Virus record (IMG/VR): IMGVR_UViG_2671181134_000002 | Span: 1-6,437 of that record | Direction: 5' to 3' (one strand) | Source of the DNA: a virus | Taxonomy: Duplodnaviria; Heunggongvirae; Uroviricota; Caudoviricetes | DNA length: 6,437 bases | Part shown: in pieces, positions 1 through 6,437 of the stretch | Layout of the letters: every line of letters begins with the position of its first letter | Numbering within the stretch: position 1 is the stretch's first letter | The notes under the pieces: generated by a model | Seen by the model: the letters and a program-made list of their open reading frames with translations, nothing else | Databases searched by the model: none | What the model was told of the DNA's origin: nothing | Program-made: the position numbers and the translations under genes

Positions 1-518
1 ACGAACTGGTTGTTAAAGGGATAAATAATTACCCGGATAAGATTACTGTTACTGTGGCACTGGAAACGGGTGGGTATACGTCACTGTTGTTGCCAAATGT
101 GGTGATTGATCTTGATCGTGTTGAAGGTGCCCCGCTGGAGTTTTACGAAGCTGAGGCGAAAAAGAAGGCGAAGCAGTTTTTCATGGATATTTCTGCCGGG
201 TTATGTGAAGGGGATGAGCAGTCGCCGGAAAAGCGCCCCATAATTTTAGAGGCGCAGGATGTGTTGATAACCTACAGAGGAAAACTACCGGGAATAATTA
301 CTGGTTCTCTGAAGACGCCACCGACGGCATTGCGGTCAGAAAACGATGATATTGAATCACGCATTGAAAAACTGGAGTGCTATATCGCTGAATTGAAAAA
401 AAGCACCCCAACAAAAAATGAGGTGCTTGCAGCAGATGAAATGAAAGAAACTATTCTTGATCGCGCGGCGCATCTAAGCTGCGCTTCACTGTTGAAAGAG
501 CATCTTCAGCAGCCTTGA
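1..518 (+). CDS. Hypothetical protein, 3' portion only (ORF open to the window start; N-terminus lies upstream)
   Basis: Frame 3 is open from position 3 with no stop until TGA at 516-518, so the track's Met at 54 is probably internal. Hydrophilic, charged, helix-rich translation with no motif I recognise. Region is visibly more AT-rich than the terminase genes. Confidence 0.5.
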   Translation, partial: ELVVKGINNYPDKITVTVALETGGYTSLLLPNVVIDLDRVEGAPLEFYEAEAKKKAKQFFMDISAGLCEGDEQSPEKRPIILEAQDVLITYRGKLPGIITGSLKTPPTALRSENDDIESRIEKLECYIAELKKSTPTKNEVLAADEMKETILDRAAHLSCASLLKEHLQQP

Positions 519-690
519 GGAATCTTTTATCATCACGAGCAACTGTCTTTGGTATTTCTTTAATTAGATGTTCCATTTCGGCGATCAGGTAATCTGACAC
601 AGCGTTATTTTTACTTAGTGCATCCATTGCTTTGATTATCTTTGCGAGGCAGCCATCTCGCATTGTTGAGTTTACGCCAGTGCCCACCAC
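451..690 (-). CDS. Hypothetical small protein (70-79 aa), doubtful; convergent with and overlapping the 3' end of the 1-518 ORF
   Basis: Track ORF begins with a GTG at 690; first ATG is at 663. Translation is amphipathic and helix-like, but I find no Shine-Dalgarno before either start and it overlaps the opposite-strand ORF by 68 nt. Confidence 0.25.
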   Translation of the reverse strand: MVGTGVNSTMRDGCLAKIIKAMDALSKNNAVSDYLIAEMEHLIKEIPKTVARDDKRFLKAAEDALSTVKRSLDAPRDQE

Positions 691-751
691 TGGCGGGCTG
701 AAGACTTAACATATCCAGGGATTCGGAACCGATAAATCCTGATAAATATCC

Positions 752-1285
752 ATGAACGCAAAAATCAGATACGGCCTGTCGGCTGTCGTTCTGGCGCTGA
801 TTGCCGCAGGGGCTTCTGCGCCTGAAATCCTCGACCAGTTTCTGGATGAAAAGGAAGGTAACCACACCACGGCATACCGTGATGGTGCGGGTATCTGGAC
901 CATCTGCCGTGGAGCCACCCGGGTGGATGGTAAGCCTGTGATTCCTGGCATGAAGCTGTCGAAGGAAAAATGCGACCGGGTTAACGCTATCGAACGGGAT
1001 AAGGCGCTGGCATGGGTGGCGAAAAACATCAGAGTGCCACTGACCGAACCTCAGAAAGCGGGGATCGCGTCATTCTGTCCGTACAACATTGGTCCCGGTA
1101 AGTGTTTCCCGTCGACGTTTTACAGACGAATTAATGCTGGTGATCGCAGGGGAGCATGCGAGGCGATTCGCTGGTGGATTAAGGACGGTGGCAGGGACTG
1201 CCGTATCCGCTCAAATAACTGTTACGGTCAGGTATCCCGGCGTGATCAGGAGAGCGCGCTGGCGTGCTGGGGAATCGACAGATAA
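752..1285 (+). CDS. R: SAR endolysin (phage lysozyme, R21/T4-lysozyme-like, GH24)
   Basis: 177 aa. N-terminal hydrophobic Gly/Ala-rich signal-anchor-release segment (YGLSAVVLALIAAGASA). Catalytic E-x8-D-x5-T arrangement in EGNHTTAYRDGAGIWTICRG. Central and C-terminal blocks (RRINAGDRRGACEAIRWW, RRDQESALACWG) resemble phage 21 R as I recall it. Confidence 0.9.
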   Translation: MNAKIRYGLSAVVLALIAAGASAPEILDQFLDEKEGNHTTAYRDGAGIWTICRGATRVDGKPVIPGMKLSKEKCDRVNAIERDKALAWVAKNIRVPLTEPQKAGIASFCPYNIGPGKCFPSTFYRRINAGDRRGACEAIRWWIKDGGRDCRIRSNNCYGQVSRRDQESALACWGIDR

Positions 1286-1375
1286 GAAGAATATTTTGCT
1301 GAAAAATGACGTTGGCCAACGCGGGCGGATAACACGAAATCCTGCGAACTGGCAAAACCTAAGTGAATAAAAGTA

Positions 1376-1416
1376 AAAACCCCGTTTGTTGGCAGCAAGC
1401 GGGGTTTTGTGTTTCT
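1376..1416. terminator. Putative intrinsic terminator, possibly bidirectional
   Basis: Perfect 9-bp stem AAAACCCCG (1376-1384) / CGGGGTTTT (1400-1408), followed by a T-rich tract TTTTGTGTTTCT and preceded by an A-tract. Confidence 0.5.
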
Positions 1417-1441
1417 GACCTTGGATAAGGCAAGGGAAAAC

Positions 1442-1624
1442 ATGGAAAAGTATAAACGAATTCTGTTGAGGTTGACTATGAAAAACGGCCTTGAACTGAA
1501 AGCGCCTGTAACTGATGACATCAGCAGAGCGCTGGCTTTTGCTATTAAGTGGGTGGCGGTCGGTATTGCTGTGTCTCCGATGCTGTATGGACTAGCAAAA
1601 CTGGTCATTGCGTTGAAATCGTGA
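1442..1624 (+). CDS. Small membrane protein inside the lysis cassette (possible holin/antiholin-like or lysis accessory protein)
   Basis: Track ORF 1409-1624, but 1409 lies inside the terminator hairpin. ATG at 1442 is preceded by AAGGGA about 6 nt upstream. 60 aa with a charged N-terminus and one long C-terminal hydrophobic segment (AFAIKWVAVGIAVSPMLYGLAKLVIAL). Confidence 0.4.
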   Translation: MEKYKRILLRLTMKNGLELKAPVTDDISRALAFAIKWVAVGIAVSPMLYGLAKLVIALKS

Positions 1625-1636
1625 AGAGGATTAAGC

Positions 1637-1780
1637 ATGTCAGACAAGCGTCATAACGCTGGCGAAGATCCTCTGTGTAATCGTCGGCATTTCATTTTCA
1701 CTAATGCTGGTTGCTATTTTTCTTTCCCTGGGCTGGATGATGTTGTCTTCGTCGGGGATGCTGGGGTGAGGGGGATATGA
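1637..1780 (+). CDS. Hypothetical 47-aa ORF, translationally coupled to Rz
   Basis: ATG 1637 preceded by AAGAGGA; stop TGA 1778-1780 overlaps the Rz ATG (1777-1779) as ATATGA. Below the ORF-track size cutoff; translation [47 protein letters not shown] has no recognisable motif. Confidence 0.2.
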
Positions 1781-2244
1781 ACCGTGTTCTGTGTGTGGTG
1801 ATTATTGTCCTGCTGGTGGCCTGTGGTGCGCTTAGTCTGGGGCTGAATCATTACCGCGATAACGCCATCACCTACAAAGCGCAGCGAGATAAAAAAGCCA
1901 GAGAGCTGGAGCTGGCAAACGCAACCATTACTGATATGCAGGTGCGCCAGCGCGATGTTGCTGCGCTCGATGCAAAATACTCGAGGGAATTAGCTGATGC
2001 GAGAGCTGAAAATGAAACTCTGCGTGCTGATGTTGCCGCTGGTCGTAAGCGCCTGCGGATCAACGCCACCTGCCACGGTACCGTGCGTGAAGCCACCGGC
2101 ACCTCCGGCGTGGATAATGCAACCGGCCCCCGACTGGCAGACACCGCTGAACGGGATTATTTCACCCTCAGAGAGCGGTTGATGCTGATGCAGAAGCAGC
2201 TGGAAGGGGCACAGGACTATATCCGCACTCAGTGCCTGAATTAA
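1777..2244 (+). CDS. Rz: Rz i-spanin (inner-membrane spanin subunit)
   Basis: 155 aa. N-terminal transmembrane helix ([20 protein letters not shown]) followed by a charged coiled-coil periplasmic domain; sits just downstream of the endolysin; contains an embedded +1-frame lipoprotein ORF. GAGGGGG Shine-Dalgarno precedes the ATG. Confidence 0.85.
1997..2182 (+). CDS. Rz1: Rz1 o-spanin (outer-membrane lipoprotein), embedded in Rz in a different frame
   Basis: Signal peptide with lipobox L-V-V-S-A-C, then a short proline-rich mature domain ([34 protein letters not shown]). True start may be the internal ATG at 2012 ([15 protein letters not shown]). Confidence 0.8.
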
Positions 2245-2246
2245 CA

Positions 2247-2272
2247 GAGCCAGCTTAATCGCTGGCTTTTTC
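2247..2272 (+). terminator. Putative intrinsic terminator downstream of Rz
   Basis: Stem GCCAGC (2249-2254) / GCTGGC (2261-2266) with a 6-nt loop, followed by TTTTT (2267-2271). Begins 3 nt after the Rz stop. Confidence 0.45.
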
Positions 2273-2319
2273 ATATCTGAATTTCACCGCGCATCTCACG
2301 CGCATATCACATCCCCGAG

Positions 2320-2411
2320 CCTTTCAGAAAGTTGAGCCTGAGAACTGCCGTATATGGTGGCGACCATCTCGGGGCGGCTTTTCTGTGAGACAGGCTCAAT
2401 TTTCTGAAAGG
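2320..2411 (+). promoter_or_regulatory. Near-perfect 21-bp inverted repeat bracketing the rha 5' leader; right arm overlaps the rha ribosome-binding site
   Basis: CCTTTCAGAAAGTTGAGCCTG (2320-2340) versus CAGGCTCAATTTTCTGAAAGG (2391-2411): 20 of 21 positions complementary, 50-nt spacer. Right arm contains AAAGG about 9 nt before the rha ATG at 2421. Confidence 0.4.
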
Positions 2412-2420
2412 TAAAACGCG

Positions 2421-2987
2421 ATGAACTATCCGACGATTGTTGACGGTATTGATTTTCGCCAACTGGTAACAGCGGCAGATGGCGAACCAATAACAGACTC
2501 TTTTCAGATCGCTAAGGCGTTTGGTAAGCGTCATGCGGACGTATTGAGGGCGCTGAAAAATTGCCATTGCTCTGAAGATTTCCGGAGAGCGCATTTTTGC
2601 GTTGCCGAAAAAATCAATGAGTTAGGGATTTTCGACAAGAAGCAGATTTACTACCGCATGGACTTTAGCGGCTTCGTTATGCTGGTTATGGGATTTAACG
2701 GGGCAAAAGCTGATGCCGTTAAAGAAGCCTATATTAATGCCTTTAACTGGATGTCCGCTGAACTCCGTAAGTTCAGTGAAAGTTATGAAGCTGAACGCAA
2801 CGCTGTAATGCTGGAGTACATGAAAGAGAAAGATGTTGCCAGTATGTCAGGTCGTTTGCTCAATCGCTGGGGCAGGGTGAAGAAGCCTCAGTTGCTGGCA
2901 AGGCTGGACAGGCTGGACAGGCTGGACAGGCTGGAGCAGCAGGGGCAGATTGCGTTACCCGGATTTGATAAAGGCATTTCAGCCTGA
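2421..2987 (+). CDS. rha: Rha-family phage regulatory protein
   Basis: 188 aa. N-terminal region (DGEPITDSFQIAKAFGKRHADVLRAL) matches the conserved Rha/ORF6 N-terminal domain as I recall it. Variable C-terminus carries an (RLD)n repeat. Confidence 0.8.
   Translation: MNYPTIVDGIDFRQLVTAADGEPITDSFQIAKAFGKRHADVLRALKNCHCSEDFRRAHFCVAEKINELGIFDKKQIYYRMDFSGFVMLVMGFNGAKADAVKEAYINAFNWMSAELRKFSESYEAERNAVMLEYMKEKDVASMSGRLLNRWGRVKKPQLLARLDRLDRLDRLEQQGQIALPGFDKGISA
2894..2938 (+). repeat. 9-bp tandem repeat GCTGGACAG inside rha (three perfect copies flanked by two degenerate ones)
   Basis: Perfect copies at 2903-2911, 2912-2920 and 2921-2929; degenerate copies GCTGGCAAG (2894-2902) and GCTGGAGCA (2930-2938). 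Encodes LARLDRLDRLDRLEQ in frame. Confidence 0.85.
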
Positions 2988-3177
2988 CATAGCCATGCGC
3001 CGTATCGTCGCCGTATTCCTGCATTAACAGAGACCGCAGCCCGACAGGGAGACTCCTCTGCGCGAGTGTGCGGGGATAATCAAAAACGATGCACACCGGG
3101 GTTTACCGCGTTAACGGAGCGCGGCGTTGTCCCCTCATAGTCGCCTGTCCGGTGCGATGGTGGAAGAAACCGAACGT

Positions 3178-3378
3178 TCATTTCTCGTTATTTTTCATGC
3201 TGGCCGGGCGCAGATGCGTTGCATCTGTTGCCAGCCTTCTCCTGCAGGCTTCAATAACCCACGCTGAAAAGTTACCGGACCCTTTATGCTCAAGGGCTAT
3301 GTTGATTTGTTCAATTATGTGATTGGGGAAACGGATATTGCGGGTTGTGGTTCTGCGGGTCCGGTTTTTCGATGACAT
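3178..3378 (-). CDS. Ribbon-helix-helix (Arc/MetJ/CopG-type) DNA-binding protein, reverse-oriented
   Basis: 66 aa. NIRFPNHIIEQINIALEHKGSGNFSAWVIEACRRRL fits the RHH pattern: beta-strand, helix A, a G-S-G-N turn, helix B (compare Arc NLRWP...NGRSVNSEIYQRV). AAGGA lies about 8 nt before the ATG on the minus strand. Confidence 0.6.
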   Translation of the reverse strand: MSSKNRTRRTTTRNIRFPNHIIEQINIALEHKGSGNFSAWVIEACRRRLATDATHLRPASMKNNEK

Positions 3379-3398
3379 ATTTATTTCCTTTACTGATT

Positions 3399-3408
3399 GT
3401 CATATGAC
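3399..3408. promoter_or_regulatory. Perfect 10-bp palindrome GTCATATGAC in the 41-bp gap between the divergent RHH and HNH start codons
   Basis: Direct reading of the sequence. Lies in the leader of both divergent genes. Confidence 0.3.
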
Positions 3409-3419
3409 GGGGATTTTAC

Positions 3420-3785
3420 ATGGCTGAGCTTCGTACACTCCAGAGCAGAATCAAAACACTGAATACCCGACGGGTGAATATTCTGAAGGGGGAACAGCGT
3501 CGTGTCAGTGGCAGTGCACGTGTTTCCCTCAAGCGTCATATCTGGCTCAGGGACGCCGGGCAGTGCTGTCTCTGTGGTCGTGTGGTTGACCTCTGTGACA
3601 GTGAACTTGATCACCGAATTGCACTTCAGTTCGGTGGTGGTAATGAGGAGACGAATCTCTGGACGCTCTGTACCGAATGCCATCGACAAAAGTCTGCTCG
3701 TGAAGCGGCGGGTGGTATGCCGGACCCGACGCTGCCGGAGGTGTCCGGAGGTAGTGGCAGAGCGGACGACATCATCGGACTGTAA
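3420..3785 (+). CDS. HNH endonuclease (phage packaging-associated)
   Basis: 121 aa. Two Cys pairs (CCLCG, CTECH) flank the HNH core SELDHRIALQFGGGNEETNLWTLCTECHRQK. Sits immediately upstream of the terminase genes, as in HK97-type cos phages. Confidence 0.85.
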   Translation: MAELRTLQSRIKTLNTRRVNILKGEQRRVSGSARVSLKRHIWLRDAGQCCLCGRVVDLCDSELDHRIALQFGGGNEETNLWTLCTECHRQKSAREAAGGMPDPTLPEVSGGSGRADDIIGL

Positions 3786-3876
3786 CCCGACCCGGGGGGG
3801 GATCATCCGGCGTAAAAAACGATCGCTCCGGACACCGCGCCCCCTCTCACGCAGAGAAAAAATTCCCGTTTCAGGG

Positions 3877-4004
3877 CAGTTAACATGTTAACTGGCTGCC
3901 CGGGCATTTTTGCGGTTTTTATCTTTATTATTCAGTTTGTTGTGCGGAAAAAATGTTAACTGGCTTTTTCAGCAAATGTTAACCAGGCAGCAGTTAACAT
4001 TTGC
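3877..4004. repeat. Array of GTTAAC-containing palindromes and inverted repeats; candidate terminase-binding / cos-proximal region
   Basis: 18-bp perfect palindrome CAGTTAACATGTTAACTG (3877-3894); TGCCCGGGCA palindrome (3897-3906); ATGTTAACTGGC (3953-3964); 12-bp perfect inverted repeat GCAAATGTTAAC (3972-3983) / GTTAACATTTGC (3993-4004) with a 9-bp spacer. Confidence 0.45.
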
Positions 4005-4074
4005 GGCATGAGACGCCGGGAAAAATGGGCTGAACCATACCCGGCTGAGTGCGTTCTGGACCCGGGAGGAGGCT

Positions 4075-4785
4075 GTGCTGACAACGCAAAAACGAAAATT
4101 TGCGCTGGCGCTCATGTCCGGGAAAAACAAAACAGCGTCAGCCATTGCCGCCGGTTATTCGGCGAAGACCGCCAGGGTTAAAGGCTCACAGCTGGCAAAA
4201 GATCCGGAGGTGCTTGCGTTTATAGCCCGTAAACAATGCGAGACGGTGGAGGTGGATGAGGTTCCTGTTTACCGGCAGAAAAAATCAGAGCAGGAGGATA
4301 AACCCCGTCGCCGTGAGGCGGCTGCAATACCACAGCCGGACGAAAACAATCCGGAGGTGCTTGCGTTTATAGCCCGTAAACAATGCGAGACGGTGGAGGT
4401 GGATGAGGTTCCTGTTTACCGGCAGAAAAAATCAGAGCAGGAGGATAAACCCCGTCGCCGTGAGGCGGCTGCAATACCACAGCCGGACGAAAACAATCCG
4501 GAGATGCCACCGTCCGCGGTGATGTCTCCTGGTATTGAATATATGGAGGATGGTCTTCCCGATCCGGTGAAAGCCATGGGGCGGATCCTGGTGGAAAACC
4601 TCTGCATTGATCCGAAACTGGCACTGGATGCGGCCTGGCGTCTGGCGCAGTTCACGCACCATAAAAAAGGGGATACCGGGAAAAAATCGGCAAAAGGTGA
4701 TGCCGCGAAAAAAGCGGCTAACCGTTTTGCTGTGCCACCGCCACCCCGACTGGTGGTGAATAACGATAATGAGGGAAACGGATGA
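4075..4785 (+). CDS. terS: Terminase small subunit (P27 / Terminase_2-type)
   Basis: GTG start preceded by GGGAGGAGG. N-terminus KRKFALALMSGKNKTASAIAAGYSAKTARVKGSQLAKDPEV carries the AGYSAKTA helix-turn-helix signature of this family. Stop overlaps the terL start as ATGA (4782-4785). Contains an internal 49-aa perfect duplication. Confidence 0.85.
   Translation: MLTTQKRKFALALMSGKNKTASAIAAGYSAKTARVKGSQLAKDPEVLAFIARKQCETVEVDEVPVYRQKKSEQEDKPRRREAAAIPQPDENNPEVLAFIARKQCETVEVDEVPVYRQKKSEQEDKPRRREAAAIPQPDENNPEMPPSAVMSPGIEYMEDGLPDPVKAMGRILVENLCIDPKLALDAAWRLAQFTHHKKGDTGKKSAKGDAAKKAANRFAVPPPPRLVVNNDNEGNG
4204..4497 (+). repeat. Perfect 147-bp direct tandem duplication (2 copies) inside terS
   Basis: 4204-4350 and 4351-4497 are identical base for base by my alignment. 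In frame, duplicating PEVLAFIARKQCETVEVDEVPVYRQKKSEQEDKPRRREAAAIPQPDENN. Junctions carry the 8-bp microhomology ATCCGGAG at 4202-4209, 4349-4356 and 4496-4503. Confidence 0.9.
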
Positions 4786-6437
4786 TACCTGTATGGAGCA
4801 CAGCCTGCCCGGACTGGGCAGAGCGCCTGAAAAAGGGGCTGTCGATTATTCCGGATCCGATTTATCCGGACGAGGCCGCACATGCCCTGGCGATTTTTAA
4901 ACAACTGCGGATAGTGGATGCACCTGGTAGCCCTACGTTCGGGGAGTCCTGTGCACCGTGGGTGTTTGACCTGGTGGCGGCCCTGTTTGGCTCCTACGAT
5001 GCGCAGACCGGTGTACGCCATATCAAGGAAGTTTTTATCCTTATCCCCAAGAAAAACAGCAAGTCCACGCTGGCTGCCGGGATCATGATGACGGCGCTGT
5101 TACTGAACTGGCGGCAGGCGGCGGGCTACACCATTCTGGCCCCGACCGTGGAGGTGGCGGCTAACGCCTTCAACCCTGCCAGGGATATGGTTCGACGGGA
5201 CGATGATCTGGATGACCTCTGTCAGGTGCAGACACATATCCGGACCATCACCCATCGGGTGACGGACACCACCCTGAAGGTGGTGGCAGCCGATCCGAAT
5301 ACGGTGTCCGGTATCAAGTCCGTGGGGACACTGATTGATGAACTGTGGCTGTTTGGCAAGCAGTACAAAGCGGAAGACATGTTACGTGAAGCCATCGGCG
5401 GGCTTGCCTCCCGTCCGGAAGGATTTGTGGTGTATACGACCACCCAGTCGAATGAACCGCCCGCCGGGGTGTTCAGACAGAAACTGCAGTACGCCCGGGA
5501 TGTGCGCGACGGCAAAATTCATGATCCGCACTTTCTGCCGGTGATATTTGAACACCCTCCTGAAATGGTGGAAAGCGGAGCTCACCTGCTGATGGAAAAC
5601 CTCGCCATGGTCAATCCGAATCTCGGCTATTCAGTGGATGAGGCTTTTCTGTGCCGGGAGTACCGTAAAGCCCGGGAAGCCGGTGAAGATACATTCCGGG
5701 GGTTCATGTCAAAACACGCCAATGTGGAAATTGGTCTTGCCCTGCGTTCTGACCGCTGGGCGGGTGCGGATTTCTGGGAGCAGCAGGGCAGGCGCGTCAG
5801 CCTGGACGATATCCTGCAGCGCGCTGATGTGGTGACGGTGGGGATTGACGGCGGGGGCCTGGATGATCTGCTGGGAATGTACGTGATTGGCCGTGACAGG
5901 GAAACCCGCGAATGGCTGGGCTGGGGCCATGCCTGGGCGCATGAAACCGCGGTGGTCAGACGGAAGAGTGAGGCATCCCGTTTTCAGGATTTTGTGGCCT
6001 GTGGAGACATGACGATTGTCCGTCGGGTCGGGGATGACACGGCGGAAGTGGCGGAGTATGTGCGTCGTATTCATGAGGCTGAGTTACTGGATCATATCGG
6101 TATTGACCCGTCAGGTGTGGGGCAGATTCTGGATTCACTGGCGGAAGCCGGGATCCCCGACGGAATTGTTGTGGGGATAAGCCAGGGCTGGAAGCTGGGC
6201 GGGGCCATCAAAACCACCGAGCGCAAACTGGCTGAGGGAGTGCTGGTGCATGGTGGTCAGCCACTGATGGCCTGGTGCGTTGGCAATGCCCGGGTGGAGC
6301 CTAAAGGTAACGCCATCCTTATTACCAAACAGGCCAGCGGACGGGGGAAAATTGACCCGCTGATGGCGCTGTTCAATGCGGTATCCCTGATGTCCCTGAA
6401 TCCGGAGCCCAAAAAGAAAGAATATGCGGTTTTTTTC
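4782..6437 (+). CDS. terL: Terminase large subunit, 5' 552 codons (open to the window end)
   Basis: Frame open from ATG 4782 to the end of the window, so absent from the ORF track. Walker A-like VFILIPKKNSKSTLAAG, Walker B-like TLIDELWLF, and nuclease-domain motif VVTVGIDGGGLDD. Start overlaps the terS stop. Confidence 0.9.
   Translation, partial: MIPVWSTACPDWAERLKKGLSIIPDPIYPDEAAHALAIFKQLRIVDAPGSPTFGESCAPWVFDLVAALFGSYDAQTGVRHIKEVFILIPKKNSKSTLAAGIMMTALLLNWRQAAGYTILAPTVEVAANAFNPARDMVRRDDDLDDLCQVQTHIRTITHRVTDTTLKVVAADPNTVSGIKSVGTLIDELWLFGKQYKAEDMLREAIGGLASRPEGFVVYTTTQSNEPPAGVFRQKLQYARDVRDGKIHDPHFLPVIFEHPPEMVESGAHLLMENLAMVNPNLGYSVDEAFLCREYRKAREAGEDTFRGFMSKHANVEIGLALRSDRWAGADFWEQQGRRVSLDDILQRADVVTVGIDGGGLDDLLGMYVIGRDRETREWLGWGHAWAHETAVVRRKSEASRFQDFVACGDMTIVRRVGDDTAEVAEYVRRIHEAELLDHIGIDPSGVGQILDSLAEAGIPDGIVVGISQGWKLGGAIKTTERKLAEGVLVHGGQPLMAWCVGNARVEPKGNAILITKQASGRGKIDPLMALFNAVSLMSLNPEPKKKEYAVFF

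Follow-up and report, generated by a model that had tools for sequence, protein, structure and literature searches.

The Pfam family DUF1327 includes YdfR of Escherichia coli K-12 (b1555), a protein of 103 aa encoded in the Qin cryptic prophage between essQ (class II holin) and rrrQ (lysozyme), with the ydfR stop overlapping the rrrQ start. Residues 1-72 of K-12 YdfR were found to interact with Rne(1-597) by two-hybrid assay and to purify together with Rne(1-598), pulling down RNA as well, and the full-length protein was reported to interact with only one of the Rne constructs (PMC13232886). According to the same study, overproduction of YdfR changed few transcripts and left growth unaffected, and hardly any reads came from ydfR in standard growth (PMC13232886). 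The link to RNase E comes from this one study, of a homologue 45% identical to the protein analyzed here. Comparable in its mode of action only, and bearing no sequence or fold relationship to YdfR, is Srd of phage T4, a small phage protein which, according to that report, binds RNase E in its N-terminal half and alters the decay of host RNA (PMC13232886). Srd is the product of an early gene of a virulent phage, and its effect has been demonstrated; for YdfR, binding alone has been reported. Longer members of the family are PhiR5_1 (211 aa), gp05 of the Stx2-converting phage 86 (268 aa) and proteins of 296-329 aa from Stx/lambdoid phages.

The window analyzed here, that is, the whole stretch of 6,437 nt taken from IMG/VR virus record IMGVR_UViG_2671181134_000002, carries within positions 1-751 a near-complete YdfR-family gene on the + strand followed by what is left of an independent moron on the reverse strand, now dead, and we consider this identity and anatomy practically certain. 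The + ORF is read in frame 3, open from base 3 to a TGA at 516-518 (172 codons), and is cut by the left edge of the window. When completed from relatives it encodes 176 aa, with the true ATG 13 nt upstream of the window; 172 of the 176 codons lie inside and 4 are absent, so that the gene is represented at 1-518 from codon 5 (partial) to codon 176 plus the stop. Since the ATG is just 13 nt outside the window, the ORF is not a big fragment of a longer gene. The first-pass annotation had described it as the last 170-plus residues of a protein that could not be placed; the length agrees with the 172 codons, and the protein can be placed in the YdfR/DUF1327 family on the basis of its translation, Pfam, PHROG and annotated relatives. 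The match to Pfam PF07041 scored 131.1 bits against a gathering cut-off of 25 (E 1.7e-38; aa 1-112 on profile positions 1-92 of 93), and phrog_2091, a YdfR subfamily of 176-183 aa, was matched over its full length (E 1.4e-83; aa 1-171 on positions 1-181 of 183). At the DNA level the window shares 99.9% identity with annotated E. coli prophages, among which the copy in NZ_CP053731 is labelled YdfR family protein. Homologues number in the hundreds, and the ORF is a real gene.

The encoded protein is soluble and acidic (pI 5.0), and a 19-residue Kyte-Doolittle hydropathy scan (maximum 19-mer 1.08) detected no transmembrane segment, in which respect it does not resemble a holin. Its N-terminal domain (aa 1-74; positions 1-209) is made up of three beta-strands followed by one helix in an AF2 model (pLDDT about 86 for model residues 1-68), and is the sole part common to the window protein, K-12 YdfR and stand-alone homologues of 72-76 aa; the identity to K-12 YdfR (45%) is limited to these residues, the stretch to which RNase E binding was ascribed, past which the K-12 protein is wholly divergent. 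A linker (aa 75-113; 210-326), predicted to be disordered (pLDDT <40), lies inside the Pfam DUF1327 match and is kept among Escherichia members, whereas K-12 YdfR lacks it, as well as the helical extension and the reverse-strand cassette that follow in the window. The C-terminal extension (aa 114-176; 327-518) consists of two predicted helices (pLDDT 60-70) and is the stump of a larger second module present in the forms of 211-329 aa. These share the architecture of the window protein up to residue 176 (91% identity in the 211-aa form), as well as the holin and endolysin flanks, and run on into the further module, whereas the window protein stops where the reverse-strand cassette begins; homology to the longer forms ends exactly at the + stop codon. 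The extension module also occurs as the stand-alone proteins P0188 and P0243. An origin of the extension by accidental read-through of the reverse gene (gene A, below) in antisense was considered and rejected, as the peptide segment is conserved in the distant P0243, which is encoded at a locus (L089) with a homologue of phage 86 gp06 instead of gene A.

NCBIfam and PADLOC gave no usable matches for the + protein, and a profile search over 1.84 billion representative proteins retrieved only 102 clusters, none tied to a family of known function. Sequence profile searches of the PDB returned coiled-coil matches to the tail only. With the AF2 model as query, Foldseek reached a best E of 0.33 in the PDB, all matches being small designed or ribosomal folds, and a best E of 0.012 with TM <0.35 in BFVD, without an informative fold; overall, the PDB, BFVD and representative-protein searches produced no structural or sequence relative with a known function. 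Pfam detected nothing besides DUF1327 in the long forms and in the stand-alone extension proteins, and the AF2 model of a 296-aa long form (pLDDT 41) was too poor for use.

Gene order was read from the loci surveyed in IMG/VR, phages and E. coli, in 81 of which the endolysin was located, and runs holin, 3-4 nt spacer, DUF1327, variable interval, endolysin, the same placement as that of ydfR in K-12. The first-pass annotation had put the segment where a holin would be expected; the holin, an S21-type class II protein, was instead found directly upstream, just outside the window, ending 3 nt before the + gene in the 99.9%-identical E. coli prophages. Downstream, positions 752-1285 of the + strand encode an R21-type lysozyme (endolysin) with a hydrophobic N-terminal segment, 91-98% identical across the 81 loci. 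The + gene is an accessory late gene between an S21-type holin and an R21-type endolysin in a lambdoid, Stx-phage-like E. coli prophage. No promoter-like sites were found on the + strand of the window or upstream of the + gene in locus L003, and a gene on the late strand with no such site nearby should be silent in the lysogen, although an internal promoter could escape any scan of this kind.

According to the explanation that we favor, the + gene would be transcribed solely in lytic growth from the late promoter, as judged from its position alone, and would be translated by coupling to the holin. The beta3-alpha domain (aa 1-74) would dock on host RNase E, at its catalytic N-terminal half, this docking would alter RNA decay late in infection, and the helical tail would be an appendage that is dispensable or degenerating. 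Late lytic expression is likely; the RNase E mechanism, extrapolated from sequence relatedness, is put forward tentatively and may well not hold. Weighting identity and anatomy, late expression and the RNase E mechanism together, we give this explanation about an even chance.

The arrangement of translation signals bears on a different proposal, in which the soluble protein, co-produced with the holin, would behave like an antiholin (cf. P1 LydB, T4 RIII) and target the cytoplasmic tail of the holin or the supply of endolysin, or in which the RNA of the gene would control endolysin translation, thereby modulating the timing of lysis. The gene always lies 3-4 nt after the holin, and a GGAG inside the holin 3' end precedes its ATG by 7-8 nt (read in loci L001 and L087), while in phages without DUF1327 a GGAG stands at a like distance before the endolysin ATG. 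In vB_EcoS_P27, which lacks DUF1327, 4 nt separate the lysozyme start from a 98.6%-identical holin, and the sequence GGGGAGAG in the holin 3' end, which precedes the DUF1327 ATG, serves the lysozyme there in identical form. The + gene takes over the coupled ribosome-binding site of the endolysin, and at the displaced endolysin start (752) no Shine-Dalgarno sequence was recognisable. Moreover, DUF1327 codons 64-68 are complementary to the endolysin start codon over 9-13 nt in all 81 loci, a pairing also predicted in folds. A further point in favor is that deletion of K-12 ydfR is found in the raw hit lists of a screen for envelope leakiness (supplement to PMC3879167), an entry which could however reflect a polar effect on the downstream lysozyme. 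Several observations argue in the opposite direction. Covariation was sought for the helix 180-192 / 744-756 and none was found, and in the one diverged allele examined (L088) a central mismatch in this pairing is uncompensated. The protein has no membrane segment, overproduction of K-12 YdfR gave no growth phenotype (PMC13232886), the gene is missing from three quarters of the phage records that have a related holin, and remote stand-alone DUF1327 domains are located in tail-gene clusters, outside lysis cassettes. A role in lysis timing is therefore considered rather improbable.

The distribution of the gene is patchy among otherwise syntenic phages. Of 426 phage records in which a related class II holin was found, 94 had holin and DUF1327 together, so that the gene does not belong to a core of lambdoid late genes shared by all relatives; the records without DUF1327 include many with a 96-99% identical holin, and P27 as well as 933W and other Stx2a-type records are among them, the match of the latter extending over the holin only. 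Where the gene is present, the distance from the DUF1327 core to the endolysin varies from 56 to 1281 nt in 12 length classes, and the C-terminus of the protein is a mosaic, with forms of 114 to 329 aa and the window copy truncated by the reverse-strand cassette. The core was detected in 2982 of 5426 complete E. coli genomes (about 55%) and the window's particular cassette in 45 of the 5426. The family is thus very common, and its function can only be inferred.

This variability supports the accessory nature of the segment, the part of the "accessory cargo" claim in the first-pass annotation that was borne out. As to whether the cargo would benefit the lysogen, as a horizontally acquired defence, superinfection-exclusion or virulence function, low GC and variable presence would fit, as would the fast, arms-race-like evolution of the protein and the occurrence of small reverse-strand genes with their own terminator, typical of morons. 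Against this, PADLOC and NCBIfam gave no match indicating any such function, the + gene is on the late strand and no promoter-like site was detected around it, K-12 ydfR is essentially unexpressed in standard growth (PMC13232886), and gene A, the sole element oriented for expression in the lysogen, is here devoid of start codon and ribosome-binding site. A benefit to the lysogen is accordingly regarded as very unlikely, and the label "unidentified cargo" is better replaced by that of a YdfR/DUF1327 accessory late gene plus a decayed moron, not to be listed among candidate loci for defence or virulence. Although accessory and evolving fast, the segment is ordinary, and its family is a known one.

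The dN/dS of the DUF1327 core was 0.72-0.96, compared with 0.05-0.10 for its holin and endolysin neighbours at the same loci, a difference that could reflect relaxed constraint rather than adaptation. Values of about 0.7-1, the pseudogene call of PGAP on this copy of the gene ("incomplete; missing C-terminus") and the loss of the second module would all suit a decaying, C-terminally truncated pseudogene, with the whole of 1-751 as junk; in the same sense, the extension differs from that of L024 by 2 synonymous to 6 nonsynonymous changes and is frameshifted in L031, and the adjoining reverse gene is demonstrably dead. Nevertheless, the core ORF is undisrupted in all of the 45 distinct alleles that align without gaps, despite a nucleotide divergence of about 7-8%, its presence in more than half of the E. 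coli genomes speaks against a relic, and constraint is uneven within it: the motif DRxEGxxLEFYEAEA (codons 41-55) accumulated 5 nonsynonymous to 10 synonymous changes, and codons 1-40, the fast-evolving sheet, 51 nonsynonymous to 14 synonymous. In addition, the strong purifying selection on the flanking holin and endolysin implies that the host prophages are not decaying generally. That the gene is a non-functional relic is thus unlikely. The contrast in dN/dS between the core and its neighbours offers a handle on the RNase E-binding report in a phage context, as do the minimal 74-aa domain as the only conserved unit and the takeover of the endolysin ribosome-binding site.

The convergent ORF on the reverse strand (451-663; 70 aa from the ATG at 663, 79 aa from a GTG at 690) overlaps the + ORF at 451-518, that is, by the 68 nt given in the first-pass annotation. 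It matches phrog_18136 (E 5.4e-41; aa 10-79 on profile positions 18-87 of 87) and is for that reason not a chance ORF; it derives from a genuine gene, here called gene A, but is not an intact partner gene. In intact relatives, gene A encodes 87-91 aa and has its own Shine-Dalgarno sequence (AGGA) and its own putative terminator inside the + gene. Alignment to E. coli G1/2 (L003) located a deletion scar at 636-644, the single kept copy of a 9-bp direct repeat, TTATCTTTG; in relatives there are two copies of TTATCTTTG, spaced by 100 bp, and between them lie the start codon, Shine-Dalgarno sequence and first 28 codons of gene A. Deletion of 100 bp between the 9-bp repeats left the window copy without the ATG, the AGGA and these 28 codons, with 63 native codons headed by 7 codons read from former upstream DNA. 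On these sequence grounds gene A in the window is a dead, 5'-truncated and decayed remnant. The gene is intact in 29 genomes and deleted in about 16 with an identical breakpoint; PGAP calls a gene in the intact copies and none in the deleted ones. Where the reverse ORF does not overlap the + gene, 7 synonymous to 4 nonsynonymous substitutions were counted in the reverse frame, compared with 2 synonymous to 8 nonsynonymous, plus stop codons, in the + frame, a pattern like that of a coding sequence on the reverse strand. PADLOC returned nothing for the reverse ORF beyond a 12.6-bit match (E 0.014).

At 391-428, within the + coding sequence and 23 nt downstream of the reverse ORF stop, the reverse strand carries a hairpin with a 10-bp stem followed by TTTTTTT (-15.5 kcal/mol, z -3.8, with 0 of 200 shuffles as stable), a putative intrinsic (Rho-independent) terminator of the reverse-strand unit. 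No sigma-70 consensus was present in the 125 nt upstream of gene A in an intact relative. Gene A is like the lambda-type morons bor and lom, small AT-rich units set into the late region, but differs from them in having no detectable consensus promoter and in being truncated in the window.

When the short form of 114 aa was set against the long forms, the left boundary of the cassette fell at a CCACCG microhomology (318-323), with its partner CCACCA at 684-689; the CCACCG site was assigned to a longer imperfect direct repeat, 300-316 / 689-705 (D4). A hairpin on the + strand at 675-695, with an 8-bp stem (CGCCAGTG-CCCAC-CACTGGCG; -20.2 kcal/mol with flanks, z -3.9), is conserved in three different reverse-gene cassettes, in each at the right end. 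Some of the long forms also have a convergent small reverse gene next to them, and these genes (phrog_2572, phage 86 gp06) are unrelated to gene A. Homology among the convergent reverse genes was in general rejected, since BLASTP and hhalign were not significant (gene A vs the L090 type: probability 4.6%, P 0.009); the only related ones were phage 86 gp06 and its counterpart in L089 (37% identity). A broader and highly speculative conjecture, to which we assign little probability, would have the DUF1327 domain of about 74 aa as a fast-diversifying, phage-encoded ligand of the RNase E catalytic domain, a small mobile module, frequently accompanied by a convergent small gene that can be swapped, which enters late operons (holin/endolysin in Escherichia phages, tail genes M/L in distant prophages) and whose coding RNA gates the displaced endolysin through a long-range helix over its start codon.

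Finally, the low GC content noted for the first 750 bp was confirmed (0.446 over 1-751 vs 0.527 for the whole window). An Rfam search and a tRNA scan gave no matches. In 300-nt windows GC was 0.43-0.46 across 1-750 compared with 0.54-0.61 across the packaging genes (terS 0.543, terL 0.577), and by feature it was 0.472 in the DUF1327 core, 0.424 in the extension and 0.393 in the reverse remnant. Comparable AT-rich patches occur at 1286-1776 (GC 0.462) and 2421-2987 (GC 0.478), and low GC is therefore not peculiar to 1-751.

The window represents the late region of a lambdoid, Stx-phage-like E. coli prophage. Its bases 1-760 match several complete E. coli chromosomes at 99.9% identity, and in one of these (NZ_CP053731, locus L001) the annotated gene order is Q antiterminator, SASA/NanS-type esterase, DUF1378, DUF826, class II holin, YdfR family protein, lysozyme, Rz-type lysis protein, Rha-family regulator, YlcI/YnfO, HNH endonuclease and small terminase subunit; the window ORFs are the same genes. 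Segment 1-751 was AT-rich (GC 0.446 vs. 0.527 in the whole window and 0.54-0.58 in the terminase genes), as the first-pass annotation had stated, and its description of two overlapping ORFs was likewise accurate (measured here as 172 codons on the + strand and 70 aa from ATG on the - strand). Its view of the + strand product as a fragment of a protein that could not be placed did not hold. The ORF, which runs uninterrupted from base 3 to a stop codon at 516-518, is nearly whole: L001 has the start ATG 13 nt ahead of the window, giving a 176-aa protein composed of MNKQY plus the window's reading frame. This protein matched Pfam DUF1327 (PF07041; E 1.7e-38, 131 bits for a cut-off of 25, aa 1-112) and, over its full length, phrog_2091 (E 1.4e-83); matches to phrog_1085 (296-aa profile, E 6.3e-68) and phrog_406 (114-aa profile, E 1.4e-60) covered only the first 153 and 113 residues, respectively. 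A search of 5.8 billion proteins found 281 relatives, usually labelled "YdfR family protein" among the 120 listed, where all source names given were Escherichia or Shigella. As these were the only named sources and a profile search of 1.84 billion representatives returned only 102 clusters, the DUF1327 family is narrow and catalogued. The finding is real but ordinary: a truncated, mosaic version of a gene from a known and annotated prophage family, with a decayed reverse-strand moron behind it. A defence or virulence role, raised at first as one possibility, found no supporting evidence (no usable PADLOC or NCBIfam match). The protein is acidic (pI 5.0), and its AF2 model starts with a confidently predicted domain of three strands and a helix (residues 1-68, pLDDT about 86), continues through a disordered linker (pLDDT below 40) and ends in a tail of two helices (pLDDT 60-70), with no informative match among solved structures by fold or sequence.

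Alignment of the family's length classes (114, 148, 162, 176, 182-183, 194, 211, 241, 268, 296, 305, 325 and 329 aa) showed a core conserved to residue 113, beyond which the C-termini are wholly different. Given that K-12 YdfR (103 aa, Qin prophage, between essQ and rrrQ) has only residues 1-74 in common with the window protein (45% identity), and that remote stand-alone homologues measure just 72-76 aa, a domain of about 74 aa is the unit conserved throughout. The C-terminal extension is also found on its own, in P0188 (209 aa) and P0243 (184 aa), so the long forms are fusions. The peptide LKKST.QKN.V.A.D..KETI.DRA..LSCA of the window's tail (aa 114-176) is kept in P0243, indicating that the tail is ancestral coding sequence and ruling out accidental read-through. 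The 211-aa and 329-aa forms are homologous to the window precisely as far as the stop codon of the + gene (about 515/516); beyond it comes sequence particular to the reverse-strand cassette that precedes the endolysin, and the 176-aa protein is therefore a C-terminally truncated derivative, which probably explains why PGAP labels this gene copy a pseudogene with "missing C-terminus".

The reverse-strand ORF of this cassette (451-690; 79 aa from GTG, 70 aa from the ATG at 663) matched phrog_18136 at profile positions 18-87 only (E 5e-41). Alignment with E. coli G1/2 (locus L003) showed that exactly 100 bp, located between two copies of TTATCTTTG, are absent from the window, where one copy is left (636-644). 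With this segment, a 91-aa gene (WP_021565043), here called gene A, lost its ATG, its AGGA Shine-Dalgarno sequence and 28 codons from its 5' end; the tiny gene A family has 30 clusters, all named ones from E. coli. Gene A is intact in 29 complete genomes, where PGAP annotates a hypothetical protein, and about 16 complete genomes carry the identical deletion, those copies being left unannotated. Allele substitutions in the non-overlapping part were 7 synonymous to 4 nonsynonymous in the gene A frame vs. 2 to 8, with stop codons, in the + frame; a canonical hairpin with U tract lies 23 nt past the gene A stop on its own strand; and one locus (L031) kept the reverse gene with the + extension frameshifted. 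These three observations indicate that intact gene A is an independent and genuine unit. A search upstream of it for a consensus promoter found none. Relatives with intact gene A truly have the 68-nt convergent overlap, since its final 22 codons, together with its terminator, sit antisense to the tail of the + gene. In the window the ATG at 663 is without a ribosome-binding site, and the reverse ORF is best regarded as a dead remnant, which may still be transcribed.

The holin, which the first-pass annotation had expected in this segment, ends 3 nt upstream of the + gene; it has 71 aa and, in our own reading of the sequence, closely resembles the phage 21 pinholin. The core-bearing loci examined, taken from IMG/VR, from phage records and from E. 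coli genomes, are a biased set because they were selected through the core; their order is holin, 3-4 nt spacer, DUF1327, variable interval and endolysin. The endolysin was located in 81 of them (91-98% identical), and the interval from codon 113 to it fell into 12 length classes between 56 and 1281 nt, the variability among syntenic prophages that had been proposed for checking. In the unbiased check, a search of the phage collection with holin plus core, both were present in 94 of 426 phage records with a related holin, and 933W and other Stx2a-type records matched over the holin only. In phages lacking DUF1327 the lysozyme start lies 4 nt past the holin and relies on GGAGAG of the holin 3' end (in vB_EcoS_P27, after a 98.6%-identical holin). 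In both arrangements GGGGAGAG in the holin 3' end is the upstream ribosome-binding site, which, together with the 94/426 count, identifies DUF1327 as an accessory insertion that took over the endolysin's coupled start. In a comparison of window 725-751 with locus L087 (2000-2023), it is likewise DUF1327 in the window, and not the lysozyme, that uses the GGAGAG site, and no recognisable Shine-Dalgarno sequence precedes the endolysin in the window (…GATAAATCCTGATAAATATCC ATG). The core is common in complete E. coli genomes (2982/5426) and the window's cassette rare (45/5426). The initial reading of the segment as variable accessory DNA stands. Microhomologies flank the cassette (CCACCG 318-323, CCACCA 684-689) within a 17-nt imperfect repeat, and the short 114-aa form looks like precise cassette loss.

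Several further features were observed in this region. Three different reverse-gene cassettes (those of the window type, of PhiR5_1 and of phage 86) all keep a stable hairpin at their right-hand end, located in the window at 675-695 (stem of 8 bp; -20 kcal/mol including flanks, z -3.9); no T tract follows it on either strand, and it may be a recombination or processing site. Locus L082 (IMG/VR 2872174743_000006) has a 167-aa reverse ORF between core and endolysin, resembling the IS1 transposase InsB on inspection by eye. Through a perfect 13-nt inverted repeat (180-192, TTCATGGATATTT; 744-756, AAATATCCATGAA), codons 64-68 of DUF1327 pair with the start codon of the endolysin (ATG at 752), and the repeat's 9-nt core (TTCATGGAT / ATCCATGAA) occurs in 81/81 related loci. 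The helix, which could gate endolysin translation, was predicted for the short form by both MFE and centroid folding and for the window by centroid folding; no covariation was found among related loci, and the diverged allele L088 has an uncompensated central mismatch.

Selection was evaluated as the ratio of mean dN to mean dS over 56 distinct loci, with L001 as reference, and by counting changes on a neighbour-joining tree, both giving the same picture. The ratio was 0.07 for the holin (10 nonsynonymous to 68 synonymous changes, rate ratio 0.05), 0.96 for the DUF1327 core (105 to 44, 0.72) and 0.10 for the endolysin (122 to 371, 0.10). Core codons 41-55 (DRxEGxxLEFYEAEA) had 5 nonsynonymous to 10 synonymous changes and codons 1-40 had 51 to 14, in counts that are small per region and inflated by recombination under parsimony; a few sites, such as codon 37, changed repeatedly. 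The core's ratio may reflect relaxed constraint. The reading frame was open in all 45 distinct core alleles compared (those aligning without gaps), and we take the core to be a functional domain in which one motif is conserved and the surface diversifies rapidly. Mean dS was 0.089 in the core vs. 0.253 in the holin and 0.284 in the endolysin (L001, L005 and 54 other loci), and nonsynonymous divergence of the core was 3-5 times above that of both neighbours, a pattern that suggests more recent spread of the gene among phages with rapid protein change.

The remote stand-alone domains lie in lambda-like tail clusters, between minor tail M-like and L-like genes or after a tail I-like gene (L090 1636-2160, L093 93-616, L094 446-992, L095 511-966, L091 4001-4219). 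In 4 of 5 distinct contexts of this kind, a convergent ORF of 70-99 aa follows 11-28 nt past the minimal DUF1327 gene. After the long forms in lysis cassettes this position is taken by gene A, an unrelated 86-aa gene (PhiR5_1) or a 104-aa gene (phage 86), the last with a 37%-identical counterpart adjoining a stand-alone extension protein in L089. These convergent genes belong to at least five unrelated families, and may represent the swappable partner of a two-gene module or simply an insertion hot spot.

Experimental data on the family concern K-12 YdfR only. A two-hybrid screen that used the RNase E paralogue RNase G (Rng) as bait picked up its first 72 residues three times; YdfR interacted with Rne(1-597), co-purified with Rne(1-598) and brought down RNA; its overproduction altered few transcripts and left growth unaffected; and ydfR was almost silent under standard conditions (PMC13232886). 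T4 Srd was the authors' comparison for such binders of the RNase E N-terminal half (PMC13232886). Because the part shared with the window protein is exactly the 74-aa domain, the most likely mechanism, put forward tentatively, is that the window protein would be expressed late, bind RNase E and alter RNA decay during lytic growth. The main functional rival, a role in lysis timing, would fit the gene's position in the lysis cassette and the displaced endolysin start, yet appears improbable given the tail-cluster location of the distant minimal genes, the absence of the gene from most phages with a related holin, and a 176-aa protein in which no membrane segment was found. A screen for envelope leakiness (PMC3879167 supplement) has a K-12 ydfR deletion in its raw lists, an entry that may be explained by polarity on the lysozyme gene downstream.

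Elsewhere in the window, a second AT-rich insert (1286-1776, GC 0.46) separates endolysin and Rz and resembles a further moron slot within the lysis cassette; it has a strong + strand terminator-like hairpin at its beginning (1376-1408, 15 pairs) and a 71-aa ORF (1409-1624) with a hydrophobic C-terminal segment. In the Rha/Ant-like gene (2421-2987), 3.9 perfect copies of the 9-bp unit AGGCTGGAC (2901-2935) encode LDRLDRLDRLE close to the C-terminus. The small terminase gene (4075-4785) contains a 147-bp tandem duplication (4202-4507, 2.1 copies, 99% identical), which doubles 49 amino acids of the subunit (…PEVLAFIARKQCETVEVDEVPVYRQKKSEQEDKPRRREAAAIPQPDENN…), and a second repeat at 4665-4718 with two copies of a 27-bp unit.

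Follow-up and report, generated by a model that had tools for sequence, protein, structure and literature searches.

The window analysed here, a 6,437-nucleotide stretch of Caudoviricetes DNA, encodes a SAR-type endolysin with no holin gene beside it, and a terminator and small ORFs separate this gene from the spanin gene Rz. The initial annotation described this as an atypical lysis cassette, so we asked whether the phage lacks an adjacent holin and what the intervening genes are. We consider, with a probability of roughly 0.88, that the window holds the usual lysis module of a Shiga-toxin-type (Stx) lambdoid E. coli prophage, with the holin gene just outside it and dispensable passengers as the genes in the slot between the endolysin and Rz. 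The features are as follows.

1 to 518, plus strand: ydfR (DUF1327) gene, PF07041 at 2.7e-22, with its first 13 nt cut by the window start
329 to 697, no strand: segment inserted or substituted between ydfR and the endolysin gene in comparison with Stx2a phage WGPS2 (a gap in the WGPS2 alignment row)
451 to 663, minus strand: 70-aa hydrophilic ORF (79 aa from the GTG at 690), phrog_18136 at 6.9e-41
752 to 1285, plus strand: SAR-type endolysin R, a muramidase like phage 21 R, 177 aa, Phage_lysozyme PF00959 at 3.4e-24
1286 to 1372, plus strand: conserved non-coding element AAAAATGAC-N17-GGATAACACGAAATC..., directly after the endolysin stop codon
1376 to 1408, no strand: intrinsic terminator hairpin, 15 pairs, about -21 kcal/mol
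1442 to 1624, plus strand: gene for a 60-aa tail-anchored membrane protein with a C-terminal TMD, phrog_1115 at 1.4e-42
1449 to 1478, minus strand: sigma-70-like promoter match TAGTCA-18-TATACT, within codons 3-12 of the 60-aa ORF
1637 to 1769, plus strand: frameshifted gene for a 43-aa single-TMD peptide, phrog_4906, with its ATG at 1637, an extra G at 1650, and the conserved frame resuming at 1653-1769
1777 to 2244, plus strand: Rz, i-spanin, PF03245 at 1.2e-50, N-terminal TMD at residues 4-22 (KD19 2.95)
1997 to 2182, plus strand: Rz1, o-spanin, embedded in the +1 frame of Rz, PF06085 at 1.1e-21, lipobox VSAC
2421 to 2987, plus strand: Rha/antirepressor-type gene downstream of Rz, PF09669 and PF10549

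Endolysin, spanins and the predicted holin upstream of the window

The N-terminus of the endolysin, MNAKIRYGLSAVVLALIAAGASAPEIL, has the features predicted for a SAR helix: basic residues come first (K4 and R6), the helix is weakly hydrophobic (KD19 1.91) and rich in G, A and S (10 of the 20 positions in residues 7-26), and Cys is absent. It also contains a Pro after ASA, an arrangement known to block signal peptidase I. The catalytic triad of phage 21 R (3HDE), E-x8-D-x5-T, has its aligned counterparts in E35, D44, and T50, and the protein matches 3HDE/3HDF (R21) and 4ZPU (RrrD) at 1e-16. It is 97% identical to the endolysin of Sakai Sp10 and 88% identical to RrrQ of K-12. The muramidase domain, the aligned triad, and the N-terminal helix together bear out the original description of a SAR endolysin, and the Rz/Rz1 spanins reported with it are present as an embedded two-component pair, both members being matched in Pfam. 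In phage 933W, the R protein has served as a SAR endolysin in experiments (PMC9239132), and pairing of a SAR endolysin with a pinholin has been predicted for nearly all Stx phages (PMC8136144).

As noted initially, the 233 bp upstream of the endolysin gene hold no forward ORF of holin size (none of at least 30 aa starts in 519-751), and the forward ORF that ends at 518 is hydrophilic; we identify it as a DUF1327/YdfR member. A holin gene is missing from the window because of where the window was cut, 13 nt into ydfR. All three genomes nearest to the window (97.7-99.1% identity) encode the class II holin WP_000284506.1 directly upstream of ydfR, ending 17 nt before window base 1, and from these relatives we infer that a holin gene lies upstream of the window as well. 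In the nearest relative (L001, 5769-5984), which also has a Q-family antiterminator gene upstream, the product is a 71-aa holin that begins MYQMEK and matches PF04971 (P21 holin S, Phage_holin_2_1) at 7.2e-33. The relatives' holin also matches phrog_9876 and phrog_20, both labelled "holin," and it has a dual translational start, at Met1 and Met4 of MYQMEK, with the 68-aa form given in the O157:H16 annotation. As judged from its sequence, this dual start is predicted to give an antiholin and a holin of the phage 21 pinholin family.

The order holin-ydfR-R was found in 8 of the 8 inspected contexts that carry this lysozyme family, among them K-12 Qin, O157 Sakai Sp10, Stx2a phage WGPS2, and phage PhiR12_2. 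The complete order would be Q ... sialate esterase, DUF1378, DUF826, holin S, ydfR, SAR endolysin R, variable slot, and Rz/Rz1. This layout is the standard Stx-/Qin-type arrangement. Thus, the suggestion that a holin lies further upstream, outside the window, agrees with what the relatives carry, while the claim of an atypical cassette without an adjacent holin does not hold, and the layout as first described is of little weight, since the order is the common one.

Judging from family membership, lysis most likely works as in phage 21. The endolysin would be exported by Sec, and its N-terminal SAR helix would keep it in the inner membrane in an inactive state; the pinholin would then trigger and depolarise the membrane, upon which the endolysin would be released and refold, and the Rz/Rz1 spanin would disrupt the outer membrane. 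The cassette shares with that of phage 21 a holin (in the relatives) of the P21 holin S family with a dual start, an R21-like SAR N-terminus with an E-D-T triad, and an embedded two-component spanin pair. It differs in having ydfR between S and R and passenger DNA between R and Rz, and its endolysin is just distantly similar to phage 21 R (E of 1e-16 across the domain).

The late region of Stx phages and Sakai Sp10 (S - ydfR - R - ant - 48-aa ORF - Rz/Rz1) shares with the window an identical order of S, ydfR, R (97% amino acid identity), Rz/Rz1, HNH, and terminase genes, together with a small transmembrane peptide gene just before Rz. In contrast to Sp10, the window has a terminator and the 60-aa gene in place of ant, its small peptide gene carries a frameshift, its ydfR has a replaced 3' end, and an antirepressor-type gene instead follows Rz. 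The Qin prophage of K-12 (essQ - ydfR - rrrQ - rzpQ/rzoQ) has the same holin-ydfR-endolysin order and an endolysin 88% identical to that of the window, but its endolysin and spanin genes are not separated and its spanin belongs to another family (DUF2514).

Small genes in the variable slot between the endolysin and Rz

The stretch between the endolysin and Rz genes is known to vary in content. In WGPS2 and Sakai Sp10 the slot is occupied by ant, in two further loci (L004 and L006) by other combinations of small ORFs; there is no such gap in K-12 Qin, and phage PhiR12_2 (recorded host K-12) has the order S-DUF1327-R-60aa-43aa-Rz. On our preferred reading, the slot would carry interchangeable passenger DNA dispensable for lysis, consisting here of the terminator, the 60-aa gene, and the frameshifted 43-aa gene, and in 933W/Sakai-type phages of ant and an intact small peptide gene. 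Our best guess is that these passengers encode small proteins of the inner membrane whose late expression relies on transcriptional read-through.

The 47-aa ORF described as coupled to Rz (1637-1780) is not the conserved frame but a frameshift artefact, of which only the first four codons (MSDK) are genuine. The extra G at 1650 (the window has AAGCGTCAT where relatives have AAGC-TCAT) shifts the frame, and relatives encode at this position a conserved 43-aa transmembrane peptide whose frame stops 8 nt before the Rz ATG. The dN/dS ratio is 1.25 to 3.1 for the 47-aa frame and mostly 0.2 to 0.5 for the transmembrane frame; only among the more diverged pairs does the transmembrane frame have the lowest ratio of all three frames. 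The exact 79-nt allele of the window, with the extra G, is present in 139 of 1208 matching records, and most copies are without the G. Since the gene is frameshifted in the window and in these 139 records, and since Salmonella cassettes do not have it, the 43-aa peptide appears to be dispensable. A frameshifted small ORF before Rz can mislead annotation pipelines and readers alike.

The 60-aa protein has a basic N-terminal motif, YKRILLRLTMKNG, an N-terminal part with a net charge of +3, and, by hydropathy, one C-terminal hydrophobic helix at residues 38-56 (KD19 1.90). Compared with Salmonella homologues at ~21-24% nucleotide divergence, its gene has a frame-specific dN/dS of 0.13 to 0.17, and diverged family members keep the protein motifs. 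These comparisons of sequences clearly point to a real gene under purifying selection, in line with the single-helix membrane protein proposed initially. They also bear on the idea that the small ORFs before Rz arose by chance in non-coding filler. This is true of the 47-aa frame, which has a dN/dS above 1 and exists only through a 1-nt insertion, but as an account of the small ORFs it is hardly credible given the constraint on the 60-aa ORF and its kept motifs and given that dN/dS for the 43-aa transmembrane frame is below that of the 47-aa frame in all pairs but one.

Homologues of the 60-aa protein fall into 121 clusters, which come without exception from Escherichia or Salmonella and carry only the name "hypothetical." The protein has no match in Pfam (E up to 1), NCBIfam, or PADLOC. 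A profile search for remote homologues among 1.84 billion cluster representatives retrieved only 18 proteins, all of them members of this small family and none tied to a named one, and a search of species-representative genomes with a protein pattern and a degenerate DNA pattern returned no relatives, only three chance matches in Clostridia. Members of the family occur with four unrelated endolysin types and also among tail genes: relatives accompany a soluble GH19 endolysin with a lambda-S-type holin, as well as GH108 endolysins, and are found after tail-fibre genes and inside a baseplate cluster. The family has no representative in the Sakai Sp10, WGPS2, and K-12 Qin cassettes, which have the same S and R.

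The initial annotation had proposed that the 60-aa protein is a relocated or unconventional holin, an antiholin, or a releasin-like factor. In a wider form, the protein, with or without the 43-aa peptide, would be a lysis factor of one of these kinds or a spanin regulator. The gene is tightly packed in the cassette (12 nt from the next ORF, which itself ends 8 nt before Rz), most close homologues lie between an endolysin gene and Rz, and the product has a single TMD under purifying selection; lysA of phage P2 is a precedent for an accessory membrane protein encoded between endolysin and spanin genes. However, a complete pinholin/antiholin gene is already present, as seen in the relatives, and many cassettes that share S, R, and Rz have no member of the family, and members stand alongside GH19 and lambda-S-type holin, GH108, tail-fibre, and baseplate genes. 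The protein itself has no DUF2730, no holin match in Pfam (E up to 1), and no charged C-terminal tail, and the likeness of its TMD to holin TMD2 covers 16 residues at an E of 0.006, a composition-level similarity only. We therefore regard a lysis factor as very unlikely; the lack of a family match, the working cassettes without the gene, and its varied neighbours all speak against the initial proposal. Because relatives occur with four endolysin types and with tail genes, we conclude that the protein does not serve SAR endolysins as a holin or releasin. The earlier view of the ORF at 1442-1624 thus stands in so far as it is a real membrane-type gene under purifying selection and fails in so far as a holin gene was found upstream in the relatives.

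Specific roles were considered and rejected. A holin typically has a charged, hydrophilic C-terminal domain after its TMDs; the 60-aa protein ends 2-3 residues after its single TMD (...LVIALKS) and has its charged part at the N-terminus. A required endolysin partner would not be missing from cassettes with the same S and R or have relatives among tail genes. Derivation of its TMD from holin TMD2 was set aside, as the similarity is at the level expected from TMD composition alone. A releasin was rejected for want of DUF2730 and of an acidic cytoplasmic domain, and because the TMD is C-terminal rather than N-terminal. The 99-aa releasin of phage Mu, gp25, carries DUF2730 and has its TMD at the N-terminus (N-out, C-in) and an acidic cytoplasmic domain of 73 aa, and Mu has no holin (PMC9239132). 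The two proteins are alike in being small, membrane tethered, and encoded near a SAR endolysin, but the 60-aa protein differs from gp25 in its C-terminal TMD, its basic N-terminus, its lack of DUF2730, and the presence of a pinholin.

Returning to the passenger reading, we note that the word "passenger" may understate a real role of the 60-aa gene in the lytic cycle, because purifying selection is clear and placement in the late operon is near constant. The slot contains members of two families of very small membrane proteins that occur widely in the lysis cassettes of E. coli and Salmonella prophages, with clear purifying selection on the 60-aa family and weaker selection on the 43-aa family. 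Both are cheap targets for testing in plaque-forming phages such as PhiR12_2, and a search of the literature on ydfR/essQ/rrrQ and on lysis-cassette morons brought up no work on them.

The terminator and a candidate antisense RNA

The non-coding element at 1286-1372 is conserved in E. coli and Salmonella, where it follows SAR lysozyme and GH19 endolysin genes, and it also precedes ant in WGPS2 and one other locus (L009). It may act as a module linker or as a promoter. The hairpin after it, reported initially as terminator-like, is predicted to be strong; it keeps its position across 10 lineages, with 4 stem pairs in which both partners have changed and pairing is retained. It has an A-run upstream and a T-run downstream, so that bidirectional termination is possible. 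The terminator lies 25-60 nt upstream of the 60-aa-family ORF in every context and lineage, tandem copies included, a fixed spacing that is unusual for a classical moron, where the terminator comes after the gene. The 269-bp segment of terminator plus ORF matches 1715 of 5426 complete E. coli genomes, which makes the layout a common one, and its occurrence in PhiR12_2 indicates that it is compatible with a working cassette. In lambda, Q-modified RNA polymerase reads through intrinsic terminators, and for this reason the hairpin would not split the cassette in lytic growth.

No plus-strand promoter match was found in window positions 1-2500, nor was there one between the terminator and the 60-aa ORF, a gap too short to hold one. 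On the minus strand, the sigma-70-like site at 1449-1478 suggests a hypothetical antisense RNA of ~70 nt that would end at the terminator. The match recurs at the same position and strand in four of five diverged loci (L029, L027, L023, and L007) and is missing in L030, so it is shared by 5 of 6 lineages including the window. Each of these five 400-nt regions contains exactly one sigma-70-like site, where 0.3 to 0.5 would be expected. The RNA predicted from 1443-1366 (78 nt) folds at -21.8 kcal/mol, with a z score of -3.6.

These features raise the alternative that the terminator, leader, and 60-aa ORF form a self-contained mobile module held down by a cis-antisense RNA. The minus-strand RNA would start in codons 3-12 of the ORF and end at the bidirectional terminator, and production of the membrane protein would have to await antiterminated late transcription strong enough to overwhelm this RNA. 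We consider this tentative and rather unlikely. It is favoured by the constant place of the terminator before the ORF, by the covarying stem, by the single promoter-like site per region, always on the minus strand and at the same position, by the absence of plus-strand promoter matches in those regions, by the folding score of the predicted RNA, and by a product that is small and hydrophobic like type I toxins. However, the promoter hexamers lie inside codons for the conserved motif YKRILLRLTM, where synonymous changes show selection at the protein level, so the match may be a by-product of coding, and L030 is without it. No match for a toxin promoter was found in window positions 1-2500 or in the five related 400-nt regions, which is atypical for a type I system. 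An Rfam search of the whole window (E up to 1) returned only a spurious snoRNA match and, on the terminator, the rimP leader, at 25 bits versus a gathering score of 47. Among the Sakai Hfq-CRAC peaks that we checked (EcOnc11 and EcOnc33, and Sp4 for EcOnc35 and EcOnc52), none lies on such a module: EcOnc11 is just downstream of Rz, EcOnc33 is at the 3' end of the esterase gene, and the peaks listed for Sp4 all lie outside the interval from its endolysin gene to Rz. EcOnc11 is probably one multi-copy site with EcOnc10 and EcOnc12.

The known prophage small RNAs AsxR, AgvB, and Pas were also considered and rejected as candidates; they lie between toxin or esterase genes and the holin gene, not between R and Rz.

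Units of terminator, leader, and 60-aa-type gene follow endolysin genes or tail-fibre genes in some places and lie among genes for the baseplate in others. It is unlikely, in our view, that the gene belongs to an undescribed family of mobile units of enterobacterial prophage late operons, each made of a bidirectional terminator, a short leader, and a gene for a tail-anchored YKRILLRLTMKNG protein, and silenced in lysogens by a cis-antisense RNA. If this were true, the protein would be made only late in lytic growth and could influence the integrity of the membrane or the timing of lysis, or have a toxin-like action. The locus would then resemble P22 sar RNA/ant and hok/sok-like loci, but only if the hypothetical antisense RNA is real, in that the RNA starts in the 5' end of its target, covers the ribosome-binding site, and ends at a nearby terminator; with type I toxin-antitoxin loci it would also share a small membrane protein as the target. 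It differs from P22 sar/ant and from type I loci in that no promoter was found for the 60-aa gene and no sequence similarity links it to a known family.

Replacement of the ydfR 3' end and the gene after Rz

Alignment with LZSFT34 and WGPS2 showed that the normal 3' end of ydfR is replaced by foreign sequence from about position 329 on, and in relatives PGAP calls the gene a pseudogene with a "missing C-terminus." The segment 329-697 is present over at least 80% of its length in just 44 of 5426 E. coli genomes. A terminator scan found a terminator-like hairpin at 428-401, on the minus strand, after the minus-strand 70-aa ORF. A PADLOC search for defence systems gave no match for this ORF, ydfR, the Rha-type gene, or either small protein. 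The Rha-type gene has a leader, CGCATCTCACGCGCAT (about 2283-2310), that matches the one preceding ant in WGPS2, where ant occupies the endolysin-Rz slot. At the spot corresponding to 451-663, other phages carry different minus-strand ORFs.

The lysis cassette and its predicted holin

Some part of the window was matched in 5204 of 5426 complete E. coli genomes, at least 80% of it was covered in 70 genomes (the best three at 99.1, 98.9, and 97.7% identity), and Stx1a- and Stx2a-converting phages matched it at 93 to 95% across approximately 78% of its length. The window is a lambdoid prophage late region with the following features:

1-518, plus strand, ydfR/DUF1327, 5' end cut by the window
451-663, minus strand, small hydrophilic ORF
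752-1285, plus strand, endolysin, lysozyme family
1442-1624, plus strand, 60-aa ORF
1637-1769, plus strand, damaged small ORF
1777-2244, plus strand, Rz
1997-2182, plus strand, Rz1, embedded in Rz
2421-2987, plus strand, Rha/antirepressor-type gene
3420-3785, plus strand, HNH endonuclease
4075-4785, plus strand, small terminase
up to the right end, plus strand, large terminase, running off the window

The initial annotation had called this cassette atypical for want of an adjacent holin. Its statement about the 233 bp before the endolysin gene holds, as a scan of positions 519 to 751 found no forward ORF of at least 30 aa. The nearest relative, LZSFT34, encodes a class II holin of 71 aa at 5769-5984; its ydfR begins at 5988 and its position 6001 is the counterpart of window base 1, so that the holin gene ends 17 nt ahead of the window start. 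This holin, which has a dual start (Met1/Met4), belongs by sequence to the phage 21 holin S family (PF04971, 7.2e-33). The second and third best genomes carry the identical holin protein accession in the same place. LZSFT34 also has a gene for a Q-family antiterminator upstream. The order holin-ydfR-endolysin also occurs in K-12 Qin (essQ-ydfR-rrrQ-rzpQ/rzoQ), Sakai Sp10, Stx2a phage WGPS2, an O157:H16 strain, an O10:H32 strain, and phages PhiR12_2 and vB_EcoS-783R2. The holin thus seemed to be missing because the window was cut just after its gene, which by comparison with these relatives is predicted to lie just outside, as the annotation had itself offered as an alternative. Its observations were largely accurate, but its central inference was not supported: the cassette has the ordinary order of S21-type holin, ydfR, SAR endolysin, variable slot, and Rz-Rz1, which K-12 and Stx phages were already known to share. 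What remains of interest is a possible antisense RNA and two widespread, uncharacterised families of very small membrane proteins.

The assignment of the endolysin to the SAR type was sound. The protein matches PF00959 at 3.4e-24, and phage 21 R (3HDE/3HDF) and RrrD are among its closest relatives of solved structure. E35, D44, and T50 align with the catalytic triad, and the N-terminus (MNAKIRYGLSAVVLALIAAGASAPEIL) is a G/A/S-rich helix of weak hydrophobicity with two basic residues ahead of it and no Cys. It is 97% identical to the Sakai prophage Sp10 endolysin and 88% to K-12 RrrQ. SAR endolysins and pinholins were predicted in almost all of 279 Stx phages surveyed (PMC8136144), and the 933W R protein served experimentally as a SAR endolysin (PMC9239132). 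The window endolysin differs from that of LZSFT34 (6752-7285) at 9 of 177 residues in a genome otherwise 99% identical and is nearer to the Sp10 protein (5 differences), a small mosaic patch within a nearly identical prophage.

A variable slot between endolysin and Rz

The window and WGPS2 are collinear to approximately position 1372 and again from approximately 1640; between these points WGPS2 carries ant (570 bp) and the window a terminator and the 60-aa ORF. K-12 Qin has no endolysin-spanin gap at all, and other E. coli prophages have differing small-ORF combinations in the slot. The 269-bp segment 1372-1640 has matches in 1715 of 5426 genomes, with at least 80% of its length in 1042. The slot is therefore variable, and its filling with terminator and 60-aa ORF is common. 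Directly past the endolysin stop codon, approximately 85 noncoding nt (1286-1372; AAAAATGAC-N17-GGATAACACGAAATC) are kept in E. coli and Salmonella after both SAR lysozyme and GH19 endolysin genes and stand before either the terminator module or ant; this element may serve as a promoter or as a linker for recombination. The anti-sRNA AgvB has its core, GATAACAC, at the 5' end as well, perhaps by coincidence.

Against Salmonella homologues at approximately 21 to 24% nucleotide divergence, the 60-aa ORF has a dN/dS of 0.13 to 0.17, compared with 0.7 and approximately 5 in the other two frames, and so is a real gene. All 121 clusters of homologues are of Escherichia or Salmonella origin and bear the name "hypothetical," and searching 1.84 billion representatives with a profile returned only 18 proteins. 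The motifs shared across the family are YKRIL(L/M)R(L/F)TMKNG, which is N-terminal and basic, a DAPVTxEIS linker, and YG.AK, conserved within a single C-terminal helix. The window protein, called single-helix by the annotation, has one hydrophobic helix, at its C-terminus. The annotation's proposed reading of it as a relocated holin or releasin-like factor finds no footing in the protein, which has neither the charged C-terminus of holin type nor any defining feature of Mu releasin (PMC9239132). Among the compared loci, relatives come after several kinds of endolysin gene: SAR lysozyme, alongside an S21-type or HP1-type holin (L009, L011); soluble GH19, alongside a lambda-S-type holin (L010); GH108, alongside two other holin families (L020-L022, L024); and an unclassified type of 138 aa (L023). 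Others come after tail-fibre genes (L007, L008, L027), one lies within a baseplate cluster (L030), and tandem paralogues stand beside a sialate esterase (L018). This range of contexts argues against a function specific to SAR endolysins.

The GH108 cassettes, which also carry Phage_holin_8 and Phage_holin_3_7, encode a 51- to 60-aa lipoprotein (lipobox LVGC; L020-L022 2806-2961, L024 ~2840-3010) after the two small transmembrane genes. No recognisable Rz follows those genes, and these loci yielded no spanin call; perhaps the lipoprotein is an outer-membrane lysis component that has escaped recognition. In two database proteins from short contigs, the 43-aa peptide described below (P0091) or the N-terminal half of the S21-type holin (P0120) is fused to the 60-aa protein's C-terminal helix; these could be assembly artefacts or true recombinants at a short stretch where the TMDs are similar (W-[AV]-A-[IV]-G).

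In relatives, a 43- to 48-aa peptide with one strongly hydrophobic helix (phrog_4906) ends 8 nt ahead of the Rz start. At this gene the window and its three closest relatives read AAGCGTCAT, where others read AAGC-TCAT, and the extra G at 1650 shifts the ATG-initiated frame off the conserved one; PGAP annotates what is left as a protein of 38 aa that begins at a nonstandard start. The transmembrane frame has a dN/dS mostly of 0.2 to 0.5, and the 47-aa frame that had been described as coupled to Rz has 1.25 to 3.1. That ORF is a frameshift artefact, and its ATGA overlap with Rz is a by-product. Of 1208 matching records, 139 have the exact 79-nt window allele; the extra base is absent from most copies.

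Terminator and possible antisense RNA

The terminator-like hairpin reported between endolysin and Rz was confirmed at 1376-1408 and is a strong one (15 pairs, approximately -21 kcal/mol). A strong hairpin stands 25 to 60 nt upstream of the 60-aa-family ORF in every lineage and context, with four stem pairs changed on both sides and pairing kept, and the terminator travels with the family. In lambda, Q-modified polymerase reads through terminators; by analogy, the hairpin should not separate R from Rz during lytic growth. A plus-strand promoter scan of window positions 1 to 2500 gave no match, so expression of the small genes and Rz probably requires antiterminated late transcription.

On the minus strand, a sigma-70-like site was found at 1478-1449, within codons 3 to 12 of the 60-aa ORF. 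Four of five diverged relatives (L007, L023, L027, L029) likewise have just one promoter-like hit, matching this one in strand and position, where 0.3 to 0.5 would be expected per 400-nt region; the -10 boxes are TATACT or TATAAT and the -35 boxes TAGTCA, TGGTCA, TTGTCA, or TTGGCC. The site points at the upstream, putatively bidirectional terminator, predicting an antisense RNA of 65 to 95 nt. Such an RNA, approximately 70 nt here and folding in prediction with a z of -3.6, would cover the ribosome-binding site, end at the terminator, and account for the terminator always preceding the ORF. We consider its existence unlikely and the evidence weak, since the hexamers overlap the codons for the family's most conserved motif, in which synonymous changes reflect selection on the protein, one lineage lacks the site, and neither Rfam nor the Sakai Hfq-CRAC peaks that were examined gave evidence of such an RNA.

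Other variable sites

At the ydfR-endolysin junction, a 329-697 segment, of which at least 80% is found in only 44 of 5426 genomes, replaces the normal ydfR 3' end. It bears the opposite-strand 70-aa ORF 451-663 (phrog_18136, 6.9e-41) with its own minus-strand terminator-like hairpin (428-401). Other phages have unrelated minus-strand ORFs at this junction, indicating a second insertion hot spot within the lysis cassette.

Downstream of Rz, the Rha/antirepressor-type gene is preceded at 2283-2310 by the leader CGCATCTCACGCGCAT(A/C)TCAC. The same leader precedes ant in the endolysin-Rz slot of WGPS2 and a Salmonella prophage (L009), which suggests that an antirepressor cassette moves between that slot and the post-Rz slot. 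The Rha-type gene contains 3.9 copies of a 9-bp repeat (2901-2935) encoding LDRLDRLDRLE, and the protein lengths (188 aa here, 182 aa in relatives) show that the copy number varies. The small terminase gene has a perfect-looking 147-bp tandem duplication at 4202-4507 (2.1 copies, 99% match), which preserves the reading frame and repeats 49 aa located after the Terminase_2 N-terminal domain, giving 236 aa compared to 187 aa (564 nt) in the three closest genomes.

Follow-up and report, generated by a model that had tools for sequence, protein, structure and literature searches.

The window analysed here, which comprises the whole stretch of 6,437 nucleotides, represents the late region of a lambdoid prophage that resembles Stx phages and in which genes for lysis and for the terminase flank rha and an HNH gene (Table 1). 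The product of rha matches PF09669 with an E value of 7e-23 and a score of 81.4 bits against a cut-off of 29.9, placing it in the Rha family, and a second domain, PF10549 (ORF11CD3), was found with an E value of 1e-21. Rha poisons phage growth in hosts without IHF, and rha was reportedly described in 1995 as being regulated by IHF, the Rha phenotype being said to be IHF-dependent.

The interval between Rz and rha begins with a Rho-independent terminator that has already been annotated as such in phi80, HK106 and ES18 and that is aligned and kept in relatives as the conserved 5' neighbour of the leader described below. In some of these relatives the distance between the U-run of the terminator and the first hairpin of the leader (P0) is just 2 nt, which leaves no room for a promoter there, and a promoter scan predicted no sigma-70-like site in 2100-3500. 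Because of these two findings, the leader transcript most likely stems from late transcription that is antiterminated by Q and reads through the Rz terminator. A candidate sigma-70 promoter within the leader itself (TTGAGC...TATATG) was rejected, having the wrong spacing, lacking conservation in the phi80 type and being negative in the scan.

Table 1. Genes of the window and elements of the rha leader; positions are those of the window.
Feature	Position	Strand	Description
Endolysin gene	752-1285		
Rz	1777-2244		
Rho-independent terminator after Rz	2248-2272	+	stem 2248-2254/2261-2267, then TTTTT (from the sequence)
Whole leader RNA	2287-2423	+	about 137 nt; full-length match of covariance model R1
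P0 hairpin	2289-2303	+	GCGC 2289-2292/GCGC 2300-2303, loop AUCUCAC 2293-2299
P0 loop segment	2294-2299	+	UCUCAC; complementary to internal loop GUGAGA 2385-2390
P1 5' strand	2313-2319	+	CCCCGAG; immediately 5' of the anti-Shine-Dalgarno
Left arm	2320-2340	+	CCTTTCAGAAAGTTGAGCCTG; first bases CCU 2320-2322 are the anti-Shine-Dalgarno
H2 5' strand	2341-2344	+	AGAA; pairs with UUCU 2381-2384 in the minimum-energy fold
Inner helix T	2347-2378	+	GCCG/CGGC, 2347-2350/2375-2378; encloses the apical hairpin and the P1 3' strand
Apical hairpin	2354-2367	+	AUGGU-GGCG-ACCAU; inside helix T
P1 3' strand	2368-2374	+	CUCGGGG; in the apical loop, adjoining the T 3' strand
H2 3' strand	2381-2384	+	UUCU; from fold and covariation
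3'-side internal loop	2385-2390	+	6 nt, GUGAGA; partner of the P0 loop
Right arm	2391-2411	+	CAGGCTCAATTTTCTGAAAGG; terminates in the Shine-Dalgarno AAAGG 2407-2411
rha	2421-2987	+	188 aa; Phage_pRha and ORF11CD3 domains; gene downstream of the leader
HNH gene	3420-3785		
Small terminase gene	4075-4785		
Large terminase gene	from 4782		

The inverted repeat and the predicted fold

A preliminary description of this DNA had drawn attention to an inverted repeat in front of rha with arms that are 20/21 complementary and 50 nt apart. A repeat search returned the same element (21 nt, 95%, 2320-2340 and 2391-2411). The sole non-complementary position, G2331/T2400, becomes a G-U wobble in RNA of the + strand, so that 21 of 21 positions pair as RNA. 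When 30 dinucleotide shuffles of the window were searched for repeats with at most one mismatch and a spacer of 3-100, the longest comparable inverted repeat was 10-14 nt, against the 21 nt observed. The right arm does include the Shine-Dalgarno sequence of rha, AAAGG lying 9 nt before the ATG. Folding of 2300-2440 as RNA gave -56.2 kcal/mol (z = -5.0), a stability reached by 0/200 shuffles, and the fold of the opposite strand was slightly weaker at -51.8 kcal/mol. In the fold of the window AGG at 2409-2411 is paired with CCU at 2320-2322.

According to the same description the arms would form a long hairpin in RNA. This reading was incomplete rather than wrong, as a small hairpin (P0), two inner helices (H2 and T) and two long-range covarying pairings (P1 and the P0-loop contact) have to be added. 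The elements follow one another in the order terminator, P0, the 7-nt 5' strand of P1, the anti-Shine-Dalgarno and left arm, H2, T with the apical domain, the 3' strand of H2, the 6-nt internal loop, the right arm with the Shine-Dalgarno and the ATG. A direct repeat CGCGCAT that had been noted just upstream of the arms is present, with the second copy at 2299-2305 as described and the first at 2288-2294 instead of 2287-2293; it is a product of the two GCGC strands of P0 and not an independent feature. If the 5' part of the leader is folded alone the left arm pairs with 2375-2389, a pairing that has no distinguishing support from covariation.

A family of leader RNAs

The 200 nt that start at the Rz terminator and run to the rha ATG were found at 80-98% identity in about 150 phage records, among them phi80, HK106, CUS-3, P22-like Salmonella phages and phages of Klebsiella, Enterobacter, Hafnia and Citrobacter. 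When ten diverse phages were aligned, the leader proved to be better conserved than the coding sequence downstream of it. Pattern scans of viral contigs yielded 177 distinct leaders, which fall into three sequence families: the W family, to which the window, phi80 and CUS-3 belong, the P family (P22, ES18, Stx2-1717 and RothD) and the K family (Klebsiella 2b). The order of elements given above is common to all three. A covariance model, R1, that was built from P-family leaders only finds the window at 2287-2423 on the + strand over its full length (71.0 bits, E = 2e-17) and also finds every W-type and K-type member searched, at 43-71 bits. W, P and K are therefore one RNA family. The match in the window terminates with the ATG of rha, and each of the 177 distinct leaders likewise ends at a start codon, irrespective of which gene follows.

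Of 5426 complete E. coli genomes, 528 carry leaders of the W type, and none annotates them as RNA. The phage records and the E. coli genomes thus show the repeat to be conserved upstream of rha and of other genes of the antirepressor type, and its absence from related rha loci, which the preliminary description had named as a refutation, is not observed. The leader also occurs in Pantoea and Rouxiella. These two, together with L214, were the only three true matches in a scan of 596 Gb of genome contigs with a 15-base core, in which chance matches dominate, and the taxonomic range is therefore under-sampled. No match to Rfam 15 was obtained over 2287-2423 or in the P22, phi80, CUS-3 and Klebsiella copies; such Rfam matches as there are lie outside the leader and are at chance level. 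A literature search for text describing the leader found none.

Support for the helices comes from the manner in which the families differ. The preliminary description had proposed a long hairpin that pairs the Shine-Dalgarno sequence and implies translational control, and the arms differ across the three families yet stay complementary, which argues for such a hairpin. The P22 arms CUUUGGAAUGGGCCUUUG and CAAAGGUUCAUUUCAAAG share little sequence with those of the window, but 18 of 18 positions pair, three of them as G-U, and the ES18 arms show a double change from U-A to G-C. In the alignment of the P family, which was not fitted to a model, the proportion of paired cells is 97.5% and falls to 35-44% once the partner is slid. 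The corresponding figures for the stems in a 50-leader model alignment are 93.7% against 37-45%, although the two large counting alignments were fitted to models and their pairing figures are inflated thereby. In the 50-leader alignment 25 of 32 pairs are changed on both sides, and double changes are seen in 15 of the 18 pairs of the outer stem. The covariation score of the closed helices is 0.434 against 0.162 in shuffles, a control that, here and for the long-range pairings below, overstates significance because the sequences are related and mosaic. Cells with G-U (95) outnumber those with A-C (39), the latter being would-be G-U pairs on the opposite strand, and this favours the + strand.

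The smaller helices behave in the same way. The P0 stem is paired in 97.8-100% of cells and shows a compensatory change from C-G to U-A. Applied to a plain MAFFT alignment of the three families, RNAalifold detected H2 and T together with compensatory changes in them. The long arms were not recovered in this way, because arm indels differ between families, and for the arms family-specific and model-based alignments were used instead. In H2 the AGAA:UUCU of the window is replaced in other families by AGGA:UCCU (MAFFT columns 41/84; model columns 66/120), and GGCAAA:UUUGCC and GGGAAA:UUUCCC occur as further versions. Helix T is found as GCCG:CGGC, ACCAG:CUGGU, GUCAG:CUGAC and GCCGG:CCGGU. Divergent second copies of the leader (L169, L010, L273, L275 and L079) keep every helix with new sequences. 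Most of the conserved columns of the leader fall in helices, and the apical loop UGGCGA is common to the W and P families and absent from the K family and the divergent copies. In most relatives the outer stem is interrupted by 2-3 mismatches or a bulge, while that of the window is perfect.

The two long-range pairings vary in concert as well. P1 joins the 6-8 nt immediately 5' of the anti-Shine-Dalgarno to a segment of the apical loop; the duplex can be formed in 177 of 177 distinct leaders and always stops at the base before the anti-Shine-Dalgarno. At least ten sequence versions were found, including CCCCGAG:CUCGGGG in the window, CGAGAG:CUCUCG in phi80, CCACCGA:UCGGUGG in P22 and, elsewhere, CGUCGA:UCGACG, CACAGAA:UUCUGUG and CCAAGAA:UUCUUGG, and the middle pairs occur as 3-4 Watson-Crick types. 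Variants of the P0 loop and of the internal loop are able to pair in every class among 166 distinct leaders, the classes being AUCUCAC with GUGAGA (n=51), (A/G)UCGCA with GUGCGAA or GUGCGAC (n=48), ACCGCA with GUGCGG, and NNCGCAC with GUGCGA. This contact is paired in 96.2% of cells, with double changes in 2 of its 5 pairs. For the P1 and P0-loop helices together 91.7% of cells pair in the model alignment, against 29-59% when slid, with a covariation score of 0.565 compared with 0.154. Permutation of partners reached the observed mean energy in 0/2000 trials for P1, 8/2000 for the P0 loop and 0/2000 for the arms.

The pairing of the Shine-Dalgarno sequence put forward in the preliminary description is found well beyond the window: 81 of the 111 distinct leaders have AGG paired with the CCU anti-site when folded to minimum energy. 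All three bases are paired in 44/54 W, 16/36 P and 21/21 K leaders, and the mean unpaired probability of the Shine-Dalgarno is 0.13, 0.27 and 0.001 in the W, P and K families respectively. AGG is only partly paired in the predicted fold of some P-type and CUS-3-type leaders. Conserved, widely distributed and uncatalogued, this leader RNA is probably bistable.

One member of the family has been seen as a transcript. P22F, a small RNA of P22, is 89 nt long, is encoded on the + strand and stops 6 nt short of the rha ATG (Naaz et al., 2026; PMC13397905). It corresponds to a divergent, P22-type homologue of about 2328-2415 of the window. P22F was observed by RNA-seq read counts and RT-PCR, and its authors assign it 'no known function'; their paper reports its detection without structure, conservation or a link to the ribosome binding site, and likens it to IsrK (PMC13397905).

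A proposed two-state gate and its alternatives

On balance we consider it probable that the repeat is the outer stem of a leader acting in cis in the antiterminated lysis transcript, as a gate with two states on the translation of rha. Translational control would be the most likely role of the leader judging from its structure. In the closed state the arms would pair so that CCU 2320-2322 covers AGG 2409-2411, with H2 and T stacked above, and ribosomes would be unable to load. In the open state 2313-2319 would pair with 2368-2374 to form P1, and the formation of P1 would peel the anti-site from the Shine-Dalgarno, so that P1 could be termed an 'anti-anti-Shine-Dalgarno'. The contact between the P0 loop (2294-2299) and 2385-2390 may brace one of these states or both.

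The case for two states draws on the geometry of P1, which topologically runs across the long hairpin. The outer stem, H2 and T make up a stack of about 29 bp, to the base of which the 5' strand of P1 is attached without a linker, and the 3' strand of P1 lies at the top beside T. Because the strands are at opposite ends of this stack with no linker, P1 is probably incompatible with the outer stem while being compatible with T, H2 and approximately the inner 8 bp of the stem. The mean duplex energies of the outer stem and of P1 are -10.0 and -10.3 kcal/mol, with a Spearman correlation of 0.53. According to a nested energy model, which is rough, the gap between closed and open states in the W family runs from -0.5 to -18.4 kcal/mol, with the window, at -18.1, near the extreme and the phi80 or L059 type at -0.5 to -5. 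Such energies would fit a balance between two states. The closed state is nonetheless always the more stable in this model, and the open state would therefore need kinetics or a factor in order to matter. Nor does the gate in itself account for the published link between rha and IHF. Since the stem of the window is perfect its gate would be strongly biased towards OFF, and the repeat that first drew attention appears to be an unusually OFF-biased variant of the leader.

More tentatively, the leader could possibly be a bistable, riboswitch-like sensor in which a signal shifts the closed stem to the pseudoknot of P1 and the P0-loop contact, with the terminator, P0 and the switch forming a portable expression cassette. 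We regard this extension as doubtful. The signal in such a case may be a host nucleoid or RNA binding protein, a metabolite, the speed of the antiterminated polymerase or an RNA like P22F supplied in trans. If this reading were true the leader would time the synthesis of its cargo of antirepressor, KilA-N, Rha and homing endonuclease proteins, the cassette of terminator, P0 and switch would move such genes between phages, and a signal in the form of a nucleoid or RNA binding protein would account for the long-reported dependence of the Rha phenotype on IHF.

The covariation of P1 and of the P0-loop contact might also be accounted for by a single static, compact fold in which they are tertiary or pseudoknot contacts; they may be tertiary contacts of one fold if the outer stem is partly open. 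Such a fold would serve in RNA processing, in RNA stability or in trans, for example by uncoupling rha from the lysis mRNA through an entry site for RNase III or RNase E, or by giving rise to a stable small RNA like P22F that acts elsewhere. This reading, which we think rather unlikely, agrees with the accumulation during P22 infection of an 89-nt species that extends from within the left arm to just before the ATG, and with the greater stability of the closed state throughout the nested energy model. Substrates of RNase III consist of about 20 bp or more of near-perfect duplex, and the uninterrupted 21-22 bp duplex of the window is long enough for this enzyme. Most relatives, however, have 2-3 mismatches in the outer stem, and a perfect RNase III substrate is therefore not the conserved feature. 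The full stem and P1 would also be sterically implausible together, with the 5' strand of P1 at the base of the stack and its partner at the top, while conservation that continues across the Shine-Dalgarno as far as the ATG, irrespective of which gene follows, points to a role in cis. The boundaries of P22F, for their part, rest on small-RNA read mapping only. We consider it very unlikely that the leader is a transcription attenuator, in which helix T followed by UUUUCUGUG (2375-2387) would be a terminator or pause and P1 the antiterminator. A GC-rich stem GCCG/CGGC does precede a U-rich run in the W, P and K families, but a terminator scan finds none in the leader, the stem has a structured loop of 24 nt, and the supposed U-run covaries as the 3' strand of H2 and, in divergent copies such as L275, is not rich in U. 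In addition, the geometric analysis revealed no competition between P1 and T.

The perfect, palindrome-like repeat of the window and the regulation of rha by IHF that was reportedly described in 1995 could suggest an element that acts as DNA, whether operator half-sites (possibly for Rha itself), IHF sites or a cruciform. The preliminary description had offered operator half-sites as an alternative, and this is not supported: the sequence of the arms is not kept across families, the arms diverging while complementarity is retained, and the 95 G-U cells that are maintained would be mismatches in DNA. The IHF consensus WATCAANNNNTTR is absent from 2240-2430 at <=1 mismatch, its matches across the window being at chance level, and an operator would have no promoter-like site to act on. 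The covarying pairings of P1 and of the P0 loop make sense only in a single strand, and an element of DNA is in our opinion highly improbable. We give least credence, and next to none, to the suggestion that the unit of 92 bp represents a miniature transposable element bounded by terminal inverted repeats of 21 bp. It does consist of terminal inverted repeats around a short non-coding core, and many copies exist across genomes, but a target-site duplication was not found at 2311-2319/2412-2420, and in all 179 of 179 leader copies, parsed or detected with the model, a start codon follows immediately and the same P0 is present upstream. The same terminator was present in the loci examined, and the variation is compensatory and not neutral.

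Known systems and the genes behind the leader

The class of mechanism in which a Shine-Dalgarno sequence is sequestered and released by a competing pairing is known; the family and the geometry are uncatalogued. The nearest functional analogues are the c4 RNA with its relatives IsrK and sRNA-Xcc1, bistable or pseudoknot translational leaders such as rpsO and repZ, and the lambda N leader. In the rpsO/S15 leader of E. coli, IncI-alpha repZ and IncB repA a hairpin that hides the ribosome binding site competes with, or is remodelled by, the pairing of a loop with a distant strand beside that site. The pseudoknot of repZ and repA uses a strand beside the Shine-Dalgarno sequence and is enabled by translation of a leader peptide and blocked by an antisense RNA, and in rpsO a protein traps one conformer. 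In the rha leader, by contrast, the loop pairs with a strand beside the anti-Shine-Dalgarno, a leader peptide is absent, and neither an antisense RNA nor a protein is known to act on it. A long duplex also occludes the ribosome binding site in the lambda N leader, where processing by RNase III can relieve the block. The two are alike in having a duplex of the mRNA leader over the ribosome binding site, although that of rha is a predicted fold, and the perfect duplex is specific to the Stx-phage variant of the rha leader and is not conserved. The isrK-orf45-anrP mRNA of the Salmonella prophage Gifsy-1 was reportedly shown in 2016 to be blocked by structure and activated by an RNA rearrangement, and offers a parallel as an inactive prophage mRNA of the antirepressor type that is held by its structure. 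IsrK differs in lying after a Q-like gene and in being a separate short transcript, whereas the P1 5' strand that would activate the rha leader is present in cis.

The c4 RNA and icd-ant leader of P1 and P7 resemble the rha leader in lying directly upstream of genes of the antirepressor, Bro-N or Rha type on the same transcript. According to the part of the work of Citron and Schuster (1990) that is relayed in PMC7313666, two upstream segments of c4/icd-ant pair with two downstream ones and control the access of ribosomes. Two short upstream segments pairing with two downstream segments are thus common to c4 and the rha leader. The upstream partners in rha are, however, the loop of a 15-nt hairpin and a 7-nt strand, in place of the processed 77-nt RNA of c4, and the main repressing element here would be an intramolecular stem of 18-21 bp. 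IsrK and sRNA-Xcc1, which are related to c4, likewise lie before genes of the antirepressor, Bro-N or Rha type. Models of C4, IsrK and sRNA-Xcc1 gave no match (E <= 1) in the window or in the four other representatives (L251, L254, L001 and L002).

Few cargo genes of temperate phages, Shiga-toxin phages, P22 and phi80 included, are as common and as poorly understood as those for proteins of the Rha, KilA-N, ANT and Bro-N types. If the leader gates translation it would offer a concrete and mutable handle on when and why such genes are expressed. The five helices are open to defined compensatory tests, and a gate of this kind would make the 40-year-old puzzle of Rha and IHF testable. A large family of structured RNA, which about 10% of complete E. 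coli genomes carry and which extends across Enterobacterales, would then be added to the annotation of phages.

The leader precedes ORFs other than rha, and the ORFs behind it carry Phage_pRha, KilA-N, ANT, T5orf172/MUG113 or HNH_3 domains. An identical N-terminus of rha is found behind W-type and P-type leaders (L324). These two observations indicate, from sequence comparison, that terminator and leader travel together as one cassette with different cargo genes, of DNA binding, antirepressor and homing endonuclease types. In one Stx2 phage a second copy of the leader, of the K type, lies before an antirepressor gene between R and Rz.

Second leader copies in other phages

The leader family, an RNA of about 137 nt that lies upstream of rha in the window, is present twice in the Stx2 Escherichia phage Lyz12581Vzw (L376). 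One copy, of the type shared by the window, phi80 and CUS-3, precedes rha and scores 70.8 bits against the leader covariance model, and the other, of the Klebsiella type, scores 53.5 bits and precedes an antirepressor gene that forms an insertion separating R from Rz. The corresponding interval of the window is without this insertion. Modules made up of a leader and a cargo gene are also found in tandem in five further phage records (L169, L010, L273, L275 and L079). The second copies in these records are far more divergent, at 30-50 bits, and retain all of the helices with new sequences. In the second copy of L275, for example, P1, the helix joining the strand 5' of the anti-Shine-Dalgarno to the apical-loop segment, is formed by CCACAGAG:CUCUGUGG, and the loop of the small 5' hairpin, P0, pairs as CGCUC:GAGCG.

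Positions of leader copies and of other features
Feature	Record	Position	Strand
Leader copies	L376	12370-12506; 13737-13872	-
Leader copies	L169	3517-3648; 4844-4974	
Leader copies	L010	7323-7457; 8513-8625	
P0 hairpin, 1717 subtype	L252	about 650-680	
R-Rz interval	window	1286-1776	
GC-rich hairpin	window	1366-1440	
9-bp repeat	window	2901-2935	
66-aa ORF	window	3178-3378	-
(A)ATGTTAAC(TG) cluster	window	3876-4004	
147-bp duplication	window	4202-4507	
Small-terminase ORF	window	4075-4785	

Hairpins near Rz

In the 1717 subtype, represented by Stx2-converting phage 1717, a run of 6-8 U comes straight after the P0 hairpin (AUGCGU-ACCGCA-ACGCAU). Lying directly 3' of the Rz terminator, this hairpin and U run look like a candidate second intrinsic terminator. 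A GC-rich hairpin flanked by A and T runs (AAAACCCCGTTTGTTGGCAGCAAGCGGGGTTTTGTG) was observed between the endolysin and Rz genes of the window, where the sole Rfam signal was a rimP-leader match at chance level (25 bits, E = 0.79).

Repeats and a small ORF in the window

The 3' part of rha contains a 9-bp tandem repeat, AGGCTGGAC, in 3.9 copies (RLDRLDRLDRLE). Length at this repeat differs in the closest E. coli relatives, which suggests that its copy number may vary. The 66-aa ORF, which contains NIRFPNHIIEQINIALEHKGSGNFSAWVIEACRRRL, looks like a candidate ribbon-helix-helix or YlcI-YnfO-type small protein. Between the HNH and small-terminase genes, (A)ATGTTAAC(TG) motifs are clustered in both orientations, with five inverted pairs among them as well as three direct families. 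They are plausible candidates for the sites that terminase recognises, or for cos recognition sites, in a packaging system dependent on HNH. The small-terminase ORF itself carries a tandem duplication (2.1 copies, 99% identity) that keeps the frame, so that 49 amino acids are present twice (PEVLAFIARKQCETVEVDEV...PQPDENN).

Follow-up and report, generated by a model that had tools for sequence, protein, structure and literature searches.

The stretch of viral DNA analysed here (IMGVR_UViG_2671181134_000002:1-6437, 6,437 nucleotides, referred to below as the window) carries on its minus strand, just ahead of the packaging genes, a genuine gene, and its protein is strongly selected. The gene belongs to the catalogued, uncharacterised YlcI/YnfO (DUF3950) family as an ordinary member and does not represent a new kind of system. 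It is very probably a real family member of the ribbon-helix-helix (RHH) type. The reading we prefer, to which we give a probability of about one half, is that it encodes a stand-alone, Arc-like and probably self-regulating DNA-binding protein which is read against the late operon.

ORF calling on the window placed the gene at 3178..3378 (-), with its ATG at 3378. A Shine-Dalgarno sequence, AAGGAA, can be read on the minus strand 6 nt ahead of the ATG (3385..3390 in plus-strand numbering). The product has 66 aa, a mass of 7.6 kDa and a pI of 11.5. The divergent neighbour is the HNH endonuclease gene (3420..3785, +), the first gene of the packaging block, which was recognised by Pfam HNH (E 7.5e-7) and by the annotation of relatives; the two start codons share a leader of 41 bp (3379..3419, 32% G+C). 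A 99% identical prophage of E. coli is annotated in RefSeq with the same 41-bp gap, and the original prediction of a 66-aa minus-strand ORF 41 bp from the HNH start therefore holds.

Three profile collections assigned the protein to the same family: Pfam PF13132 (DUF3950) with 69 bits against a cut-off of 25 (E 3e-19), NCBIfam NF041551 (YlcI/YnfO) with 35.2 bits against a cut-off of 30, and phrog_949 with an E-value of 9e-33. The exact 66-aa sequence is present on 992 contigs. The DUF3950 family is narrow: clustering gives 660 groups at 90% identity and leaves 101 representatives at 50%, for the most part from Enterobacterales when contaminant records are left out. The 90 distinct homologues all have an intact ORF, of 50-175 aa overall and of 50-81 aa in all but four cases, with a common start and N-terminus, and the Shine-Dalgarno sequence is conserved as well. 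Our literature search found no experiment on any YlcI/YnfO family member, and YnfO was still among the uncharacterised K-12 genes in a 2024 list.

Comparison of the first 50 codons between the window and phage lambda gave 23 synonymous and 6 non-synonymous changes, a dN/dS of 0.03. Because one antisense frame has the same wobble positions as the RHH frame, the coding strand does not follow from dN/dS alone; it was decided instead by a stop-codon census over 80 distinct core sequences. The RHH frame was open in all 80, whereas the wobble-sharing antisense frame contained stops in the window type and in the Pantoea type, and no antisense frame was open everywhere in this set.

The conserved core, codons 1-50 (3229..3378, -), is the predicted RHH unit and is made up of a basic N-terminal arm, a strand (NIRFP), a helix at residues 19-32, the turn KGSGN and a second helix at residues 37-55; the variable C-terminal tail ATDATHLRPASMKNNEK and the stop codon follow (3178..3228, -), at the site of a mosaic boundary. 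An AF2 model built from 23 sequences had a mean pLDDT of 70, with 72-85 over residues 11-50. It showed an extended segment at 14-18 followed by the two helices, that is, the order strand-helix-helix, in a monomer that cannot show a dimer sheet. Foldseek against the PDB returned a list dominated by RHH proteins (ParD2, NikR, Rv0301, YiiF, Arc and MazE-mt1), all with E-values above 1, and the structural matches also included TacA1. Among 25 diverse family members, six weakly matched a HicB-like phrog (positions 99-155 of a 342-position profile, best E 1e-6), and two Arc-like repressor phrogs were each weakly matched by two members (E 2e-4). HicB antitoxins commonly carry an RHH domain at their end. 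A PDB sequence search with the single protein and with the 25-member profile gave nothing relevant, Pfam searches of the 25 members at E up to 1 gave no RHH family, and a viral fold library gave weak, mostly unnamed matches, a few of them labelled RHH or CopG.

The residue pattern is consistent with this fold. The strand T12-R13-N14-I15-R16-F17-P18 alternates between polar and hydrophobic residues, with I15, R16 and F17 invariant, and the turn G33-S34-G35-N36 leads into a second helix that begins with the invariant F37, S38, W40 and V41. The RHH fold is well supported but not proven; judging by the model, the first 50 residues most likely form an Arc-like RHH unit, and RHH is the best structural reading of the AF2 model, the Foldseek list and the weak PHROG matches, as had been proposed for this ORF. 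In such a unit, the polar residues of the strand would point outward and I and F inward, the two helices would follow, and the protein would dimerise and contact DNA through a two-stranded sheet.

To place the gene in its genomic setting, 175 viral loci were surveyed, of which 146 could be classified and the other 29 were satellites, contig edges or unclassified. The divergent upstream neighbour was an HNH gene in 87 and a Nu1-like small terminase (TerS) gene in 59, and these make up all 146 classifiable phage loci. The gap was 41 bp in HNH-type loci, some of which scored -19 via a longer alternative HNH ORF, and 388-395 bp in Nu1-like TerS loci. In E. coli K-12, ylcI of DLP12 and ynfO of Qin diverge from the Nu1-like nohD and nohA, respectively, across 388 bp, an interval that is where cos lies in lambda. 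A near-identical 66-aa protein (94% identical) adjoins either packaging type. In lambdoid phages, the DUF3950 gene is reverse-oriented within the one-directional late region and is the last gene before the packaging genes. The label "orphan" given to the gene in the original prediction was thus not upheld, as it belongs to a catalogued family and its position does not change among the classifiable phage loci surveyed, including lambda, DLP12 and Qin.

YlcI and YnfO are the closest known counterparts in kind: they belong to the same family, are about 87% identical to the window protein over the first 50 residues, and are likewise encoded in reverse orientation and divergently from the first packaging gene. 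They differ in that their neighbour is a Nu1-like gene about 390 bp off across the cos position, whereas in the window it is an HNH gene 41 bp away; the window gene also has a different tail and is not followed by a DUF1398 gene. Nucleotide similarity between the window and lambda, DLP12 and Qin begins precisely with the ATG and weakens around codon 50, and both the upstream DNA and the C-terminal tail are unrelated. C-terminal tails differ completely among homologues, and in close relatives the 3' flank splits into two unrelated classes 10 nt past the stop codon. What is conserved is the 50-residue core and its place just ahead of the packaging block, against the late operon.

Phage lambda itself has an intact 64-aa DUF3950 ORF at 48109..48303 (complement) of NC_001416.1, 199 bp from the right cohesive end, which it faces. 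This copy (L090 3110-3304) is 100% identical to K-12 YlcI and is unannotated in both NC_001416.1 and J02459.1. The "orf-64" of the lambda literature is lambdap73, a different ORF and not the DUF3950 copy. The family is conserved and strongly selected in lambdoid phages, in lambda itself and in two cryptic prophages of K-12; a role in repression or in modulating packaging, if established for a member, would close a gap in the picture of a phage that has been studied very thoroughly. Both the assignment to the RHH fold and the rule on gene position are of use, and the unannotated lambda copy is a convenient experimental handle.

The lambda copy was also seen about 200-390 bp from a contig end in many "genome" contigs attributed to unrelated bacteria, namely Streptomyces, Cohnella, Pseudomonas and metagenome-assembled genomes (L013-L040, L046, L065, L072 and others). 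With lengths of about 48.5 kb or about 3.5 kb, these contigs look like contamination of public assemblies by lambda control DNA.

The leader between the two start codons contains, as had been noted from the sequence, a perfect 10-bp palindrome, GTCATATGAC. It is located at 3399..3408, within 3380-3420, at -30..-21 from the RHH ATG and 11 nt ahead of the HNH ATG, and is a candidate operator. Perfect 10-bp palindromes are no more numerous than chance predicts in the whole window (7 against 6.3 expected); for any one 41-bp leader the expectation is only about 0.03. The DNA nearby has no further copy, even with 2 mismatches allowed. Among the 79 closest relatives, the perfect GTCATATGAC is present in 4 and an imperfect form in 75; GTCATATGGC is found in 62, the remaining close relatives have CATATA or CATAAG variants, and other lineages have GTCATATAAC or GCCATATAGC. 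No shared operator emerged from comparison of HNH-type with lambda-type upstream regions, whose common k-mers were at chance level, and the one 8-mer common to all four upstream regions compared, GCGTCATA, was not significant. The DNA-facing strand residues are identical in window-type and lambda-type proteins while the upstream regions are unrelated, so a common operator in the leader is not visible.

Promoter elements were sought in the same region. The scan called no promoter in the leader and found no good -35 element there. A -10-like hexamer, TAAAAT, preceded by TG and abutting the HNH start codon (3413..3418, -), is a candidate promoter element of the RHH gene which was missed by the scan because no -35 is present. 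An alternative sigma-70-like match, CTGACA-17-CAGAAT, lies inside the HNH gene (3480..3508, -); this site, the only promoter call of the scan, is weak, with 9 of 12 positions matched, and the region had two such sites where 0.8 would be expected. The surroundings of the RHH gene yielded no intrinsic terminator, RNA folding of the leader and of the 3' spacer was no better than in shuffles, and Rfam gave nothing credible over the whole window. Published evidence for transcription of homologues is indirect: the convergent genes ybcW and ylcI are listed as having transcripts that overlap in 50% or more of K-12 RNA-seq samples (PMC12288877), and ydfO, directly 3' of ynfO, is strongly inducible (PMC4077768); nothing usable was found in the literature on transcripts near lambda cos.

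Satellite relatives provided a second view of the upstream region. The DUF3950 family is present in PICI-like satellites (PMC13612085), and in enterobacterial PICI/P4-like satellites its gene is the sole reverse-oriented gene, located between alpA and the primase operon. In the 200 bp upstream of the satellite gene (loci L250-L265 and L050-L085), up to four GTGY-N4-RCAC palindromes occur at about -150, -100, -76 and -30 from the ATG. One of them starts at -50..-25 in 22 of 37 distinct satellite regions, against 0.39 in shuffles, and CACGTCAA (TTGACGTG on the other strand) is found in 32 of the 37. The array has the appearance of a divergent promoter-operator region directed towards the primase operon. 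Alignment at the ATG placed a -10-like TGTATAGT at about -39..-32 and a palindrome, GTGTnnnnACAC, at about -33..-22 in the satellites, shifting by a few bases between loci. The corresponding elements of the window, the -10-like TGTAAAAT at -43..-36 and GTCATATGAC at -30..-21, are in the same register, and the Shine-Dalgarno sequence then follows in both layouts. The satellite motif itself, GTG-N6-CAC, had one chance-level match inside HNH in phage-type regions and none in lambda, DLP12 or Qin. Since the window palindrome occupies the same place as the conserved inverted repeats of the satellites, it may have an operator role; by this analogy, an operator at the transcription start with the palindrome as its site is a reasonable but unproven proposal. 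If a family member proves to be a repressor or a packaging modulator, this might also explain how PICI-type satellites hold their main operon silent.

These features can be combined into a model in which the protein is a transcription factor made from its own weak leftward promoter, putatively located in the leader and the 5' end of HNH with TAAAAT as the -10-like element. The protein would bind near its own start, with GTCATATGAC as the best candidate site, and so limit its own synthesis. Because the candidate site is only 11 nt from the HNH start codon, the protein, once bound, could also impede untimely entry into the packaging genes during dormancy. That the protein acts as a DNA-binding repressor is in our view about an even prospect; that it has this specific site together with a gatekeeping role is rather unlikely.

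Among characterised proteins, Arc and Mnt of Salmonella phage P22 resemble the window protein in being small, with a basic arm, a strand of the form N-x-R-aromatic-P (NLRWP in Arc, NIRFP here) and two helices. Arc and Mnt (immI region) are encoded inside the late region, Mnt in reverse orientation. In sequence, Arc has no significant match with the window protein: hhalign set IRFP in register with the LRWP of Arc, with a probability of only 5.7%. The regulatory setting differs too. In P22 immI, an antirepressor is under RHH control, whereas the rha gene of the window is convergent and is usually absent in relatives. The two genes stand tail-to-tail, which puts the rha promoter at a distance of about 900 bp; only 10 of the 175 loci have rha as the closest classified gene downstream, and the stretches of lambda, DLP12 and Qin examined have no Rha annotation. 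As rha is convergent and so seldom the neighbour, the Mnt/Arc-antirepressor arrangement does not apply, and the suggestion that the protein represses rha was not supported. The best structural matches of the window protein are the RHH domains of ParD, TacA, the HicB C-terminal domain, NikR and PutA, from which it differs in having neither a toxin partner nor a ligand-binding domain.

The downstream side of the gene suggested another explanation, in which it is the first gene and the regulator of a leftward accessory (moron) cassette with varying cargo (DUF1398/YdfO, then bor and others), its C-terminal tail belonging to the cargo module; in the window, the cargo would have been lost and the regulator left. 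The nearest classified downstream neighbour does vary, being a convergent Rz or Rha gene, ybcW or a same-strand DUF1398 gene. DUF1398 (YdfO/YbcV) is the sole recurrent same-strand neighbour, found 41 bp downstream in 34 of 175 loci and in Qin; leftward p78/ybcV and bor lie further along the same strand in lambda and DLP12. Moreover, the tail type switches together with the downstream module, with the mosaic joint near codon 50, and ydfO is stress-inducible. However, more than 100 of the 175 loci have no same-strand downstream gene but only a convergent Rz or Rha gene, the window-type tail is found with two unrelated downstream flanks, and the invariant neighbour is upstream, not downstream. 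We therefore consider a cassette regulator unlikely. A database protein, P0164, reads as a fusion of DUF3950 with DUF1398; this fusion and the DUF1398 neighbours were noted at L011, L041, L042, L044, L188-L228 and L005 3757-4458.

A broader form of the regulatory model would make DUF3950 a missed regulatory layer of lambdoid phages and their satellites, an RHH "gatekeeper" made when the element is dormant and acting at the entry to the packaging genes. In satellites, it would bind the GTGY-N4-RCAC arrays at the divergent replication-packaging promoter. Its effect would be either to keep these operons silent up to induction or to disturb packaging by a rival or helper, as the P0189 fusion described below hints. 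We regard this extension as quite unlikely; if true, phage lambda itself would gain a new player, at 48109-48303.

A packaging-directed factor, acting on cos DNA, on the small terminase or on HNH proteins, was also considered. Such a factor might tune or block the packaging of its own phage, of rivals or, in satellites, of the helper. It would agree with the constant location of the DUF3950 gene next to the first packaging gene or cos and with its presence in PICI-like satellites. One satellite protein, P0189 (L006 4714-5103, 129 aa), consists of a DUF3950 N-terminus fused to a TerS-like domain that is 62% identical to residues 2-51 of the small terminase of the window; the element that encodes it is a PICI-like satellite with an integrase, an AlpA-like gene and a primase. 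Two characterised proteins provide parallels. TerI of Listeria phage phi10403S is encoded by a 65-aa reverse-strand ORF opposite the lytic operon, has its own promoter, is expressed in lysogens, is linked to packaging and binds TerS (bioRxiv 10.1101/2025.02.27.640495). Its likeness to the window gene is one of design only, with no sequence relation expected; TerI belongs to an early module, and its target is the TerS protein. Rpp of E. coli PICIs is a small satellite DNA-binding protein that re-aims the small terminase of the helper (PMC6739421), and the P0189 fusion suggests a comparable use in one satellite, although Rpp is a winged helix-turn-helix protein, not RHH, and is not a member of the DUF3950 family.

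Several results argue against packaging as the target. Near-identical proteins stand beside two unrelated systems, Nu1/cos-lambda and HNH/Terminase_2, which speaks against a type-specific terminase or cos target. The P0189 fusion is known from a single contig, PADLOC gave no match, and the fragment of the satellite with the fusion has no enriched GTTAAC array of the kind seen in the window. Lambda packaging can be reconstituted in vitro without such a factor. A packaging-directed role is therefore improbable, and the self-regulating DNA-binding protein set out above is preferred.

Some features of the packaging region were recorded on the way. Five GTTAAC copies lie at 3879-3998, between the HNH and small terminase genes, within ATGTTAAC / CAGTTAACAT repeats and inverted repeats. 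The whole window has 7 copies of GTTAAC against 0.94 expected, and the array probably represents cos or the region recognised by the small terminase. Inside the small terminase gene, at 4202-4507, 147 bp are duplicated in tandem (2.1 copies, 99% identical), which makes the gene product 236 aa long; close relatives are annotated with a 564-bp gene.

A further proposal held that the gene is the remnant of a toxin-antitoxin or immunity module. Beyond the RHH stop codon come 190 bp (2988..3177) without a supported gene, terminator or RNA family, followed by the convergent rha gene, and no gene of a toxin family was found downstream in the window or in relatives. ORF 2860..3096 (-), which shares 128 nt with rha and matches nothing in Pfam, is spurious; both this and the absence of a toxin partner had been anticipated in the original prediction. 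A 33-aa ORF at 3080..3181 (-), whose start overlaps the RHH stop codon as ATGA, is probably not a gene, since PHROG gave no match for it and over half of the close relatives have unrelated DNA in place of this flank. The RHH protein, DUF1398, Rha and the P0189 fusion all failed to match a defence model in PADLOC, and the solved DUF1398 structure, 2HH8, has no assigned function.

An antitoxin left over from a type II pair by deletion of the toxin would be in keeping with the frequency of RHH domains in antitoxins, the structural matches to TacA1, ParD2, Rv0301 and MazE-mt1, the weak HicB-like phrog matches, and the variable C-terminal tail, which may resemble the toxin-binding tails of RHH antitoxins. 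Against it, a toxin is neither present nor conserved, downstream neighbours differ between loci, and DUF1398, the one recurrent candidate, matches no defence-system model; in addition, the core is under strong purifying selection in loci that have no partner, unlike a decaying remnant. We conclude that the RHH protein is not an antitoxin, and that derivation from a type II pair is very improbable. Near the 3' end of rha, a 9-bp repeat, AGGCTGGAC (3.9 copies, 2901-2935), encodes (LDR)n, and it also creates a PACPAC run in the spurious antisense ORF 2860..3096.

Finally, that the ORF is not a gene at all, but an accidental ORF or one that merely shadows something conserved on the opposite strand, is extremely improbable: shared wobble positions and a long opposite-strand ORF overlapping the RHH gene in satellites could be cited in its favour, but the stop-codon census, the conserved start codon, Shine-Dalgarno sequence and N-terminus, the lack of any Pfam match to the overlapping satellite ORFs, and the coherent RHH-like model of the protein all oppose it.

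The wobble-sharing frame antisense to the DUF3950 core tends to stay open, as at 3089-3322 (+) in the window and 3451-4278 (-) in the satellite locus L250, and in satellites it reaches up to 275 aa. This frame could be miscalled as a gene, and it confounds dN/dS tests.

Follow-up and report, generated by a model that had tools for sequence, protein, structure and literature searches.

What is the function of a dense array of GTTAAC repeats in the 289-bp gap (positions 3786-4074) that separates an HNH endonuclease gene from the small terminase subunit gene, terS, of a tailed phage? We analyzed this question in a stretch of 6,437 nucleotides (IMG/VR record IMGVR_UViG_2671181134_000002, positions 1 to 6,437; hereafter the window), which is the late region of an E. 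coli lambdoid, Stx-type prophage of the BP-4795/2851/Lys8385Vzw type. Positions 3300-4900 were 93.5-98.5% identical to 94 phage records, the majority of them Stx1a-, Stx2a- and Stx2c-converting, and BP-4795, 2851, 1717, YYZ-2008 and Lys8385Vzw were among them. The 289-bp gap alone was 95.5-98.3% identical in full-length matches to phage records. The Stx-converting phages Lys8385Vzw, BP-4795, 2851 and 1717 carry the same element as the window, which differs in having G and not C at position 3839, within the overhang described below, and in a 147-bp duplication in terS. An earlier note, made from the letters of this DNA alone, had named the HNH and terS genes on either side of the gap, and Pfam matches bear out the calls of HNH, terS and terL (PF01844, PF03592 and PF03354/PF20441, respectively). 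The genes of the window and the ribosome-binding sequence of terS are:

752-1285: lysozyme gene
1777-2244: Rz
2421-2987: Rha-family gene
3178-3378, minus strand: DUF3950 gene
3420-3785, plus strand: terminase-associated HNH endonuclease gene, 121 aa (PF01844, E = 7.5e-7, above the family cut-off)
4064-4072, plus strand: Shine-Dalgarno sequence GGGAGGAGG of the working terS start, by direct sequence reading
4075-4785, plus strand: terS, 236 aa (PF03592, Terminase_2, residues 2-57, E = 1.4e-8)
4782-6437, plus strand: terL, running past the end of the window (PF03354, TerL_ATPase, and PF20441, TerL_nuclease)

The terS and terL genes lie in the late operon, downstream of the lysis genes. The HNH gene carries the same annotation in BP-4795, and an HNH gene is found at the equivalent position in relatives and in the Burkholderia phage Bcep176. 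The terS product consists, in order, of an N-terminal helix-turn-helix domain, a linker with a 49-aa tandem duplication (spanning positions 4202-4507), and a C-terminal domain that is common to a second type of TerS found among the relatives (type B, see below).

The position of the cut can be read from phages with known ends. Lys8385Vzw, which is 98% identical to the window in this region, was typed by PhageTerm as a cos phage with the 10-nt 3' cohesive end CGCCCCCCCT at its genome end (PMC7946995). Its record starts with CTCACGCAGAG, 229 bp upstream of its terS, and ends with ...GGACACCGCCCCCCCT; the junction of the two corresponds to 3845|3846 in the window, which reads GGACAC|CGCGCCCCCT|CTCACGCAGAG at that place. 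Aligned to the window, the ends of Lys8385Vzw thus put the cohesive end at 3836-3845 and begin the mature left end at 3846. In the more distant Bcep176, both ends of the record show the 10-mer CGCACGTTCC; CCTAGAC stands before it and CTCACGCGCAGAAAATTTTCCC after it, and in the alignment this 10-mer coincides exactly with the window overhang. The Variovorax phage VarioGold has the 10-nt 3' end CGATCGGTTC (PMC9658991), and this published end, by which alone the phage was compared, resembles the 10-mer of one of our relatives (L014). The records of phi330 and several Burkholderia phages start at arbitrary points near terS and were left out as evidence. We assign the gap between the HNH and terS genes as a cos site, with fixed ends and a 3' overhang of about 10 nt, its location being deduced from near-identical and related phages (Lys8385Vzw and Bcep176). 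The earlier note had put forward the gap as a candidate cos region, which agrees with both the PhageTerm end and the record break of Lys8385Vzw; the nick site itself lies outside the palindromes that had drawn attention to the gap, 31 bp to their left. The elements around the cut are:

3794-3801, plus strand: G8 run, the left-most conserved cos element; ~60 of 71 aligned relatives have a G6-10 run at this place
3830-3835, plus strand: GGACAC, conserved left flank of the nick site (family alignment, consensus [GT]A[CG]ACCG running into the overhang)
3836-3845, plus strand: cosN, 10-nt cohesive end CGCGCCCCCT (3' overhang), the mature left end (+1) being 3846
3846-3868, plus strand: CTCACGCAGAGAAAAAATTCCCG, conserved right flank of the nick (family consensus CACGCNCAGA-W6/7-CCCC)

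The same architecture recurs in a large family. Relatives were collected by TerL, with one genome per species; there were 453 confirmed matches, and 80 loci with TerL proteins 59-84% identical to the query were kept. An nhmmer profile was made from the non-coding block upstream of terS and run on 86 loci. It gave one match per locus in 78 of the 86, all on the terS strand and mostly ~400-600 nt upstream of terL, in Enterobacterales, Burkholderiales, Pseudomonas, Xanthomonas and others. The 71 strongest matches were aligned and define a skeleton whose left part comprises a G6-10 run, ~35 less conserved nucleotides, the [GT]A[CG]ACCG flank and a variable, C-rich segment of ~10 nt, the cohesive end. 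To the right, CACGCNCAGA is followed by an A/T stretch of six or seven, by CCCC and TTT, and then by a Shine-Dalgarno sequence and the start codon of terS, ~39 nt after the cut. In this alignment, the cohesive-end 10-mer is variable and both of its flanks are conserved, the CTCACGCAGAGAAAAAATTCCCG-type right flank being the best-conserved block over ~70 loci. Because the G6-10 run recurs in the relatives, the G8 run of the window, its sole homopolymer of at least 6 G or C, is a conserved cos element and not an incidental one; the G run is 44 nt from the right chromosome end here, and 42 nt from it in both Bcep176 and HK97. The GTTAAC array stands just to the right of this conserved core, in the position of a cosB element, and consists of the following parts:

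3877-3894: 18-bp perfect palindrome CAGTTAACATGTTAACTG, with two TGTTAA cores (3880-3885, minus strand; 3886-3891, plus strand)
3895-3949: T-rich spacer with T5 tracts at 3907 and 3916, holding the palindrome TGCCCGGGCA (3897-3906); 32-38% GC
3950-3962, plus strand: motif copy C, AAAATGTTAACTG, with an A6/T5 inverted repeat on its flanks
3972-3983 and 3993-4004: 12-bp perfect inverted repeat formed by motif copies D (GCAAATGTTAAC, plus strand) and E (GTTAACATTTGC, minus strand), with a 9-nt gap
3885, 3953 and 3976 on the plus strand, 3879-3886 and 3993-4000 on the minus strand: five copies of ATGTTAAC
3791-3796, 3899-3904 and 4061-4066: CCCGGG, the second within the 10-bp palindrome TGCCCGGGCA

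The 18-bp palindrome, the 12-bp inverted repeat, the further half-site copies and the G8 run were all found where the earlier note had described them; the CCCGGG palindromes are also present, in three copies and not in the two that had been counted. The array region has a GC content of 32-38%, compared with 52-72% in its flanks. GTTAAC occurs seven times in the whole window, where 0.94 occurrences are expected, and five of the seven fall within 120 bp. The chance occurrence of these features was estimated from 5000 dinucleotide-preserving shuffles of the 289-bp gap. The gap holds five GTTAAC (shuffle mean 0.07) and five ATGTTAAC (shuffle mean 0.007), and for neither did any of the 5000 shuffles reach five. 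A palindrome of at least 18 bp arose in 10 shuffles, and at least three CCCGGG in 6. The GTTAAC repeats are therefore far above chance expectation. The five ATGTTAAC copies lie between the nick site and terS, at +34 to +155 from the cut, and are spaced by 8, 68, 23 and 15 bp, without helical regularity.

Repeats of this kind could serve gene expression. The earlier note had offered operators for a late regulator as its alternative, and the palindromes could indeed bind a dimeric regulator. The array might equally act as a promoter, and a weak sigma-70-like match, made of the repeats themselves, is present on the minus strand from 3982 to 3953. The 12-bp inverted repeat would make a hairpin in the late mRNA, and RNA hairpins could tune terS translation together with a 24-codon upstream open reading frame (3885-3959). 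However, the gap contains no promoter-like site on the plus strand and no terminator, no minus-strand gene lies downstream of the weak match, and the genes that would be controlled are already inside the late operon. The predicted RNA fold of 3846-4090 was no better than that of shuffled sequences (z = -1.3), and an Rfam search of the gap region with E values up to 1 gave no match. Operators for a late regulator thus found no backing in promoter, terminator, fold or Rfam analysis. What bears on the upstream reading frame is the origin of the array.

In the Salmonella phage FSL SP-016 and 11 other Enterobacterales relatives, a cos block of ~95 bp ends in GT(A/T)AAC-(A/G)TG-TTAAC. In these 12 relatives the motif spans the terS start, ATG TTA ACA being terS codons 1-3 (Met-Leu-Thr). 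The 18-bp palindrome of the window is homologous to this terS-start motif, and the ATG inside it, at 3885, is accordingly recognizable by alignment as the old, relic start codon of terS. Before this codon, the GGAGGG Shine-Dalgarno sequence of the relatives has decayed to CAGGGC in the window. Old and working starts (3885 and 4075) are parted by a single segment:

3893-4074, plus strand: lineage-specific insert of 182 bp, not present in SP-016 or the other 11 Enterobacterales relatives, in which the gap stops at the palindrome

The insert holds three of the five motif copies (3950-3962, 3972-3983 and 3993-4004). After it, terS resumes as GTG CTG ACA behind a new Shine-Dalgarno sequence; the ATG TTA ACA motif has been lost in this coding copy, and the cos-adjacent, non-coding copy has been kept as a perfect palindrome in the window lineage. 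That the non-coding copy was kept and the coding copy lost ties the position of the motif to the cut and not to the start codon. The palindrome lies at +32 to +49 from the cut, and this position is kept in all type-A loci (defined below). We also considered the region upstream of the working start as a clean duplicate of the ancestral Shine-Dalgarno sequence and start codon, for which alignment support was weak; the claim that we retain is that the ancestral junction was split.

The distribution of the insert bears on the idea that the 182-bp segment is a miniature mobile element inserted at ATGTTAAC, the repeats being transposon ends. CCCGGG is found near both junctions (3899-3904 and 4061-4066), at distances of 7 and 9 nt. 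The junction sequences, ATGTTAAC and GTGCTGAC, agree at 5 of 8 positions, in the manner of a decayed target duplication. The terminal inverted repeats are, however, very weak, and phage records outside the BP-4795/2851/Lys8385Vzw-type family yielded no extra copies. Moreover, among 5426 complete E. coli genomes the insert is carried by 1244, in which it occupies 2945 places; the neighboring 5' end of terS was counted at 2952 places, which indicates that the insert always accompanies terS and is not found alone. We consider a mobile element extremely improbable, and an origin by insertion would in any case be compatible with a present function of the repeats.

Variation among E. coli prophages was analyzed in 63 distinct sequences from 82 loci. 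Across these variants, none of the 38 octamer positions was polymorphic, compared with 16 of 100 terS third-codon positions (p = 0.006); for the insert as a whole, 12 of 182 positions were polymorphic (p = 0.02). The octamers of copies C, D and E were invariant, and 1 of the 18 positions of the palindrome was polymorphic. The relic ATG at 3885 opens a reading frame of 24 aa in which 4 of 7 polymorphisms are synonymous third positions, a point for the upstream reading frame, although the excess is not significant (p of about 0.17, binomial estimate). Its Shine-Dalgarno sequence has decayed, as described above, and the distance of the motif is kept from the cut and not from the working terS start. 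Together with the promoter and RNA analyses, this makes it very unlikely that the array serves gene expression, be it by operators, a promoter, hairpins or the upstream reading frame.

Another explanation is that the GTTAAC copies have no function at all. One would be a fossil terS start and the others local duplications, and TerS would read the conserved core instead, for example the A-tract block at 3854-3868. The known TerS site of HK97 would fit this: HK97 TerS has one 15-bp site at +15 to +29, by an A-tract, and reads it as the DNA passes its ring (PMC11331095). An A/T-tract is present at +12 to +17 in every relative, and ATG TTA ACA is plain Met-Leu-Thr in the relatives. The repeat units exceed the core motif (AACATGTTAACTGGCT vs AAAATGTTAACTGGCT; GCAGTTAACAT twice), suggesting duplication. 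In addition, the E. coli copies are young and 95-100% identical, and their conservation is therefore weak evidence. Set against this, the octamers do not vary whereas terS third-codon positions do, the non-coding copy has kept the motif that the coding one has lost, and the distribution of the motif over the family depends on the type of TerS.

The TerS proteins of the relatives fall into two classes that have a C-terminal part in common (43% identity over 37 aa) and differ in their N-termini. Type A, to which the window TerS belongs, begins with M(A)LT.KKR.FA. Among solved structures, a profile of the type-A N-terminus matched two SF6-type small-terminase DNA-binding domains (2cmp and 4zc3, ~2e-6) as well as the SF6 small terminase in full length (3zqp, 1.5e-5). 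A family profile was needed for this, a search of the solved structures with the single TerS sequence giving weak matches (E = 0.24). By these profile matches, the N-terminal domain of the window TerS is classified as a helix-turn-helix DNA-binding domain homologous to that of the SF6-type/G1P small terminases. Type B begins with the Arg/Gly-rich MAGVKG.SGG..RPGAGRK, and a Pfam search of type-B TerS gave no match. The types are not separate clades: different TerS types occur with TerL proteins that share 95% (L025/L026, from Pandoraea), 91% and 87.5% identity, and the DNA of such pairs, shared through the CCCC block, diverges beyond it.

Motifs were counted in the non-coding DNA from the end of the shared core (+25) to the terS start codon, on either strand for TGTTAA. 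TGTTAA/TTAACA was present in 35 of 46 type-A loci and in none of 23 type-B loci (Fisher p = 2e-10). Conversely, AATCA(AA) repeats occurred in 20 of the 23 type-B loci and in none of the 46 type-A loci (p = 1.5e-14; the motif was picked after viewing the data). Because the loci are phylogenetically related, both p values overstate independence. Among the 11 type-A loci without an exact TGTTAA in the spacer, ten belong to Enterobacterales and carry TGTAAAC or TATAAAC immediately before the coding ATGTTAAC, and the eleventh is L071. The motif is thus specific to the DNA-binding domain of the small subunit, and the nick site is common to both types. The caveat is linkage, since the motif lies within 60 bp of its partner domain and part of the covariation could reflect their joint transfer in a swapped cassette. 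Motif and core are each conserved, and motif and TerS type covary over the family.

These patterns bear on which part of the locus TerS reads. The right-flank block is common to loci with both TerS types and is thus more likely read by TerL or the HNH protein than by the TerS DNA-binding domain. Since the core is the same in loci whose TerS N-terminal domains differ, the core alone cannot explain recognition by that domain. TGTTAA is also kept in the non-coding spacer between the Shine-Dalgarno sequence and ATG over several bacterial orders, where the TerS N-termini are 44-54% identical. Finally, the motif is repeated in more than one lineage: at a background rate of 0.34 per kb, there are four copies in the 144-nt spacer of L016, three GTTAAC in L077, two or three copies in L010 and L082, and five in the window. 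From these counts, we take the motif to have multiplied independently in several lineages. Multiple copies of the AATCA motif are likewise seen with type B (three in L019; two in L013, L022, L033, L037 and L053). Independent multiplication in L016, L077 and L010/L082, retention over several orders and the dependence on TerS type all argue against functionless by-products of a fossil start, which we regard as unlikely.

We consider it probable that the locus is an HNH-assisted cos site in which TerL and the HNH protein recognize the G run together with the overhang and its flanks, and TerS recognizes the GTTAAC array. The GTTAAC motif adjoining the cut is most likely a binding site of the small terminase. 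According to this model, terminase, with the HNH protein helping, would make staggered nicks that leave the 10-nt 3' overhang CGCGCCCCCT (3836-3845), and the mature left end from 3846 would enter the capsid first, with terS and terL following. The nick would be framed by elements that travel with TerL and the HNH protein, namely, on the left, the G8 run at a distance of 44 nt and GGACAC, and on the right CTCACGCAGAGAAAAAATTCCCG. The TerS-specific part would lie directly to the right as the counterpart of lambda cosB, with repeated (A)ATGTTAAC(Y) units that the helix-turn-helix domain at the N-terminus of a Terminase_2-type TerS would read. The ancestral site was presumably the first pair of copies, the 18-bp palindrome (+32 to +49), which overlaps the terS start codon in the relatives. 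In the E. coli lineage, the 182-bp insert would have displaced terS and added three copies separated by AT-rich DNA, and a TerS oligomer could assemble on the resulting multi-site array and position TerL at the nick site. We infer TerS binding to the motif, the requirement for the HNH protein and the benefit of the extra copies. Counting against TerS binding at the motif, the ancestral palindrome is coding in its right half (Leu-Thr), and the A-tract block at +12 to +17 is present here too, near the position of the HK97 TerS site. Further points against it are the unusual 49-aa duplication in the window terS, the 11 type-A loci that lack an exact TGTTAA in the spacer, the irregular spacing of the five copies and the absence of an IHF consensus from the gap.

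A bolder proposal is that the array is an adaptively expanded recognition site. Duplication of the terS start region would have turned one TerS site into five, and the prophage would thereby be favored for terminase over co-resident prophages of the same family or over satellites, with the TerS N-terminal domain and its motif acting as a swappable cassette for packaging specificity. This extension appears quite improbable to us. If it were true, cassettes of TerS domain and motif would define incompatibility groups within a family that extends over more than 450 bacterial species.

The cos end of this phage family (PMC7946995) and HNH-assisted cos packaging as a kind are already known. In the literature searched, coverage of which was incomplete, the GTTAAC/TGTTAA motif, the skeleton common to the family and the pairing of TerS domain and motif were nowhere found described; the literature searched on Lys8385Vzw, BP-4795, 2851 and 1717 likewise held no description of the GTTAAC array or of a TerS-binding site. 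The present analysis adds a base-level map for a family spread over many Proteobacteria, comprising the G run, the 10-nt overhang, its flanks and the predicted TerS motif, and leads to the prediction that TGTTAA is the recognition sequence of the helix-turn-helix TerS and AATCAAA that of the Arg/Gly-rich TerS. The module is carried by many Stx1-, Stx2a- and Stx2c-converting phages and by ~23% of complete E. coli genomes, in up to 7 copies per genome. Because it is so common in Stx phages, its cos site sets which DNA those phages, or their mimics, can move. The map may be of use in prophage-end annotation, in the construction of cos-based transduction vectors and in forecasting cross-packaging among co-resident prophages. 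The general picture of how cos phages function is unchanged.

Among the closest known packaging systems is that of HK97, the only member of the HNH-assisted cos class with a mapped TerS site. The order of genes is the same (HNH gene, cos, terS, terL; gp74, gp1 and gp2 being the HK97 proteins), and so is the placement of the cut, which in the relatives of the window is ~40-50 nt upstream of terS. HK97 TerL (gp2) belongs to the same Pfam family as the window TerL, a protein of the HK97/Terminase_1 class, with 23% identity over ~480 aa (E = 2e-12). Comparison of the cos regions, to which the earlier note had pointed, agrees: HK97 has a 10-nt 3' overhang like that of the window family, a G9 run that ends 42 nt before the right end, and GAC|CGC at the left nick. 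Cleavage of HK97 cos is reported to be stimulated by its HNH protein (PMC11331095). By BLASTP, gp74 and the window HNH protein were not significantly similar (E = 0.077). The HK97-type arrangement that had been proposed thus holds for the HNH protein, TerL and the overhang but not for TerS. HK97 gp1 has no detectable similarity to the window TerS, which is a PF03592 (Terminase_2) protein with an SF6/SPP1 G1P-like helix-turn-helix domain, and the single HK97 site contrasts with a repeated motif from +32 to +159 in the window.

The cos sites of the lambda family (cosQ, cosN and cosB) resemble the window in placing a nick site, repeats specific to the small subunit and the small-subunit gene in this order. 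The packaging specificities of lambda, 21 and N15 follow a logic of matched domain and repeats. In the lambda family, specificity resides in a small-subunit DNA-binding domain and its matched repeats, set on a common nick site (PMC4669245). Lambda departs from the window in its 5' overhang of 12 nt, its lack of an HNH protein and its different class of TerL, and there is no sequence similarity between the cosB repeats and those of the window. Lambda cosB combines three R sites with an IHF site, whereas a search for the IHF consensus WATCAANNNNTTR with at most one mismatch found none in 3786-4074, this DNA being AT-rich, with T5 and A6 tracts only. SPP1 and SF6 differ from the window in headful (pac) packaging, in having neither fixed ends nor an HNH protein, and in their unrelated repeat sequences. 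Their small terminase, G1P, shares with the window TerS a homologous N-terminal helix-turn-helix domain, and recognizes a number of short repeats that flank the cut in bent, AT-rich DNA.

The window's terS contains an in-frame tandem duplication of 147 bp (4202-4507; 2.1 copies, 99% identical) that encodes 49 amino acids and sits in the linker, with the helix-turn-helix domain on one side and the C-terminal domain on the other. This duplication is absent from all 80 of the 80 IMG/VR relatives, in which terS is 561 nt long (558 nt in two). The phage matches listed are approximately 147 bp shorter than the window query, and their alignment is split in two pieces. A second TerS type was found in other relatives, among them the Pandoraea locus L026 (2455-2991), L013, L019, and L033. 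This type begins with an Arg/Gly-rich stretch that resembles an AT-hook (GGARPGAGRKPK, present twice in some cases) and gives no match in Pfam. The cos core and the C-terminal domain are the same as those of the helix-turn-helix type. Upstream of the genes for this second type, 1 to 3 copies of (G)AAATCAAA are present.

In the window, the ancestral terS start codon opens a short reading frame:

3885-3959: relic ORF of 24 codons, opening at the ancestral terS ATG; product MLTGCPGIFAVFIFIIQFVVRKKC, hydrophobic with a basic tail

Among the 63 E. coli variants, 4 of the 7 polymorphic sites in this ORF (3899, 3902, 3905, and 3947) are synonymous third positions, a share that is suggestive and not significant.

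Variation was also detected at cos itself, starting with the G-run:

3794-3801 in the window, and the homologous positions in the relatives' loci L001 and L003: G-run, length-variable

Its length differs between close relatives (G7 in Lys8385Vzw, G8 in the window, G9 in BP-4795, and G10 in phi330), and position 3801 is either G or T across the variant set. In PPompW-type prophages, the IS110-family element ISEc20 adjoins this run (1546-3004 in L004, the PPompW_132418 locus; approximately window position 3797), and the identical junction occurs in several records. There, ISEc20 immediately follows the Q gene and tRNA genes, and hence these prophages are without lysis genes and HNH. The cohesive end is polymorphic among E. 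coli prophages, position 3839 being G in 46 variants and C in 15, and position 3844 C in 55 and G in 7. Judged from these sequences, mismatched cohesive ends could thus occur between co-resident members of this prophage family.

Finally, we compared the HK97 ends (L088 783-833 and L087 1-50) with window positions 3794-3868. In HK97, a run of nine G stops 42 nt short of the right end, and the left nick falls between GAC and CGC, both matching the geometry of the window's cos family. Despite this likeness, the TerS and HNH proteins of HK97 have no detectable similarity to those of the window. A recognition element for TerL/HNH, common to HK97 and the window's family, may predate both TerS types.

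Follow-up and report, generated by a model that had tools for sequence, protein, structure and literature searches.

A perfect 147-bp in-frame tandem duplication in the terminase small subunit gene of an Escherichia coli prophage, probably produced by recent slippage or template switching at a short direct repeat

A terminase small subunit gene (terS) within an Escherichia coli prophage fragment carries a perfect tandem duplication of 147 bp that preserves the reading frame. We conclude that the duplication is probably a very recent event, in which microhomology-mediated slippage or template switching copied codons 44-92 of a 187-aa parental terS a second time, yielding an allele that is probably tolerated and near neutral. 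The window, by which we mean the whole stretch of DNA that was analysed (6,437 nt), corresponds to the entire contig LOGR01000011.1 (6,437 bp) of the E. coli draft assembly GCA_001608165.1. This contig opens within a DUF1327/YdfR gene and breaks off 6 nt short of the terL stop codon; such ends inside genes are typical of draft fragments at the repeat boundaries of multi-copy prophage modules. The features on which the analysis rests are collected in Table 1.

Table 1. Positions of the packaging genes, the repeat and the associated motifs in the window.
Feature	Position	Strand	Evidence or remark
HNH endonuclease gene upstream of terS	3420..3785	+	Pfam HNH, 29.6 bits (cut-off 21.4); PHROG 589
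Five ATGTTAAC motifs, both orientations, between the HNH gene and terS	3877..4002	.	5 against 0.15 expected; 0/200 shuffles reach 5
terS ORF, 236 aa, GTG start	4075..4785	+	Pfam Terminase_2; PHROG 641; exact protein KYS85267.1
Predicted four-helix N-terminal DNA-binding domain, residues 1-56, SF6 G1P-like	4075..4242	+	AlphaFold2 pLDDT 92-96
ATCCGGAG, left end, parental site 1	4202..4209	+	GAT CCG GAG = D43 P44 E45
Copy 1 of the 147-bp unit (predicted helix 4 of the DNA-binding domain and 38 presumably disordered residues)	4204..4350	+	Identical to 4351-4497; AlphaFold2
ATCCGGAG at the novel junction	4349..4356	+	AAT CCG GAG GTG; junction unique among the records searched
Copy 2 of the 147-bp unit (predicted orphan helix 4 and a second presumably disordered stretch)	4351..4497	+	Missing from the closest relatives
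ATCCGGAG, right end, parental site 2	4496..4503	+	AAT CCG GAG ATG
Two conserved C-terminal helices (predicted), residues 164-194	4564..4656	+	AlphaFold2 pLDDT 84-88; block DPVKAMG...LAQFTHHKKG in alignments
terL, 552 codons, cut 6 nt short of its stop by the contig end	4782..6437	+	Pfam TerL_ATPase and TerL_nuclease

Base-by-base comparison found all 147 nt of the two copies to be identical and arranged head to tail without inserted bases, and a perfect match of this length cannot arise by chance. At a period of 147 nt, identity extends over 4202-4356 versus 4349-4503 (147 + 8 nt), the whole repeat occupying 4202-4503, and Tandem Repeats Finder reported a period of 147, 2.1 copies and a score of 605 for the window. 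The octamer ATCCGGAG is present at all three junctions, a single octamer occupying the novel one, and this 8-bp overlap means that the unit could equally be drawn in any register within 4202-4209. In the register adopted here, the duplicated unit comprises codons 44-92 of terS, repeated as codons 93-141 in an unbroken reading frame. An earlier note on this DNA had described a perfect in-frame 147-bp duplication in terS with microhomology at each of its three junctions, and the sequence comparison and the frame of the ORF bear out both observations. Base composition near the repeat is unremarkable, single-stranded folding of 4195-4365 gave no unusual DNA fold that might promote slippage (z = 0.51), and neither RNA genes nor tRNAs were found in the window.

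Profile and context evidence agree in identifying the duplicated gene as a predicted terminase small subunit gene. Residues 2-57 of its product match positions 1-56 of the 141-position Pfam Terminase_2 profile (PF03592; 35.9 bits against a cut-off of 26.1), and the ORF matches PHROG 641, annotated as terminase small subunit, with E=7e-75, that match being split into two stretches because of the duplication; NCBIfam contained no model for the TerS or TerL of the window. The GTG start is preceded by GGAGGAGG and the stop codon overlaps the terL start as ATGA at 4782-4785, placing terS directly upstream of terL, translationally coupled to it and within a head-morphogenesis module. The same HNH-terS-terL arrangement was seen in all related loci compared, and in the relatives the module goes on with protease-capsid, portal, connector and tail genes. 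HNH-terS-terL is the gene order of HK97-type cos packaging, and the HNH gene adjacent to the terminase genes suggests a cos-type module, as in HK97, rather than a pac/headful one. The earlier note had raised possible effects on headful behaviour, to which the adjacent HNH gene lends no support, and on TerS oligomer geometry or packaging-site recognition, which likewise found no support in our analysis. We also asked whether a pac site within terS might account for the repeat, and rejected the idea, there being no evidence for it and the HNH gene and upstream motifs suggesting recognition outside the gene. Elsewhere the window comprises a lambdoid lysis region with a lysozyme gene, Rz/Rz1 and a Rha/ORF11CD3 gene. 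Its spanin pair is of the embedded Rz/Rz1 type (1777-2244 and 1997-2182), Rz matching Pfam Phage_lysis and the inner ORF being lipoprotein-like, and the location of the Rha-family gene between the lysis and packaging genes is ordinary for lambdoid prophages.

Near-identical single-copy relatives of the duplicated allele were readily found. Removal of one copy from the window yields exactly the terS of the complete genome NZ_CP132728.1 (WP_000958372.1, 187 aa), and positions 1439-6070 of the window are the same as that genome apart from the 147 bp and two 9-bp units. The window and NZ_CP132728.1 are separated by 37 SNPs, 34 of them inside a patch in the lysozyme gene, and by only two length differences, namely the 147 bp and the two 9-bp units by which the Rha-family gene of the window is longer. 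An even closer relative, the draft contig L019 (GCA_032412325.1), differs by five SNPs, one 1-bp indel and the 147 bp; it has the same 9-bp repeat count as the window, and at the 1-bp indel the window agrees with NZ_CP132728.1. The 9-bp unit belongs to a perfect tandem repeat, AGGCTGGAC x3.9 at 2901-2935 in the Rha/ORF11CD3 ORF (2421-2987), which encodes RLDRLDRLDRL and differs in copy number among complete E. coli genomes. Within the lysozyme gene (752-1285), the SNPs relative to NZ_CP132728.1 cluster at 786-1051 in an otherwise identical 6.3-kb stretch, a recombination (mosaic) patch, which is absent in the L019 comparison.

Across wider collections, the terS gene matched 1,258 records from complete E. 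coli genomes as well as 94 phage records, the latter mostly Stx-converting and related lambdoid phages, and among the matches listed at the top for E. coli and phage every one spans 564 nt, that is 711 - 147. The usual length among the best 120 protein relatives was 187 aa, with none exceeding 202 aa, and the family occupies a median of one and up to eight places per E. coli genome. Comparison with related prophage terS genes, which the earlier note had proposed, therefore established that the usual allele has a single copy and is exactly 147 bp shorter. Since the background of the duplication persists almost unchanged in L019 and NZ_CP132728.1, the duplication is taken to be very recent. The earlier note had read the zero divergence between copies as either a very recent event or an assembly artefact; this near-unchanged parental background fits a very recent event, and an artefact is retained as an unlikely alternative, weighed below.

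The novel junction itself was searched for with a 46-mer probe (19+8+19 nt), neither half of which is long enough to seed on a single-copy allele; a 101-nt junction query was uninformative, as the two half-matches of single-copy alleles were joined. The 46-mer matched none of 5,426 complete E. coli genomes and none of 50,697 phage records, and a junction 23-mer had no match in IMG/VR. JGI metagenomes and GTDB genomes each gave a single match to the 23-mer, at positions 1414-1436 of one shared Bacteroidales MAG contig; the gene there is unrelated and the match is due to chance; patterns of about 23 nt yield occasional random matches in collections of such size. That the probe design works is indicated by the analogous 46-mer for the zero-copy junction described below, which found one complete genome. 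At the protein level, the exact 236-aa sequence occurs on one contig only among about 15 billion proteins. With the novel junction absent from the collections searched, the duplication allele is therefore a singleton, and our literature search found no paper describing a tandem duplication in terS.

The parental gene contains the substrate that a slippage event would use. In the 564-nt allele, ATCCGGAG is found twice, at positions 128 and 275 of the gene; the two occurrences are offset by 147 bp and share a codon phase, and one copy of this short direct repeat, present in the parental alleles of NZ_CP132728.1 and L019, lies at the novel junction. The octamers, which have the palindromic core TCCGGA, are not special in themselves, because chance alone should place 8-nt repeats in a gene of 564 nt, and the parental gene has five independent repeat pairs of at least 8 nt. 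We propose replication slippage or a template switch (short-homology illegitimate recombination) in the parental gene, in which the downstream octamer of the nascent strand would pair with the upstream octamer of the template, such that the intervening 147 bp would be copied twice. A reciprocal product, expected of such a mechanism, also exists. The 138-aa allele (P0034; 32 index blocks, 24 contigs read) lacks exactly the 147 bp between the same two ATCCGGAG octamers and has the junction ...GCAAAAGATCCGGAGATGCC..., which was seen at the DNA level in loci L002, L003 and L007; its carriers include the chromosome AP024475.1 and one RefSeq complete genome. The slipped-strand or microhomology origin suggested in the earlier note is strengthened by this exact reciprocal deletion, and octamers in codon phase, a head-to-tail product and a reciprocal deletion together make up the pattern classically left by slipped misalignment or template switching. 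Perfect direct repeats of 155 bp can undergo homologous deletion or expand further, and the two such repeats created here should be recombinationally unstable, a prediction that fits both the zero divergence and the rarity of the allele.

Further length alleles fall in the same part of the gene. A 202-aa TerS in E. albertii (L008-L011) has a 45-bp in-frame tandem duplication, separate from the 147-bp one but in the same tether between the N-terminal domain and the C-terminal block, in which DKPRRREAAAIPQPD is present twice with GA/GGA-type microhomology. A 172-aa allele (20 contigs read) lacks practically the same 45 bp that E. albertii repeats, again with GGA-type microhomology, and a 139-aa allele (seven contigs) lacks 144 bp, with the junction CAGC(T/C)GG. 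The 8-bp microhomology of E. coli is not intact in E. albertii (L008-L011), since both octamers there are changed, to ATCCTGAG and ATCTGGAG. All of these length changes fall between the conserved N-terminal domain and the C-terminal block, a stretch that alignments show to be strongly divergent in sequence among alleles, and the tether is therefore an in-frame indel hot spot, with the 147-bp duplication as its largest known expansion. Neither the +147 nor the -147 variant was found in isolated phage genomes. Two further repeats were observed in this gene family. In the terS tail of the window (4665-4718), a 27-bp unit is repeated imperfectly, in tandem and in frame, with 85% identity (KGDTGKKSA/KGDAAKKAA); this is an older duplication that homologues have as well. 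Locus L003 (10001-14608; LN554921.1, GCA_000946435.1) holds a zero-copy terS with terL followed by a one-copy terS with terL, the two blocks being 97.8% identical over 2.2 kb, and represents either a large tandem duplication, a prophage-prophage recombinant or a mis-assembly.

Two explanations other than slippage were weighed for the repeat itself. It is unlikely, without being negligible, that the duplication is an assembly or library artefact, including a wrong copy number, and that the strain has a single-copy terS; the routes to such an error would be over-traversal of a loop by the assembler, mis-joining of co-resident near-identical prophages or a chimeric library molecule. This explanation draws on the singleton status of the allele among some 15 billion proteins and in all DNA collections searched, on its occurrence in one short 6.4-kb draft contig that ends inside genes on both sides, on the presence of the terS family up to eight times per genome, which makes this a multi-copy prophage region, and on the many database terS entries that are partial genes at contig ends. 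It sits poorly with an overlap of 8 bp, far below the k-mer or overlap lengths usual in assembly, so that a false loop would need reads truly containing AACAATCCGGAGGTG. The contig is otherwise of good quality, matching a complete genome exactly over 4.6 kb and agreeing with that genome at the 1-bp difference from L019; the junction bears a biological microhomology signature, and the reciprocal deletion is found in independent assemblies, complete chromosomes included.

Unequal homologous crossing-over, by RecA or phage Red/RecET, between sister chromosomes or co-resident terS copies could likewise generate a tandem repeat, and several near-identical module copies are often held by E. coli genomes; the tandem terS-terL blocks of L003 imply either that large-scale exchange between copies happens or that they are mis-assembled. 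Efficient exchange by RecA or Red, however, requires roughly 20-30 bp of homology, whereas the homology at the breakpoints is only 8 bp, and there is no sign of a diverged second partner, because both copies and their flanks are identical to one parental allele. We therefore regard crossing-over as highly improbable and retain microhomology-mediated slippage or template switching within a single parental gene as the probable origin.

To place the unit within the protein, AlphaFold2 monomer models were compared for the 236-aa protein and a relative of 187 aa, and they agree. The N-terminal four-helix domain is matched to SF6 G1P both by profile, with hits to 4zc3/2cmp/3zqp, and by fold (Foldseek of residues 1-56 to 4zc3, TM (target) 0.84, rmsd 1.6 A, 56 columns, 30% identity), consistent with a Terminase_2 helix-turn-helix (HTH) DNA-binding domain. 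Since the unit begins at P44, it corresponds to helix 4 of this domain (PEVLAFIARKQ) followed by 38 residues that are predicted to be disordered. In copy 1 the helix (44-54) is modelled with pLDDT >90 and residues 57-92 with pLDDT <50, while copy 2 contributes an isolated helix (93-104) at pLDDT of about 55-72 and residues 106-151 at pLDDT <50. The description in the earlier note, that 49 residues are added to the linker, thus holds for the 38 disordered residues but not for the opening of the unit, which is helix 4 of the DNA-binding domain. The low-confidence tether, a chain that is presumably disordered, comprises about 58 residues in the single-copy protein versus about 107 in the two-copy protein. 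Beyond it lie the two conserved C-terminal helices, presumed to be the oligomerisation or TerL-facing core, and a basic tail. For the C-terminal part of TerS, Foldseek found no structural relative, and the G1P oligomerisation domain (profile positions about 57-141) had no profile, PDB sequence or fold match in this TerS. In the zero-copy allele helix 4 is missing, and its Pfam Terminase_2 score of 26.5 bits barely exceeds the cut-off of 26.1. The two-copy product would retain an intact four-helix DNA-binding domain and the C-terminal helical core, with the disordered tether roughly doubled and an orphan helix 4 within it.

The ATGTTAAC motifs upstream of terS keep identical spacing relative to the terS start (-196 to -82) across 11 related loci, and their cluster contains the 18-bp palindrome CAGTTAACATGTTAACTG; these repeats are candidate TerS-binding or cos-proximal sites. 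In SF6 TerS, the HTH domains hang around the ring on highly flexible linkers (10.1101/851345), and a longer tether would mainly widen the reach of the DNA-binding domains. Given a tether without fixed structure, whose length and sequence vary naturally, the allele is probably tolerated and close to neutral, at any rate in a resident prophage, and a tolerated, near-neutral and unstable allele appears to be the most probable description of the two-copy terS. The portal gene of the nearest complete prophage (NZ_CP132728.1, L014 11491-12272) is annotated as frameshifted, and the lineage may therefore produce no virions or be defective. At locus L002 (14288-16872), gene calling splits the portal into two overlapping genes (454 + 407 aa), in contrast to the single portal gene of E. 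albertii, which encodes 807-861 aa.

Selection on tether length, through altered reach to the upstream ATGTTAAC motifs or escape from a satellite TerS-interference protein, is an improbable explanation of the allele. PICI Rpp proteins target TerS and phages escape them through terS mutations (PMC6739421), but that work concerns the lambda/phi80 TerS, a different family, and HK97 is insensitive (PMC6739421). Other observations that could point to selection are that the tether diverges and repeatedly changes length in frame (-147, -144, -45, +45 and +147 bp) between conserved flanking domains, and that some deletion alleles are present in many contigs (the 172-aa allele in 20 contigs read, the 138-aa allele in 32 index blocks). 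Ascertainment accounts for part of the in-frame pattern, because a protein search misses out-of-frame indels; the duplication was seen once, with zero divergence and so no sign of persistence or spread, and neither length variant was present in any isolated phage genome searched. A broader claim, that the tether is a recurrent in-frame 'accordion' (+147/-147, +45/-45, -144) whose variation is selected, with the two-copy allele a functional extreme rather than a neutral accident, seems to us hardly likely; were it true, selection might act, for example, to retune ATGTTAAC recognition or to evade TerS-targeting satellite proteins. A tolerated, near-neutral product of slippage or template switching remains the preferred reading.

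On this reading, a familiar gene has acquired a new allele through an ordinary and well-established class of mutation. As one more young microhomology-mediated duplication in a prophage, possibly a defective one, it is alone of little weight. The same 49-residue unit, however, is now known in zero, one and two copies on nearly identical backgrounds, a natural allelic series that could be used to probe the roles of tether length and of helix 4 of the DNA-binding domain in cos recognition by an SF6-like TerS that operates, as in HK97, within a cos-type module containing an HNH gene. The case also illustrates that terS length variants in draft assemblies need confirmation at the level of reads.

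Among known systems, the closest counterparts are the single-copy terS genes of lambdoid prophages and Stx phages (e.g. phage YYZ-2008 and Stx1a/Stx2a-converting phages), which have the same gene in the same HNH-terS-terL module; the terS of the window shares 95-99% DNA identity with phage records, and its 236-aa product differs from the single-copy 187 aa by 49 extra residues. With the G1P proteins of SF6 and SPP1 (4zc3, 2cmp, 3zqq) it has in common the N-terminal four-helix HTH domain, whereas its C-terminal part has no detectable match to the SF6 G1P oligomerisation domain, its tether is about 58 residues long even in the single-copy form, and its HNH neighbour suggests cos in place of pac packaging. 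The HNH-terS-terL order is shared with the HK97-type cos module and its HNH accessory endonuclease. HK97 TerS has no defined HTH DNA-binding domain and recognizes DNA passing through its tunnel (PMC11331095), unlike the TerS of the window with its SF6-like HTH domain. As for the mutation, template-switch duplications and reciprocal deletions in E. coli are RecA-independent and distance-dependent and use microhomologies of a few to about 15 bp (PMC1428787). Those events are likewise head to tail, their novel junctions carry a short direct repeat and they are matched by reciprocal deletions; the 147-bp spacing of the terS octamers could be bridged within a single replication fork. Unlike those laboratory-selected events, the terS duplication was seen in a natural prophage gene.
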